From IMG/VR virus record IMGVR_UViG_2671180411_000016: a stretch of 40,851 nucleotides of DNA. The stretch is one strand, 5' to 3'. Below the pieces are notes generated by a model that did not search any database, was not told where the DNA came from, and saw only the letters and a program-made list of their open reading frames with translations. Made by a program: the position numbers and the translations under genes. Shown piece after piece: positions 1-40,851 of the stretch. Positions within the stretch are counted from its first letter, which is position 1; the number at the start of each line of letters is the position of its first letter. Source of the DNA: a virus (taxonomy: Duplodnaviria > Heunggongvirae > Uroviricota > Caudoviricetes).

Positions 1-90
1 GATGGCATCGATCACACTCAGCAGCTGCGTGGACTTCAGGTTGTCCTTCGCTTCGCGCGGGGTATGCCCCTTACTGCTGCCTTTACCCAT
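1..90 (-). CDS. tail tip/host specificity protein J, N-terminal 30 codons only (gene runs off the window start)
   Basis: Reverse complement of 1..90 translates to MGKGSSKGHTPREAKDNLKSTQLLSVIDAI, the remembered N-terminus of lambda J; ATG at 88..90. Confidence 0.8.
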   Translation of the reverse strand, partial: MGKGSSKGHTPREAKDNLKSTQLLSVIDAI

Positions 91-112
91 TCCTCACGCT
101 CCATAAACGACA

Positions 113-132
113 AAACCGCCCGCAGGCGGTTT
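113..132 (-). other. stem-loop (AAACCGCC-CGCA-GGCGGTTT) between tail genes I and J
   Basis: 8 bp inverted repeat with 4 nt loop read directly; U-rich flank on the minus strand is only moderate. Confidence 0.4.
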
Positions 133-150
133 CTCATAAAACATTTTGCA

Positions 151-798
151 TCAGCGACCAATCACCACAACCTGACCACCATCCCCTTCGTCTGCCGTGC
201 TGATCTCCTGAGAAACCACACGTGACCCCACGCGCATTTCCCCGTACAGAACAGGCAGAACATTACCCTGGGCAACCATGTTATCCAGTGACGAGAAATA
301 CGTGTTCTGTTTGCCGTTATCTGTACTGGCTGCCGTGGGCGTCCTGGCTTTCGGTGCCAGCATCTGCGCCACACCACCCAGGATCATACTGGCCCCTGCT
401 GCATACATACCCGATACAGCCGCGGCCCCCAGCCAGCCCACAGGGTTCCACCATGCCACCGCAATCAGCGCCGCACCCAGCACCGCCTGAAACACACCGC
501 CACTTTTGGCACCCGCCAGACGCGGAACGATGTGGATCACGGCACCATTTGCCAGCGGTTCATTAAGACGGGCAGATAATTCATTTTCGCCTGCATCACG
601 CCCGGCAATGCGCACCTGATACCAGCCGTCGCTCAGTTTCTGACGAAATGCCGGGAGCTGTGTGGCCAGTGCCCGGATGGCTTCGGCCCCCGTTTTCACA
701 CGAAGGTCGATGCGGCGGCCAAATCGCTGCAAATCCCCGTAAAGGCAGATGCGTGCCATGCCCGGTGACGCCAGAGGGAGTGTGTGCGTCGCTGCCAT
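151..798 (-). CDS. tail assembly protein I (lambda I homolog)
   Basis: 215 aa ORF; N-terminal MAATHTLPLASPGMARICLYGDLQRFGRRIDLRVKTGAEAIRALA and C-terminal NGKQNTYFSSLDNMVAQGNVLPVLYGEMRVGSRVV match remembered lambda I. Confidence 0.85.
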   Translation of the reverse strand: MAATHTLPLASPGMARICLYGDLQRFGRRIDLRVKTGAEAIRALATQLPAFRQKLSDGWYQVRIAGRDAGENELSARLNEPLANGAVIHIVPRLAGAKSGGVFQAVLGAALIAVAWWNPVGWLGAAAVSGMYAAGASMILGGVAQMLAPKARTPTAASTDNGKQNTYFSSLDNMVAQGNVLPVLYGEMRVGSRVVSQEISTADEGDGGQVVVIGR

Positions 799-1439
799 TT
801 GTCGGTGTACCTCTCTCGTTTGCTCAGTTGTTCAGGAATATGGTGCAGCAGCTCGCCGTCACCACAGTAAATGGCGGCATGATTCGGCACCGATGAACCA
901 AAGCAGCACAGCAGCACATCGCCCGGCTGCGCCGTTGACAACGGCACCTGATACAGCCCTGTAGCCTCCAGATTATCCAGATAGAGATTCTGACCGTTAC
1001 GCCACCAGTCATCCTCACGATAAAAGTCCGGCATCTCAATCCCCGCCAGATGGTAAGCGTCCCGGAACAGCGTGTAACAGTCCGTCACCCCGTGCTCAAA
1101 GCGCCGCCCGGTGAGATGCGGCACACAGCGGAACTTATGAATCGCCCCCCGGCAGACCAGCCACCACGGCAAATCACTCTGCACCTGCAGCCGCCGGTCG
1201 GCCTCACTCAGCCAGGGCAGACCACCGGGATGACTGTGGACCAGCGCCACAATCTCACCCTGCATTTCTGCCTGCAGCCAGTCCTCCGGCGACATCCGGA
1301 AATAATCCTCCGGCTCACCGGAGATATTCACGCAGGGAAAATATCTTTCCCCCTCCGGTGTTCTCACCACGAAGCCGCACGACTCCGCTGGCGCACATCG
1401 CCGGGCGTGCGCCAGAATCGCTGATTCTGTCTCTGTCAT
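696..1439 (-). CDS. tail assembly protein K (MPN/JAB plus NlpC/P60-like; lambda K homolog)
   Basis: ORF 696..1481; HSHP motif and Cys/His residues; start placed at the internal Met (MTETESAIL) next to the L stop; overlaps the start of I as in lambda. Confidence 0.75.
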   Translation of the reverse strand: MTETESAILAHARRCAPAESCGFVVRTPEGERYFPCVNISGEPEDYFRMSPEDWLQAEMQGEIVALVHSHPGGLPWLSEADRRLQVQSDLPWWLVCRGAIHKFRCVPHLTGRRFEHGVTDCYTLFRDAYHLAGIEMPDFYREDDWWRNGQNLYLDNLEATGLYQVPLSTAQPGDVLLCCFGSSVPNHAAIYCGDGELLHHIPEQLSKRERYTDKWQRRTHSLWRHRAWHASAFTGICSDLAAASTFV

Positions 1440-1443
1440 GGGA

Positions 1444-2142
1444 TTACTGCGAAAGTTTGTTAATGGAAAGGAAGCCGCCAAAGTTGCCGACGTTATTGCG
1501 GAACTTACAACCGCTCAGGCATTTGCTGCATTTATCCTTCGTGATATCGGACGTTGGCTGGTCATATTCATCCGCGACAGCCGGACCGTGATAACCGCAC
1601 TCATCACCGCGATAGGTCCAGGTGCAGGTATTAGCAAGCATGATGCGCCCCGGAAAAACAGCGCCGTCCGTTTCCGTCGGCGTGGACAGTACAAAGGAGG
1701 CACTGACCGCGCTCAGTTCGCTGCACTGCTCAATACGCCAGCGGCTGATCACCTCCTGCTCCGGATCGGCGTCACTGTTTCCGTTGACGAAGTTCACCGC
1801 ATCCAGAAAACGGGCGTAAACCTTACGCCTGACCACCGTTCCGCCGACCAGACTCTGCAGGTCTTCCGCCATCCCGGTGACCATGCCGTGCAGATTAGAG
1901 ACTTTCAGCGTTGGCCTTGCACTGGCACCTTTGCCGTTCATCTCAAATCCACTCCCCTGAATGGGATAGGCCTGATACTGCCGACTCTGCCAGGTGACAG
2001 ACTCTCCTTTCTCGTTCTGCTCATTGCAGAAAAAGTAGCGATCCCCGCCTACCTCGGTCAGGTCGATTTCCCAGAGCACCACGCTGGCCGACTGCTCCGC
2101 ACGAATGCATTCATTCAGCGTTTCCTGTTGTATGTCCTGCAT
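1444..2142 (-). CDS. minor tail protein L
   Basis: 232 aa, same length as lambda L; C-terminal Cys cluster; position between M and K. Confidence 0.8.
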   Translation of the reverse strand: MQDIQQETLNECIRAEQSASVVLWEIDLTEVGGDRYFFCNEQNEKGESVTWQSRQYQAYPIQGSGFEMNGKGASARPTLKVSNLHGMVTGMAEDLQSLVGGTVVRRKVYARFLDAVNFVNGNSDADPEQEVISRWRIEQCSELSAVSASFVLSTPTETDGAVFPGRIMLANTCTWTYRGDECGYHGPAVADEYDQPTSDITKDKCSKCLSGCKFRNNVGNFGGFLSINKLSQ

Positions 2143-2480
2143 CAGATCACCACTTCGTCAAACTGACACGAAAAATCGGTATAGGTGATATGTTCTGTCG
2201 CTGACCACGTTCGACACACCACTCTGATTTTTCTGTTAATACCCGGCGGGCGCCAAAAAAAAGATTTATAGCCTTCATGCCGGGCTAAAAATTTTTCAAA
2301 TGAATCACGTTCATTCGCCTCAACTTTGAAATCACAGGTGAAAACGCGCAGAGAATGATTAAGTCCATTTGGACTTCGTTGCTCATAACCATCACCAAAT
2401 CTTACAGTTTTTATCGATGGTTTATTTTCTGTTTTCATTCCATCCTCTGGTAACCAGTGAAATTCTTCCGTATTAGCCAC
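2142..2480 (-). CDS. minor tail protein M
   Basis: 112 aa; [12 protein letters not shown] and FFWRPPG motifs resemble lambda M; stop overlaps the L start. Confidence 0.8.
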
Positions 2481-5400
2481 TTAACATTCCCCCATCACGT
2501 CGCATATTTAACAGATTGCCCTGCACCCGCTGATCAACCATCCCCATAAGTGCTTTTATTGCCTGAGGGCCAATCTCTCCATTCTGGCCGTCATTTTGAA
2601 TAGTGATTTGGTATACAGGGGCATAGGTAATATCTCCGCCTCCATTACCACTTTTACTATTAATAGCTCTGACACCAAGAGAACCATCGGAAGTTCGTGT
2701 TAATGGCATAATGGCTTCCGGTCCAGCCTCACCAAAAACACCAGCCCCTTTTGCAAAAGCAAAAAATTGCGGGGAATCATAAATACCGTTCGAATACGTG
2801 CTCAATGACGGAGACTCATAAACACCGCCCTTTGCATTCGGAATAAATTTACTAATAGCACTCCCGATAGTTCCTAAAATCCCCCCAGAAGAACTGTTAC
2901 TAATGCTGTCGAAAATCCCAGTAATTGAAGCCTTTAATGCTATTCGACTAAGATCCGAAATCACGGAAGTAGCGAAAGAACGAAAATTTGCCTTGCCTGT
3001 CGTGACAAAATCACCCAGCGCATCGGTCATCCCATCAAACATCTGAGTCGTGGTTGATTTTATCTGCTCACTGATATCCTTAGTGTCATCCAGCCAGTTA
3101 TTGAATCCCTGGGAGGCACCACTAACCCAGTCTCCTGCCTGAATATCGAGCTGCTCGTTTTTCTGTCTGACAATTTCTTTTTCCCGTTCCAGAGCATCAT
3201 TCAGAGCCTGCATTTTCTCTTGAAAAACATGATCTGACATTCCACGGGATTTATCTGCATAGTCACGTTCAAGTTGCAGACGCTGATTGTTATATCCATG
3301 TTCAATCCGCAGTAATTCCTGCTGGCGTTGCTGATTTTTATCGCCAACCCCATAACCAGCAATCTGAATATCATACCCCTGCTGACGATTATCAATCGAA
3401 GCCTGCAATGAATCACGCCATGCTGTTATTTCGGCGGATTCCTTGATTAGCCTGTTATTTTTTTCAATCGCAACATTTTTCTCCATCAACGTGGTTATTT
3501 CTTCCCGGTGTAAGAGAAGCGATTTCTGATCCTGGGTTAATTTCGATGATGGTCGTGACTCTAGGTCGGCAATCCGCTGACGCCACTTAACCAGTTCCTG
3601 TTCAGAGGAACTTAATTTAACGGTCAACTCAGCTTGTGAACTTAGTAACGCATTCTGTTGATTCAGATGATCAATCATTCGTTGGGCTGCATCATCAGAA
3701 TAACCTTTCGCCTTTGGTTGCTTTGGATCTTTATAACGCTCATTTATTTGAGCGATAAGATTATTATATTCTTCCTTTGAATACTGATTCTTTAGCTTTT
3801 CCAGTTTTGCAAGTTCACTAGCTCTCTGCTGCTCCCGGGTCTGATATTGTTTTGAAAAGGCATCTGCTCTCTGTCTGAGTTCAATTCCTTCCTGTTGTCG
3901 CTTGTTGTAATCGTTTATTGATGAATTTAGTACGTCCTGAGCAATTTTTTCTGCTTGAAGTACGCCCAATTGCTGCTTTAATCGTGCCAGCCTTTTATTT
4001 TGAGCTCCGCCATCTCCAATGCCACCTAACCCGAAAACTCCGGGTCGGGTATTTTTTTCTATTTCATCAATTTGACGGAGAACATCTGAGATTTTTTGAT
4101 CAAGGGAGGCCTCACGGCCAATATCCAGCATGGAATCCCATGCCCATTTTGCGGAGTCTGCGACAGCTTTCCATGCAGTCTCAAGATAACCAAGATTTTC
4201 TTTAATCTGGTTGGTGCGCTGGATCATTGAGGATGAGTATTCTTCTGTCGCAATGCGGGCGGCCTCCTGCTGGTTCCCTTCATCCTGTAGCGCCTTAATC
4301 TGGTTATAAGTCGCAAGTGTCAGAAAATGGTACTGATCATTAAGTTTTGATATGGCACTGACAGGATCCTTTGCAATTTCATTGAAGTCATTAACCAGTT
4401 GTTCGGTTGATATTCCTGTTACTTCGCTCGTTTTTACTATCGCTGTCGTCACTTGCTCCAGCGAACTGCTCGCTACCTTTCCCGAACGCACAAGCTGATT
4501 TAATACTGCCGCCGCAGCACCAGTTGTCGAATCAGCCGCATTCCCGGCACGTTGAGCTATATCGCCCAATTGCCCGCTGGTTGTCCCCAACTGATTTCCG
4601 GTAAGAATAAGAGATTTATTAAATTCGTCCTGCTCCTGAGAGCCTTTATAGTAAGCCAGTCCTAAGACCCCAACGGCTGCTGCGGCCAGGGTAAAAGGAT
4701 TAATTAATCCCAGCACATAAGAACCTACACCTTTGATCGCCGGGCCAATCCCACCGAACATATCTTTTAGCTGGCCGCCCTGCTGCATTAACACCATAAA
4801 TGGCGACTGACCAGTGGACAACCCAACAACAATATCCGTCATTTGTACAGGCAACATGCGCATAGCAAAAGCCGTTTGTTTTGCCGACATTCCGGTTTTG
4901 CTTAATTGTGATTGAGTAACCTCAAGCTCACTCCGCATAGCACGAAGTTTTCCAGAAAGCTCCTCATACATTTCAGGAGAAAGCATCCCCTTAGCTTTTG
5001 CTTCATTGAGCTGTTTCTGTTGTTCTACCAGACGATTAAAAGCAGTTCCGACAGGATCAAGTTGAGCAATCAGACGTTGCAAAGCAACAACCTGTTCATC
5101 ATGCGCTTTTGCTGCTTCTCGCTCTGCCTGAGCCTCTCCGGTAAGCTCTCGCCGTGTTTCCTGTATTTTTCGGCTATAATTCTCAAACTGAGAACCATTT
5201 ATTTTCCCGGATGCAAACGCAGCATTAAGTTCATCATGCTGTTGTTCAAGATTTCTTAGCGCCGCAGCCAGAGGGTCGATCTTGTCCAGCATTCTTTGAA
5301 AGGCCTGAGCCTGCGCTTCCTGCTGGGCGGCAGCAAGTTTTCCGGCCTTCTCGGCTTCTCTCTGCGCTTGCGCAACCCCGCTCAATTCCTCTGTGGTTTC

Positions 5401-5706
5401 ATTAAGTTTACGGACAAGAAATTCATATTCTTCTTTATCAATAAGCCCTTTATCGAAAAATTTCTTTAATTCAGAATAGCGTCGACCGACAGTATCAATT
5501 GCGGCACCAACTGGATCAATAGCTGCTTTTAATTTTGCGAGCGCGTTCTTCTCATCTTCTGTTGCCTTAGTCACTTTCCCTGCGCTATTTGCAGCAGTTT
5601 CCCCAGCCTGCGTCATTTTGACTAATGAGGAGGTCAGATTGTCAGCATTATTTTTCGCTCCAGTGCTATCAATAATTATTGCGAGACGCGAGGTTTGCTC
5701 TGCCAT
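2473..5706 (-). CDS. tail tape measure protein (lambda H equivalent)
   Basis: 1077 aa, long coiled-coil N-terminal half, glycine-rich hydrophobic central segment; sits between the G-T chaperone and M. Confidence 0.9.
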
Positions 5707-5720
5707 TTATTAAAACTCCT

Positions 5721-5751
5721 GACAACAAAAAACCCACCGCGAAGTGGGTTT
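5721..5751 (-). terminator. intrinsic-terminator-like hairpin (AAACCCAC-CGCGAA-GTGGGTTT plus T-run on the minus strand) just upstream of the tape measure start
   Basis: Inverted repeat read directly; on the minus strand it is followed by TTTTTTGTTGTC. Confidence 0.5.
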
Positions 5752-5871
5752 CAGGCGACATAATAGTAGATATAGCGATTACGAGGCCACGCAATGCTTT
5801 TCTCCAGGAGCATCATCGATTTAATTAAAGACACCATCACATCTCTGTAACAGAGTGTACGTAATTAACAA

Positions 5872-6192
5872 CTACACACACTGCTCCTGAAAATACTGGT
5901 CATCCAGTGCAAAGATCACTGCTTCAAATTCATCGCGCTCAATCAATACCGGATGAGTGGCTAAATATTCATTTATCTCTGTCAGAGATAAAGGCAAAGG
6001 CACCCCAGCCATTCCAGCATAACGTCGGGCACGGGATATTACCGAATAGGCGTACAACAACTCCTTAAGCACCGGGTCTATTTCTGGTTCCGGTATCGGT
6101 GGCAACCTGAGTTTTTCTCGCTTCCATCTTGCCTTTTCCCCCCTTTCTCCCCCGAACTCCGATAACCACCGCTGGGCAGCTATGGCTTTTTT
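5872..6192 (-). CDS. T portion of the tail assembly chaperone G-T fusion, reached by a programmed -1 frameshift
   Basis: The -1 frame is open from the slippery heptamer A_AAA_AAG (plus-strand 6186..6192, at the last G codons) down to the stop at 5872. Confidence 0.65.
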   Translation of the reverse strand, partial: KKAIAAQRWLSEFGGERGEKARWKREKLRLPPIPEPEIDPVLKELLYAYSVISRARRYAGMAGVPLPLSLTEINEYLATHPVLIERDEFEAVIFALDDQYFQEQCV

Positions 6193-6641
6193 ATCGTATC
6201 CTGCTTCTGCTGCTCTTTACCCTGGGCGATGCTGGCTGCTTCTGCAAGGATCTGCCAGTACAACTCTGGATTCTGCTTAAGCAGCGCGATCCCTCGTTCT
6301 GCCGTATATTCCAGTGCAACCTCAACACCATTAACCAGTTCACCAACCCCTTTCCAGTCTTTCAGCAGATAACGAGCGGCATTATCAATGAGTAAATCAT
6401 CAACAGAATCCACCTCGGAAACCTTTGAAATATCAAACTCCTTCGTTCCGACGTGCAAACTGGCATCCATTTTCTCAATGTGGCGACGGATTAATGCATT
6501 ACGGGAGCGATACTGATCGTTATCGCTGCTTGCCACCAACAGTTTTAACCCGTCTACAGGTTTTAAGTCCTTCATTGGCGTAAACCAGCGTTCTCCACCA
6601 ATGATAATTTTCTGATTAAGAATAAACATCCATAACCTCAT
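6180..6641 (-). CDS. tail assembly chaperone G
   Basis: 153 aa ORF between the major tail gene and tape measure; ends ...DTIKKP with the slippery site in its last codons; start uncertain (ATG 6641 or ATG 6629 with GAGG Shine-Dalgarno). Confidence 0.7.
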   Translation of the reverse strand: MRLWMFILNQKIIIGGERWFTPMKDLKPVDGLKLLVASSDNDQYRSRNALIRRHIEKMDASLHVGTKEFDISKVSEVDSVDDLLIDNAARYLLKDWKGVGELVNGVEVALEYTAERGIALLKQNPELYWQILAEAASIAQGKEQQKQDTIKKP

Positions 6642-6689
6642 TCAATGCGTCCCCCTGTAGGGCAGTACCACAGGAGGAATAACGGAAAA

Positions 6690-7652
6690 TCAACTAATCG
6701 CCTCAGCACTGGCTTTTGCGATCACGGCAGCCGGGGAATTTTTTTTTCTGGTTATCGTAGGTGCTTCATCTGCTGCGGTAATGCTCAATTGAACCTGGAT
6801 AATGTCGCTATTACCCCCATCAGGCCATTCACCTGACACCTGAACCTTCGGGAAACTGAAAGTGTATGCCCCCTCTCCATTCGAAAGCGTGAAGCTGAAC
6901 GGAACTGTTTCTCCAGTCAGTGTTTTACTCCAGATTTCCCACGCGGCTTTAGACCATGAAAGCGTCACCGTACCGGACGGTGTAAAAGTAGTCGGAATAT
7001 TTGCTCCTGCATAAGGCGAGCCAGTCCCGATACAACGCTGTGTCTGGAGTTTGTTATCGAACTGAATATCAAAACTGTCGATACAAAAACCGTTACCTCC
7101 GGCAACACCATTCAGGCTTACTGCTGAAACCTCCTTAAACGAATAACGTAGCTTTCCTGCACTATCCACAGGTTCGCCTTTGATAAAATTCGTATCATCG
7201 GCCTTTGATTCCCAGTCCAGTCCGGCAAAGGTTACGGTCGCTGTAATATCGCCGTCGTTAGGGATCTGCATTTTCCATGAGCCAACCTGCGCTCCTCTGA
7301 CGACAGAGGCAATTCCGACATCGGACGCATAGGTCGCCAGAGAAAATGTTATTCGCTCATTCCCCATTGTCAGAGAATCGCCTGACCATTCCGCGCCGAA
7401 ACAGGATGCAAGAAAATCATCATGTTGACCCCAGCGAAATTTGGTACCAACATCACCGCCGACATCCACAGTGCCAGGCGTCGCCCCCTGAGCCATCCGG
7501 GAGCCACCAATCTCATTATTTTCGCCTTTATTCTGGGTGGGTTTTACTCCCCAGCTTGTGCGTTTTAATAAACTCCAGTCACCACTTGCTGGCGTAGTGC
7601 CTGCAACCGTCTCCCGGATAAATGCCGAGATAACCTTTGCACCTGAACTCAC
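6690..7652 (-). CDS. major tail (tube) protein with C-terminal Ig-like extension
   Basis: 320 aa, position of lambda V, Thr/Ser/Gly-rich beta-type composition. Confidence 0.7.
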   Translation of the reverse strand: MSSGAKVISAFIRETVAGTTPASGDWSLLKRTSWGVKPTQNKGENNEIGGSRMAQGATPGTVDVGGDVGTKFRWGQHDDFLASCFGAEWSGDSLTMGNERITFSLATYASDVGIASVVRGAQVGSWKMQIPNDGDITATVTFAGLDWESKADDTNFIKGEPVDSAGKLRYSFKEVSAVSLNGVAGGNGFCIDSFDIQFDNKLQTQRCIGTGSPYAGANIPTTFTPSGTVTLSWSKAAWEIWSKTLTGETVPFSFTLSNGEGAYTFSFPKVQVSGEWPDGGNSDIIQVQLSITAADEAPTITRKKNSPAAVIAKASAEAIS

Positions 7653-7678
7653 AGGAGCCTCCTATGTCATTAATTGCG

Positions 7679-8071
7679 CTAGAGCGCGCGATATGGAATT
7701 TGAAGATTAAGCTGGAACCAGCCATTCTTTTCGCCAACGGCTATTGAGGAAACAGCCTGGTAACTGAGACGATCGTCATCCTGAAACTCAAACAGTTCCC
7801 GCAATTTATCGGCTGTCTCAGTAATGAGTTTTGAACCAGAACCTGCGGGGACAAATAACTGAATAATGATTATCCCCGTGCGATAAACAACCGGCCCCGC
7901 GCCAATTTCATTAACTCCAGCCTGCCCGGGAATATTACTTAACCGCGCCCAGATTAACTTACCGGAAGGATCGAACGTTGGCCCGTTCGGATACAATACG
8001 TCTTTTCCATCAATAATCGTCTGTGCCGTCATTCTGGAAATAACCGTATTTCTGATTTCAGTAAACTTCAT
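7679..8071 (-). CDS. tail terminator / tail completion protein (lambda U-like position)
   Basis: 130 aa ORF immediately upstream of the major tail gene; assignment by synteny only. Confidence 0.5.
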   Translation of the reverse strand: MKFTEIRNTVISRMTAQTIIDGKDVLYPNGPTFDPSGKLIWARLSNIPGQAGVNEIGAGPVVYRTGIIIIQLFVPAGSGSKLITETADKLRELFEFQDDDRLSYQAVSSIAVGEKNGWFQLNLQIPYRAL

Positions 8072-8448
8072 TTGTAAGCCTGTAAAACACCATGAAAAGC
8101 GTTGGCATACACGCCAGTTGGCGCTTGTTGTGAATGACCGTTTTCAAGAGCCTCTGCATAAGGAAGGTTATTCTGGATATAAATAACCCCGTAATTTGCA
8201 GCTTTCGAAATAACCCCGATCCCACGCTGAACAGCAATCGTACCGTTCGGATCCACGTTATCAGATATACCAAAATCGGGATGCTGTAACGACACCAGGT
8301 TGTTATTTCTGAAACGTCCGGTATCAACCGGAGCAGCAATATCAATAGCAGTAAGAATCTGCATAGCGATGTAGCGAATCTTCAGCCCTACATCTTCCTC
8401 AATCATCCCGGCAAATATTGACGGTTCTATATCCCATGCCTTTGCCAT
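8068..8448 (-). CDS. HK97 gp10-family tail component
   Basis: 126 aa; PVDTGRFRNN resembles the HK97 gp10 family motif; overlapping start/stop with neighbours. Confidence 0.55.
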   Translation of the reverse strand: MAKAWDIEPSIFAGMIEEDVGLKIRYIAMQILTAIDIAAPVDTGRFRNNNLVSLQHPDFGISDNVDPNGTIAVQRGIGVISKAANYGVIYIQNNLPYAEALENGHSQQAPTGVYANAFHGVLQAYK

Positions 8449-8832
8449 TTACGCTCTCCTTAACTGGATAGAGTAAACTGATGCGGAAGGATCTACACTT
8501 GCTGTAATTACCTCGTATCGTTGTAACTGCCTTGATACAGGATCATAAATCTCAATAATATGGTCGACAGCTGGTTTATCCGTAACCTCGCATACCAGAG
8601 CGGTTAATTTAAGGTCACCATGCAAAATATTAATCCCATCAATTCTGCCCAGCTTATAACGTGTCAACACGCCTCGCCCGGTATAGATTGCGGTTGATTC
8701 GCCGCCAGTTTCCGTCACAGGATCCCAGTGCCGGTGCGTAACGTAAGAACCAGAAAAATCACTCACGGCGTCCGCTAAATCCTCATCAAAAGCAGCGGCA
8801 ACCTCTGACTGAATCTCTTCACGAAGCCCCAT
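8449..8832 (-). CDS. head-tail joining / head closure protein (candidate)
   Basis: 127 aa ORF in the head-to-tail joining block; by synteny. Confidence 0.45.
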   Translation of the reverse strand: MGLREEIQSEVAAAFDEDLADAVSDFSGSYVTHRHWDPVTETGGESTAIYTGRGVLTRYKLGRIDGINILHGDLKLTALVCEVTDKPAVDHIIEIYDPVSRQLQRYEVITASVDPSASVYSIQLRRA

Positions 8833-9227
8833 TATCCCCCCCTCACAACCCTGACTTGTGAGCGACTAAGTCCGTACGGTTTCAGCAGTGCTATCGCAAG
8901 CTGTAAATCGGGTTCAAGCAATGCAGTGCTGTTTGCTGGCAACTCAGAAAATGATTTCGATACACTGACCCCGTCAGCCGACACGGCTTTACTGATAACA
9001 ACGCCAGAATCATTTTTCTGCTGAAACAACTTACCGAATGAGGCAATTCTGGCTGCATATGCTCCCGCAAGTTTTACCTCTTCCGGAATACGGGATGGGT
9101 TAATTTTCAGGTTGAAGCCATTAAGCCAGGCATTAGCCATTAAAACAGCTTTATTTTTAGCGTTCTCACTCGTCCAGGCGTTCCCAAACGCATTATCAAC
9201 GTCATCACAGGTCACGTAAGTGATCAT
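8832..9227 (-). CDS. head-tail connector protein (gp6-like, candidate)
   Basis: 131 aa ORF directly downstream of the capsid block; by synteny. Confidence 0.45.
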   Translation of the reverse strand: MITYVTCDDVDNAFGNAWTSENAKNKAVLMANAWLNGFNLKINPSRIPEEVKLAGAYAARIASFGKLFQQKNDSGVVISKAVSADGVSVSKSFSELPANSTALLEPDLQLAIALLKPYGLSRSQVRVVRGG

Positions 9228-9230
9228 GTG

Positions 9231-9407
9231 TTACTCCTGAGTTTTCCAGCCCATAGCCTTCCAGTTGTCAACTTCATCAGGATGAACATTAGCGATAGTT
9301 GGTGCGCCGGGAAACATCTGATAATCGGTCACCATAACCACTAACTCAATTTGCGTTTTTTGTGCGGCTTCACGCTGTGCTCTTTGCTCTTTAGTTAATC
9401 CGGCCAT
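9231..9407 (-). CDS. small hypothetical protein (58 aa), not in the supplied ORF track
   Basis: Hand translation gives ATG at 9407, MAGLTKEQRAQREAAQ...WKAMGWKTQE, TAA at 9231..9233; packed between capsid and connector genes. Confidence 0.4.
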   Translation of the reverse strand: MAGLTKEQRAQREAAQKTQIELVVMVTDYQMFPGAPTIANVHPDEVDNWKAMGWKTQE

Positions 9408-9449
9408 ATGCCCCCCATTAAAAATGGGGCCGAAGCCCCGTTTGAATGT

Positions 9450-10589
9450 TTAACCAAGAATCAGACAACCATGTGCCGGCTTCACTGATGAAACACCCCA
9501 TGCCAGTCCAACTTCATAGCGCACCTGGCGATACTGACGATACAGTGCAATCTGGAACGTAATCCCTGAAATCGGGTCCGTAACATTCATTACATCATCA
9601 GCATTATCGCCACCTTCCGGCATTGCCGGAGTACGGGATGCCAGCAGAAACGCGTTGCGATCAAACGCCATATTTGCAGTAAAGGCCCCAACAACTGTGA
9701 TGGCAGTATCATCGGCCAGATCCTGACGCAGTCCGGGCGCTGCAAGAGTAATCAGATTGCTGGTCGCTGCTGCCACAACATACTGATTCGGATCACCAGC
9801 GAACGTAACAATCTGACCTGCAGAAATACTCCCCGAACCAGTATCAATGGAAATAAGAACATCGCCTTCTTTTTTCTCTCCATTCACGAGATAACCAGTT
9901 GCAGCAACCTTTGGCGCTCGTTTCACACCTGCCGAACTGTGAATATTGAATCCCTCCAGACGCCCCAACACGCCCTCACGCAGTAGCTGTTCAGTGCCGG
10001 ATTCATTCACTTTAAACAATACAGACTGTTTTCCGCGCAAATTAGCAATGGCAGTGGAGCCAAGCACCATCTGCAGATCGGTTGTCGGTGCGCCGTTATC
10101 CTCCAGAACCTGACGAGCCAGAGCAGCATCAGAAAGATCATCTTTAACACCAAACGGCGTTGTCCCTGCGGTTCCCACGGCGCGGGAAGCACCGAAATAC
10201 AACGCACCAAGATCAGCCTCAACCTCGTTTGCAAGGGCGCGAAAAGCCTGCTTGAACTGATCAGCCAGAATGGTGTTGTAAGTCCCTGAAGGGCCAAGAG
10301 CCAGTTGTTCTTCACCATTCCATTTAACCGGTGCCATTTTGGATTTAGTAATTTTTACATCAACAGTGCCAATATTTTGATCACCGGTATTCGGAGCTGA
10401 CGGCCCCGGTACGATATCTTCGGTTTTCGCCTCAGGCGCAACTGGCGCGGTTACCGTCTGATCTTTTGCTGCGGCGTCAGCTTTTGCGTTTTTTGCTACC
10501 GCAGGGATAAAACCTACCTGCTCACGGGATACAACATCCAGGGCGGTATAAATAGTCGGGATCAACCCGGTCAGGGTATTTCCAGCCAT
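9450..10589 (-). CDS. major capsid protein
   Basis: ORF 9450..10682; start placed at the internal ATG 10589 (MAGNTLTGL...) preceded by AAGGA; position after the scaffold gene. Confidence 0.75.
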   Translation of the reverse strand: MAGNTLTGLIPTIYTALDVVSREQVGFIPAVAKNAKADAAAKDQTVTAPVAPEAKTEDIVPGPSAPNTGDQNIGTVDVKITKSKMAPVKWNGEEQLALGPSGTYNTILADQFKQAFRALANEVEADLGALYFGASRAVGTAGTTPFGVKDDLSDAALARQVLEDNGAPTTDLQMVLGSTAIANLRGKQSVLFKVNESGTEQLLREGVLGRLEGFNIHSSAGVKRAPKVAATGYLVNGEKKEGDVLISIDTGSGSISAGQIVTFAGDPNQYVVAAATSNLITLAAPGLRQDLADDTAITVVGAFTANMAFDRNAFLLASRTPAMPEGGDNADDVMNVTDPISGITFQIALYRQYRQVRYEVGLAWGVSSVKPAHGCLILG

Positions 10590-10687
10590 AATTAAATATT
10601 CCTTAAAAATTTGCGTAATTGTGAATAGATGGAGTAATGAGCTATCCAGCCCTGACACCAGCTCCCATCCGGAAGCTGACAAATGTG

Positions 10688-11452
10688 TTAATCAACGATT
10701 GTGATACCGTCTTTCAATGCGTTTTGCTTACCTGCAACATCCAGTGCATCAAAAGCAGAGCGTTTCATCGTTTTCTGACCAATATCATGCTGTGTCGGAC
10801 GGGAGCCGCCGCCATTGTTGCCACTGGCTTTCAGGATGTAGTCTTTCTGAGGGTAATTTTCGACAAGGAACTCCAGCGCCTCATCAAACTGCGCCAGTTC
10901 GCCAGGCTTCGCGCGGGAATAAATTTTGTTGCCGGAAGCGTCATAAGCAACGATCCTCCCTTCTTCCACTTTGAATGCCTGCCCGAAGCGGGCTTGTAAT
11001 AAATCTGCCGGAATCGCAATTTTATCGGCAATATATTTTGAACCCGCAAAACTACCGCCAATCATAGAATCGTAAAGCTGCTTCTCCAGCATCTGAGAGC
11101 GTTGCTTTTCTTCATCTAATTGCTGCTGAAAATTTTTCGTAATTTCTGCCTTAACCTGGTCAACCTGTCCCGCATCGAGCAGCTTTTTCTGGTCGATTTT
11201 TGACAGCATTTCCAGTGCCTCGATCGCCTTCTTCGGGTCTTCGATAGCGGCAAACTTAGCCAGTTTTTCCTCTGCAGCTTCTTTAGCCAGGCGATGATTT
11301 TTTGCCTCGCCATTAAGCTCTGTAATTTTTTTTGTCGCCAGCGGTGCATCGAAGCCAATTTCTTTACCATCGTCGTGCACATAAACTGGCAGGCCAGCAG
11401 TATCAATTTCTGCGTATTGTTTTCCGTTAATCTCGACCGTTTTCAGTTTCAT
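10688..11452 (-). CDS. capsid scaffolding protein
   Basis: Coiled-coil, Lys/Glu/Ala-rich; start at ATG 11452 (MKLKTVEINGKQ); sits between head morphogenesis protein and capsid gene. Confidence 0.7.
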   Translation of the reverse strand: MKLKTVEINGKQYAEIDTAGLPVYVHDDGKEIGFDAPLATKKITELNGEAKNHRLAKEAAEEKLAKFAAIEDPKKAIEALEMLSKIDQKKLLDAGQVDQVKAEITKNFQQQLDEEKQRSQMLEKQLYDSMIGGSFAGSKYIADKIAIPADLLQARFGQAFKVEEGRIVAYDASGNKIYSRAKPGELAQFDEALEFLVENYPQKDYILKASGNNGGGSRPTQHDIGQKTMKRSAFDALDVAGKQNALKDGITIVD

Positions 11453-11556
11453 ATTAGTACCTGGTTTAAGTCTTCCGACAGTTACGCTGCTCACCATCCG
11501 GATCGCAGCAATAAAAAAGGCCACCCGAAGGTAGCCTGTTGTAATAAATGATTTAT

Positions 11557-12672
11557 TTAAATCCCTGCTTTTCTGAATACCTGTGCATCACGCTCACGGA
11601 GCTGCTTCAGCGTCAGCCATTCGCCTTTATCGGTGTAAAATTCATCTGGCGACATACCACCATCCCGAATCAGCTTTGCTCGGCTTTCCCCCACAATCTG
11701 TTTTTGTCTGGTGTAAGGCTGACGCAAAAACCATTCCCTGTAGGTTGTATCTCCGGCCACCACGCCATCCATGCTGGCCCGCTCAGCCGGGGAAATATCG
11801 CGAACATCAATACCCAGTTCCTTCGCTGATTTCAGAATGAACGTTTCCGTTGAGCGGCAGCAGAAATGAATTTTTCCCGGCCCCTGCAAATAAGGCACGC
11901 TGTGACCTACAGGTTTATTATTCAGCGTATATTTGAGGCGATCCCTGATTCGACATTGTGGCGTAGTACGATTATCAAGCGTTGATAACCATTGCTTACC
12001 CTTAATCAAATCATTATTCGCGCTGGCAAAACTCTCACGGGCAGTAGCAGCAAGATGTCCAACCGCTGTTTTTGCAATGCTGGCCGCATTAGCCCGGCTC
12101 ATCTGCAATGCACCATCCTGAAATCCCTTACTGACATGTCCCCGAATTTTTCTTGCGATCTGCTCATTGGTATCCCCCAGCAAAAAACCCTGACGCACTG
12201 TATTTGTTATGCGTCTGAGCCGATCCGCCTCAAGATCTGAGGCCCACTCACTGAGCAGTCGTCCCTGGAATGGTCGCGCCATTGCAGCGGCATAAAGTGC
12301 ATCAGGAGAGATACCAACCAGAGGGTGAACATCAGCAACAAAATCAGGTAGCATAGAATCAAACAGACTTAACTGATAACCAGCCTCATAAATTGCCAGC
12401 TCGTTCAGCTCTCCGGAGAGACTGGTAAACATGCTGTTAATAGCAGTGCGGTTAACCTCTCTGACGCTCGCCAGAAGTGACTCCAGGCGCTTAACGGTAA
12501 AACTACCTGGATCGAGGCTGTCCAGTGCTATCAGCAGGCGAGCAGTAAGTTCCGCATCGCTGTCATTCAGTATTTTCACCATTCTGGCAGCCACGCCAGT
12601 GCTATAGCGGGATATCCAGACTGCATGAGCAATTGATTCATCACGCAGCCGTTCATTCACGGTTTGCATCAT
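11557..12672 (-). CDS. head morphogenesis protein (SPP1 gp7 / Mu F-like minor head protein)
   Basis: 371 aa ORF immediately downstream of portal; family assignment from position and general sequence character. Confidence 0.65.
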   Translation of the reverse strand: MMQTVNERLRDESIAHAVWISRYSTGVAARMVKILNDSDAELTARLLIALDSLDPGSFTVKRLESLLASVREVNRTAINSMFTSLSGELNELAIYEAGYQLSLFDSMLPDFVADVHPLVGISPDALYAAAMARPFQGRLLSEWASDLEADRLRRITNTVRQGFLLGDTNEQIARKIRGHVSKGFQDGALQMSRANAASIAKTAVGHLAATARESFASANNDLIKGKQWLSTLDNRTTPQCRIRDRLKYTLNNKPVGHSVPYLQGPGKIHFCCRSTETFILKSAKELGIDVRDISPAERASMDGVVAGDTTYREWFLRQPYTRQKQIVGESRAKLIRDGGMSPDEFYTDKGEWLTLKQLRERDAQVFRKAGI

Positions 12673-14067
12673 TGATTTCCATCAGCATTACACTCTGATT
12701 TTTTAATTCATCGATCACTTCCTCTGGACGGGAATCCTGATCGATAAATTTCAACGCCTGCAACACCCGAACCGCATCAATCTGACGTATATCACCGCCC
12801 TGACGCAATGACTGAACAGCCAGCGCGGAGGATGAGTCAAACACCTGGGCAGATACATCCAGTTCAGTGCGCACATCCACATTGCCACCGCAACTCTCTC
12901 CGATCCATTCCGCCATTATCTGGAGAATATTATCGAGGGCATCTTCGAGGGAGTTCGCCATTGTATAAAGCGGCGAGTTTTCCTGCATTCGCTCTTCATT
13001 AGTCTGATCAACAGATTTGGTGGATGTATTTTCAGCACGCAGAAGTTTAGCGCCGGCATGACGCATCTGATTTTCCAGCTTCTCAAGTGATGTTTCGCCA
13101 GATTCTATCGCTGCGCCACTATGTTCAACATATTCGAGGCCATTTTTTGTTCTGTCCTCAAAAATCGTAGCGGTGGATGCACCAACCGTCAGTTCTTCAT
13201 TCCTGTCCAGCCCGTAGGCCACCAGCAATGGAACGCGGGCAACATGAAGAATATTGTCCTGCTCGCTCTGGCTTTGCCAGTGCTTGATATTCAGCAAGCC
13301 AAGATTAAGCAATGGCGGTGTACCACGCATAAATCCTGTTTTCTTCGTGTACAGTGTTACCAGAGGAATATCATCACGGCTGGTATTCCATGACTCATGA
13401 AGCGTCCAGACAGATTNNNNNNNNNNNNNNNNNNNNNNNNNNNNNNNNNNNNNNNNNNNNNNNNNNNNNNNNNNNNNNNNNNNNNNNNNNNNNNNNNNNN
13501 NNNNNNNNNNNNNNNNNNNNNNNNNNNNNNNNNNNNNNNNNNNNNNNNNNNNNNNNNNNNNNNNNNNNNNNNNNNNNNNNNNNNNNNNNNNNNNNNNNNN
13601 NNNNNNNNNNNNNNNNNNNNNNNNNNNNNNNNNNNNNNNNNNNNNNNNNNNNNNNNNNNNNNNNNNATCTCTTTCATATCCGTTCGTGGATAGTCCACCA
13701 GCGCATGTGCCACACCATACTGAAATGCGAGGCTGAAAAATTGCTGCGCCCACACATCCAGTCGGCTCCCCTCCATGTCGATATTTTCTGCATATTCCCT
13801 GATTTTTGCCGGCGTTTCCTCACTCAATACTGTCGGCTCTGCAAATATGCGCCCAATATTTTGCTTGATGCTTTCTTCATACACAGGAAGTAGCGTAGCC
13901 ACAGACAGGCGTTTTTTATAAGCGTCTTCATCTTCGTTAGGCCATTTTGGGAGATAATTTTCCCCCTGCCTGCGCATTTCAAGCGTACCGCCCATCAGTG
14001 CGTCGTTAATATCCCACGCCTCCAGCATATCGTTATAGTCGAGGTTGGGTGTTGATATATCAGCCAT
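12653..14067 (-). CDS. portal protein (interrupted by N-run 13417..13666; frame not continuous as given)
   Basis: Two ORF pieces (13357..14067 N-terminal, 12653..13753 C-terminal) flank the N-run; position between terminase and head morphogenesis gene. Confidence 0.75.
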
Positions 14068-14069
14068 AA

Positions 14070-15377
14070 TTAAATCCGAAGTGATGTGACTCTTCCGGTC
14101 GGTTTGACAATAGGGAATTGCTTAACGATGAAATAACCTCCGGCATCATTCGGGTGATCATTGCCAGATTTTTTATCAGGCTCCCCCTTCTCATCCCAGA
14201 CCTGTTGCTCCAGAGATTCGGCATATAACGGGCAACGCTTCACATTAACTTTATAGCGACGCTCACCATTGGCATTGCAGAACATTGCATTCATTGAGTT
14301 AACGCGATCTTTTACTGGCGGGTTCGAGCTGTTCACCACAACGTTAAAACCAGCCTGCTTAAGCTGGGCTATATCCGTCGTACTTGCGTTACTTGATTTT
14401 CTGGAATCCCCGGAAGCATCTGGATAAATATAAATTTCCCTCACTTTCCGGTAATCATTCCCATCATACAGCCAGAAGCGTTCTTTAATGATGCGGATCA
14501 TATCCGGCGTATCGTAGGCATTGATGATTTCAGTTACCGCACATGGAAGCCCCAAACGCAGCACATGGACGATTCCCGCCATCTTTCCAACGTTAAAATC
14601 CATCCCAATATAAATCGGCTCCCCTGGCTGCTCCACTTCTTCGCAATTATTCAGTTTCCGGTCAAACTGATGGTAAACAGTACCACTTGTCAGGTTAGTA
14701 AACTGTCCTCGAAGATAGGCTTTAATCAGCTCTGGAGGGTATGATTCAAGAAGCGAAGGAATGTAATCTGCTGGCAGGTTCTTTTCATTATCGAAAGTAG
14801 ATGCCTGCACCAGACCATACAGTGAGGCCAGCTCTGTTTTTTCACGCACGGCTTTAACAAACTGCTCGTAGACAAATTTGAATCCTTCCGGCGTGGTTGT
14901 AACGTCAATACCGTTGCGAAGTCCATCAATCTTATAACGCATACGTGCAATTATCTTGCGCCACGCCGTTCTGGCTTTTTCCTTCGGCAAAATGTCCAGT
15001 TCATCCACCAACGCATTACCAATTTTGAAACCGACGATCGTTTGTGGCTTCTCCATCGATCTGCAGATAGTGGTTCCCCGATACTGGCGTCCGTAATAAA
15101 AGTGAACCTCTTTATTTCCCTCATTAATTTTTACGTTCAATCCCCAGTCAGCAGCAACTTCTTCCACTGTAGGGTAAAAAATATCGCGAATTTGGGGATA
15201 CGTTGGCGCAAAATATCCCTGATTTATACCTGGATGCTCCCAAATCCCCTTGCATATGCCGCCACACCCAACCCATGTTTTGCCCGAGCCAAAACCAGCA
15301 ATATAGGCTTTAAATTTATGGGGCATTGAAAGAAATCGCGCCTGAGGCACATTAAGCGTCGGAGAGATCATCTTCAT
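14070..15377 (-). CDS. terminase large subunit
   Basis: Walker A GFGSGKT near the N-terminus; 436 aa ORF; first codon of the track ORF is GTG, ATG at 15377. Confidence 0.9.
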   Translation of the reverse strand: MKMISPTLNVPQARFLSMPHKFKAYIAGFGSGKTWVGCGGICKGIWEHPGINQGYFAPTYPQIRDIFYPTVEEVAADWGLNVKINEGNKEVHFYYGRQYRGTTICRSMEKPQTIVGFKIGNALVDELDILPKEKARTAWRKIIARMRYKIDGLRNGIDVTTTPEGFKFVYEQFVKAVREKTELASLYGLVQASTFDNEKNLPADYIPSLLESYPPELIKAYLRGQFTNLTSGTVYHQFDRKLNNCEEVEQPGEPIYIGMDFNVGKMAGIVHVLRLGLPCAVTEIINAYDTPDMIRIIKERFWLYDGNDYRKVREIYIYPDASGDSRKSSNASTTDIAQLKQAGFNVVVNSSNPPVKDRVNSMNAMFCNANGERRYKVNVKRCPLYAESLEQQVWDEKGEPDKKSGNDHPNDAGGYFIVKQFPIVKPTGRVTSLRI

Positions 15378-16455
15378 CACTCCTTACTCTGGCATCAACC
15401 ACATTAATATTGATCGCCACAGGCTGGGGATGTTCATTATCTTCCACCGTTTCGATCTCTTTGCGCAGCTTCTGGTTTTCCATTCTGCGCCGTTCAATTT
15501 CCAGTTCCCGTAGCCGCTTATCTGCACATAAAGCCCCGCCAGCAGAAAACAAACGCAACAATTCACGNNNNNNNNNNNNNNNNNNNNNNNNNNNNNNNNN
15601 NNNNNNNNNNNNNNNNNNNNNNNNNNNNNNNNNNNNNNNNNNNNNNNNNNNNNNNNNNNNNNNNNNNNNNNNNNNNNNNNNNNNNNNNNNNNNNNNNNNN
15701 NNNNNNNNNNNNNNNNNNNNNNNNNNNNNNNNNNNNNNNNNNNNNNNNNNNNNNNNNNNNNNNNNNNNNNNNNNNNNNNNNNNNNNNNNNNNNNNNNNNN
15801 NNNNNNNNNNNNNNNNNNNNTCTGCTATATCGCGCCACTGGTAGAGATGATTCTCGCCCCAGCAATAACGGCAGTTAACACGGCGAAATTGTGCAAGCTG
15901 ATTGGGGTCGGCCAGGACAATAGCCATCAACTGACTCACTAGTAAATCCAGGTCTGCGGTATAGCGTTTCTGGTACTGATTGCGGAAGTAGCTGATAGCG
16001 CGAAAAACCCTGGCATTTCTAAGCATACGACTGGCGTTGCTGTTAGCTGTCGCACCTTGCCCCTCATAACCGGCTAGTCGGTACGCCTCTGTCGGCTTTT
16101 TACCCTGAGCAACAAGCATCGCAAACTTAGCCTGCTGGTCAGAAATGCCGAATTCATCGGGACAGAACGAAAATTCCTCCGCGTCGCCCTCATTCAGGCC
16201 CGCATCGAATACTGGCTTTTTTTCCTGAGATTTTTCGTTCCGCTTTTGTGCAGTCTGCGCAGATTTTTTCTGCGCACTTTTTTGCGCAGTTTTGCACATT
16301 TCTGTCTGCGCATTTTTCGGAGTTTTTTTGATGTAACGACGGGCTGTTGCGTAATTCAGTCCCCTTGCTTCACACCATGCCACCGGAGATATACCGGAGC
16401 GGGTGTATTCAGCAATATACTCCTGCTGCAACGCCCCCCAGTCCGGTCTGCTCAT
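15352..16455 (-). CDS. terminase small subunit (interrupted by N-run 15568..15820)
   Basis: N-terminal HTH-like region, K/A/Q-rich linker, TEAYRLAGY motif typical of small terminases; overlaps the large terminase start. Confidence 0.8.
   Translation of the reverse strand: MSRPDWGALQQEYIAEYTRSGISPVAWCEARGLNYATARRYIKKTPKNAQTEMCKTAQKSAQKKSAQTAQKRNEKSQEKKPVFDAGLNEGDAEEFSFCPDEFGISDQQAKFAMLVAQGKKPTEAYRLAGYEGQGATANSNASRMLRNARVFRAISYFRNQYQKRYTADLDLLVSQLMAIVLADPNQLAQFRRVNCRYCWGENHLYQWRDIAXXXXXXXXXXXXXXXXXXXXXXXXXXXXXXXXXXXXXXXXXXXXXXXXXXXXXXXXXXXXXXXXXXXXXXXXXXXXXXXXXXXXXRELLRLFSAGGALCADKRLRELEIERRRMENQKLRKEIETVEDNEHPQPVAININVVDARVRSDEDDLSDA
16246..16330. repeat. five copies of TGCGCA (one TGCACA) each followed by a T-run, inside the 5' part of the small-terminase gene
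   Basis: Read directly: TGCGCA at 16256, 16271, 16283, 16307 and TGCACA at 16293, each followed by T4-7. Confidence 0.6.
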
Positions 16456-16458
16456 CAG

Positions 16459-16710
16459 TTAGTCCTGATTTTTATCCACCCTGAGTAGTTCGCGCAGAGC
16501 AAAGGCATCCCCTTTTCTGGCAAGCTTAAACAATGCCGCTCGTAACTCGGCTTCACCTTTCGCTCTGCCCTTACGGATGGCCGCATAAAAATCTGTCATT
16601 GCTTCCCGATTTTCTTTCAGTCGGTTCAGATCAACATCCAGAACGTCAGCGATTTGTTGTGCAGTCATCCGGCACGCTGCCAGAGACTCGACTTTCGAAT
16701 ACGGAATCAT
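16459..16710 (-). CDS. small hypothetical protein upstream of terminase
   Basis: 83 aa ORF; its stop lies 3 nt from the small-terminase ATG. Confidence 0.45.
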   Translation of the reverse strand: MIPYSKVESLAACRMTAQQIADVLDVDLNRLKENREAMTDFYAAIRKGRAKGEAELRAALFKLARKGDAFALRELLRVDKNQD

Positions 16711-17578
16711 TTGTCACCCCCATTGATATGCAGGGTGTCTTCTTCCTGTATTTTTCGTGAAGGATTTTTACTGCAGCGTTGTTCCAGGTGACCTGATGGT
16801 GAATGCGTTTATGACTGGCACCCATAAGTGAGATTTTTACGCACGACGGCGCATACATGACGGAGTAAAAACTTTTAACGTAGGTTCCGGAATCCAGATA
16901 CAGCTCGGTCATTCCGCCGCTGTTTTTCTGCGTCTGTTTCTGCCCTAACTGGACAGCACCGATCGTCATAAACAATTCACCACAGCGACCGAGATTCGTG
17001 TACGTATTCACATCCTCGTTAATGCGCCCCATGAATGAGAACGGTCGATCAACCGAACAGATAAAGCTGTTCATTGCCTTGCGTTTCACCCACGAAGCAT
17101 GGCCGCCATTGTCACCAAGAAAATCCCCGCCCTGCGACATAGCGATGGAAAGAGCAGGTATTGATTCGTAGTACGCAAGCATTTCAGAAAGGATCTCATC
17201 CAGTTTCCTTATCGGGAAATAGGCCTGGTCATAGTTGCGATCCACCCGAAACTGGAACTCGTGATAATCATCATCGAGCTGAATGAAGTATTTACACCCG
17301 ACCAGTTTTGCCTGGTCGAAACAGGCATTACGGGCGTAAAAAATTGAGCGGCGGTCACTAAAATTATCGGCTTCGTCAAAACGACTAGCAATATCGGCTT
17401 TGGAAAATACCAGCACCTGTTCACCAAATTCAGCCATGTACTGATGCCGTGTCTTATCTTCATCATCAACAACGATAAAAATTTTCCCGGTATAGCCAGC
17501 ACGACGCAACGTCCGGTAAGTCAGAACTTTGTCCGGTCGCCCGTGAGTCAGAATAAAGGCGCAAAAATCATCACGCAT
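16646..17578 (-). CDS. hypothetical protein with two acidic DxD-like motifs (IVVDDED, QLDDDY); possible nucleotide-sugar transferase-like fold
   Basis: ORF 16646..17596; ATG 17578 is preceded by GGAGGAGG and overlaps the ParB-like stop by 8 nt. Confidence 0.5.
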   Translation of the reverse strand: MRDDFCAFILTHGRPDKVLTYRTLRRAGYTGKIFIVVDDEDKTRHQYMAEFGEQVLVFSKADIASRFDEADNFSDRRSIFYARNACFDQAKLVGCKYFIQLDDDYHEFQFRVDRNYDQAYFPIRKLDEILSEMLAYYESIPALSIAMSQGGDFLGDNGGHASWVKRKAMNSFICSVDRPFSFMGRINEDVNTYTNLGRCGELFMTIGAVQLGQKQTQKNSGGMTELYLDSGTYVKSFYSVMYAPSCVKISLMGASHKRIHHQVTWNNAAVKILHEKYRKKTPCISMGVTNDSVFESRVSGSVPDDCTTNR

Positions 17579-18359
17579 ATTCCTCCTCCCCGCCATGCAT
17601 GATCTCCACCATGCGCTGCGTCATTCGGACAAATCCATTTTCAATAGCCTGCTGATAATCAATGATCACCAGCGCCGACTCCTCGAAAAGGCACTGAATT
17701 TCAGCGGGGGCATGAGCGTAATAGTCCGCAATTCTGCTGAAATTAAACACCGTGTGACGTTCTGCTGCACACAGGAGGAATTTCTCAATATCAGGATCAA
17801 GGGACGCCGAACGTATCCGGCTGATCAGCTCCTGAGTTTTCGTATCGTCGTACAGTTCACTGATATCCGGTTTACCGCCTGACGGCTCATAAACAGGCGT
17901 ATCAATTTTCGTCGTATACGGCTCCTCCTCATTTCCTGTACCGGGCAAAACATCCGTCAACAGTTCATCAATTTCTGCCGGGATGAAGCCTGTCAGGGAG
18001 ACATCAAAATCAGCATTGATTAGGTCCGACAGCTCCATCCGCAACAGATCTTCATCCCAGCCAGCATTCATCGGCAGGCGATTATCTGCCAGGCGGTACG
18101 CCTTTTTCTGCTCATCCGTCAGGCCAGACAGAACAATGACCGGAACAGAATCCATTTTGAGCATTTCAGCCGCCATAACACGACCGTGACCCGCAATAAT
18201 TTCGCCCTTTTCGTCAATCAGCACCGGATTAGTCCAGCCGAATTGCTTAATACTTTCTACCAGTTGTGCCACCTGCTCAGTACTGTGCGTCCTGGCGTTG
18301 TGCGCATACGGTGACAATTCTTGTAATGGGCGATAGACTATCTTTAATTTCTCGCTCAT
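17571..18359 (-). CDS. ParB N-terminal (ParB/sulfiredoxin-like nuclease) domain protein
   Basis: 262 aa; motif IIAGHGRVMAA typical of the ParB N-terminal domain. Confidence 0.75.
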   Translation of the reverse strand: MSEKLKIVYRPLQELSPYAHNARTHSTEQVAQLVESIKQFGWTNPVLIDEKGEIIAGHGRVMAAEMLKMDSVPVIVLSGLTDEQKKAYRLADNRLPMNAGWDEDLLRMELSDLINADFDVSLTGFIPAEIDELLTDVLPGTGNEEEPYTTKIDTPVYEPSGGKPDISELYDDTKTQELISRIRSASLDPDIEKFLLCAAERHTVFNFSRIADYYAHAPAEIQCLFEESALVIIDYQQAIENGFVRMTQRMVEIMHGGEEEYA

Positions 18360-18496
18360 ACAGCCTTGCTTTATGAATAAAACGCACCCCAGCAGCCAGT
18401 GCTACTGGGGGCGGAGGTGTTGCTGGTAAAGTTAGGTATTGGATCAATGAGTGAGTCAACATAATATTAAACTCACAATTATAAATCAGCCATATA

Positions 18497-19954
18497 TTAG
18501 GAGCGCCAAAAAAAACCTGAAAACAATATAATAACAGGATAAATTTCAAGGCGACCAAGAATCATAGCTATGCACATTAAATATTTTGCAATGTCATTAA
18601 GCACTCCGAATGACGATGCAGTAGCCCCAAAACCTAATCCCATATTATTAATACATGCAGCCACTGTTGCAAATGATGTAAGAAAATCATATCCCATACC
18701 ATTTAACACCAGTATAAAAAACACCGTGAAGAGAGTATAAAGAAAAAAGAAACTCCATACAGACCTCATTACACGATCTGTAACTATCTTCCCTCCTACA
18801 TTTACACTCAACAACGCTCTGGGATGAGAAAGCTGATTTATCTCGTGTTTGCTTTGTTTGAAAAGTATAAGAAATCGAAGTGACTTAATTCCACCACAGG
18901 TTGAACCTATACATCCCCCAAAGAAACTTGACAACAGCAAAAACACTATCGTGTGCGTGGGCCAGTTTGCATAATCCTGCGTAGCTAAACCATTATCAGT
19001 GAGCATGGAGCTGGCAAGAAAAAACGAATGAATAAAACTTCCATGCAAGTCATACATACCTATATGCCAGACCTGGAAAGAGGTAACAATGATCACCCCT
19101 AAGGCTATTAACAGAAAGAAACGAAGTTCAATATCTCTGATTAAAGGTTTTATCGTTTTTCTGCTAATAACAATATACCAAAGAGTGAAGTTGAAAGCCG
19201 ATAGCAGGGAAAAAGAACCAGCCACCAGCTCAACCAAATAGTTATTAAAATATCCGATACTCTCGCTATGAGTTGAGAAACCACCAAGCGAAACTGTGGA
19301 AATCCCGTGACAAATAGCATCAAACAAAGGCATTCCTGCAAGTCTATAACAGACAATACAAGCAATACCTAATAAAGAATAAGTTATCCACAGTGTCCGT
19401 GACGTATCGGCCAGGCGGGGAGTGAGTTTGTCATCCTTAAATGGCCCCGGCATTTCTGACTGATAAAGCTTTGCACCACCAATACCCAATAATGGCAATA
19501 CTGCAACCGCCAGAACAATAACTCCTAAACCACCTATAAAATTTAACTGTGACCGATAGTACAAATATGCCCGAGGTAATGAACTAACATCATCAATTAC
19601 AGTTGCTCCTGTTGTTGTTATTCCAGAAACCCCTTCAAACAGAGCATCAATGAACGTTAAATTAAGTTCTGAGTCAATCCATAAAGGGAATGCACTAATA
19701 ACAGAAAACAAAATCCAAAACATTACAATTATAATAAACCCATCACGGGTACGTAATTGAATGCCAGATTTCTTAGTTGTATACCACGCTCCGCCACCAA
19801 TGCAAAAAAATATAACGAAAGTTATAAAGAAAACGAACAGGCTTTTTTCTTTATAAAACAATGCTACAACCATTGGTGGCAACATTGAAAGACTATAGAG
19901 CCAAACCAGGAACCCACACATATGAGTAACAACTCTTACATGAGATGTATTCAT
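18497..19954 (-). CDS. trkG: TrkG potassium uptake protein (TrkH family)
   Basis: Polytopic membrane protein; from ATG 19954 (MNTSHVRVV) it is 485 aa, matching remembered TrkG; AT-rich relative to neighbouring phage genes. Confidence 0.9.
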   Translation of the reverse strand: MNTSHVRVVTHMCGFLVWLYSLSMLPPMVVALFYKEKSLFVFFITFVIFFCIGGGAWYTTKKSGIQLRTRDGFIIIVMFWILFSVISAFPLWIDSELNLTFIDALFEGVSGITTTGATVIDDVSSLPRAYLYYRSQLNFIGGLGVIVLAVAVLPLLGIGGAKLYQSEMPGPFKDDKLTPRLADTSRTLWITYSLLGIACIVCYRLAGMPLFDAICHGISTVSLGGFSTHSESIGYFNNYLVELVAGSFSLLSAFNFTLWYIVISRKTIKPLIRDIELRFFLLIALGVIIVTSFQVWHIGMYDLHGSFIHSFFLASSMLTDNGLATQDYANWPTHTIVFLLLSSFFGGCIGSTCGGIKSLRFLILFKQSKHEINQLSHPRALLSVNVGGKIVTDRVMRSVWSFFFLYTLFTVFFILVLNGMGYDFLTSFATVAACINNMGLGFGATASSFGVLNDIAKYLMCIAMILGRLEIYPVIILFSGFFWRS

Positions 19955-20091
19955 ATCTAAATATTCTTTCAATTATAACCACCTTGCTGCAATATTATGA
20001 TTATACTGTATAAAATTTAACTCCTCTTAGATCTTACTTCACTGTTCCTTATGAAACAATCATCAAAATGAATCATATTGTAGTTAAGATT

Positions 20092-20738
20092 TTACTTTAA
20101 ACACTGCTCGGTTATGTATTGCTGAGCACCTTCAAGTTGGGCCTGCATCATTACCAGTCGTTCCCGGAGGGTGAAATAATCCCGTTCAGCGGTGTCTGCC
20201 AGTCGGGGGGAGGCTGCATTATCCACGCCGGAGGCGGTGGTGGCTTCACGCACTGACTGACAGACTGCTTTGATGTGCAACCGACGACGACCAGCGGCAA
20301 CATCATCACGCAGAGCATCATTTTCAGCTTTCGCATCAGCTAACTCCTTCGTGTATTTTGCATCGAGCGCAGCAACATCACGCTGACGCATCTGCATNNN
20401 NNNNNNNNNNNNNNNNNNNNNNNNNNNNNNNNNNNNNNNNNNNNNNNNNNNNNNNNNNNNNNNNNNNNNNNNNNNNNNNNNNNNNNNNNNNNNNNNNNNN
20501 NNNNNNNNNNNNNNNNNNNNNNNNNNNNNNNNNNNNNNNNNNNNNNNNNNNNNNNNNNNNNNNNNNNNNNNNNNNNNNNNNNNNNNNNNNNNNNNNNNNN
20601 NNNNNNNNNNNNNNNNNNNNNNNNNNNNNNNNNNNNNNNNNNNNNNATGGCGTTATCACGGTAATGATTAACAGCCCACGACAGGCAGACGATGATGCAA
20701 ATAACCAGAGCGGAGATAATCGCGGTTACCCTGCTCAT
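20092..20738 (-). CDS. Rz i-spanin (interrupted by N-run 20398..20646; frames on the two sides differ as given)
   Basis: N-terminal TM segment [21 protein letters not shown]; C-terminal piece contains the embedded Rz1 frame; ATG overlaps the endolysin stop (ATGA). Confidence 0.8.
20151..20336 (-). CDS. Rz1 o-spanin lipoprotein, embedded in the Rz frame
   Basis: 61 aa, lipobox VVGC, proline-rich (PPPPP, PPP) C-terminal part. Confidence 0.8.
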   Translation of the reverse strand: MRKLKMMLCVMMLPLVVVGCTSKQSVSQCVKPPPPPAWIMQPPPDWQTPLNGIISPSGNDW

Positions 20739-21232
20739 TGTTGACCCCACAAACAGACTTCACGCTCAATCTCACGACGGGTCATCAGCCCTTTCCATTG
20801 CTTACCGCCAGCATATGTCCAGCGACGTAGCTGATCACATGCGCCTTTGATATCGCCCTGGTTTATTTTGCGAAGAAGCGTCGATGTTCTGAAATTACCA
20901 GCACCCACGTTGTAAACGAACGAGTAAAGAGCGCCGCGCGTTGTTTCCGGTATATCGACTTTGATGTACGGGTTAATTTGTCTGGCGACAGTGGCAAGGT
21001 CTTTATTCAAGAGTGTTTTGCATTCTGCTTTGGTATACGTTTTACCGAGCATGATGTCTTTTCCTGTATGCCCGTGACATACAGTCCATACACCAACAAT
21101 ATCTTTGTATGGTATGTAGCTGACACCTTCCAGACCATCGTTACCACTTGGGCCAGTGATTAACACTGATGCTATAGCAATTGCTCCGCCACCAATAGCA
21201 GCAGCAACGACTTTTCGTAATGATGGAGGCAT
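20735..21232 (-). CDS. SAR endolysin (phage 21 R-type lysozyme)
   Basis: 165 aa; N-terminal Gly/Ala-rich signal-anchor-release segment [18 protein letters not shown]; GAGGTG Shine-Dalgarno. Confidence 0.9.
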
Positions 21233-21447
21233 TATTCACCTCTCGCAGCCTTGCGCTTATCTTCTTTAATCTTGAAATAAAGGTTTGTCAGGTACGTCAG
21301 CAGGCCAAATACCAGACTACCCAGCACACCGATTGCAGCCCACTGTGACGGAGTTACTCTATCGAGCAACTGTAAAAACCAGTAGCCAGCACTGCCTGCG
21401 GAGGTGCCGTAGGCAATGCCTGTTGAAATTTTGTCCATGGATTTCAT
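21232..21447 (-). CDS. pinholin (phage 21 S-type) with dual start MKSMDK
   Basis: From [26 protein letters not shown]... = 71 aa with a second start 3 codons in; GGAGGTG Shine-Dalgarno; stop overlaps the endolysin start. Confidence 0.85.
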
Positions 21448-21544
21448 AGCCTCACCTCCGCACGGAACGGATGGCATAGTTATTATGTGTAGGCTTTCAG
21501 ACACATCAATCAGAGCCTTAATTGATATATATGCTGGAGACGAT

Positions 21545-21573
21545 GCAATATAAAAAGCTCGCCGTAGCGAGCT
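21545..21573 (-). terminator. intrinsic terminator (AGCTCGC-CGTA-GCGAGCT plus T-run) between the lipoprotein genes and the holin
   Basis: Perfect 7 bp inverted repeat at 21556..21573; followed on the minus strand by TTTTTATATT. Confidence 0.55.
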
Positions 21574-21698
21574 AATAAAATGTATTTCTCTGATATTATG
21601 TTTATTTGTATTAGCTCAGACTTGACATCACAGGTTTCGTATATAGAACATCATCAAATCTGTCAGTTTGCTATGAATGAGATATAGTAATTGAAGAG

Positions 21699-22094
21699 CT
21701 AACCTCGCATGTCAAAGCCAGATTTCTGAAAATCTCTGTAGACTTCCGGATTGTTGAAGGCCGGAAATTTGGCTTTATGAGCTGCGGACTTTATCGCTTC
21801 GCAATAGGCTTTATCACCGTTACTGGTAGATATTTTTAACGCCGTGCCATCCTGAGAGAATTCCATATGCAACCTGCATTTTTTCCCTTTCCAGTTATGC
21901 GGCTCATCAAGTTTGGCATTAATTGCAGCTCTGATTCCCCGCGCTTGCGCCCCCCATTCATCCTGATCATCCCAGCGTCCTGAACTGCAACTACCTGTAG
22001 CAGTAGTTTTGTGGCAATCTGAAGGGTGTAAAGGTGTGCATCCCGCAACAAAACCGACCCAAAAAGTCAACATAACGATTTTCTTTAATCCCAC
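21699..22094 (-). CDS. lipoprotein with TolA C-terminal (domain III)-like domain, paralog 1
   Basis: 131 aa, signal peptide plus lipobox VAGC; C-terminal region is paralogous to the second lipoprotein and resembles the remembered C-terminus of E. coli TolA. Confidence 0.65.
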   Translation of the reverse strand: MGLKKIVMLTFWVGFVAGCTPLHPSDCHKTTATGSCSSGRWDDQDEWGAQARGIRAAINAKLDEPHNWKGKKCRLHMEFSQDGTALKISTSNGDKAYCEAIKSAAHKAKFPAFNNPEVYRDFQKSGFDMRG

Positions 22095-22244
22095 TTCTTG
22101 CTCCTCAATCCATTAAAATCTCAGCAATAGTAGTTGTTACGTCCGCCACTGGCTCAGAGCTGACTATCCGCTAAATTTAGCTCAGTGCCGTAGCTGTGTC
22201 AGAACAAACCTAAGCCGAAACCGTTTATTACAAAACAATAAATA

Positions 22245-22673
22245 TCAGGGTTTAAAATCCAGCACCCCATTTTGAAATACTTTATATACTTCCGGCGAAG
22301 GGGGGGCAGGTATATCAGCATTCTTTATCGCATTCATCGCTTCACGACATAAATCGAGGTCTCCACTTTCTCTTTTAACCTCCAGTAGAAGGCCATTCGG
22401 GGCCATATGCATTCTCAGTGTACACTCTTTTCCTGAATACTTACTCGCATCCCCGAACTGTTTTTCGATGGCGCTCTTGATTTGATGGGCATACAGACGG
22501 ATATCCTCACTAACATCAGAAGTACGTTCAGATGAACTCACATACTGTGTCTCTATTGCTTTATCGGAGTAATATGATGTACGGTCATGATAATTTGTCG
22601 ATACAGCATCAGTGCACCCGATAATAATCCCACTAATAATCAACGTAAGAATTGATGCGCTACGAAAACCCAT
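22245..22673 (-). CDS. lipoprotein with TolA C-terminal (domain III)-like domain, paralog 2
   Basis: 142 aa, lipobox IIGC; ...SGKECTLRMHMAPNGLLLEVKRESGDLDLCREAMNAIKNADIPAPPSPEVYKVFQNGVLDFKP resembles the remembered TolA C-terminus (...CTLRIKLAPDGMLLDIKPEGGDPALC...YEVFKNAPLDFKP). Confidence 0.7.
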   Translation of the reverse strand: MGFRSASILTLIISGIIIGCTDAVSTNYHDRTSYYSDKAIETQYVSSSERTSDVSEDIRLYAHQIKSAIEKQFGDASKYSGKECTLRMHMAPNGLLLEVKRESGDLDLCREAMNAIKNADIPAPPSPEVYKVFQNGVLDFKP

Positions 22674-22788
22674 TTTTCCTCACATATGTCATATAGTAAA
22701 GGATTATATATACCGTTGTTTTGGACGCTCAAACAGCGAATCAGATCAAATAAAACGCACATTTGTTAACATTTACACAAAGTCTGCG

Positions 22789-22809
22789 TGGGATATTCTG
22801 AAAGAATAT
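22789..22809. promoter_or_regulatory. perfect palindrome GGATATTCT-GAA-AGAATATCC upstream of the lipoprotein genes
   Basis: 9 bp arms that are exact reverse complements, read directly. Confidence 0.5.
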
Positions 22810-23610
22810 CCATAATGTGGAGAGAATCTATTGAAGTGCATGGTGCCGGGTGCCTCCCGGTGAACAAAATGTTCGTGATACCTGTCGGCGACAGAAAAGG
22901 TTAATGGTATCACCCCACCGCACAGGGGGATTCACCATGCAGGAGTTTTCTTAGCAAACTCACTGCGCGCCCGGCAACTCCCAACCACATAAAATGCGGA
23001 GTTTGTGGCATTTATGCATATAACTCGCAGGAATTATCTTAAAAAACTGATGTCGATCCGGATTAAAAAGAAGCAGGTCATCATCAGATGACTGGAAAAA
23101 AGGAAAACAAAAAATACTCATCATACAGTTTTGATTGCAGGGATGAGCCTGCTATGCACAATATGCAGAATATAAGCAAGATAAAAATATGCAGGCATAT
23201 TATTTCGGATCTTGTTATTAACACAACCTTTTTAATAATCATTTGGCATACAATAAACCAGCCCAAAAAGAACCGCCTAAACAGGCGGTTGGTCAATACA
23301 AAGGATGCTTCGTCTTTATTATAGTAATCTGAGGCGTCGGGTGTCTTGTATCAGACAACATATTGTCCCGCTAAACAGCGAATTACAAACCACCCTGCAA
23401 TGATCTCTCATCTCATTTTATATGAGTTGACGACATCAGGATAACGCATCATCAGCCCCTGCCAAGAAATATCAAAACTCCCGCCAGCAATGTGTTATCA
23501 CAATATTGTAAAAAAAACACAGCACCGAAACTATAACTGGTCTCTGTTATAATTTGGAGCAGAAAGACCAGTTGCCCAACTAGCAGCATTCTCCCCTGCT
23601 TTCCTGACGT

Positions 23611-23637
23611 AAAAAAACCGCATTAAGCGGTTTTTTT
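23611..23637 (-). terminator. intrinsic terminator downstream of Q (AAAAAAACCGC-ATTAA-GCGGTTTTTTT), candidate tR'
   Basis: Bidirectional hairpin with A/T runs on both sides, about 80 nt downstream of the Q stop. Confidence 0.65.
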
Positions 23638-23717
23638 ACGATGTCCATGTCTGCAATCCGCCTCGCGATACAGCTTTGCGAAGCATAGCAAAATTGAAGC
23701 AGTTTATACGTAAGAAA

Positions 23718-24260
23718 TCAAGCCATTTTCTCAGCAAATGATTCACGCATGGGAATATATAGGGCATACTCAGCAACAGCTAACCAATTAGCAATCCGTT
23801 TTTCGCATGTGCTAAAACACCACTCTGGGTGTGCATCATTTAGCAATTCAGCCATTTTGCGCTTAGTCATCCCCCGCCCTTCATAGCGTTGCCGGAGAAT
23901 GCAAATCAATCCTGGATGCTCTGCCAGCACCTCACTTATGACTCGATCAATACATAACGCCTCTGCATCAGTACAATGCGCCAGCCAGCTCTTTTGCTTG
24001 CCGTTGATCATCTCTCGCAAAAACGCTTCCAGCTCAGCTTTCTCTATTCCCGCTTTTTTCATTCTGCGCAGGGCTTCATTAATGGCTGTTTTCGTCAGTT
24101 TTTTGGATGCCAACAACTGATTGAACATATTCCCTGACCTGCCACCGCCAATATACGACCAGCGCCCCCACATACGTAGTTTTCCCTGAATCCAGACACT
24201 TTCCAGCGTGGTGAGGCGAAGGTGTTCTCCGCTTTTTCCTGTATTCGTTGGGTAAATCAT
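23718..24260 (-). CDS. late gene antiterminator Q
   Basis: 180 aa ORF immediately upstream of the late terminator and lysis genes; general character of lambdoid Q-family proteins. Confidence 0.75.
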   Translation of the reverse strand: MIYPTNTGKSGEHLRLTTLESVWIQGKLRMWGRWSYIGGGRSGNMFNQLLASKKLTKTAINEALRRMKKAGIEKAELEAFLREMINGKQKSWLAHCTDAEALCIDRVISEVLAEHPGLICILRQRYEGRGMTKRKMAELLNDAHPEWCFSTCEKRIANWLAVAEYALYIPMRESFAEKMA

Positions 24261-24547
24261 AAATGACCTTTCTTTCTCCAGATTTCTTGTGTGCGAAAAA
24301 CCCCTTCAGCATGCATCAGGCGCAATTCTTCTTTGGTGTAATCGCTGGTTTTTACCCGCCCGTCGATTAGATCGTGGCATGAGCTACAGGCTATCGCCGC
24401 CTGCATATCATGTGGTTTTGTCGCTGTTCCGCACGTCCCCGCCAGCCTGTAATGCGCCAGCACAGAGGTTTCGGGATTGTGATTGCAGTAGCCAGGGATT
24501 CTGATCTGGCACATCTGGCCTTTAGCCGCTTTACGTAAATTCACCAT
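24257..24547 (-). CDS. YbcO-like nin-region protein (Cys-rich, putative Zn-binding nuclease)
   Basis: 96 aa with CxxxxxxxC...C and CSSCHDLIDGR motifs; resembles remembered DLP12 YbcO. Confidence 0.65.
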   Translation of the reverse strand: MVNLRKAAKGQMCQIRIPGYCNHNPETSVLAHYRLAGTCGTATKPHDMQAAIACSSCHDLIDGRVKTSDYTKEELRLMHAEGVFRTQEIWRKKGHL

Positions 24548-25146
24548 TACGCAAACTCCAGTAGTTGTGCGGCCACATTTTCAACTTCCTCCTGAGAGGA
24601 GAATTTACGGAACAGAATCCAGTTCCACAGCACATTCAGTACAGATTTATAAACCTGCTGAAACTCGACTTCGTCCATATTCGCAAAAGCGATGGATTTT
24701 GCCCGACGCCCACGGCTACCGTCCGGATAAATATGCTCGGTGTAAAATCCGGCCTGAATGGTTACCCACTCGCGGAAAGCCTCAAACGACTTTAGCAACG
24801 CCGTATCCCGGGTTCTACGAGTCGCAACGGTGTTAAGGTATTGCTCTGCGGCATCACTCAGGGCTGGCGTGTGTTCCCGACCAACTGATTCGCACAGGTA
24901 ATCAACGAAACCAGACAGCAGTTCTCGTTCGCGAGGCGTGATCGCCCCACCGACCGGAGTCCAGTAATCGAATCCCAGTTGCAGGAGTTTGAAAAAACGC
25001 TTGTGGAATGCGTAGTTACGCACACGCTTAAAGTCTGCGTGTATCCACTCACCTATTTTGATTTGATGCAGAAAATCGCAACTCTCCGGCGTCGCCGGGA
25101 GAAGTAAACCAGAAGAGGTTTGTTTGACCAGTTGTATATGCGCCAT
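24547..25146 (-). CDS. uncharacterized nin-region protein
   Basis: 199 aa ORF, stop/start abutting the ybcO-like gene; no family confidently recognised. Confidence 0.5.
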   Translation of the reverse strand: MAHIQLVKQTSSGLLLPATPESCDFLHQIKIGEWIHADFKRVRNYAFHKRFFKLLQLGFDYWTPVGGAITPRERELLSGFVDYLCESVGREHTPALSDAAEQYLNTVATRRTRDTALLKSFEAFREWVTIQAGFYTEHIYPDGSRGRRAKSIAFANMDEVEFQQVYKSVLNVLWNWILFRKFSSQEEVENVAAQLLEFA

Positions 25147-25426
25147 TTCTCAATCTCTCGATGGCGCAGCGCAGCAGATGCCAGTTGTTCAGGCTGACGA
25201 ATAAAGTATAAATAAACTGGCTATGGTGTAAAGCCCCACATAGCATGAACAAACACTACATATCAAATAGCTGGTACAAGGATAGAAATACGACACTTAT
25301 TATTAAAAACGATTAGATAAATTACATTTTAATGTTATGCAAAAGTTCTTTTTTATCATAACATTTCAATAAAAGCATTACAGATGCAATCATCCCGTCA
25401 TCATCAATTATTTAAGGTGGTTAAAC

Positions 25427-25513
25427 ATGGAAAATAACAAGTTCGCACATCTCGCTCCTTTTTTATCCGTAATCCTTTTCGCTTGTTGTTTTATATGGGC
25501 ATTATTTTTATAA
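25427..25513 (+). CDS. 28-codon hydrophobic peptide ORF (MENNKFAHLAPFLSVILFACCFIWALFL)
   Basis: ATG preceded by AAGGTGG at a 6 nt spacing; single predicted TM helix; lies in an 0.8 kb AT-rich non-coding stretch; below the ORF-track length cutoff. Confidence 0.4.
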   Translation: MENNKFAHLAPFLSVILFACCFIWALFL

Positions 25514-25959
25514 AGTAGCCACATGATAAGTTGCTGGAATCATATTTCCCACTCAAGTCATTAACATTTGATAAGATATATCTAAAAGGACGCCTTTACA
25601 TTATTTATGCGTATATAATTTATTTATATACACAGTAAAGGTATCCTGGGAAAATATTTATCGTTAAAAAATACATCATAAATAATTAAGCTGAAATTTC
25701 AGAACACAACTAATACACACAATAAGGTTCAGTAACAGTAATCTATGTGGACTACATCGAGATTTTTTGATTAAACTTTAATAACTTATTCCTAACACAC
25801 AGAATGCATAAACTAAAAGTAAAACAAATAGTTATACGAAAAACAACCATATTTATTCTATCTTCTCCTCTAATCAACATATCAATTATGTGTTTCATAA
25901 CAGCTTGACATAACCCTCCAAAAGATGCATTTTTAATGCATGTTTTGGAGGAGGTGGTT

Positions 25960-26298
25960 ATGACACACAAGAGAATTCCTAAAGATTGGGTAATCAAACG
26001 CTCAACTCCGTTCTTCACAAAAGAGAACGTACCTTCAGCGTTATTAACACATCATAATACAGCAGCAGGTGTTTTTGGGCAGTTGTGCGTAATGGAAGGC
26101 ACTGTAACATATTATGGTTTTACTGATGAGAATGCTACTGAACCGGAGATAAAAGTAGTCATTAATGCTGGCGCTTTTGCAACAAGCCCACCACAATACT
26201 GGCACCGTGTTGAACTAAGCGATGATGCTCAGTTTAATATTAACTTTTGGGTCGCTCCAGACTTTTCGGGCGAAAAAGTCTATAGCACCAAAAAATAG
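25960..26298 (+). CDS. DUF1971-like small cupin protein (TehB-associated family)
   Basis: ORF 25936..26298; second ATG at 25960 is preceded by GGAGGAGGTGG; motif HHNTAAGVFGQL...EGTVTYYGF fits the remembered DUF1971 pattern. Confidence 0.6.
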   Translation: MTHKRIPKDWVIKRSTPFFTKENVPSALLTHHNTAAGVFGQLCVMEGTVTYYGFTDENATEPEIKVVINAGAFATSPPQYWHRVELSDDAQFNINFWVAPDFSGEKVYSTKK

Positions 26299-26327
26299 AT
26301 GATCATATTAAAAATGCTTTAACAGTC

Positions 26328-26366
26328 AGACCCGGCAGGGCTATCCCCGACGGGTCTCATTTTTGT
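26328..26366 (+). terminator. intrinsic terminator after the DUF1971-like gene
   Basis: AGACCCG...CGGGTCT stem with inner GGG/CCC pairing, followed by CATTTTTGT. Confidence 0.55.
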
Positions 26367-26918
26367 AAATATATTGGTTCTACATTGACAGGAGACTTCA
26401 ACCATAAGAAGTAATCTGAATACTTGAGCAATAAATTTACTTAAGATTAATGAGCGCACCTTGCCGGACAAAGATAAACCAAGGTAACACCTTTTTTCTA
26501 GCCAGTATGTAATCAATCAGAAAGCCGCTCCATAAGAACAACAGCAAGACAATAAATTGCCATTACAGCCGCAATAGCCAGCGCACATTTGAGAACCAGC
26601 ACGACAACCCCCTGTATTAGACGCACACCAGTCCTGATAAATATGAGGCTGTCTCGTCAGTGATTCAATACAACTATTGGGTATAGTTTCTGTGATTTTA
26701 TTCTGTAGAAATGGAACACAACAACCAGTCACCACCAGCACTTCCTTAAATGCTCTAAGTCAGAAACAAGCCAACATTTTAGTCCGCTTTGAGCGATCTG
26801 CAGACATTGCTAGCAGCCTTCTGTGTGAATTCTCAGGGAGCAGGTCGGCATAGCATCACGTTGAGGCTCTTACCCTACTTGTTCACACCAACCCTAACTC
26901 CACAGACTGATTCATAAA

Positions 26919-35456: not shown

Positions 35457-38066
35457 ATGAGCACAAAACCACTCTTCCTGTTACGGAAAGCGAAAAAATC
35501 ATCCGGTGAACCTGACGTCGTCCTGTGGGCAAGCAACGATTTTGAATCGACCTGTGCCACTCTGGACTACCTGATCGTTAAGTCAGGTAAAAAACTGAGC
35601 AGCTATTTTAAAGCTGTTGCCACGAATTTTCCTGTCGTTAATGACCTGCCCGCTGAAGGTGAGATCGATTTTACCTGGAGTGAACGCTATCAACTCAGCA
35701 AAGACTCCATGACATGGGAACTAAAACCGGGAGCAGCACCAGACAACGCTCACTATCAAGGCAATACCAACGTCAACGGCGAAGACATGACTGAGATTGA
35801 GGAGAATATGCTACTCCCAATTTCTGGCCAGGAACTGCCCATTCGTTGGCTTGCTCAACACGGCAGCGAAAAACCGGTAACGCACGTTTCACGCGACGGA
35901 CTCCAGGCATTACACATTGCTCGGGCTGAAGAACTACCGGCTGTTACTGCCCTGGCTGTTTCCCACAAAACCAGCCTGCTCGACCCGCTGGAAATTCGCG
36001 AACTCCACAAACTGGTTCGTGACACTGACAAAGTTTTCCCTAATCCTGGTAATTCAAACCTGGGACTGATAACTGCTTTTTTCGAAGCATACCTGAACGC
36101 TGACTACACCGATCGAGGACTGCTGACAAAAGAGTGGATGAAGGGTAATCGTGTTTCACACATCACTCGCACGGCTTCCGGTGCTAATGCTGGCGGCGGA
36201 AACCTCACCGATCGCGGCGAAGGTTTCGTACACGATCTGACGTCACTGGCGCGGGACGTAGCCACTGGCGTACTGGCCCGTTCAATGGATCTGGACATCT
36301 ATAACCTTCATCCGGCACACGCTAAACGCATTGAGGAAATTATCGCTGAAAATAAACCGCCCTTTTCTGTTTTCCGCGACAAATTCATCACCATGCCTGG
36401 CGGGCTGGATTATTCCCGCGCCATCGTGGTTGCGTCCGTAAAAGAAGCACCAATTGGGATCGAGGTCATCCCCGCGCACGTCACTGAATATCTGAACAAA
36501 GTACTGACTGAAACCGATCATGCCAACCCTGATCCGGAAATCGTGGATATTGCCTGCGGTCGCTCCTCTGCCCCGATGCCGCAGCGAGTAACAGAAGAAG
36601 GAAAACAGGATGATGAAGAAAAACCGCAACCATCTGGAACAACGGCAGTTGAACAGGGAGAGGCTGAAACAATGGAACCGGACGCAACTGAACATCATCA
36701 GGACACGCAGCCGCTGGATGCTCAGTCACAGGTAAATTCTGTTGATGCGAAATATCAGGAACTGCGGGCAGAACTCCATGAAGCCCGGAAAAACATTCCA
36801 TCAAAAAATCCTGTCGATGCCGATAAATTGCTTGCTGCATCACGTGGTGAATTTGTTGACGGAATTAGCGACCCGAACGANNNNNNNNNNNNNNNNNNNN
36901 NNNNNNNNNNNNNNNNNNNNNNNNNNNNNNNNNNNNNNNNNNNNNNNNNNNNNNNNNNNNNNNNNNNNNNNNNNNNNNNNNNNNNNNNNNNNNNNNNNNN
37001 NNNNNNNNNNNNNNNNNNNNNNNNNNNNNNNNNNNNNNNNNNNNNNNNNNNNNNNNNNNNNNNNNNNNNNNNNNNNNNNNNNNNNNNNNNNNNNNNNNNN
37101 NNNNNNNNNNNNNNNNNNNNNNNNNNNNNNGATCCGGAGGAAATGGAAGGCGCTGAACATCCGCACAATGAGAATGCTGGCAGCGATCCGCATCGCGATT
37201 GCAGTGATGAAACTGGCGAAGTCGCAGATCCCGTAATCGTAGAAGACATAGAGCCAGGTATTTATTACGGAATTTCGAATGAGAATTACCACGCGGGTCC
37301 CGGTGTCAGTAAGTCTCAGCTCGATGACATTGCTGATACTCCGGCACTGTATTTGTGGCGTAAAAATGCCCCCGTGGACACCACAAAGACAAAAACGCTC
37401 GATTTAGGAACCGCTTTCCACTGCCGGGTACTTGAGCCGGAAGAATTCAGTAACCGCTTTATCGTAGCACCTGAATTTAACCGCCGGACAAACTCCGGAA
37501 AAGAAGAAGAGAAAGCGTTTCTGAGGGAATGCGCAAGCACAGGAAAAACGGTTATCACTGCCGAAGAAGGCCGGAAAATTGAACTCATGTATCAGAGCGT
37601 TATGGCTTTGCCGCTGGGGCAATGGCTTGTTGAAAGCGCCGGACACGCTGAATCATCAATTTACTGGGAAGATCCTGAAACAGCAATTTTGTGTCGGTGC
37701 CGTCCGGACAAAATTATCCCTGAATTTCACTGGATCATGGACGTGAAAACTACGGCGGATATTCAACGATTCAAAACCGCTTATTACGACTACCGCTATC
37801 ACGTTCAGGATGCATTCTACAGTGACGGTTATGAAGCACAGTTTGGAGTGCAGCCAACTTTCGTTTTTCTGGTTGCCAGCACAACTATTGAATGCGGACG
37901 TTATCCGGTTGAAATTTTCATGATGGGCGAAGAAGCAAAACTGGCAGGTCAGCTGGAATATCACCGCAATCTGCGAACCCTGGCTGACTGCCTCAATACC
38001 GATGAATGGCCAGCTATTAAGACGTTATCACTGCCCCGCTGGGCTAAGGAATATGCAAATGACTAA
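35457..38066 (+). CDS. recE: exodeoxyribonuclease VIII RecE (interrupted by N-run 36891..37130)
   Basis: 869 aa ORF; N-terminal [39 protein letters not shown] matches remembered RecE; stop overlaps the recT start. Confidence 0.95.
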
Positions 38067-38868
38067 GCAACCACCAATCGCAAAAGCCGATCTGCAAAAA
38101 ACTCAGGGAAACCGTGCACCAGCAGCAATTAAAAATAACGACGTGATTAGTTTTATTAACCAGCCATCAATGAAAGAGCAACTGGCAGCAGCTCTTCCAC
38201 GCCATATGACGGCTGAACGTATGATCCGTATCGCCACCACAGAAATTCGTAAAGTTCCGGCGTTAGGAAACTGTGACACTATGAGTTTTGTCAGTGCAAT
38301 CGTACAGTGTTCACAGCTCGGACTTGAGCCCGGTAGCGCCCTCGGTCATGCATATTTACTGCCTTTTGGTAATAAAAACGAAAAGAGCGGTAAAAAAAAC
38401 GTTCAGCTAATCATTGGCTATCGCGGCATGATTGATCTGGCTCGCCGTTCAGGTCAAATCGCCAGCCTGTCAGCCCGTGTTGTCCGTGAAGGTGACGAGT
38501 TTAATTTCGAATTTGGCCTTGATGAAAAGTTAATACACCGCCCAGGAGAAAACGAAGATGCCCCTGTTACCCACGTCTATGCTGTCGCAAGACTGAAAGA
38601 CGGAGGTACTCAGTTTGAAGTTATGACGCGCAAACAGATTGAGCTGGTGCGCAGCCAGAGTAAAGCTGGTAATAACGGGCCGTGGGTAACTCACTGGGAA
38701 GAAATGGCAAAGAAAACGGCTATTCGTCGCCTGTTCAAATATCTGCCCGTATCAATTGAGATCCAGCGTGCAGTATCAATGGATGAAAAGGAACCACTGA
38801 CAATCGATCCTGCAGATTCCTCTGTATTAACCGGGGAATACAGTGTAATCGATAATTCAGAGGAATAA
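38059..38868 (+). CDS. recT: recombinase RecT (single-strand annealing protein)
   Basis: 269 aa from ATG 38059 ([41 protein letters not shown]...), matches remembered RecT. Confidence 0.95.
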
Positions 38869-38923
38869 TTCAGCCTGGCGGTGTAATGCACCGCCAACTT
38901 GAAATATTTTTATGAGAAAAATT

Positions 38924-39073
38924 ATGAGATATGACAATGTTAAACCATGTCCATTTTGTGGTTGTCCATCAGTAACGGTGAAAGCCATTTCAGGATATTA
39001 CCGAGCGAAGTGTAACGGATGCGAATCCCGAACCGGTTATGGTGGAAGTGAAAAAGAAGCACTCGAACGATGA
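38924..39073 (+). CDS. ralR: RalR-like zinc-ribbon protein truncated by an in-frame TGA at codon 50
   Basis: MRYDNVKPCPFCGCPSVTVKAISGYYRAKCNGCESRTGYGGSEKEALER then TGA (39071..39073); the next 14 codons in frame read NKRTTGNNNGGVHV and end at TAA 39116..39118, overlapping the ydaC ATG. Confidence 0.6.
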   Translation: MRYDNVKPCPFCGCPSVTVKAISGYYRAKCNGCESRTGYGGSEKEALER

Positions 39074-39110
39074 AATAAACGAACCACTGGAAATAATAAT
39101 GGAGGTGTTC

Positions 39111-39299
39111 ATGTATAAAATTACCGCCACTATTGAAAAGGAAGGTGGCACTCCTACTAACTGGACAAGATATTCAAAATCTAAACTAACGAAATCAGAA
39201 TGCGAAAAAATGCTCTCAGGTAAAAAAGAAGCAGGCGTTTCCAGAGAGCAGAAAGTAAAACTGATAAATTTTAATTGCGAGAAACTTCAGTCCTCGTGA
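39111..39299 (+). CDS. ydaC: YdaC-like small protein
   Basis: 62 aa from ATG 39111 (MYKITATIEKEGGTPTNWTRY...), GGAGG Shine-Dalgarno at 39101..39105. Confidence 0.7.
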   Translation: MYKITATIEKEGGTPTNWTRYSKSKLTKSECEKMLSGKKEAGVSREQKVKLINFNCEKLQSS

Positions 39300-39398
39300 A
39301 TTGCATTGTATTCAAATTAAAACTTCATAGCTGATTATTAATAATCAACATCGGGCGTCAATTTAAGTCTAACATTGGCGCCTGCCAGAGGTGATGCG

Positions 39399-39614
39399 AT
39401 GGCACAAGTAATCTTTAATGAAGAGTGGATGGTTGAATACGGCCTGATGCTTCGCACTGGTCTGGGGGCCAGACAAATTGAAGCATACCGCCAGAACTGT
39501 TGGGTGGAAGGCTTCCACTTCAAACGAGTATCTCCTTTAGGGAAGCCAGACAGTAAGCGAGGGATTATCTGGTATAACTATCCAAAGATAAATCAGTTTA
39601 TCAAAGACTCATGA
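39399..39614 (+). CDS. xis: excisionase
   Basis: 71 aa from ATG 39399 ([16 protein letters not shown]...), AGAGG Shine-Dalgarno; its stop is 1 nt before the integrase ATG. Confidence 0.75.
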
Positions 39615-39615
39615 T

Positions 39616-40851
39616 ATGTCTAAATTACCAACAGGTGTCGAGATTCGAGGTAAATACATTCGCATCTGGTTCATGTTTCGAGGAAAACGATGTCGGGAAA
39701 CATTGAAAGGCTGGGAGGTTACTAACAGTAACATTAAAAAAGCCGGGAATTTAAGAGCGTTGATAGTTCATGAAATCAATTCCGGTGAGTTTGAGTATTT
39801 AAGACGTTTTCCCCAGTCCAGCACTGGGGCAAAAATGGTGACAACGAGGGTCATAAAAACGTTCGGGGAGCTTTGTGATATCTGGACAAAAATTAAAGAA
39901 ACAGAGTTAACAACAAACACAATGAAGAAAACGAAATCACAATTAAAAACACTCAGGATAATAATTTGTGAGAGTACTCCGATATCGCATATTCGTTATA
40001 GCGATATCTTAAACTACCGGAATGAACTGCTGCATGGAGAAACGCTTTACCTGGATAATCCAAGATCCAACAAAAAAGGAAGAACCGTGCGCACAGTTGA
40101 TAACTATATCGCCCTGCTCTGTTCGTTGTTACGTTTTGCGTATCAGTCGGGATTTATATCAACCAAACCATTTGAAGGAGTAAAGAAATTACAGAGAAAC
40201 AGAATAAAGCCTGACCCGTTATCTAAAACAGAATTCAATGCATTAATGGAAAGTGAAAAAGGACAGAGCCAGAACTTGTGGAAATTTGCCGTATACTCCG
40301 GGCTTCGTCACGGGGAACTGGCTGCTCTGGCGTGGGAGGATGTGGATTTCGAGAAGGGAGTTGTGAATGTCAGAAGAAACCTGACGATACTGGATATGTT
40401 CGGTCCCCCAAAAACAAATGCGGGGATCCGGACGGTAACACTACTGCAGCCTGCTCTTGAAGCACTGAAGGAGCAATACAAACTGACCGGGCATCATCGC
40501 AAAAGCGAAATCACTTTTTATCATCGGGAGTACGGCAGAACCGAAAAGCAAAAACTGCATTTTGTTTTCATGCCCAGAGTGTGTAACGGAAAACAGAAAC
40601 CTTATTACTCGGTAAGCAGTTTGGGTGCGAGATGGAATGCAGCAGTAAAACGTGCTGGTATTCGCCGCCGTAATCCGTACCATACGCGGCATACTTTTGC
40701 CTGCTGGCTGTTGACGGCAGGAGCGAACCCGGCGTTTATAGCCAGCCAGATGGGGCATGAAACTGCGCAGATGGTGTATGAAATTTACGGTATGTGGATT
40801 GATGACATGAACGACGAACAGGTAGCCATGTTGAATGCGCGGTTATCGTAG
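39616..40851 (+). CDS. intR: tyrosine integrase (Rac IntR-like)
   Basis: 411 aa; N-terminal MSKLPTGVEIRGKYIRIWFMFRGKRCRETLKGW and C-terminal catalytic region (HTRHTFA...MGHET...Y) match lambdoid/Rac integrases; ends at the last base of the window. Confidence 0.95.
   Translation: MSKLPTGVEIRGKYIRIWFMFRGKRCRETLKGWEVTNSNIKKAGNLRALIVHEINSGEFEYLRRFPQSSTGAKMVTTRVIKTFGELCDIWTKIKETELTTNTMKKTKSQLKTLRIIICESTPISHIRYSDILNYRNELLHGETLYLDNPRSNKKGRTVRTVDNYIALLCSLLRFAYQSGFISTKPFEGVKKLQRNRIKPDPLSKTEFNALMESEKGQSQNLWKFAVYSGLRHGELAALAWEDVDFEKGVVNVRRNLTILDMFGPPKTNAGIRTVTLLQPALEALKEQYKLTGHHRKSEITFYHREYGRTEKQKLHFVFMPRVCNGKQKPYYSVSSLGARWNAAVKRAGIRRRNPYHTRHTFACWLLTAGANPAFIASQMGHETAQMVYEIYGMWIDDMNDEQVAMLNARLS

Follow-up and report, generated by a model that had tools for sequence, protein, structure and literature searches.

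The window, by which we mean the whole 40,851-nt stretch of DNA analysed here, is a Rac-like lambdoid E. coli prophage. Its gene content comprises recE/recT, sieB, a Q antiterminator and trkG, followed by a late operon on the minus strand, and lysis genes are found in relatives. No methyltransferase domain was detected in ten ORFs at 23.7-38.9 kb or in five ORFs around the small terminase gene (terS). The features of the late operon that surround and make up the locus are as follows.

17571-18359, minus strand: ParB-N protein
16646-17596, minus strand: TET-associated-type glycosyltransferase
16459-16710, minus strand: 83-aa ORF
15352-16455, minus strand: small terminase gene (terS), encoding a PacA-like helix-turn-helix (HTH), a linker and a Terminase_2 core with a CxxC...CxxC insert
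16324-16455, minus strand: PacA-like three-helix HTH domain, TerS codons 1-44, the proposed hexamer reader
16330-16353, minus strand: recognition helix, aa 35-42, YATARRYI (Arg39 codon at 16339-16341)
16210-16323, minus strand: Lys/Ala/Gln-rich linker, aa 45-82, with the hexamer array in its coding DNA
14070-15380, minus strand: large terminase (TerL), Terminase_6N plus Terminase_6C, the nuclease and motor
Late operon, minus strand: DUF4055 portal and P22-type coat genes

The terS gene is partly N-masked in the window, where its ORF spans 367 aa; an unmasked TerS of 364 aa was taken from a GenBank record at 99.7% identity. An AF2 model places three helices at residues 6-20, 24-31 and 35-42 (pLDDT 76-87), with residue 39 inside the third helix of the three-helix HTH, followed by the linker at low confidence (pLDDT ~50). 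Searches with this domain by structure and by family gave little: Foldseek with the AF2 model returned HTH-domain matches only, none significant (E>0.5), Pfam with the N-terminal 59 aa returned nothing meaningful, and a PDB sequence search using the domain profile returned nothing. Profile comparison by hhalign aligned TerS aa 6-48 with residues 3-45 of phage P1 PacA (probability 88.7%, E=2.6e-6, 43 columns, 21% identity); the PacA N-terminus aligns to MSRPDWGALQQEYIAEYTRSGISPVAWCEARGLNYATARRYIKK of TerS, and the two proteins have the motif LN(Y/P)xTARRY(I/L)(K/R) in common. The N-terminal 110 aa of TerS matched PHROG 1711 (the PacA family) at E=3.6e-6 and PHROG 370 (the 933W TerS) at E=1.6e-17, and PacA itself matches PHROG 370 at 1.9e-4.

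By tblastn, the same domain was also found at the N-terminus of small terminases from 933W-type Stx phages, from other E. coli phages and from phages of Yersinia, Providencia and Klebsiella. Altogether it was found in 191 protein clusters (50% identity), most of them with unannotated representatives, and these include clusters of Shiga-toxin phages and Klebsiella prophages. At least three small-terminase families in PHROG (51, 370, 1711) have it at the N-terminus. The terminase bodies that bear it include Terminase_2 with or without the CxxC insert. For the N-masked window TerS the Terminase_2 family PF03592 scores 22.3 bits, below the cut-off of 26.1; the same family is precomputed for every listed TerS homologue, several of them at 99% identity, and scores 101.9 bits in the Klebsiella relative, 40.8 in Serratia and 49.7 in Yersinia.

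Directly behind the codons of this domain lies an array of six palindromic hexamers (16247-16312; four exact TGCGCA and two copies with one mismatch), which we propose as the TerS-recognition part of a pac site. Its members, in the order of the coding strand, are:

16307-16312, hexamer 1, TGCGCA, gene nt 143: AAT GCG CAG (N-A-Q)
16293-16298, hexamer 2, degenerate, TGCACA on the plus strand and TGTGCA on the coding strand, gene nt 157: ATG TGC AAA (M-C-K)
16283-16288, hexamer 3, TGCGCA, gene nt 167: ACT GCG CAA (T-A-Q)
16271-16276, hexamer 4, TGCGCA, gene nt 179: AGT GCG CAG (S-A-Q)
16256-16261, hexamer 5, TGCGCA, gene nt 194: TCT GCG CAG (S-A-Q)
16247-16252, hexamer 6, degenerate, TGTGCA on the plus strand, gene nt 203: ACT GCA CAA (T-A-Q)

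The preliminary description of this DNA had rightly placed TGCGCA repeats in the 5' third of the minus-strand terS ORF, here gene nt 143-208, where the coding strand specifies the K/A/Q linker ...KNAQTEMCKTAQKSAQKKSAQTAQK... It had counted five copies, of which the four TGCGCA and the TGCACA are present and to which the overlooked TGTGCA at 16247 has to be added; the spacing it gave as 12-24 bp was slightly off, as the 66-bp array has start-to-start distances of 9, 15, 12, 10 and 14 bp. The T-run that it noted after each copy does exist on the plus strand, where it corresponds to Lys AAA codons, and is not the conserved part. TGCACA, listed there as a repeat variant, is better described as a mutated TGCGCA sitting in a different reading frame: most E. 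coli-type relatives have ATG, GTG or TTG CGC AAA at the position of hexamer 2, that is, an exact TGCGCA in another frame. Likewise, many relatives have GCG at the position of hexamer 6, which restores an exact TGCGCA. Tandem-repeat and generic repeat finders gave weak 12-15 bp periods only, and a regular tandem repeat was rejected as a description of the array.

Two further elements were seen beside the array. Just downstream of it lies a 12-nt inverted repeat (16165-16176 and 16229-16240), whose changes in relatives appear non-compensatory. A slippery heptamer, A AAA AAG, lies in frame 3' of the array and was not counted as part of the element because it is restricted to E. coli-type sequences.

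The window as a whole contains 19 TGCGCA against 15-16 expected, and the array is the tightest cluster among all its hexamers. At least four TGCGCA within 70 bp arose in 0 of 2000 first-order Markov simulations of the window, whereas a cluster of at least four copies of some hexamer appeared in 17 of 300, so that the window alone is only suggestive. This last figure is what speaks for a cluster arisen by chance in coding DNA that is A/T-rich and of low complexity. On the other side stand the absence of any such TGCGCA cluster among the 2000 simulations, the presence of the array in all 121 unique relatives with an ARRY-type recognition helix, and the location of clusters of at least three TGCGCA within 100 bp across 1.7 Mb of related loci, where 312 of 431 adjoin helix-coding sequence (the exceptions listed being the second block of Klebsiella-type terS and an AHRY helix variant that the motif test missed). 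These comparative data make the observation of the array solid, and by them chance is effectively refuted as its origin.

To describe the hexamers in relatives, ~330 related loci were gathered. Representative genomes contributed 4 loci only, and the diversity therefore came from two other sources, IMG/VR and GenBank phages. Linker variants with frameshifts, which occur in assembly-derived proteins and look like homopolymer sequencing errors, were left out. Relatives usually carry 5-6 exact TGCGCA (range 3-8) at the same place in terS, distributed over two or three reading frames (x-Ala-Gln, Met/Leu/Val-Arg and Cys-Ala). E. coli types use xxT GCG CAr together with aTG CGC Aaa; Serratia fonticola, at 53% protein identity, has five TGCGCA, of which two are read in the Arg frame; and Klebsiella phage ST974-OXA48phi18.2 has six in three frames (TAQ/PAQ, CTG CGC ACT and AAG TGC GCA). 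In a codon test that holds the linker peptide fixed and draws synonymous codons at the locus's own usage, 5-6 TGCGCA were observed against 0.4-0.9 expected from the peptide, with P-values from 9.5e-5 to <5e-6 in six clades.

The preliminary description had proposed weighing repeat conservation against synonymous drift in relatives. The repeats persist among E. coli, Klebsiella and Serratia clades despite 42-53% synonymous-codon difference across the adjacent 44 codons; with that much divergence between clades, the hexamers are not merely young copies. Among the Klebsiella-type sequences (47 unique), variation was seen at 7 of 36 sites in hexamers and at 20 of 36 in the interspersed linker (Fisher p=0.003), meaning that hexamer bases are ~3x less variable than the linker bases between them, though not invariant (19% variable). 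The inter-hexamer positions are the most variable of the region and exceed even the third codon positions of the neighbouring domain. The corresponding test restricted to synonymous sites was non-significant (3/12 vs 7/12, p=0.21), as was the comparison of hexamer with non-hexamer variability in the E. coli-type sets taken alone (p=0.74 and 0.08). Across clades the hexamer flanks are A-rich with 0.0-0.8 bit per position, and the spacings range over 7-36 bp. Taken from these alignments, the conserved object is a 6-bp core and not a longer duplicated unit, and what is conserved is the DNA hexamer and not the K/A/Q peptide.

Two elaborations of the pattern were recorded. Klebsiella-type terS genes have an extra three TGCGCA at nt 359-397, ~160 bp downstream of the array, giving a 6+3 layout; a second hexamer block of this kind is absent from the window and from all E. 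coli-type relatives. In Rac-SA53 an annotated gene fusion by deletion has removed the reader domain, and two exact hexamers are left; this loss, although anecdotal, fits relaxed constraint.

These comparisons bear on the idea that the array is a passenger, the footprint of a slippage-prone K/A/Q linker in which units are duplicated or lost and A-run frameshifts compensate one another, with no function at the DNA level. Copy number does vary in the manner this predicts (locus L070 carries an additional TAQ, units are missing from L071 and L072, and P0009, P0056 and P0065 also deviate), K-T-A-Q-K and K-L-R-K-K interconvert by +1/-1 A-run shifts that could move a hexamer between frames, and the linker between hexamers is essentially unconstrained. 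Against it, conservation is confined to the cores and does not extend to the flanks or spacings of the units it assumes, and arrays persist across clades in which neighbouring codons differ synonymously by 42-53%.

The same sequences allow a reading at the RNA level, in which self-complementary hexamers form hairpins that tune translation between the domains or the stability of the terS message. Predicted folding is indeed strong (z=-4.74 in the window and -3.95 in the Klebsiella phage, a stability reached by 0 of 200 shuffled sequences), but any palindromic-hexamer array necessarily folds well, and relatives keep the hexamer sequence but not its pairing partners, spacing or number, where a structured RNA would do the reverse. 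Because the sequence and not the pairing architecture is conserved, we regard the strong folding as a by-product.

A more specific link between the array and the protein emerged from an unbiased search of the 136 bp that follow the helix in 51 unique N-termini, in which the commonest hexamer was sought on either strand. This hexamer was TGCGCA in 41 of 41 sequences with (S/T)ARRYIK and TGCGAA in 10 of 10 with (S/T)AKRYI(K/R). Extending the set to 134 unique N-terminus/array pairs, whose counts are not independent events because the K-type clade may be one lineage, gave the following mean copies per locus, with ranges in parentheses.

ARRY helix, n=121: TGCGCA 5.48 (3-8); TGCGAA/TTCGCA 0.02; YGATCA 0.31
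AKRY helix, n=10: TGCGCA 0; TGCGAA/TTCGCA 5.7 (4-7); YGATCA 0
ARTR helix (933W), n=2: TGCGCA 1.5; TGCGAA/TTCGCA 0; YGATCA 4

In the AKRY group the hexamer often takes the form of the 12-bp palindrome TGCGAATTCGCA. The peptide signatures agree (A-Q/H vs A-N) among 98 cluster representatives at 50% identity (Fisher 3e-11). Two loci, L258 and L287, differ in their HTH only by D11H, R39K and K44V, yet their hexamers differ, and GER2, a 933W-family TerS with an ARRY helix, is accompanied by a TGCGCA array. A pure clade effect is made less plausible by these two near-isogenic loci and by a second switch, within the 933W family. Within the sequences compared, then, the hexamer changes together with the recognition helix, and Arg39 vs Lys39 tracks TGCGCA vs TGCGAA. 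Slippage predicts no such link between hexamer identity and two residues of the adjacent recognition helix, and an mRNA structure leaves it unexplained; the RNA-level reading thus appears to us highly unlikely.

The preliminary description had looked to P22-like and SPP1-like phages as precedents. The proper precedent is P1, in which pac covers 161 bp of pacA and contains seven TGATCA/G hexamers; synonymous mutation of these hexamers lowered P1 phage titre and packaging ~9-fold (PMC10028697). In the P1 record, four TGATCA (HEX4) run from pacA nt 193, just after the domain, in two frames and encoding MIIDHSNDQHAGDH; cleavage is annotated at pacA nt 275-284 and HEX3 at nt 323-351. Applied to P1 pac, our codon-randomisation test found 8 hexamers against 2.46 expected (P=3e-5), and therefore recognises a proven pac site; the arrays studied here outscore it.

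The likenesses between the two loci lie in the placement of palindromic hexamers, clustered in the 5' part of terS right after the homologous HTH (nt 143, compared with nt 193 in P1), in their use of more than one frame and in their excess over codon expectation. The differences are several. The hexamer of the window is TGCGCA, which has no GATC, and in the absence of a Dam site a P1-type methylation control cannot apply. The window has one six-copy array where P1 has 4+3 flanking the cut, a layout that the Klebsiella-type 6+3 resembles, and no match to the IHF consensus WATCAANNNNTTR was found near the array in a consensus scan of both strands of 15800-16800. Outside the domain, TerS has a Terminase_2 core carrying a Zn-ribbon-like insert in place of the PacA body, and TerL is of Terminase_6 type and not PacB. 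P1 has a proven cis site at the homologous position, which also counts against a mere passenger repeat, an explanation that we consider unlikely on all of the above.

Among other packaging systems, the closest in organization is that of 933W-type Stx phages (PHROG 370), whose TerS has the N-terminal module and the position of the hexamer array in common with the window. Unlike the window, 933W has four YGATCAT at 12-bp spacing, an ARTR helix and two TGYGCA downstream, and the rest of its protein differs from the window TerS. The chromosome of 933W is terminally redundant, and the phage carries out generalized transduction (PMC3752737). A point against the pac reading is that one record of a 933W-type phage is linearised ~790 nt into terS, away from the repeats.

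The SPP1-like precedent held in part, the parallel running through the Terminase_2 core only: SPP1 and SF6 have the Pfam Terminase_2 core and a pac toward the 5' end of the TerS gene, but the 6-bp palindromic repeats of the window are unrelated to the SPP1 boxes. The A-tracts of SPP1 pacL resemble the A-rich flanks of the window hexamers. The window TerS also differs from SPP1/SF6 in the additional PacA-like HTH, proposed to be sequence-specific, ahead of the Terminase_2 domain; in SF6-type TerS, the HTH ring is reported to contact DNA largely without sequence specificity (PMC4737164). The P22-like precedent fared less well. In P22, a lambdoid headful phage, pac too lies within the small-terminase gene, but it is a single asymmetric 22-bp site in gene 3, in contrast to a repeated hexamer and with another TerS family, and a search for the 22-bp P22 pac sequence gave 0 matches allowing up to 3 mismatches.

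The nearest studied relatives of TerL, at 40-51% identity, belong to Jersey-, Kaguna- and Dhillon-type siphoviruses, and one Dhillonvirus was reported as headful/pac by PhageTerm (PMC13348001). The 'phage' records nearest to the window (vB_EcoS-...R..) are in-silico prophage predictions, and their record ends are therefore uninformative on packaging.

Ultimately, the preliminary suggestion of a pac or terminase recognition site gains support from three lines of comparative evidence: apparent selection at the DNA level, the adjoining PacA-like HTH and the co-variation of hexamer and recognition helix. On this basis we consider it likely that the TGCGCA array belongs to a P1-type pac site, of which it would be the part recognized by TerS, in a headful-packaging phage. 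TerS would be made late in infection, with its PacA-like HTH domains tethered to an oligomeric Terminase_2 core by flexible Lys-rich linkers. The HTHs of one TerS oligomer could then bind several of the six palindromic hexamers at once on concatemeric DNA, such that binding would be multivalent via the oligomer. Bound TerS would mark the phage DNA and position TerL (14070-15380) for a first cut nearby, presumably close to the array, after which headful packaging would follow. The headful mode is suggested by the TerL relatives, including the Dhillonvirus, by the biology of 933W and by the P1 precedent, and by analogy with P1 the direction of packaging is probably toward terL.

The array could instead be bound by TerS for a purpose other than packaging, for example autoregulation of the terminase or late operon, with the pac cut set elsewhere. 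Co-variation supports binding and is silent on its purpose, and two elements required for cleavage in P1, a second block of hexamers and an IHF site, are absent from the window. However, the sole characterised homologue uses equivalent repeats for pac recognition and cleavage, the domain is N-terminal on small terminases across the PHROG families named above, and a promoter-type context is not evident inside terS. We accordingly judge a non-packaging role very unlikely and retain the reading of the array as part of a pac site.

If TerS does recognize the array for packaging, the sites are written in the DNA of a tolerant linker directly after the reader domain, so reader and site would be inherited as a cassette, and because the two travel together the module could come to stand on different terminase bodies. 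We give an even chance to the broader proposal that the HTH and the array in its own linker DNA constitute a portable packaging-specificity cassette, present on at least four TerS bodies and set by one or two helix residues. If so, the bodies would be P1 PacA, the 933W type, canonical Terminase_2 and Terminase_2 with the Zn-ribbon-like insert; Arg39->Lys together with Lys44->Val/Ile would switch TGCGCA to TGCGAA, and ARTR would read GATC-containing hexamers.

Pac sites inside small-terminase genes are already known, as is the hexamer design of P1. In the searchable literature we found no description of a PacA-like module on Rac-like, Klebsiella, Yersinia or Stx-phage terminases, and none of the TGCGCA/TGCGAA hexamer versions or of the co-variation of helix and hexamer. 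The segment of HTH plus array occurs in 883 of 5426 complete E. coli genomes. Defined pac sites are still few, and for Rac-like lambdoid prophages we found none. Should the pac reading be true, the start of packaging would be predictable from sequence, and with it how far and in which direction generalized or lateral transduction of neighbouring genes would run (trkG among them here, toxin genes in relatives). The TGCGCA, TGCGAA and GATC-type versions would then form a natural specificity series, with near-isogenic readers, for studying TerS specificity, and the arrays would be candidate short pac cassettes for transducing phagemids, as done with P1. Furthermore, if the cassette proposal also holds, pac specificity, and hence the DNA that is transduced, would be readable from sequence and reprogrammable.

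The hexamer array varies among relatives, both by addition and by loss. Klebsiella-type terS carries a second cluster of TGCGCA copies, spanning two reading frames and separated from the first six by ~160 bp on the downstream side.

L087:2371-2415 (terS gene nt 359-402), Klebsiella phage ST974-OXA48phi18.2: second TGCGCA cluster, three copies

This second cluster also occurs in 60+ IMG/VR relatives and is absent from the E. coli-type terS in the window; the resulting 6+3 bipartite arrangement resembles the HEX4/HEX3 layout of the P1 pac site. Loss is seen in phage Rac-SA53.

L002:3544-4572, phage Rac-SA53: terS, annotated as a gene O–terS fusion by deletion

Here the fusion junction falls inside the array, with homology to the window stopping near window position 16303; the PacA-like helix-turn-helix (HTH) domain is lost, and the exact TGCGCA copies are down to two.

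Just past the array, the window terS contains an in-frame heptamer of the dnaX/IS3 slippery type.

Window about 16214-16220, minus strand: A AAA AAG, in the codons GAA AAA AAG

A -1 shift at this heptamer would reach a stop after ~9 codons, giving a product of HTH and linker only; the motif is conserved in E. coli-type sequences only and is probably incidental. In many assembly-derived homologues (P0011, P0019, P0022, P0024, P0030, P0035, P0037 and others) the linker drops out of frame and returns to it at the A-runs, as in KKLRKMRRQKCAKLRKK..., most likely reflecting homopolymer sequencing errors. As these frame-shifted homologues show, all three frames of the linker stretch encode basic peptides.

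In the window, 1234 bases are N-masked, at 13.4-13.7 kb and 15563-15840 among other places. The masking takes in ~280 bp of terS as well as a portion of the portal gene, and ORF calls in the masked stretches are unreliable. The TerS core could be read without masking in L001.

Window 15352-16092: TerS core (Terminase_2 region), read unmasked in L001

Within the Terminase_2 region is a CxxC...CxxC insert (CRYCWG ... CPKCCGEG) resembling a zinc ribbon, and relatives give a weak DnaJ_CXXCXGXG match. A related HTH domain (...SG.S...WC...I.Y.T...) is present in 4-7 tandem copies in some proteins (P0142, P0196, P0226, P0229, P0258, P0268), which look unrelated to terminases.

Two genes directly precede the terminase genes in the window.

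Window 16646-18359, minus strand: TET-associated-type glycosyltransferase gene (PF20691, E=4e-34) and ParB-N-domain gene

No TET/JBP dioxygenase or DNA methyltransferase was found among the window ORFs scanned. The pair could be what is left of a DNA-modification module, or a variant form of one.

The record of phage vB_EcoP_phi296 (L251, PV189400) has been linearised at a point ~790 nt into the small-terminase gene, which forms the record end; its note describes the genome as "circularly permuted", yet mentions cohesive ends too. In phage 933W, the coding region for the PacA-like HTH is followed by a different repeat series.

L250:1640-1683 (terS gene nt 140-183), phage 933W: four (C/T)GATCAT repeats

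These repeats are spaced at exactly 12 bp, encode the peptide IDHE IDHK TDHE IDHD, and are followed 50-75 bp beyond by two TGYGCA copies. Each contains a Dam GATC site, as the hexamers of P1 pac do, and the series is a candidate Stx-phage pac site.

Follow-up and report, generated by a model that had tools for sequence, protein, structure and literature searches.

A translationally coupled ParB-like and TAGT-family glycosyltransferase gene pair heading the late operon of a Rac-like prophage, a possible DNA glycosylation module

Introduction

The TAGT family of glycosyltransferases was reportedly first defined by Iyer et al. 2013 (NAR 41:7635), in work that is also said to have linked ParB to modification systems. 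The known glycosyltransferases of this family decorate 5-hydroxymethyl-pyrimidines. Characterised relatives that act on DNA are the T2/T6 enzyme, the phage GT-A enzymes linked to 5mYOX, and JGT. Pyle et al. (2024) defined the signature R...DDD...ED(Y/F) and reported a structural match to JGT. A eukaryotic member, the large cytoplasmic protein GREB1, O-GlcNAcylates ER-alpha. Recent papers call a large share of phage TAGT/GT-A genes 'solitary', since they lack both a precursor pathway and an assigned function; one study counts 288 of 753 phages in this class, and another about 65% of GT contigs.

ParB-like proteins have been found alongside modification enzymes. In the 5mYOX176/ParB176 system (PNAS 2026, PMC13229309), a ParB-like protein consisting of an NBD and a CTD, without an HTH, is encoded in an operon with an enzyme of a post-replicative DNA-modifying family. 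Such proteins activate phage thymine dioxygenases on double-stranded DNA, the NBD and CTD are both required, and the pair shows cognate specificity. ParB-N domains are also fused to DNA methyltransferases, and these fusions are enriched in prophages (Kaljevic et al.).

Here we describe a Rac-like prophage locus in which a ParB-like gene is coupled to a TAGT-family gene, and which provides a tractable E. coli example of the solitary class. The proposal made in an earlier note on this DNA, that the pair is a DNA modification or anti-restriction module, is plausible: it fits the enzyme family and the ParB partner, although no pathway to an acceptor base was found. More specifically, we tentatively read the pair as a late-expressed, ParB-assisted DNA glycosylation module, at somewhat less than an even chance. 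Should the target be DNA, the locus would add a second enzyme class, after thymine dioxygenases, to those that work with a ParB-type partner, and the DNA modification itself might be new. Should it be protein, viruses would have here a widespread system of protein glycosylation.

Organisation of the gene pair

The locus lies in a window of 40,851 nucleotides, this being the whole stretch of DNA analysed, and all its features discussed here are on the minus strand. The first gene of the pair (18359..17571; phrog_620, E 1.7e-90) encodes a ParB-like protein of 262 aa, the full-length form of YnaK. The second (17578..16646; phrog_842, E 7.5e-104) encodes a GT-A glycosyltransferase of the TAGT family. 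Upstream is trkG (18497..19972). Downstream are a small ORF (16459..16710) that overlaps the 3' end of the transferase gene, then terS (15352..16455) and terL (14070..15380), both assigned from Pfam and PHROG matches and from the RefSeq annotation of an identical locus. The pair is thus placed between trkG and the terminase genes, as had been noted earlier, and is a two-gene translationally coupled cassette that heads the late (packaging) operon of a Rac-like lambdoid prophage.

The coupling junction (17571..17592) consists of a GGAGGAGG ribosome-binding site, the transferase ATG (17578..17576) and the ParB TGA (17573..17571). The sequence ATGCGTGA is common to both genes and forms an overlap of 8 nt. 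Before the transferase start the minus strand reads CGGGGAGGAGGAAT-ATG, and GGAGGAGG is therefore present just upstream. Both the overlap and the site, described in the earlier note, can be read directly in the sequence. Its view that the genes are translationally coupled is strengthened by homologous loci, where the stop again runs past the next start in 74 of the 83 non-redundant pairs, more often than by chance (most often by 11 nt, in 35 pairs, and then by 8 nt, in 18 pairs).

Counted from the ATG at 17578, the transferase has 310 aa. The length given earlier, 311 aa, corresponds to the number of codons including the stop; the two motifs reported with it are present, IVVDDED at residues 35–41 and QLDDDY at residues 100–105. 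An alternative in-frame ATG further upstream, at 17596, would make a protein of 316 aa. The 310-aa start is favoured because homologues begin M-R-D-D-F.

A consensus scan identified a terminator-like hairpin with a T-run at 18387..18410 (a 10-bp stem with 7 GC pairs and the tail TGCGTTTTAT). It follows the trkG moron and lies 28 nt upstream of the ParB start. Expression of the pair would accordingly rely on late transcription that is antiterminated.

The statement in the earlier note that K-12 Rac keeps the pair as fragments is right for one gene only. Of the ParB gene, MG1655 retains just the leading 87 codons, as ynaK, whereas the glycosyltransferase gene is deleted entirely, leaving no fragment, as are the terminase and head genes. 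Of 5,426 complete E. coli genomes, 867 contain 80% or more of the 2.2-kb region used as query (window 16400–18600).

The glycosyltransferase

The downstream protein matches the Pfam TAGT family (PF20691) over residues 8–222 (E 3.7e-34), scoring 118.9 bits where the curated gathering cut-off is 27.5. Structure prediction, which had been suggested for this protein, was run using AF2 and gave a model with a pLDDT of 91.8 and a GT-A fold (Rossmann-like, with a DxD). On the alignments, QLDDDY is the invariant DxD motif of the transferase. The likeness to nucleotide-diphospho-sugar transferases, proposed from two acidic motifs, is borne out by the Pfam match, the modelled fold and this motif. Across the family, residues D102–D104 vary little or not at all, and D38 and D41 are close to invariant.

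The full signature is R14, D102-D103-D104, E188-D189 and H260-H261, where the invariance of R14, D102–D104 and E188-D189 was judged on alignments of 12 and 132 sequences. The protein thus carries, in invariant form, the R...DDD...ED signature of the DNA-acting enzymes, which argues for DNA as its target. The protein is also basic (median pI 8.9), as would suit nucleic-acid binding. Its final 22 or so residues show no conservation. A search of PDB sequences returned nothing at E <= 1, and NCBIfam and PADLOC gave no match. The RefSeq name is 'GREB1-related protein'.

The model was compared with known folds using Foldseek. Models of viral TAGT proteins match it with TM 0.79–0.87, which together with the Pfam match and the GT-A fold supports the DNA reading. 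There is also a structural match to the beta-glucosyl-HMC-alpha-glucosyltransferase of a T4-like phage (E 1.5e-8, TM about 0.6). In the PDB the matches are to GT-A enzymes in general, with TM about 0.4. The best of these folds include SunS, ThuS, COLGALT1, ppGalNAc-T2 and glycogenin, which are peptide or protein glycosyltransferases, and a further match (9jn3) is a nucleoside glycosyltransferase bound to Ara-A.

These folds bring in the main rival to DNA glycosylation, namely protein O-glycosylation. The acceptor would be the enzyme's own partner, or else a packaging, virion or host protein, and the ParB-type protein would serve as substrate or scaffold. The peptide and protein glycosyltransferases among the best PDB folds count in its favour, as does GREB1, a protein-glycosylating member of the same Pfam family and to that extent an argument against DNA. 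But PDB matches at this level are generic to GT-A and do not discriminate between acceptors; GREB1 has the TAGT-type glycosyltransferase domain in common with our protein and nothing beyond it; and every characterised viral member of the family acts on DNA. Overall we consider protein O-glycosylation somewhat unlikely.

Among the closest described systems are the TAGT enzymes associated with 5mYOX/TET in phages (Pyle et al., 2024) and kinetoplastid JGT, with which our protein shares the Pfam family, the GT-A fold and the R...DDD...ED signature. The 5mYOX/TET-associated enzymes are likewise phage-encoded, and relatives have tandem second transferases and sugar-tailoring enzymes. Relatives of the present transferase are fused to a second TAGT domain, to SAM methyltransferases or to a sulfotransferase. 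By analogy with known DNA hypermodification, such fusions suggest that an exposed glycan may be elaborated further, which favours the DNA reading; the methyltransferase and sulfotransferase fusions would also fit the tailoring of a glycoprotein glycan.

PF20691 is also matched by the T2/T6 beta-glucosyl-HMC-alpha-glucosyltransferase; the T6 enzyme scores 37 bits against it, compared with 119 bits for our protein. There is no pairwise or profile-to-sequence similarity between the two (BLASTP best E 1.6; hhalign probability 0.2%), and this lack of similarity to the one classic enzyme is a point against the DNA reading. The T6 enzyme puts a further, second glucose on alpha-glucosyl-5hmC, and the genome encoding it has both 5hmC synthesis and an alpha-GT; neither exists here, no alpha-GT or dCMP hydroxymethylase being found in the annotated prophage. 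The name 'beta-glucosyl-HMC-alpha-glucosyltransferase', which homologues of this gene receive in PHROG-based annotation, was rejected on the same grounds, there being no T6 signal, no 5hmC pathway and no alpha-GT.

Source of an acceptor base

The annotated Rac-like prophage (a 42-kb region) contains no TET/JBP and no hydroxymethylase of the thymidylate-synthase type, and the complete phage c5 (31.8 kb) contains no source of 5hmC or 5hmU. A scan of neighbouring families covered 300 flanking genes at 50 non-redundant loci; neither Tet_JBP nor thymidylate synthase is among the 25 commonest families per set, beyond which a single TET/JBP occurrence is possible. The locus thus differs from the 5mYOX/TET-associated systems, in that neither the neighbouring genes nor the genomes examined yielded a C5-methyltransferase, a 5mYOX/TET or a ThyS-type hydroxymethylase. 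As no enzyme making hydroxymethyl-pyrimidines was found, the 5hmC/5hmU acceptor appears to be missing. This weighs against the DNA reading, and in favour of a protein acceptor. Nor does the searchable literature report any modification for phages carrying the pair, which also tells against DNA.

To our knowledge, the ends are the only places where canonical duplex DNA offers a hydroxyl acceptor, so that new chemistry would be required for DNA to be glycosylated here. The cassette might attach a sugar directly to phage DNA that is canonical and unmodified, at a base heteroatom, the backbone or the genome ends; a hydroxymethyl-pyrimidine precursor would then play no part, and the partner would act as an NTP-gated loader. 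This form of the proposal seems quite unlikely. If true, it would represent a new DNA modification chemistry, present in about one sixth of complete E. coli genomes and in viruses that infect four bacterial phyla as well as haloarchaea.

The ParB-like partner

Full-length YnaK has an N-terminal domain of the ParB/Srx type (the ParB-CTPase fold) spanning residues ~1–135, which matches Pfam ParB_N (PF02195) with 29.3 bits against a cut-off of 26.3 (E 8.7e-7). It retains GHGR at residues 57–60 (with the box II arginine, R60), D92-N93 (box III) and R23. The ParB N-terminal domain with its GHGR motif, as named in the earlier note, is therefore present, whereas the term 'nuclease' is a legacy name: the domain is an NTP-binding ParB/Srx fold, in which no sign of nuclease activity was found. 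In the AF2 model the N-domain is confident, and confidence is low past residue 135. A motif PYT.K...P.YEP (~147–160) is conserved although predicted to be disordered, and is followed by an acidic, helical C-terminal domain (~165–255). The C-terminal 120 aa have no Pfam match.

There is no DNA-binding domain or HTH in the AF2 model or the Pfam scan, and the full-length protein has a net charge of -24. A strongly acidic partner with no DNA-binding domain is a point against the DNA reading. On the other side, the N-domain is closely related to those fused to phage DNA methyltransferases: it matches the ParB-methyltransferase fusion family phrog_498 (E 6.1e-51, residues 3–141) and PADLOC MTase_II (E 1.5e-38, residues 10–144). 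This supports DNA as the target and counts against protein. The arrangement differs from those fusions in that no methyltransferase domain is present, the catalytic module being a separate, coupled polypeptide that would transfer a sugar rather than a methyl group.

Some database names, such as 'chromosome (plasmid) partitioning protein', together with the ParB_N domain, would make YnaK a true partition ParB that keeps the phage genome as a plasmid. TIGR00180 scores 38 bits against a cut-off of 58.45, over the N-domain only; YnaK has neither an HTH nor a parS-binding domain; no parA is annotated in the 42-kb prophage region; the prophage is integrated; and 69 of 72 clusters show the gene linked to one for a glycosyltransferase. 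A partition function is extremely improbable, and is effectively refuted by the lack of HTH and ParA.

The two parts of YnaK relate to the transferase very differently. Pairwise identities of the transferase correlate with those of the C-terminal domain (Spearman 0.86, Mantel p 0.001), compared with a Spearman coefficient of 0.14 for the ParB-N domain. This co-variation fits cognate-pair specificity, but part of it could come from the two coding regions being so closely linked. In at least nine non-redundant loci, for example Vibrio phage pv27, the partner is made of the C-terminal domain alone, these short partners (122–165 aa) being C-terminal domain only by their HMM coordinates. Judged from these sequence comparisons, the invariant partner is the acidic C-terminal domain of ~115 aa and not the ParB-N domain; the ParB/Srx domain of the first gene appears exchangeable, and the C-terminal domain dedicated to the transferase. 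From its pairing and co-variation with the transferase, it is delimited here as approximately residues 132–262 (17571..17965). It is a previously undescribed module and the true conserved partner, and, judging by the co-variation, may bind the transferase.

The co-variation of partner and enzyme is compatible with the cognate-pair specificity described for 5mYOX176/ParB176 (PMC13229309). A likeness to that system lies in the operonic arrangement of a ParB-like NBD and CTD protein without an HTH beside an enzyme of a DNA-modifying family, and it supports the DNA reading, as does the correlation itself. The differences are that the enzyme here is a glycosyltransferase and not a dioxygenase, and that the C-terminal domain alone can act as partner, whereas NBD and CTD are both required in that system. 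The 5mYOX/TET-associated transferases, for their part, differ from ours in the obligate ParB-type partner with a dedicated C-terminal domain, and in its fixed site before terS/terL.

YnaK also offers a candidate protein acceptor. Of 66 non-redundant sequences, 64 have a Ser or Thr at residue 149, within the proline-rich PYT.K...P.YEP segment, and the place of this residue in a conserved yet predicted-disordered segment is consistent with O-glycosylation of the partner by its own enzyme. An acceptor that travels with the enzyme would explain the tight co-variation, and also the ~43% identity seen between bacterial and archaeal viruses.

Under the DNA glycosylation reading, which we continue to prefer, the two proteins would be produced late in infection at a fixed ratio. 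The C-terminal domain of YnaK would bind the transferase, and the ParB-N domain, probably dimerising upon NTP binding, would hold or activate the enzyme on double-stranded phage DNA. Replicated DNA would then receive, ahead of packaging, a sugar that the enzyme takes from a host NDP-sugar, and this could give a conditional benefit against host defences. We infer the physical binding, the DNA target, the timing and the benefit from the evidence described above.

Distribution and conservation

The partner gene lies directly upstream of the transferase gene in 280 of 283 loci, or 69 of the 72 clusters formed at 70% identity (non-redundant viral loci). The cassette is carried by phages of Proteobacteria, Firmicutes, Actinobacteria and Bacteroidota, together with viruses of haloarchaea. 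In about 44 of 50 non-redundant loci one of the three genes that follow is TerL, and ~88% of loci have the pair directly before terS/terL. The cassette accompanies three different terminase families, including Terminase_3 and Terminase_6N, of both headful type and cos type. In large phages it is located among replication genes (PolA and beta-clamp; primase, exonuclease, helicase), far from the terminase. Conservation as a pair, near terL or among replication genes, counts in favour of the DNA reading. The gene context speaks against a protein acceptor, being always DNA packaging or replication and never the head or tail structural block.

The position before terS/terL, and the legacy annotation 'ParB-like nuclease', could instead point to a packaging accessory, as the earlier note also proposed: the ParB-like protein would help terminase to recognise or cut concatemers, much like the HNH proteins of HK97-like phages, with the transferase in a secondary role. 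The cassette combines, however, with unrelated terminase families, and its siting in the replication module of large phages is remote from terminase; moreover the conserved core is the C-terminal domain and transferase, and not ParB-N. The related Lactobacillus delbrueckii phages LL-Ku, Ld17, Ld25A and phiLdb (relatives of c5) are viable with the pair truncated or deleted. This shows the pair to be dispensable and tells against a packaging role that is essential. The proposal is disfavoured on these grounds and we regard it as very unlikely; an essential packaging factor was rejected, the deletion variants being viable.

In the cos phage c5 the cassette adjoins the cos site. This raises the question of some other hydroxyl target, such as RNA 2'-OH, DNA 3' or 5' ends at cos or pac, or a nucleotide-derived immune signal, with a counter-defence or regulatory role and with the ParB/Srx domain used for nucleotide recognition. 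The ParB-CTPase fold does bind CTP, ATP or GTP, differing by protein (PMC12704722), the PDB match 9jn3 acts on a nucleoside, and the cassette is accessory, being lost in some phages. Such a target has no precedent in the TAGT family, however. The cassette is found with headful-type and cos-type terminases alike, pairing persists where C-terminal-domain-only partners have no nucleotide-binding domain, and a position in the late operon suits an early anti-signalling function poorly. We consider this explanation distinctly improbable.

For DNA glycosylation, the loss of the pair from viable c5-like phages is as would be expected of an accessory or counter-defence function. The cassette is a self-contained unit, mobile across domains of life and dispensable.

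The gene pair and its setting

The pair consists of two overlapping genes on the minus strand, located from the ORF listing and by direct reading. The first encodes the ParB-like protein of 262 aa (18359..17571, minus), ending with TGA at 17573..17571, and the second the transferase of 310 aa (17578..16646, minus), beginning with ATG at 17578..17576. The two ORFs have ATGCGTGA in common, an overlap of 8 nt, and GGAGGAGG lies directly 5' of the transferase ATG. Both the overlap and the GGAGGAGG site had been described in an earlier note on this DNA, and direct reading confirms them. The downstream protein was there given as 311 aa; the ORF is real, but that figure includes the stop codon. An alternative in-frame ATG further 5', at 17596, would give a protein of 316 aa. 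The 310-aa start is preferred because homologues begin M-R-D-D-F.

The prophage is Rac-like (recET, kilR, sieB and ydaSTUV are present), and its gene order is lysis genes, trkG moron, the pair, a small ORF, terS, terL, portal and head genes, which places the pair between trkG and the terminase genes as the earlier note had it. trkG is closed off by a terminator-like hairpin (18410..18387, minus) that lies 28 nt ahead of the ParB start. trkG itself (18387-19972, minus, hairpin included) is a moron insertion separating the ParB gene from the lysis genes, an insert of a kind absent from the homologous cassettes of other phages. The small ORF (16459-16710, minus) overlaps the last ~22 residues of the transferase, which are non-conserved and of low pLDDT. 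It matches an internal part of the small-terminase family phrog_309 (E 8e-23), and has the look of a mosaic junction, or of what is left of a split terS.

At least 80% of a 2.2-kb query (window 16400-18600) was found in 867 of 5,426 complete E. coli genomes, and among 55 E. coli-type viral contigs, 52 carry the two ORFs in intact form. K-12 MG1655 keeps only the first 87 codons of the ParB gene, as ynaK, joined to ydaY, its transferase, terminase and head genes being deleted. The pair had been described as reduced to fragments in K-12, which holds for the ParB gene but not for the transferase, of which nothing is left. In NZ_CP058571 (strain EC2), RefSeq carries 'ynaK, pseudogene, missing C-terminus', covering only the first 86 codons of an intact 262-aa gene (21703-21960 of that locus, window 18102-18359). 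This call looks like an artefact of taking the truncated K-12 YnaK as reference.

The transferase

The transferase matches the Pfam family TAGT (TET-associated glycosyltransferase) at 119 bits. Its AlphaFold2 model, with 132 homologues as input, has a pLDDT of 91.8, and when searched with Foldseek against the PDB it finds GT-A glycosyltransferases only. Its matches among viral models include TAGT proteins (TM 0.79-0.87) and a beta-glucosyl-HMC-alpha-glucosyltransferase of a T4-like phage (E 1.5e-8). The earlier guess of a DxD transferase, made from the motifs IVVDDED (residues 35-41) and QLDDDY (100-105), was therefore correct, QLDDDY being the DxD. Within the family, residues R14, D102-D104, E188-D189 and H260-H261 vary little or not at all. 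The protein thus carries the R...DDD...ED signature described for DNA-modifying phage GT-A enzymes and the kinetoplastid base-J glucosyltransferase JGT (Pyle et al.). The T6 enzyme and the transferase are both in PF20691; BLASTP and hhalign find no similarity between the two, and the name that phage annotation pipelines transfer from T6 is not to be trusted.

A full-library search returned 1,323 transferase-family clusters at 50% identity (E <= 1e-3). Some relatives are tandem TAGT-TAGT proteins, and others are fused to a SAM methyltransferase or Sulfotransfer_2 domain (such architectures occur in P0248, P0252, P0266, P0268 and P0290). At some loci a radical-SAM enzyme accompanies a second TAGT; in L100 and L102 the radical-SAM gene lies directly 3' of the TAGT gene(s). 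The product seems to be an exposed glycan, open to extension and tailoring. Three homologues (P0270, P0304 and P0315) have an N-terminal extension of ~180 aa with no Pfam match.

The ParB-like protein

The partner matches Pfam ParB_N, as the earlier note had proposed from the GHGR motif, which occupies residues 57-60. The nucleotide-binding residues R23, G57/G59/R60 and D92-N93 are kept. The subtype of this domain is that fused to phage DNA methyltransferases (phrog_498, E 6e-51; PADLOC MTase_II, E 1.5e-38). The protein falls short of the full-length ParB model TIGR00180, reaching 38 bits against a cut-off of 58.45 with the N-domain only; a true partition function is extremely improbable.

The AlphaFold2 model of the partner is confident for the N-domain only. 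The segment PYT.K...P.YEP (residues 147-160) is predicted to be disordered, yet it is highly conserved: among 66 non-redundant sequences, residue 149 is Ser or Thr in 64 and Tyr157 is likewise present in 64. In the helical part that follows, R201, A211, Y214 and D234 are found in 66/66. The 140-aa gene upstream of the transferase in a Vibrio jumbo phage, when aligned with partners from six distant phages, corresponds to the C-terminal domain alone (46% identity to residues ~145-262 of the window protein). At least nine such partners are complete genes, mostly from large phages, and HMM coordinates show that every short partner consists of the C-terminal domain only, and none of the N-domain only.

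Pairwise identities of the transferase follow those of the C-terminal domain closely (Spearman 0.86, Mantel p 0.001, 66 non-redundant full pairs), the corresponding value for ParB-N being only 0.14. L224 and L303 have N-domains that are 84% identical and transferases that are only 25% identical, while in L189 and L201 the transferases are 68% and the N-domains only 18% identical. ParB-N domains appear to have been swapped between cassettes. The transferase is basic (median pI 8.9), the two domains of the partner are acidic (pI about 4.7-4.8), and the partner encoded in the window has a net charge of -24. These sequence comparisons suggest that the transferase is probably bound by the partner's C-terminal domain, and that ParB-N would be an exchangeable accessory module.

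Distribution and dispensability

Searches of phage genomes with tblastn found the order ParB-then-transferase in Lactobacillus gasseri phi jlb1, L. delbrueckii c5, Nocardia NTR1, Porphyromonas phages and the archaeal Haloarcula virus HHTV-2, the Lactobacillus and haloarchaeal transferases being ~43% identical to the E. coli protein. A set of 326 loci was then analysed with purpose-built HMMs. Where there is room for a partner gene (283 loci), 280 have it directly upstream and on the same strand (69/72 after clustering transferases at 70% identity). Stop and start overlap in 74 of 83 non-redundant pairs, most commonly by 11 nt (35), then by 8 nt (18). By Pfam scan, a large terminase is among the three downstream genes in about 44 of 50 non-redundant loci (Terminase_3 in 23, Terminase_6N in 21), while the three upstream genes are heterogeneous. 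In phages other than the small temperate ones, the surrounding genes are those of DNA replication: L103 has a methyltransferase, a TAGT, a C-terminal-domain gene and a second TAGT between DNA polymerase A and the beta-clamp, and the Vibrio copy lies between primase/exonuclease and helicase genes.

In the genus of phage c5, the pair is intact in c5, split in phiLdb and internally deleted in Ld17. In LL-Ku it is reduced to one ORF lacking the first ~80 residues of the transferase, and in Ld25A there remains a 141-aa ORF that matches the last ~45 transferase residues in its C-terminal part. Since these four are viable phages, the cassette is accessory. This argues against an essential role in packaging, the earlier note having suggested a packaging accessory, and we regard any packaging role for the pair as very unlikely.

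Possible function

The best-supported reading, which we hold tentatively, is a late-expressed, ParB-assisted DNA glycosylation module. It is favoured by the family membership and catalytic signature of the enzyme, its basic character, the DNA-methyltransferase type of the ParB domain, the DNA-transaction gene contexts, the accessory status of the cassette, and a precedent shown by experiment, in which one subclass of thymine dioxygenases needs a phage ParB-like protein (NBD and CTD present, HTH absent) as its activator on dsDNA, with cognate-pair specificity (PNAS 2026, PMC13229309). Phage GT-A enzymes glycosylate 5hmC, and the neighbours of phage GT genes include ParB-like and terminase genes (Pyle et al.).

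The weakness of DNA glycosylation is the missing acceptor. Annotation and a Pfam scan of unassigned ORFs found no TET/JBP, C5-methyltransferase, ThyS-type hydroxymethylase or DNA polymerase in the prophage, and none of these was found in the complete phage c5 (31.8 kb), whose largest unassigned ORFs have no Pfam match. Neither Tet_JBP nor thymidylate synthase is among the 25 commonest families upstream or downstream of the pair in the 50 non-redundant loci. Within the limits of these checks, these phages do not make the acceptor that the family normally uses (5hmC, 5hmU, or a sugar already on them). About 65% of GT contigs are without any 5mYOX (TET/JBP-type dioxygenase) or ThyS (Pyle et al.), and solitary TAGT homologues occur in 288/753 phages, their function being called undefined (2026 NAR paper).

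The main rival is protein glycosylation, possibly on the partner's own conserved segment around Ser/Thr149. It needs no hydroxylated base, and no source of one was found; the acceptor would travel with the enzyme, and GREB1 provides a precedent (RefSeq names the transferase 'GREB1-related protein'). We consider it rather unlikely. RNA, DNA ends or nucleotide signals as acceptors are improbable. If DNA glycosylation is true, the chemistry is new.

Both families and their occasional adjacency are already known and annotated. Glycosyltransferases go unmentioned in the 2025 survey of the ParB-CTPase fold, and we found no experimental work on the cassette in the papers searched. What is new is that the cassette is self-contained, translationally coupled and common to viruses of bacteria and of archaea, that it holds a fixed place ahead of the terminase genes and apparently lacks a precursor pathway, and that its conserved core is an acidic C-terminal domain, not described before, which co-varies with the enzyme.

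Other features of the window

Five masked runs of ~250 N each (13417-13666, 15568-15820, 20398-20646, 30032-30263 and 36881-37130) break the portal, terS, Rz-region, DUF1627 and recE frames, so that ORF lengths in these places carry no meaning. A possible moron or defence pair, as yet unclassified, is formed by two neighbouring ORFs (333 and 363 aa; 26919-29027, minus) situated between the replication genes and the nin-like region. Pfam gives only faint matches for them (GNAT, 9e-4; HEPN/RES N-terminal domain, 1.9e-4) and PADLOC none, and strain EC2 has a frameshift in one of the two. A TolA C-terminal domain (E 1.3e-14 and 2.4e-23) is present in two further prophage ORFs (21699-22094 and 22245-22673, minus), which lie a short way upstream of the lysis cassette.

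Follow-up and report, generated by a model that had tools for sequence, protein, structure and literature searches.

Two adjacent genes within the late genes of a Rac-type E. coli prophage, here called LP1 and LP2, encode small prelipoproteins that end in TolA domain III (TolAIII). We tentatively propose, as a reading that is plausible if somewhat short of probable, that they act as decoys, TolAIII copies placed beneath the outer membrane with no energy supply, and so make the cell tolerant of filamentous phages and of colicins that depend on Tol. The genes are neighbours on the minus strand of a 40,851-nucleotide stretch of tailed-phage DNA (IMG/VR record IMGVR_UViG_2671180411_000016; hereafter the window), and their open reading frames coincide exactly with the interval 21699-22673 that an initial annotation, made from the sequence, had given for two adjacent lipoprotein genes (Table 1).

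Table 1. Genes and candidate signals at the LP1/LP2 locus, in window coordinates.
Feature	Coordinates	Strand	Basis or detail
Lysozyme rrrD	20735..21232	-	Pfam Phage_lysozyme, E=2e-45
S21-type holin essD	21232..21447	-	Pfam Phage_holin_2_1, E=2e-35
Downstream boundary of the LP genes: essD and rrrD, then Rz/Rz1 and trkG	20735..21447 (essD and rrrD)	-	RefSeq annotation of the identical locus
Terminator-like hairpin AGCTCGCTACGGCGAGCT with T-run TTTTTATATT	21548..21573	-	7-bp stem with 5 GC pairs; scan match at 21573..21556, and sequence reading
LP2, 131-aa prelipoprotein	21699..22094	-	Intact ORF, GTG start, GAGGAG upstream
LP1, 142-aa prelipoprotein	22245..22673	-	Intact ORF, ATG start, GAGGA 5 nt upstream
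Sigma-70 promoter-like site TTGAGC-18-TATAAT	22703..22732	-	Consensus scan, 10/12 matches
STnc100-like RNA element	22784..22970	-	Rfam, 86.6 bits against a gathering score of 47, E=3.5e-18
Terminator-like hairpin 3' of the candidate late promoter	23290..23271	-	Consensus scan only
Candidate late promoter AAGACA-18-TATAAT	23347..23318	-	Consensus scan only
DUF1133 gene, upstream boundary	23718..24260	-	Pfam DUF1133, E=2.5e-107; Phage_antitermQ 26.1 bits (cut-off 26), a weak match

Profiles, sequence and predicted structure agree on the identity of the C-terminal domains, and bear out the likeness to TolA domain III that the initial annotation had drawn. The Pfam TolA C-terminal family (PF06519), with a gathering score of 25 bits, matches LP1 at 82.6 bits (E=2.4e-23) and LP2 at 54.6 bits (E=1.3e-14). 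In a search of PDB sequences, E. coli TolA 334-421 aligned with LP1 at ~58% identity (E=5e-28) and TolAIII with LP2 at ~31% identity (E=5e-9); at the very C-terminus LP1 reads ...PEVYKVFQNGVLDFKP where TolA reads ...QAVYEVFKNAPLDFKP. AlphaFold2 models of both proteins have a domain pLDDT of about 90 and a disordered N-terminal part, and the order of secondary structure elements is H-H-E-E-H-H-E in each, solved TolAIII consisting of three helices and a three-stranded sheet. The best Foldseek matches of these models are both E. coli TolAIII structures, 2x9a_B for LP1 (rmsd 0.6 Å over 88 residues) and 3qdp for LP2 (rmsd 1.1 Å over 86 residues).

At the other end, the N-termini, MGFRSASILTLIISGIIIGC followed by TDAV in LP1 and MGLKKIVMLTFWVGFVAGC followed by TPLH in LP2, have the charged n-region, hydrophobic h-region and lipobox ([LVI][ASTVI][GAS]C) of lipoprotein signals. 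The lipoboxes read I-I-G-C20 and V-A-G-C19, so that the signal peptides and lipoboxes (IIGC and VAGC) described in the initial annotation are present in the translated frames. Residue +2 is Thr in both, with no Asp, from which sorting to the outer membrane is predicted under the +2 rule. The LP2 start codon is supported by alignment with the plasmid copies, in which an ATG stands at the codon aligned with the LP2 GTG. In LP1 the signal peptide leads into a disordered linker (~21-52) and then TolA domain III (~53-142), which contains the disulfide pair C84/C109; in LP2 it is followed by a conserved linker that contains cysteines (C27, C36) and by a more divergent TolA domain III (~44-131), whose pair is C73/C98. 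Neither the lipobox Cys nor the disulfide pair varies in an alignment of 25 sequences.

LP1 and LP2 are nevertheless distinct from bona fide TolA in architecture, in profile score and in location outside a tolQRA-tolB-pal operon. Both are without the transmembrane anchor (domain I) and helical domain II of TolA and have a lipoprotein signal peptide at the N-terminus instead. NCBIfam TolA models match them over model positions 293-386 of 387 only: on NF007065 LP1 scores 107.8 and LP2 53.7, under the equivalog cut-off of 213, and on TIGR02794 LP1 passes (75.6 against a cut-off of 59.45) through its C-terminal part alone. The domain itself is already flagged by databases. RefSeq names the family 'cell envelope integrity TolA C-terminal domain-containing protein', and both proteins are full-length members of PHROG 5772 (LP1 E=1.6e-62, LP2 E=6.7e-65), which is annotated as of unknown function, as are the more weakly matching PHROGs 5374, 37591 and 5801. 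A search of the full-text literature for functional studies of LP1/LP2-type proteins returned descriptive mentions only. PADLOC-DB v2 gave no match to LP1 or LP2 at E<=1, which is uninformative in either direction; a known defence system was rejected as their identity, PADLOC being without a match.

The two genes are distant paralogues lying side by side, with no local duplication, and here we depart from the initial annotation, which had called them duplicated. LP1 and LP2 share 29% identity, and this value together with their separate phylogenetic and contextual distributions rules out a recent tandem duplication. LP1 is confined to E. coli/Shigella prophages, often without LP2, and is present in 888 of the 5426 complete E. 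coli genomes. Close homologues of LP2 occur in 1269/5426 (23%) of these genomes and homologues on 607 plasmids, and LP2 is found alone both on plasmids and on chromosomes. In IncK2/Z (MPF_I) conjugative plasmids it is a backbone gene directly after nikAB, in I-complex plasmids it adjoins the relaxase and trb transfer genes, and pO157 also carries it. In Serratia and Enterobacter, homologues that are 84-88% identical are single genes at non-prophage chromosomal sites, the Serratia copy next to GmrSD+HEPN. Evidence from free phages is thin: in the phage collection the pair was found in one record only, mEp460_ev081 (LR597641). LP2 is under strong purifying selection (dN/dS ~0.1), with values of 0.07-0.11 against the plasmid, Serratia and Enterobacter copies; for the LP1 domain dN/dS is 0.10-0.25. 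More widely, most representatives of clusters of 100-170-aa proteins that consist of TolAIII only have a lipobox, and none has Asp at +2.

The placement between Q and the lysis cassette proposed in the initial annotation also stands. From Pfam and the RefSeq annotation of an identical locus, LP1 and LP2 are flanked by a Q-like DUF1133 gene, whose product is probably a Q-type late antiterminator, and by a holin-lysozyme-Rz cassette with an S21-type holin; in all prophage contexts seen they lie between the Q-type gene and the holin gene. This Q-S interval is the classic site where lysogenic-conversion cargo inserts. Cargo of the kind carried by Stx phages (tRNA and toxin genes) was rejected for this gap: a search of the window for tRNA genes found none, and its only Rfam match is the STnc100-like element immediately upstream of the LP1 module. 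In a related prophage locus, L019, LP1 is flanked by three STnc100-like copies. The candidate moron unit has a GC content of 0.42, against 0.46 for the whole window.

Of the terminator that the initial annotation had placed before the holin, the hairpin and T-run are present, ~125 nt past the LP2 stop and ahead of the holin gene, but the site is a consensus match only, since the scan returned 4 sites against 2.6 expected by chance. A promoter-like site lies ~30 nt upstream of the LP1 start; the promoter scan gave 11 sites against 7.3 expected, so that counts are near the shuffled expectation. This site is kept, with a weaker -10, in L019 (the locus of a 91% LP1 variant), and was absent when looked for in the loci of 66% LP1 variants. 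Further upstream, the elements at 23271..23347 on the minus strand could be a pR'/tR' pair, by analogy with lambdoid late regions.

What we infer for LP1 and LP2, namely lipidation, outer-membrane location, ligand binding and a tolerance phenotype, would fit together as follows. The proteins would be lipid-anchored, periplasm-facing copies of the TolA tip, exported by Sec, lipidated at Cys20 (LP1) and Cys19 (LP2) and sorted by Lol to the inner face of the outer membrane. There a flexible tether of 25-30 residues would hold the domain where colicin translocation domains emerge via porins or TolC, where g3p-N1 arrives after pilus retraction, and where TolB and Pal reside. Because they have no domains I and II, LP1 and LP2 could bind TolA ligands without coupling them to the proton-motive motor of TolQR. 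Ligands would be captured by beta-strand augmentation ahead of the inner-membrane TolA, and an invader stuck in such a dead-end complex would leave the cell tolerant to group A colicins, klebicins and Ff/If1-type phages. LP1 would be the close mimic of E. coli TolAIII, and LP2 a more distant version that is widely mobile and may take another range of ligands. Under strong Q-dependent late expression, the same binding could titrate the TolB N-terminus and weaken Tol-Pal.

The decoy proposal fits the conservation of the binding strands in LP1, the lack of domains I and II, and the sorts of mobile carrier on which the family is found. In TolA, the TolB N-terminus, ColN and g3p-N1 all use strand beta3 (A415-K420), and either of the substitutions D418P and K420P abolishes all three interactions (PMC4339652); LP1 reads G-V-L-D-F-K-P here against A-P-L-D-F-K-P in TolA, with LDFKP identical. 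Helix alpha2 (TolA 334-349), which touches g3p, is identical in LP1 at 11/16 positions, and the strand at 375-380, which is the ColA site, has changed from LLDIKP to LLEVKR (ColA site from PMC3365938). That an isolated periplasmic domain can act on the envelope is known from work in which TolAIII by itself acts in trans and serves to render E. coli cells leaky (PMC6195910, where Levengood-Freyermuth 1993 and Wan & Baneyx 1998 are cited). Disturbing the contact from the other side is also effective, as sequestration of TolA by g3p-N1 leads to resistance to colicin A and phage (PMC10424213). As to the carriers, those of LP2-type genes are elements exposed to Tol-dependent attack, and the complex of the phage IF1 g3p with TolAIII has been solved (2x9a). 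IF1 infects through I-type pili, which we take to be those made by IncK2/Z plasmids. Since LP2 homologues sit alone at non-prophage sites and on 607 plasmids, the function must operate in uninduced cells. The prevalence of the lipobox in the family, the strong purifying selection and the Klebsiella bacteriocin plasmid described below also speak for the proposal.

Several observations count against the decoy proposal. A TolAIII tethered to the outer membrane and bound to the TolB N-terminus should also harm Tol-Pal, at a cost to the carrier. At the ligand sites mapped in TolA, LP2 departs from the host sequence (K368 is replaced by E, alpha2 is identical at 4/16 positions and beta3 reads S-G-F-D-M-R-G), and it may have no affinity for E. 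coli TolA ligands. The promoter-like site before LP1 is a consensus match only and is not in all LP1 loci. Finally, a TolA-annotated gene of CP-933O, a prophage of EDL933, is up 32-fold after ciprofloxacin, its link to LP1/LP2 being by annotation name (PMC11125564), and this induction, together with the position after a Q-like gene, is as compatible with late lytic expression as with a role in the lysogen.

The main rival is sabotage of Tol-Pal during lysis, which we regard as unlikely. The proteins, made mainly as late products under Q antitermination, would tie up the N-terminus of TolB at the outer membrane and turn Tol-Pal off, and the loosened outer membrane, perhaps shedding more vesicles, would help lysis and virion release. 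Besides the ciprofloxacin response, the constant position between the Q-type gene and the holin speaks for such a role, as do the identity of the TolB-binding beta3 core in LP1 and the leakiness of cells that overexpress periplasmic TolAIII. However, the Rz/Rz1 spanins of the cassette already serve the outer-membrane step, and in settings without lysis, on plasmids and at chromosomal sites outside prophages, LP2 homologues are conserved to the same degree (dN/dS about 0.1). The classic use of the Q-S interval for lysogenic-conversion cargo also argues against sabotage, and the hairpin after LP2, perhaps with a promoter of the unit's own, suggests an autonomous unit.

Less likely again is that the proteins block some other envelope protein. 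The TolA/TonB C-terminal fold serves as a general binder through beta-strand augmentation, and it could clamp the 'box' peptide of an outer-membrane receptor or a conjugation component, giving superinfection exclusion at the receptor (as Cor and Llp do on FhuA) or entry exclusion. Such a target would make sense of LP2, in which the C-terminal strand and the Cys-containing linker are almost invariant across genera despite the divergence at TolA ligand sites, and would suit its place beside the relaxase and trb genes in I-complex plasmids; LP1 and the plasmid homologues also give weak TonB_2/TonB_C profile matches. For LP1, however, 58% identity to the host TolAIII with the ligand strands kept points to the TolA ligands themselves, no candidate target was found, and the PHROG search shows no likeness to Cor or Llp families, the best match being phrog_5772.

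We consider it improbable that LP1 and LP2 are auxiliary Tol-Pal components that aid the host, for instance by keeping TolB or Pal in place at the outer membrane or by cushioning the contact between TolA and TolB, for a sturdier envelope under stress: energy coupling is impossible when domains I and II are missing, the isolated TolAIII reportedly makes the envelope less stable, and the distribution is patchy and mobile-element-borne rather than core, even though the Enterobacter and Serratia homologues are stable single-copy chromosomal genes and the NCBI name speaks of 'cell envelope integrity', a name transferred from the domain that is not evidence. The idea that they are captured tolA 3' ends that no longer function, a reading that leans on the RefSeq/PGAP label of LP1 as a tolA pseudogene missing its N-terminus, deserves hardly any credence and is rejected by architecture and dN/dS, since both frames are unbroken and come with a start codon, a Shine-Dalgarno sequence and a lipoprotein signal peptide of their own, the lipobox and disulfide cysteines do not vary across the 25 aligned sequences, dN/dS stays far under 1 at dS values as high as 1.1, and complete genomes with LP1 and LP2 are as numerous as given above. 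The label is a miscall, made because the C-terminal part alone passes TIGR02794, and as a result LP1 is invisible to protein-based surveys.

It is possible, though we hold this more loosely than the decoy proposal itself, that LP1 and LP2 are members of a large class of mobile-element immunity factors that has gone unrecognised, in which TolA tips (on some plasmids also TonB tips), outer-membrane-tethered or periplasmic, would serve as unpowered decoys of import hubs and give broad tolerance to colicin-like bacteriocins and pilus-dependent filamentous phages. TolA-tip genes of this kind are spread through Enterobacterales on prophages, I-complex and F-type plasmids, and bacteriocin plasmids. 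On a ColE1-type bacteriocin plasmid of Klebsiella, a TolA-C lipoprotein and a TonB_C protein with a signal peptide share one operon, which adjoins a klebicin operon, and the pairing suggests that both translocation hubs are mimicked. Entry of colicins and filamentous phages via TolA is textbook knowledge, and the known natural means of protection are immunity proteins, loss of receptors and tol mutations that cripple the envelope. A mobile, naturally selected decoy of the TolA tip would be a new route to group-wide tolerance of bacteriocins and Ff/If phages. It would help to explain why wild E. coli are so often insensitive to multiple colicins, would bear on colicin and klebicin therapeutics and, in wild strains, on phage display and tools built on M13, and would provide the Tol-Pal field with natural dominant-negative probes.

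Comparison with known systems shows where LP1 and LP2 would be new. With E. coli TolAIII (PDB 1S62, 3QDP, 1TOL, 2X9A, 3QDR) they have the fold and the disulfide in common; TolA has domains I and II and a tol-pal operon, whereas LP1 and LP2 have a lipoprotein signal and a short disordered tether, and TolA is anchored in the inner membrane whereas they are predicted to be in the outer membrane, where coupling to the PMF is impossible. Engineered periplasmic TolAIII (RBP-signal-TolAIII) is likewise an isolated domain and acts in trans on the envelope; that construct is artificial, soluble and overexpressed, whereas LP1 and LP2 are natural, predicted to be lipid-anchored, selected, and carried on mobile elements. 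Periplasmic TolAIII is said, in work by Levengood-Freyermuth et al. in 1993, to give colicin tolerance as well. Full membership in PHROG 5772 and under the NCBI TolA C-terminal name places both proteins in descriptive bins to which no function is assigned. Cor (phi80/N15/HK022), Llp (T5) and TraT (F) are, as is predicted for LP1 and LP2, small outer-membrane lipoproteins of mobile elements; they face the periplasm or the surface and protect their host cell against phage or DNA that arrives from outside. The analogy with Cor and Llp is functional only, with no sequence kinship in the PHROG search, and Cor and Llp inactivate the receptor FhuA, whereas LP1 and LP2 would imitate the periplasmic import hub itself. 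Periplasmic g3p-N1 disturbs the same TolA-ligand contact and gives resistance to colicin A and phage (PMC10424213): g3p-N1 sequesters TolA as a mimic of its ligand, whereas LP1 and LP2 would sequester the ligands as mimics of TolA.

The coordinates in the initial annotation proved, on reading the ORFs of the window, to be the exact bounds of two minus-strand genes, LP1 and LP2 (see table). Both predicted lipoproteins have a canonical lipobox with Thr at +2. The codon corresponding to the GTG start of LP2 is ATG in aligned plasmid homologues, and we prefer the 131-aa form because the shorter RefSeq start (M8) would cut off the charged n-region. The C-terminal regions had been likened to TolA domain III (TolAIII), and this resemblance clearly held up in both profile and structure comparison. 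The Pfam TolA C-terminal domain scores 82.6 bits for LP1 and 54.6 bits for LP2 (gathering score 25), and a search of PDB sequences gives an ungapped alignment of LP1 with E. coli TolA 334-421 (E=5e-28, ~58% identity) and aligns LP2 with TolAIII at E=5e-9 and ~31% identity. The C-terminal match cited in the initial annotation is present for LP1, pairing LP1 ...PEVYKVFQNGVLDFKP with TolA ...QAVYEVFKNAPLDFKP. AlphaFold2 predicts confident domains (pLDDT ~90) at LP1 52-142 and LP2 39-131, preceded by disordered tethers, and Foldseek ranks E. coli TolAIII first for each (LP1, 2x9a_B, rmsd 0.6 Å, TM 0.96; LP2, 3qdp, rmsd 1.1 Å, TM 0.92), with TolA and TonB C-terminal domains of greater divergence ranking below. 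Across 25 aligned homologues, neither the lipobox Cys nor the disulfide pair of TolAIII varies. Unlike TolA, neither protein has the transmembrane domain I or the helical domain II, and NCBIfam TolA equivalogs are matched over the last ~95 model positions only. Residues 19-39 of the LP2 tether, where AlphaFold confidence is low, may form a disulfide loop with a function of its own.

Features of the window and of related loci (handles L002-L025)
Feature	Location	Strand	Details
LP1	22245..22673	minus	142 aa; ATG start; GAGGA upstream; N-terminus MGFRSASILTLIISGIIIGC followed by TDAV
LP2	21699..22094	minus	131 aa; GTG start; GAGGAG upstream; N-terminus MGLKKIVMLTFWVGFVAGC followed by TPLH
LP2 tether, residues 19-39	21978..22040	minus	C-x-PLHPS-x-CHKTTATGSCSSGRWDDQDEWG; two extra cysteines; nearly invariant between genera
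Promoter-like site, then hairpin + T-run	23347..23271	minus	consensus match; in gap before LP1; possible pR'/tR' pair
STnc100-like RNA element	22784..22970	minus	Rfam, 86.6 bits; just upstream of LP1
Promoter-like site TTGAGC-18-TATAAT	22732..22703	minus	consensus match; just ahead of LP1
Good hairpin + T-run	21573..21556	minus	consensus match; after LP2
trkG	18497..19972	minus	potassium transporter gene; directly after Rz/Rz1
Masked N runs (five, ~250 bases each)	13417-13666, 15568-15820, 20398-20646, 30032-30263, 36881-37130		
STnc100-like copies, related prophage	L019 3704-3877, 4599-4803, 4854-5061		flank LP1 gene
LP2 homologue, IncK2/Z plasmids	L022 6958-7389; L024 3965-4396; L025 3965-4396		
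LP2 homologue, pO157	L004 4815-5246		after psiB/psiA/hok; nikB 3' end retained upstream
LP2 homologue, Serratia marcescens	L006/L007 5001-7736		84% identical; lone gene
TolA-C and TonB_C genes, p1_020030	L003 4908-5641		4-nt overlap
TolA-C lipoprotein locus, K. pneumoniae pCuAs	L005 4229-5258		IncFIB/FII plasmid
DsbC family gene	L022 10468-11592		beside TolA-C lipoprotein gene on plasmid
RefSeq tolA pseudogene (LP1)	L002 20846-21106		

A Rac-type prophage (intR...recET...sieB...trkG...tail genes) makes up the window, and its gene order bears out the proposal that the pair is carried as cargo, with Q on one side and the lysis cassette on the other: on the minus strand, DUF1367, YbcO and DUF1133 are followed by an AT-rich, ORF-poor gap of ~1 kb, LP1, LP2, the S21-type holin essD, lysozyme rrrD, Rz/Rz1 and trkG. 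The DUF1133 gene is likely Q, since it gives a borderline Phage_antitermQ match (26.1 bits, cut-off 26). The 1.5 kb around LP1 and LP2 (21400-22900) is 100% identical to chromosomal loci of many E. coli strains. This prophage keeps late and structural genes that K-12 Rac has lost; trkG, a Rac hallmark, is a further cargo gene, and one masked run lies inside the Rz/Rz1 spanin genes beside the lysis cassette, leaving those ORFs readable only in part. The two genes may plausibly have their own promoter and terminator, judging from consensus matches whose counts are barely above shuffled expectation; the site ahead of LP1 is kept in some LP1 loci, not all. Between Q and holin, the STnc100-like element may mark the borders of modules or points of recombination, or it may be a prophage sRNA. 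The related prophage with three such copies also has tRNA genes upstream.

The description of the pair as duplicated did not survive: LP1 and LP2 share 29% identity and have separate distributions. The LP1 family is narrow (46 database clusters, E. coli or Shigella without exception), and no fewer than three distinct lambdoid backgrounds carry LP1 without LP2, the gene lying between holin and a Q gene that is either DUF1133 or of the PF03589 type. The LP2 family is broad, with 370 clusters at 78-89% identity in Citrobacter, Enterobacter, Serratia, Klebsiella and Raoultella, and its members also occur as lone genes at chromosomal sites outside prophages. The Serratia marcescens homologue lies between nrdDG and a GmrSD_N and HEPN pair, a defence-island-like neighbourhood, and that of Enterobacter between glutathione peroxidase and RidA genes. 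A copy 87-88% identical is carried by pO157 and by a total of 607 PLSDB plasmids, of which 259 are conjugative; on IncK2/Z (MPF_I) conjugative plasmids the homologue belongs to the backbone and comes straight after the nikA/nikB relaxase genes, opposite trbABC. Since the nikB 3' end persists upstream of it, the pO157 copy derives from a plasmid of this kind. What moves is in essence the ORF with a further ~60 nt. Among 5426 complete E. coli genomes, 888 carry LP1, 1269 LP2 and ~780 the identical pair.

The family extends further. An exhaustive HMMER search with LP2 over 1.84 billion cluster representatives returned 130 clusters; those of 100-170 aa mostly start with a lipoprotein signal peptide, with Asp at +2 in none, and 10/10 looked-up clusters with organism names were Enterobacterales. 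Other plasmids, 1300 in all, bear more divergent versions with 33-39% identity to LP1. The ColE1-type bacteriocin plasmid p1_020030 of Klebsiella pneumoniae (10,060 bp) mimics both import hubs, pairing a TolA-C lipoprotein gene (lipobox LTAC, C-terminus FKNAPLDFRP) with a signal-peptide TonB_C gene beside a colicin-like tRNase bacteriocin, immunity and lysis operon. On pCuAs the TolA-C lipoprotein gene follows one for a thioredoxin-fold periplasmic protein; such thiol-disulfide oxidoreductase neighbours on plasmids may be relevant to folding of a disulfide-containing domain, or may be coincidence.

What might a TolA tip on its own do? On TolAIII, strand beta3 (A415-K420) is the binding site of the TolB N-terminus, of colicin N and of g3p-N1 alike, and each attaches by beta-strand addition; D418P or K420P abolishes all beta3 interactions and produces the complete tol phenotype (PMC4339652). 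For colicin A the strand used is the one at the opposite edge (375-380), and K368 makes a cation-pi contact with the colicin (PMC3365938). LP1 has the beta3 residues L-D-F-K-P identical to TolA and matches 11/16 in the g3p-contacting helix; at the colicin A site it has LLEVKR where TolA has LLDIKP, and H at K368. LP2 is much more diverged (beta3 S-G-F-D-M-R-G, E at K368, helix 4/16). Isolated periplasmic TolAIII acts in trans and is used for permeabilising E. coli (PMC6195910), and periplasmic g3p-N1, acting from the ligand side, blocks binding between TolA and its ligands and confers colicin A and phage resistance (PMC10424213). Given this ligand-site map and these two precedents, the most economical model, which we favour tentatively and at slightly less than even confidence, is that LP1 and LP2 are unpowered decoys. 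Colicin translocation domains, g3p-N1 and TolB-Pal are all found beneath the outer membrane; a TolA tip anchored there would capture ligands and, lacking the stalk and the TolQR-binding anchor, would transduce no force. The analysis itself shows the architecture, fold, selection and distribution; lipidation, location, ligand binding and phenotype are predictions. The carriers fit the decoy model, among them I-pilus mating-type plasmids, TonB-tip bacteriocin plasmids, the Serratia defence-island neighbour and prophages. Phage IF1 infects via I-type pili. The Foldseek match 2x9a is the solved complex of IF1 g3p with TolAIII.

It is also conceivable, if unlikely, that the proteins sabotage Tol-Pal from the late transcript, helping lysis or vesiculation. 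The position between Q and holin suits this idea, as does a report that a TolA-annotated CP-933O gene, a possible LP1/LP2 homologue, rises 32-fold after ciprofloxacin (PMC11125564); however, spanins are already present, and LP2 is conserved equally strongly on plasmids and chromosomes. Decoy and sabotage are not exclusive, and the outcome may depend on dose. Rather improbable, and concerning LP2 especially, is that the TolA/TonB fold clamps another envelope protein, so that receptors are blocked in the manner of Cor/Llp or conjugative entry is excluded, and we would put little weight on a Tol-Pal auxiliary that benefits the host. That these are dead fragments is scarcely credible and is contradicted by the data.

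Both are functional genes: dN/dS is 0.07-0.11 (dS 0.5-1.1) for LP2 against plasmid, Serratia and Enterobacter copies and 0.10-0.25 for the LP1 TolAIII domain, with a relaxed LP1 linker (0.5-0.8). RefSeq/PGAP calls LP1 'tolA, incomplete, missing N-terminus', a pseudogene without protein record; this is an artefact of matching a full-length TolA model to a domain-only protein, the ORF being intact and under selection. Protein-based surveys will therefore miss LP1. The sequence observation is not new, because Pfam and NCBI already flag the domain and PHROG 5772 ('unknown function') takes in both proteins. Full-text literature searches found no functional study of the proteins, and PADLOC models gave no match to them. 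Their lipoprotein nature, the mobile-element-borne family with its TonB-tip partners and the possible import-hub decoy role all appear to be unreported. LP1 and LP2 are common, easily tested and of relevance to colicin and phage biology and, on entirely inferential grounds, we would group them with the exclusion or tolerance factors of mobile elements.

What the first reader, a model, noticed from the sequence alone, without database searches (positions are those of the whole stretch)
25147..25950. 0.8 kb AT-rich non-coding island containing a 28-codon hydrophobic peptide ORF with a strong ribosome-binding site
Between the nin-region genes and the DUF1971-like gene lies a stretch without long ORFs. 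At 25427..25513 a short ORF encodes MENNKFAHLAPFLSVILFACCFIWALFL, a single-TM peptide of the type seen in type I toxin-antitoxin toxins, preceded by AAGGTGG at ideal spacing. It could be a small membrane toxin with an antisense RNA partner, or a regulatory leader peptide. I do not recognise the sequence.
Basis: partly seen in the sequence, partly recalled or inferred. Interest (0 to 1): 0.5.

Follow-up and report, generated by a model that had tools for sequence, protein, structure and literature searches.

The report
Unannotated 28-residue prophage membrane peptide gene
The AT-rich gap holds a real, conserved but never-annotated gene for a 28-residue membrane peptide, present in about a fifth of complete E. 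coli genomes at the edge of a prophage slot that carries defence and toxin genes; what the peptide does, including whether it is a toxin, is not known.

Summary
Window 25147-25950 has 25-33% GC and no long ORF. The ORF at 25427-25513 (+) has the second-strongest ribosome-binding site of 36 candidate starts in the island.

The ORF is very likely a real gene.
- Homology in about 700 further E. coli genomes shrinks to the ribosome-binding site plus the ORF.
- 172 full-length copies (18 DNA alleles, 14 peptide variants) all have 28 codons. One further copy is cut at its 5' end.
- dN/dS is about 0.1-0.2.
- The upstream side is almost always one of two nin-gene backbones. The downstream side has at least 10 different cargoes, including hok/sok, relBE, IetAS, AbiL-like genes and the DUF1971 gene.

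It matches no Pfam, NCBIfam, PHROGs or PADLOC family. At 87 nt it is probably too short for gene callers.

A leader-peptide role is rejected, because the downstream genes vary and are often convergent. The type I toxin idea remains possible (about 0.3). Sister alleles have a predicted antisense promoter and terminator opposite the conserved 5' leader, but the window's own allele lacks the terminator.

The rest of the island belongs to the DUF1971 cassette. Its promoter carries a near-consensus NsrR operator at 25922-25944.

Verdict: a new small-protein family of a known kind, of moderate interest.

The parts
25147..25950 (.). AT-rich intergenic island between the DUF1367 nin gene (-) and the DUF1971 gene (+)
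   Evidence: GC is 25-33%. No long ORFs. Unannotated in RefSeq in all hits listed.
25205..25232 (-). Promoter-like site TTTACA-16-TATACT facing the nin genes, identical in front of both nin backbones
   Evidence: This is a consensus match only; no expression data.
25298..25303 (+). Candidate -10 hexamer TATTAT of the small-ORF transcript, invariant in all 18 leader variants. In locus L169 the homology begins just upstream of it.
   Evidence: The -35 is good in type B (TTGCTG/TTGCCG) and poor in the window (TACAAG). The start site near 25310 is inferred.
25296..25342 (+). Highly conserved non-coding block (about 45 of 47 nt between allele types, more conserved than the ORF's synonymous sites); probably the -10 plus the first ~35 nt of the leader
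   Evidence: Alignments.
25331..25365 (+). Leader hairpin AATGTTATG / CATAACATT with a variable loop
   Evidence: dG is -7.9 kcal/mol, z-score -4.3. Pairs are kept in all 18 variants. Changes are G-C to G-U in 12 of 18 and U-A to U-G in 1, which fit only a plus-strand RNA.
25414..25420 (+). Shine-Dalgarno sequence AAGGTGG, 6 nt before the ATG
   Evidence: AAGGTG is kept in most allele types, with variants AAAGTG, AAAGCG and AAGGTA.
25427..25513 (+). 28-codon gene for a single-helix hydrophobic peptide, MENNKFAHLAPFLSVILFACCFIWALFL
25407..25433 (-). Antisense promoter-like site: TTTCCA (overlaps the ATG), 15-nt spacer, AATAAT. Sister alleles have a 16-nt spacer with TATGAT or CATAAT.
   Evidence: Flagged by the scanner in L003 and L006 but not in the window. 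Found by eye in the window.
25501..25529 (-). Second antisense promoter-like site, TTATCA-17-AATAAT, at the 3' end of the ORF
   Evidence: Weak consensus match in AT-rich DNA.
25587..25647 (.). Long AT-rich hairpin 74 nt after the ORF stop. On the minus strand it is followed by UUUUAG.
   Evidence: dG is -21.7 (+) and -23.4 (-) kcal/mol, z-scores -5.3 and -6.0. A 56-nt indel lies directly after it in a sister subtype.
25905..25910 (+). TTGACA, a -35-like hexamer in front of the DUF1971 gene
   Evidence: Sequence. No clear -10 at 17 nt.
25922..25944 (.). NsrR-type 11-1-11 operator, AAGATGCATTT-T-TAATGCATGTT
   Evidence: 20 of 22 half-site positions match the ytfE site AAGATGCATTTAAAATGCATCTT listed in PMC5320621, Table 4. 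It lies inside the 17-nt inverted repeat 25915-25951.
25960..26298 (+). DUF1971 (YeaR/TehB-like) gene with the ribosome-binding site GGAGGAGGTGG
   Evidence: Pfam PF09313, E = 2e-26. RefSeq annotation.

Best explanation
The left part of the island (about 25205-25513) is a conserved module of lambdoid (Rac-like and Qin-like) prophages of Escherichia and Shigella. It is a divergent promoter region whose plus-strand arm makes a short, self-contained transcript. That transcript has a leader of about 115 nt with a conserved 5' block and hairpin, a strong ribosome-binding site and a 28-codon gene. The product is a single-pass inner-membrane peptide with a polar N-terminus (MENNK) and a hydrophobic helix of about 19 residues that runs to the C-terminus.

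The gene belongs to the nin-side backbone and marks the fixed edge of a variable cargo slot that holds defence, toxin-antitoxin and moron genes. It points against the phage early-right (lytic) transcription. I therefore infer that it is expressed from its own promoter in the lysogen, and is opposed by convergent lytic transcription after induction.

The function I consider most likely is a small accessory membrane protein that acts in the lysogen's membrane by binding a host or phage membrane protein, for example in exclusion or membrane homeostasis, and not a toxin kept in check by its own antitoxin.

The right part of the island (25514-25950) is spacer and promoter of the linked DUF1971 cassette, which carries an NsrR (nitric oxide-responsive) operator.

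Shown: existence, conservation, coding-type selection, modular context and absence from known families. Inferred: transcript ends, membrane insertion, lysogen expression and function.
For: Distribution. Distant blastn gives matches in 1174 of 5426 complete E. coli genomes. Outside the 464 with the window's context, the match covers only window positions about 25392/25412 to 25514, which is the ribosome-binding site plus the ORF, at about 80% identity.

Integrity. 172 full-length copies, 18 DNA alleles and 14 peptide variants all have 28 codons with the same start and stop. The only defective copy is one cut at the 5' end by a rearrangement.

Selection.
- 31 columns vary, 17 of them at third codon positions.
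- dN/dS is 0.16 (window allele vs type B) and 0.08 within type B. The syn/nonsyn contrast gives Fisher p of about 0.001-0.002.
- The chance of no ORF-destroying change in at least 38 substitutions is about 0.01.
- Replacements in the helix are hydrophobic for hydrophobic. M1, E2, N3, N4, H8, P11-S14, I16-F18, C21, W24, A25, F27 and L28 never vary, although some of these positions were fixed by the search patterns.

Context. There are only 2 main upstream contexts (DUF1367 nin genes, or rem-like plus DUF968 nin genes) but at least 10 downstream ones. These include hok/sok, hokD-relBE, IetAS, AbiL-like genes, a NACHT-like gene, a PLD gene and the DUF1971 gene.

Transcript. In L006 a 16-bp perfect bidirectional terminator follows the stop codon by 17 nt. 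The leader hairpin is kept through G-U and U-G wobble changes, which only a plus-strand RNA tolerates.

Translation signal and hydrophobicity. The ribosome-binding site is the second strongest of 36 candidate starts. Mean Kyte-Doolittle hydropathy is 2.5 for residues 10-28.
Against: - There are no expression, translation or localisation data of any kind.
- The -35 of the proposed promoter is poor in the window's allele.
- The antisense frame (-1) shows an equally low dN/dS, because its third positions coincide with those of the sense frame. It is discounted only because its start and length vary (38, 58 and 42 aa) and it has no ribosome-binding site.
- The alleles are few and closely related, and were partly selected by codon-aware search patterns.
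- The leader is more conserved than a simple small-protein gene would need. That hints at RNA-level regulation, as in type I toxin loci.
- Nothing distinguishes a harmless membrane protein from a toxic one by sequence alone.
Confidence: 0.45

Rival explanations
1. Type I toxin-antitoxin module. The peptide is a membrane-damaging toxin. Its mRNA is held in check by a cis-encoded antisense RNA of about 110 nt, transcribed from the minus strand across the 5' leader. The RNA would start about 30 nt upstream of the ATG and end next to the plus-strand -10.
For: - Size, hydrophobicity and the long conserved leader with a 5' hairpin fit this class.
- In type B relatives the scanner independently flags a minus-strand promoter overlapping the start codon (TTTCCA-16-TATGAT or CATAAT). 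It also flags a minus-strand terminator, CGCTTTTAATAATAAGCG followed by a T-run, at the far end of the leader. About 0.3-0.5 terminators are expected by chance per region.
- One compensatory change (G-C to A-U) occurs in that terminator stem in locus L169.
- The leader block is more conserved than the ORF's synonymous sites.
- The gene lies in a slot full of toxin-antitoxin and defence genes, usually next to hok.
Against: - In the window's own allele type the terminator stem has two mismatches and the promoter spacer is 15 nt. The scanner flags neither.
- The G-U and U-G changes in the main leader hairpin would be mismatches in a minus-strand RNA.
- No match to the toxin families held in Pfam, NCBIfam or PADLOC, and no Rfam antitoxin RNA.
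- The predicted fold of the putative mRNA is not unusually stable (z-score -0.68) and does not clearly sequester the ribosome-binding site.
- No charged C-terminal tail, and a single copy per locus.
Confidence: 0.3
2. The conserved block is a non-coding element, and the ORF is incidental. The element could be an RNA, or DNA signals for read-through or termination of early-right transcription into the nin genes.
For: - The neighbouring non-coding blocks are at least as conserved as the ORF.
- The antisense frame shows the same low dN/dS.
- Several promoter-like and hairpin elements overlap the region.
- AT-rich DNA easily yields short ORFs rich in Phe, Leu and Ile codons.
Against: - Variation has three-base periodicity, with 17 of 31 variable columns at third codon positions.
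- There are no indels inside the ORF, although the flanks have several.
- Homology ends exactly at the stop codon.
- The ATG, the ribosome-binding site and the stop are conserved in all full-length copies.
- No Rfam match better than E = 0.1.
Confidence: 0.12
3. The ORF is a leader peptide that controls the downstream DUF1971 gene through translation-coupled attenuation.
For: - Same orientation as the DUF1971 gene.
- No strong plus-strand terminator between them in the window.
- This allele type and the DUF1971 cassette always travel together.
Against: - There are 446 nt between the stop and the DUF1971 start. The DUF1971 gene has its own TTGACA and NsrR operator.
- In most relatives the ORF is followed by convergent genes or a terminator, with no gene in the same direction.
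Confidence: 0.03
4. The ORF is the leftover signal peptide of a truncated lipoprotein or spanin-like gene.
For: - Weak matches to lipoprotein signal regions: Lp6.6 at E = 0.03 and an Rz-like spanin PHROG at E = 0.009.
- One variant has FAGC, which resembles a lipobox.
Against: - The lipobox is absent from most variants (VLCC, VFCC).
- The stop position is identical in every context, and homology ends at the stop.
- Purifying selection acts on the peptide.
Confidence: 0.02

Closest known systems
Chromosomal type I toxins of E. coli with long 5' leaders (TisB/IstR-1, ShoB/OhsC, ZorO/OrzO, DinQ/AgrB)
   Same: A 26-29 residue hydrophobic single-helix peptide, its own promoter, a conserved leader of about 100 nt or more, and a candidate antisense transcript opposite the leader in sister alleles. 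Like ShoB, the peptide ends in hydrophobic residues (comparison with ShoB is from my own knowledge).
   Different: No sequence similarity. No demonstrated RNA partner. The antisense terminator is broken in the window's allele. Toxicity is untested.
Hok/Gef with Sok (including prophage hokD and hokW)
   Same: A prophage-borne small membrane peptide in the same cargo region. In most relatives the ORF lies 100-130 bp from a convergent hok gene and next to its terminator.
   Different: Unrelated sequence. Half the length, with no periplasmic domain and no mok-type overlapping frame. It occurs without hok in the window and next to IetAS.
Small inner-membrane regulatory proteins of E. coli (MgtS, AcrZ, KdpF, CydX, PmrR)
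   Same: Size, single helix, strong ribosome-binding site, and missed by annotation because of its length.
   Different: Those are chromosomal and often share an operon with their partner. This one is prophage-borne and monocistronic, with no partner known and no homology.
Prophage morons and lysogen-expressed membrane proteins (e.g. HK97 gp15, lambda Bor/Lom, SieB)
   Same: Its own promoter and, in some contexts, its own terminator. It is oriented against lytic transcription, which is the classical moron layout.
   Different: It is not variable cargo. It is the conserved edge of the cargo slot. It is much smaller, and no exclusion phenotype is known.
yeaR-yoaG (DUF1971) promoter of E. coli K-12, repressed by NsrR
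   Same: The neighbouring prophage gene is DUF1971, and it is preceded by an 11-1-11 site that matches the best NsrR sites at 20 of 22 positions.
   Different: This is a prophage copy. Binding and nitric oxide induction were not tested. This concerns the right end of the island, not the small ORF.

Membership tests
Type I toxin-antitoxin toxin (generic) | Small (under 60 aa) hydrophobic peptide with a predicted membrane helix | tested here: met
   28 aa. Residues 10-28 have a mean Kyte-Doolittle hydropathy of 2.5.
Type I toxin-antitoxin toxin (generic) | Antisense RNA antitoxin with its own promoter and terminator, complementary to the toxin mRNA | tested here: inconclusive
   A promoter and a terminator are predicted opposite the leader in type B loci. 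In the window's allele the terminator stem is broken, the spacer is 15 nt, and the scanner flags neither. No Rfam family matches.
Type I toxin-antitoxin toxin (generic) | Toxicity on overexpression, relieved by the RNA | not testable with these tools
   Needs inducible expression with growth and membrane-potential readouts.
Known toxin families (Hok/Gef, Ldr, TisB, Ibs, ShoB, Fst and others) | Sequence match to the family profile | tested here: not met
   No hits in Pfam, NCBIfam or PADLOC for four variants at E up to 10 (0.1 for PADLOC, one variant only). I did not check which toxin families each library contains.
Transcription-attenuation or translation-coupled leader peptide | A regulated gene downstream in the same direction, conserved together with the leader ORF | tested here: not met
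   At least 10 different downstream contexts, mostly convergent genes or a terminator.
Lipoprotein signal peptide | Conserved lipobox [LVI][ASTVI][GAS]C followed by a mature domain | tested here: not met
   Only some variants resemble a lipobox. At most 8-9 residues follow the Cys.
Known phage protein families (PHROGs) | Significant profile match | tested here: not met
   The best hit is E = 0.009, over 14 residues of a spanin signal region.
NsrR regulon (applies to the DUF1971 gene, not the small ORF) | 11-1-11 inverted repeat AAGATGCATTT-N-AAATGCATCTT in the promoter | tested here: met
   25922-25944 matches 20 of 22 positions. Binding itself was not tested.

The most novel reading that the evidence does not exclude
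The 28-residue peptide and an antisense RNA across its conserved 5' leader form a previously unrecognised type I toxin-antitoxin family. The family would be carried by about a fifth of E. coli genomes. It would sit as a fixed 'gatekeeper' at the edge of the lambdoid defence and moron slot, where it could stabilise the adjacent cargo or act in abortive infection or prophage induction.
Probability: 0.25. Interest if true: 0.6.

Novelty: new member of a known kind. Interest (0 to 1): 0.45.

Why it matters
A gene present in roughly 1,170 of 5,426 complete E. coli genomes has escaped annotation. Three of its peptide variants are not in the 15-billion-protein collection. Among 1.84 billion representative proteins it appears only once, as an artefactual 58-aa extension. 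It is another example of the small membrane proteins that annotation misses.

It is also a practical anchor. Together with the nin promoter region, it marks one fixed border of a lambdoid prophage slot. In the relatives examined, that slot carries IetAS, AbiL-like genes, hok/sok, relBE, and NACHT-like and PLD-family genes. Sequence lying next to the ORF in other genomes could therefore be mined for new defence systems.

If the peptide proves to be a toxin with an antisense partner, it would add a new type I family in a very well-studied species. The neighbouring DUF1971 gene with an NsrR operator suggests that this prophage also brings a nitric oxide-responsive gene into the host's NsrR regulon.

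Tried and rejected
I used degenerate DNA patterns instead.
- Exact look-up of three variants in the 15-billion-protein collection found nothing.
- phmmer of a 30-aa extended translation against 1.84 billion representatives gave one hit. It is an N-terminally extended call of the same ORF.
- An Rfam scan of 24900-26600 at E up to 10 gave only chance-level microRNA and snoRNA matches.
- Full-text searches for the peptide sequence found nothing. The supplements of the O157:H7 Sakai small-gene paper, the text of the Fozo 2010 type I toxin survey, and two hok papers also gave nothing.
- The rem-hokD intergenic region of K-12 Qin lacks the ORF. Other K-12 prophages were not checked.
- A scan for trans-acting complementary RNAs across the window with RNAduplex gave unusable output and was dropped.
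- Inverted repeats between the ORF's centre and downstream sequence (I1 in the window, I1 in L003) are A-run/T-run matches and are not present in all contexts. I treat them as chance.
- The 38-aa antisense ORF at 25408-25524 was considered and rejected. Its start and length vary between alleles and it has no ribosome-binding site.
- The species-representative genome scan, with a fairly strict pattern, found only Shigella flexneri and Escherichia ruysiae. More distant homologues may have been missed.

Full report
**1. Setting**

The window is a Rac-like lambdoid prophage of E. coli. An identical stretch in strain LD39-1 is flanked by lysis genes on one side and by DUF977, ydaF and sieB on the other. 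In the window the phage early-right and late genes run on the minus strand. DUF1367 (24547-25146), YbcO/DUF1364 and a DUF1133/Q-like gene lie to the left of the island. DUF1971 (25960-26298, plus strand) lies to the right. Beyond it are two minus-strand cargo genes and then DUF977 and DUF1627.

**2.

- GC falls to 25-33% across 25200-25900.
- No ORF inside the island exceeds 38 aa, apart from two that overlap the flanking gene starts.
- The ORF at 25427-25513 encodes MENNKFAHLAPFLSVILFACCFIWALFL. AAGGTGG lies 6 nt upstream of its ATG.
- Of 36 candidate starts in 25100-26000, its predicted pairing with the 16S rRNA tail (-8.9 kcal/mol) is second only to the DUF1971 gene's.
- The island is unannotated in every RefSeq hit listed.

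**3. The ORF is a conserved unit**

A near-identity search finds the whole island in about 460 genomes. A more sensitive search with 25330-25600 finds 1174 of 5426 genomes. In the roughly 700 extra genomes the alignment covers only query positions 63/83 to 185. That is window 25392/25412 to 25514: the ribosome-binding site plus the ORF, ending at the stop codon, at about 80% identity.

Four such loci were fetched. Each has an intact 28-codon ORF, for example MENNKSAHYAPFLSVILFVLCCVWALFL.

Two codon-aware pattern scans of IMG/VR, added to the E. coli loci, gave 173 copies:
- 18 DNA alleles and 14 peptide variants, all of 28 codons.
- One copy (L170) is truncated at its 5' end by a rearrangement.

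A scan of one genome per species found the ORF only in Shigella flexneri and Escherichia ruysiae.

**4. Evidence that it codes for protein**

Comparing the window allele with the commonest type B allele:
- 17 nucleotide differences give pS = 0.51 and pN = 0.13, so dN/dS is 0.16. Within type B it is 0.08.
- The other two sense-strand frames and two of the three antisense frames give 0.8-1.5 or more.
- Over all alleles, 17 of 31 variable columns are third codon positions.
- Fisher tests of synonymous against non-synonymous change give p of about 0.001-0.002.
- About 11% of single substitutions would destroy the ORF, yet at least 38 substitution events left it intact (probability about 0.01).
- Helix replacements are conservative (A/V/T, C/L/F/G/S, F/C, I/V/A, L/V, V/I).

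Two caveats apply. First, the antisense frame that shares the third positions shows the same low ratio. That ORF has a different start and length in each allele type (38, 58 and 42 aa) and no ribosome-binding site, so I discount it. Second, the alleles are few and were partly selected by the search patterns.

**5. It belongs to no known family**

- Pfam, NCBIfam, PHROGs and PADLOC give nothing significant.
- The only hints are weak matches to lipoprotein or spanin signal regions. These do not stand up, because the lipobox is not conserved and no mature domain follows.
- Three variants are absent from the 15-billion-protein collection.
- phmmer against 1.84 billion representatives finds one 58-aa protein. 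It is the same ORF fused to an upstream frame. I infer that an upstream in-frame stop codon has been lost in that variant.
- With its stop codon the ORF is 87 nt. From my own knowledge, that is below the 90-nt minimum of common gene callers, which would explain why it is never annotated.

**6. Anatomy of the module**

Alignment of 18 leader variants shows an alternation of conserved and diverged segments.

- *Nin-side promoter.* A minus-strand promoter-like site, TTTACA-16-TATACT (25232 to 25205), is identical in front of both nin backbones.
- *Leader block.* A 47-nt block (25296-25342) is nearly invariant and contains TATTAT (25298-25303). This is the best candidate -10 for the plus-strand transcript. 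In L169, homology with the other types begins just upstream of this element. The inferred start near 25310 gives a leader of about 115 nt.
- *Leader hairpin.* The hairpin at 25331-25365 has conserved arms and a variable loop (z-score -4.3). Its changes are G-C to G-U (12 of 18 variants) and U-A to U-G (1 variant). Those are tolerated only in a plus-strand RNA. One added pair covaries, A-U against C-G.
- *Upstream of the ribosome-binding site.* This segment is diverged. In type B it holds a small hairpin with one C-G to U-A covariation.
- *Ribosome-binding site and ORF.*

The putative mRNA as a whole is not unusually structured (z-score -0.68).

**7. Context**

There are 2 main upstream contexts plus a few singletons: the DUF1367-type nin region, and the rem-like plus DUF968 nin region. 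Downstream there are at least 10:
- a convergent hok/sok locus, whose terminator starts about 22 nt after the ORF stop;
- hokD with relBE;
- IetAS, with IetS at E = 8e-300;
- an AbiL-like gene pair, and a NACHT-like/PDC-M36A gene;
- a PLD-family gene beyond DUF1971;
- IS elements;
- the DUF1971 cassette of the window.

In L006 a perfect 16-bp bidirectional terminator lies 17 nt after the stop. The ORF is therefore a self-contained unit on the nin-side border of a variable cargo slot. It cannot be a leader peptide for any particular downstream gene.

The rem-hokD region of K-12 Qin lacks the ORF. Only 4 of about 50,700 sequenced phages carry it.

**8. Toxin or not**

For the toxin idea:
- Size, hydrophobicity and the conserved leader all fit.
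- In type B loci the scanner flags a minus-strand promoter overlapping the start codon. It also flags a minus-strand terminator at the far end of the leader. Together these predict an antisense RNA of about 110 nt.
- One compensatory change occurs in that terminator stem.

Against it:
- In the window's own allele type the stem has two mismatches and the promoter spacer is 15 nt. Neither element is flagged.
- The wobble changes in the main hairpin argue for a plus-strand, not a minus-strand, structure.
- There is no homology to the toxin or antitoxin families held in the libraries searched.

My estimates are:
- about 0.85 that this is a translated gene;
- about 0.3 that it is a type I toxin;
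- about 0.45 that it is a non-toxic accessory membrane protein expressed in the lysogen;
- about 0.12 that the conservation is non-coding.

**9. The rest of the island**

Positions 25514-25950 occur only together with this allele type and the DUF1971 gene, in 467 genomes. The features here are:
- a strong hairpin at 25587-25647 (z-scores -5 to -6). On the minus strand it is followed by UUUUAG, and a 56-nt indel lies next to it in a sister subtype;
- a weak minus-strand promoter-like site at 25702 to 25675;
- in front of the DUF1971 gene, TTGACA (25905-25910) and the palindrome AAGATGCATTT-T-TAATGCATGTT (25922-25944).

The palindrome matches the ytfE NsrR site at 20 of 22 positions. yeaR, the K-12 DUF1971 gene, is a known NsrR target (PMC5320621).

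**10. Verdict**

This is a new, unannotated small membrane-protein family of lambdoid prophages. It is of a known general kind, its function is unknown, and the toxin reading is credible but unproven.

Noticed in passing
window 25922-25944 (inside the inverted repeat 25915-25951): There is a near-consensus NsrR 11-1-11 operator, AAGATGCATTT-T-TAATGCATGTT, directly upstream of the prophage DUF1971 (YeaR-like) gene. It predicts nitric oxide-responsive expression. As RNA, the same repeat would form a -25 kcal/mol hairpin that reaches into the GGAGG of the ribosome-binding site.
   Followed up: partly
window 25587-25647 and 25675-25702: A long AT-rich hairpin (z-scores -5 to -6) is followed by UUUUAG on the minus strand. 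A minus-strand promoter-like site, CTGAAA-16-TATGAT, lies about 30 nt upstream of it. Together they could give a minus-strand RNA of about 90 nt. A sister subtype has a 56-nt insertion next to the hairpin, and its inner stem changes to G-U pairs on the plus strand.
   Followed up: partly
window 25205-25232 (-): The promoter-like site TTTACA-16-TATACT and about 40 nt around it are conserved in front of two unrelated nin backbones (DUF1367, and rem-like plus DUF968). This suggests a dedicated promoter or regulatory site for the nin/Q region.
   Followed up: no
window 26919-27920 (-) and 27936-29027 (-): Two cargo genes encode proteins of 333 and 363 aa. Their only matches are weak: GNAT (E = 9e-4) and HEPN/RES N-terminal domain (E = 2e-4). 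PADLOC gives nothing for the first and only chance-level hits (E of 0.01 or worse) for the second. They sit in a slot that elsewhere holds IetAS and AbiL-like genes, so they may be an uncharacterised defence pair. Strain LD39-1 has three different hypothetical genes at the same place.
   Followed up: partly
loci L003-L006, L120, L130, L133, L159, L169, L175, L176: The slot next to the small ORF is a hot spot. It holds hok/sok, hokD-relBE, IetAS, an AbiL-like pair, a NACHT-like/PDC-M36A gene, a PLD-family gene, IS1 and IS4 insertions, and (in L176) a Hok/Gef gene just after DUF1971.
   Followed up: partly
protein P0001 (58 aa): This is the only database protein related to the peptide. It is an artefactual N-terminal extension. 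I infer that an upstream in-frame stop codon was lost in one variant, which fuses an upstream frame to the small ORF.
   Followed up: yes
window 25408-25524 (-): A 38-aa antisense ORF is open across the whole small ORF and shows an equally low dN/dS, because its codon third positions are shared with the sense frame. Its start and length differ between allele types.
   Followed up: yes
window 26328-26364: A stem, AGACCCG...CGGGTCT, followed by CATTTTTG is a likely terminator of the DUF1971 gene. The simple scanner missed it because the loop is long.
   Followed up: no
locus L170: This is the one defective copy. The ORF is cut at codon 9 by unrelated upstream DNA, while its 3' half and the neighbouring hok terminator remain.
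   Followed up: partly

Follow-up and report, generated by a model that had tools for sequence, protein, structure and literature searches.

The ralR toxin gene of a Rac-family prophage carries a genuine, derived nonsense codon, and quite probably this allele abolishes or attenuates the function of the encoded toxin while the rest of the toxin–antitoxin module remains intact. The window analysed here, a stretch of DNA of 40,851 nt, represents a large lambdoid prophage of the Rac family with tape-measure, minor tail, major head, head-morphogenesis, terminase, replication and SieB genes. The recombination genes and the interrupted ralR frame are arranged in it as follows:

35457–38066, + strand: recE (ORF list; PGAP annotation of identical DNA)
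38059–38868, + strand: recT, immediately upstream of ralR (PGAP annotation of identical DNA; ORF list)
38924–39073, + strand: truncated ralR ORF, 49 codons and TGA (translation; PGAP CDS of identical DNA in E2865, WP_001443846.1)
39068–39070, + strand: codon 49, CGA (Arg), the ancestral background of the TGA (CGA-TGG in Rac-SA53; AGA-TGA in 0 genomes)
39071–39073, + strand: premature TGA at codon 50 (TGG for Trp50 changed to TGA, G-to-A at 39073; K-12 and Rac-SA53 alignments, 70-mer counts)
39074–39118, + strand: former ralR codons 51–64 and TAA, NKRTTGNNNGGVHV followed by the stop (translation; K-12 and Rac-SA53 alignments)

Translation of 38924–39118 on the + strand yields MRYDNVKPCPFCGCPSVTVKAISGYYRAKCNGCESRTGYGGSEKEALER, a stop, NKRTTGNNNGGVHV and a second stop. 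The latter is the in-frame TAA at 39116–39118, which overlaps the ydaC ATG (39111–39113) in an 8-nt ATGTATAA arrangement that is the same in K-12. The 195-nt frame differs from that of K-12 MG1655 at two adjacent codons, 49 (CGA in place of AGA, synonymous) and 50 (TGA in place of TGG), and the segment 39074–39118 is 100% identical to both K-12 and Rac-SA53. Translation and the K-12 alignment thus bore out the initial annotation, which had described a 64-codon ralR with one TGG-to-TGA change. The toxin reading frame is interrupted at codon 50 of 64, and codons 51–64 are now untranslated unless the TGA is read through. An alternative in-frame ATG lies upstream at 38912 (MRKIMRYD...), likewise in K-12.

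Alignment with K-12 ralR and a Rac-like prophage, the check that the initial annotation had proposed, placed Trp at codon 50 in K-12 and in Rac-SA53, and also in homologues from two other genera. Rac-SA53 (KU052037), which has ~92% DNA identity to the window over this segment, has a ralR that reads CGA-TGG and a ydaC that ends in TCG-TGA. The RalR homologues of Salmonella (81% and 76% identity) and Citrobacter (73%) read L-x-R-W-N-K/R-R, so that W50-N-K/R-R is common to K-12, Rac-SA53, Salmonella and Citrobacter. Because Rac-SA53 has CGA-TGG and the Salmonella and Citrobacter homologues have Trp, CGA-TGG is the ancestral form and the stop at codon 50 is derived. By this comparison the window lineage gained one G-to-A transition and the K-12 lineage the CGA-to-AGA change instead. 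Taking K-12 as the ancestral reference for every difference was rejected, since Rac-SA53 has CGA at codon 49 and a 62-aa ydaC and K-12 appears derived at both; among these differences, the TGA is the only derived one in the window. Rac-SA53, deposited as a 52-kb complete phage genome, retains TGG, and there is therefore no simple link between completeness of the prophage and the stop. Apart from the stop, ralR of the window differs from that of Rac-SA53 by six synonymous and two non-synonymous changes.

The distribution of the two codons was followed with a 70-mer centred on codons 49–50 in 5426 complete E. coli genomes, ~1,900 of which carry the ralR segment; a genome was counted when its best match was exact. 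The CGA-TGA form was present in 310 genomes, AGA-TGG (the K-12 form) in 1122, CGA-TGG in 119 and AGA-TGA in 0 of the 5426. These figures are minimum numbers per allele and no complete census: they are per-genome best matches in which the ends of alignments may be trimmed, and a genome with additional SNPs no longer counts as exact. The lack of AGA-TGA genomes fits a single origin of the stop on a CGA background.

We then considered what the shortened protein loses and keeps. The 49-aa product retains the four-Cys zinc ribbon (C9, C12, C30 and C33; CPxC ... CxxC) together with seven residues at the start of the C-terminal helix, and it still passes the curated thresholds of all three profiles examined. 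With PF14354 (Pfam Lar_restr_allev), the restored 64-aa protein scored 53.5 bits over profile positions 2–58 of 58 and the 49-aa product 39 bits over 2–52 of 58 (cut-off 28.6); with TIGR03655 the score fell from 55.3 to 40.3 bits, barely above the cut-off of 39.6; and with the RalR equivalog of NCBIfam, NF007260, it fell from 166 to 126.9 bits over positions 1–49 of 64 (cut-off 113). An exhaustive family search (E <= 0.001) returned 909 family representatives, and in the best 150 of these the matched part of the query nearly always reached residue 52–60. In a conservation alignment of 58 single-domain members of the Lar family, with 31–81% identity to RalR, only C9, P10, C12, C30, C33, W50, N51 and R53 were invariant in all 58. 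Three of these eight positions, W50, N51 and R53, are encoded only beyond the TGA and are removed by it: the translated product ends at R49, and has neither the W-N-x-R motif nor full-length profile coverage.

An AlphaFold2 model of full-length K-12 RalR, computed on the 58-member alignment (mean pLDDT 77), contained strands at residues 17–22, 25–30 and 36–40 and one helix at 43–52, followed by a low-confidence tail at 55–64 (mean pLDDT 60 for residues 51–60 and 44 for 61–64, with residues 59–64 below 50). According to this model, about five of the 15 lost residues would belong to the conserved fold and ten to the variable tail, and the truncation would shorten the only predicted helix. No solved structure of the family was found, the only sequence matches in the PDB being to CbpD, with no stretch significant on its own. 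A Foldseek search of the PDB with the RalR model returned generic zinc ribbons only (eIF2-beta, TFIIB-like, ELOF1 and RPC11; E >0.08, best 0.089), with no known nuclease fold and no functional lead. That no nuclease fold was matched is striking for a 64-residue protein with a reported non-specific DNase activity.

The 49-aa RalR is most likely an inactive or strongly weakened toxin, because the product lacks a W-N-x-R motif that is as conserved as the zinc ligands. As the whole zinc ribbon is kept and the RalR equivalog cut-off is passed, the product may have residual activity. A rival reading holds that the C-terminus is dispensable, the 49-aa zinc ribbon being still an active toxin or restriction-alleviation protein and the allele near-neutral. 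Such a reading, which we regard as unlikely, would be favored by a complete set of four zinc ligands and three predicted strands, by the location of 10 of the 15 lost residues in the variable, low-confidence tail, by the scores above the NF007260, PF14354 and TIGR03655 cut-offs and by the preservation of RalA. However, W50, N51 and R53 are as invariant as the zinc ligands across 58 diverse family members, the six profile positions that are lost carry ~14–15 bits, and nearly all of the best 150 of the 909 family matches extend through W-N-x-R.

Termination at the new stop might also be incomplete. In E. coli, UGA followed by A, as found here, is not a strong terminator, and Trp, the natural near-cognate insertion at UGA, is exactly the ancestral residue at this position. 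Read-through by tRNA-Trp, perhaps at 0.1% to a few percent, might restore full-length RalR and leave a weaker but working type I toxin–antitoxin system; in favor of this reading, RalA, the pairing site and the 14 codons beyond the stop are all perfectly preserved. We consider this improbable, for four reasons. The 101-nt segment 39040–39140 folds no more stably than shuffled sequence (z = −0.24), which argues against a stimulatory structure downstream of the stop. None of the other Rac lineages and genera compared has the stop, so that nothing points to selection for it. Preservation of the downstream sequence is explained by overlapping functions (the ydaC Shine-Dalgarno sequence and start and the RalA terminator), along with the short evolutionary time. 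Finally, non-K-12 strains of E. coli have efficient RF2. Programmed recoding, whether read-through or selenocysteine insertion, was rejected: the position is Trp in K-12, Rac-SA53, Salmonella, Citrobacter and the 58 family members rather than a conserved stop, and the same fold of 39040–39140 offers no downstream RNA structure. It is likewise improbable that the UGA acts as a natural ~100-fold attenuator of a RalA-controlled DNase toxin, or that the 49-aa zinc ribbon has a separate non-toxic role; if the attenuator were true, a widespread lineage including O26, O111 and O103 STEC would keep a functional, weaker toxin.

Loss or weakening of the toxin thus remains the preferred reading, and it concerns an otherwise well-preserved antitoxin side of the module, with these elements:

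39117–39295, − strand: RalA antitoxin sRNA gene, full length, antisense to ydaC (Rfam RF02694, 225.1 bits against a gathering score of 170, model positions 1–179 of 179)
39046–39061, + strand: 16-nt RalA target site in the ralR mRNA (AAGTGAAAAAGAAGCA, codons G42–A47; from the sequence, site defined in PMC4041452)
39218–39233, − strand: 16-nt repeat inside RalA (complement of AGGTAAAAAAGAAGCA), which pairs with the ralR mRNA (from the sequence; PMC4041452)

The pairing of RalA with ralR through the 16-nt site was defined experimentally in K-12, where toxin translation is repressed in an Hfq-dependent manner (Guo et al. 2014, PMC4041452). The same authors recorded a drop in CFU of about 10^3-fold with K-12 RalR. 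The RalA span of the window is identical to that of K-12 and matches the K-12 ralA coordinates, and the gene lies adjacent and convergent to ralR, as expected of a RalR/RalA system. The target site is intact, its 3′ end falling 10 nt upstream of the TGA, and both 16-nt repeats are unchanged relative to K-12, which preserves their complementarity. RalA is therefore most likely an antitoxin effectively left without a full-strength toxin, the situation of an orphaned type I antitoxin. The best σ70-like match in the region was found on the RalA strand at 39334–39361 (−), with TTGACG and AATAAT separated by a 16-nt spacer (10 of 12 positions); a start from this promoter-like match would be ~30 nt upstream of the annotated 5′ end of RalA.

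Downstream of the stop, ydaC has its own translation signals:

39101–39105, + strand: GGAGG Shine-Dalgarno sequence of ydaC, 5 nt from the ATG (sequence)
39111–39299, + strand: ydaC/rcbA homologue, 62 aa, with a complete DUF1187 domain (Pfam PF06688, 132 bits, profile positions 1–61 of 61; PGAP CDS)

The initial annotation had proposed that the stop uncouples ralR from ydaC, and the geometry agrees: a ribosome translating ralR now stops 37 nt before the ydaC ATG, where previously it stopped inside ydaC, and termination–reinitiation coupling is therefore lost in geometry. The effect on ydaC is probably modest at most and its consequence small, since a strong Shine-Dalgarno sequence, GGAGG, precedes ydaC itself and is not masked by any significant RNA structure. 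The idea that coupling is obligatory because the ribosome-binding site of ydaC is occluded was likewise rejected, with no significant fold in 39040–39140.

The ydaC genes of the window and Rac-SA53 differ at 8 codons, of which 7 are synonymous and 1 is a conservative replacement (S24T). This synonymous bias argues for ydaC as a translated, constrained gene; Guo et al. 2014 concluded that ydaC encodes no protein (PMC4041452). The ydaC TGA at 39297–39299 is common to the window and Rac-SA53 and is lost in K-12, whose 69-aa RcbA seems to have been extended by loss of this stop (TGA to AGA). An exact match to the 71-mer that includes the ydaC TGA was present in 568 complete genomes. Since the mapped 5′ end of RalA is at 39295, with the variable base (39297) 2 nt upstream of it, a change at this base could also influence the promoter or start region of RalA. 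We also noted in-frame RalR–YdaC fusion proteins of 67 aa and 96 aa in E. coli assemblies. The junction of the 67-aa fusion (…GSEKEA|GVSREQ…) falls exactly at the two 16-nt RalA/ralR repeats (39046–39061 and 39218–39233), and deletions mediated by these repeats apparently also occur, taking away the C-terminus of the toxin and a large part of RalA.

The TGA allele is a genuine, common and catalogued natural variant of a known gene. The 431-bp ralR–ydaC segment matched with 100% identity in 40 of 40 complete E. coli genomes among the matches listed, which came from many laboratories and hosts and included human clinical isolates as well as O26, O111 and O103 STEC. In the PGAP annotation the same DNA is a 150-nt ralR CDS (WP_001443846.1) without a pseudogene flag, at least 1000 contigs of the protein collection carry the exact 49-aa protein under the RefSeq/UniRef name RalR or Lar family, and three GenBank phage records carry an identical ralR–ydaC segment. 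A base-call error in this assembly with TGG as the true codon, which the initial annotation had left open and which a single-base difference from K-12 and the N runs of the window (as a possible sign of draft quality) might suggest, is ruled out for practical purposes by at least 310 independent complete genomes, produced by unrelated projects and platforms, that have the exact allele, by its presence in the RefSeq protein and in the phage and contig records above, by the linkage of TGA always to CGA and never to AGA, a haplotype structure that errors would not produce, and by the masking-like appearance of the five N blocks of about 250 nt (232–253).

Reference RalR proteins that end at the equivalent position, named in the initial annotation as evidence against a truncation, do exist in the formal sense; in substance these 49-aa references are the same allele, and more distant relatives show the full-length form to be ancestral. 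A literature search, part of it poorly targeted, found no paper specific to the 49-aa form. The sequence itself is already present in RefSeq, UniRef and GenBank phage records, and its type is familiar too: a toxin gene of a cryptic prophage with a nonsense polymorphism. In several TGA carriers, for example NZ_AP018808.1 (E2865) and O26/O103 STEC, the 431-bp and 70-mer queries matched two ralR-like places per chromosome, and in the same carriers the query for the 3′ end of ydaC matched one place only.

The main value of this observation is as an annotation caveat, and it opens no new question. In annotation pipelines the 49-aa product goes under the name 'endodeoxyribonuclease toxin RalR', free of a pseudogene flag, because it still scores above the NF007260 equivalog cut-off. 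Of the ~1,900 complete E. coli genomes with ralR, at least 310, major STEC lineages included, will consequently be scored in surveys of toxin–antitoxin systems as having an intact toxin although that toxin is probably disabled. Biologically, the locus would be one more prophage or chromosomal type I toxin knocked out while its RNA antitoxin persists.

In the course of events that best accounts for these data, ralR with the ancestral CGA-TGG underwent a single G-to-A change at 39073 within one Rac-family prophage lineage located beside ttcA, and the nonsense allele has since been inherited widely. The resulting 49-residue product keeps the zinc ribbon and loses W50, N51 and R53, the end of the helix and the variable tail. 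With RalA, both 16-nt repeats and ydaC unchanged, RalA would be left without a full-strength target, and ydaC would depend for translation on its own Shine-Dalgarno sequence and no longer on ribosomes coming from ralR. Against loss of function stands the lack of secondary decay in the allele, the downstream 45 nt being the same as in K-12; however, that stretch also carries the ydaC Shine-Dalgarno sequence and start and the 3′ end of RalA, and the lineage is young.

Several further features of the prophage were recorded. Between recT and ralR, a GC-rich hairpin at ~38874–38897 (GGCGGTG...CACCGCC) is followed by a T-run at 38905–38911, one T shorter than in K-12, and a simple terminator scan gave no call at this site. 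The N runs occupy 13417–13666, 15568–15820, 20398–20646, 30032–30263 and 36881–37130, one of them inside recE, and look like deliberate masks rather than assembly gaps. An Rfam match to the sRNA STnc100 (RF02076) lies inside the prophage at 22784–22970 (−), with 86.6 bits against a gathering score of 47. In PP818812.1 ('Actinobacillus phage vB_Apl-pPE4'), the ralR–ydaC segment is 90.5% identical to the E. coli Rac segment, an unexpected host attribution that may reflect contamination or mislabelling.

Among known systems, the Rac prophage of K-12 (ralR b1348, ralA b4714) has the same gene order, recE-recT-ralR-ydaC(rcbA)-xisR-intR beside ttcA, which in the window is completed by two genes downstream of ydaC:

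39399–39614, + strand: xisR excisionase (PGAP annotation of identical DNA)
39616–40851, + strand: intR integrase, at the prophage end that adjoins ttcA in reference genomes (ORF list; PGAP; K-12)

K-12 Rac is a 23-kb remnant, whereas the prophage of the window is large and retains head, tail and terminase genes. In the K-12 RalR/RalA system (Guo et al. 2014, PMC4041452) the toxin has 64 aa and ydaC 69 aa, compared with 49 aa and 62 aa in the window. A further counterpart is the Escherichia phage Rac-SA53, whose homologous ralR–ydaC pair agrees with the window in codon 49 (CGA) and in the length of ydaC (62 aa); codon 50 of its ralR is TGG, and it encodes a full-length RalR whose stop overlaps the ydaC start, in contrast to the TGA of the window. 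With the Lar restriction alleviation family (PF14354, TIGR03655), the product of the window shares the CPFCG...C..C zinc ribbon followed by a helix and passes both curated cut-offs, whereas the W-N-x-R that is invariant at the end of the Lar domain is absent from it. Decayed chromosomal type I toxin loci are known, for example the inactive hok-like genes of E. coli K-12 (PMC4041452), and there too a type I toxin gene was disabled by mutation while the locus persisted. Compared with those loci, ralR of the window carries one clean nonsense codon, its antitoxin and pairing site are untouched, and its inactivity is a deduction from the reading frame and family conservation.
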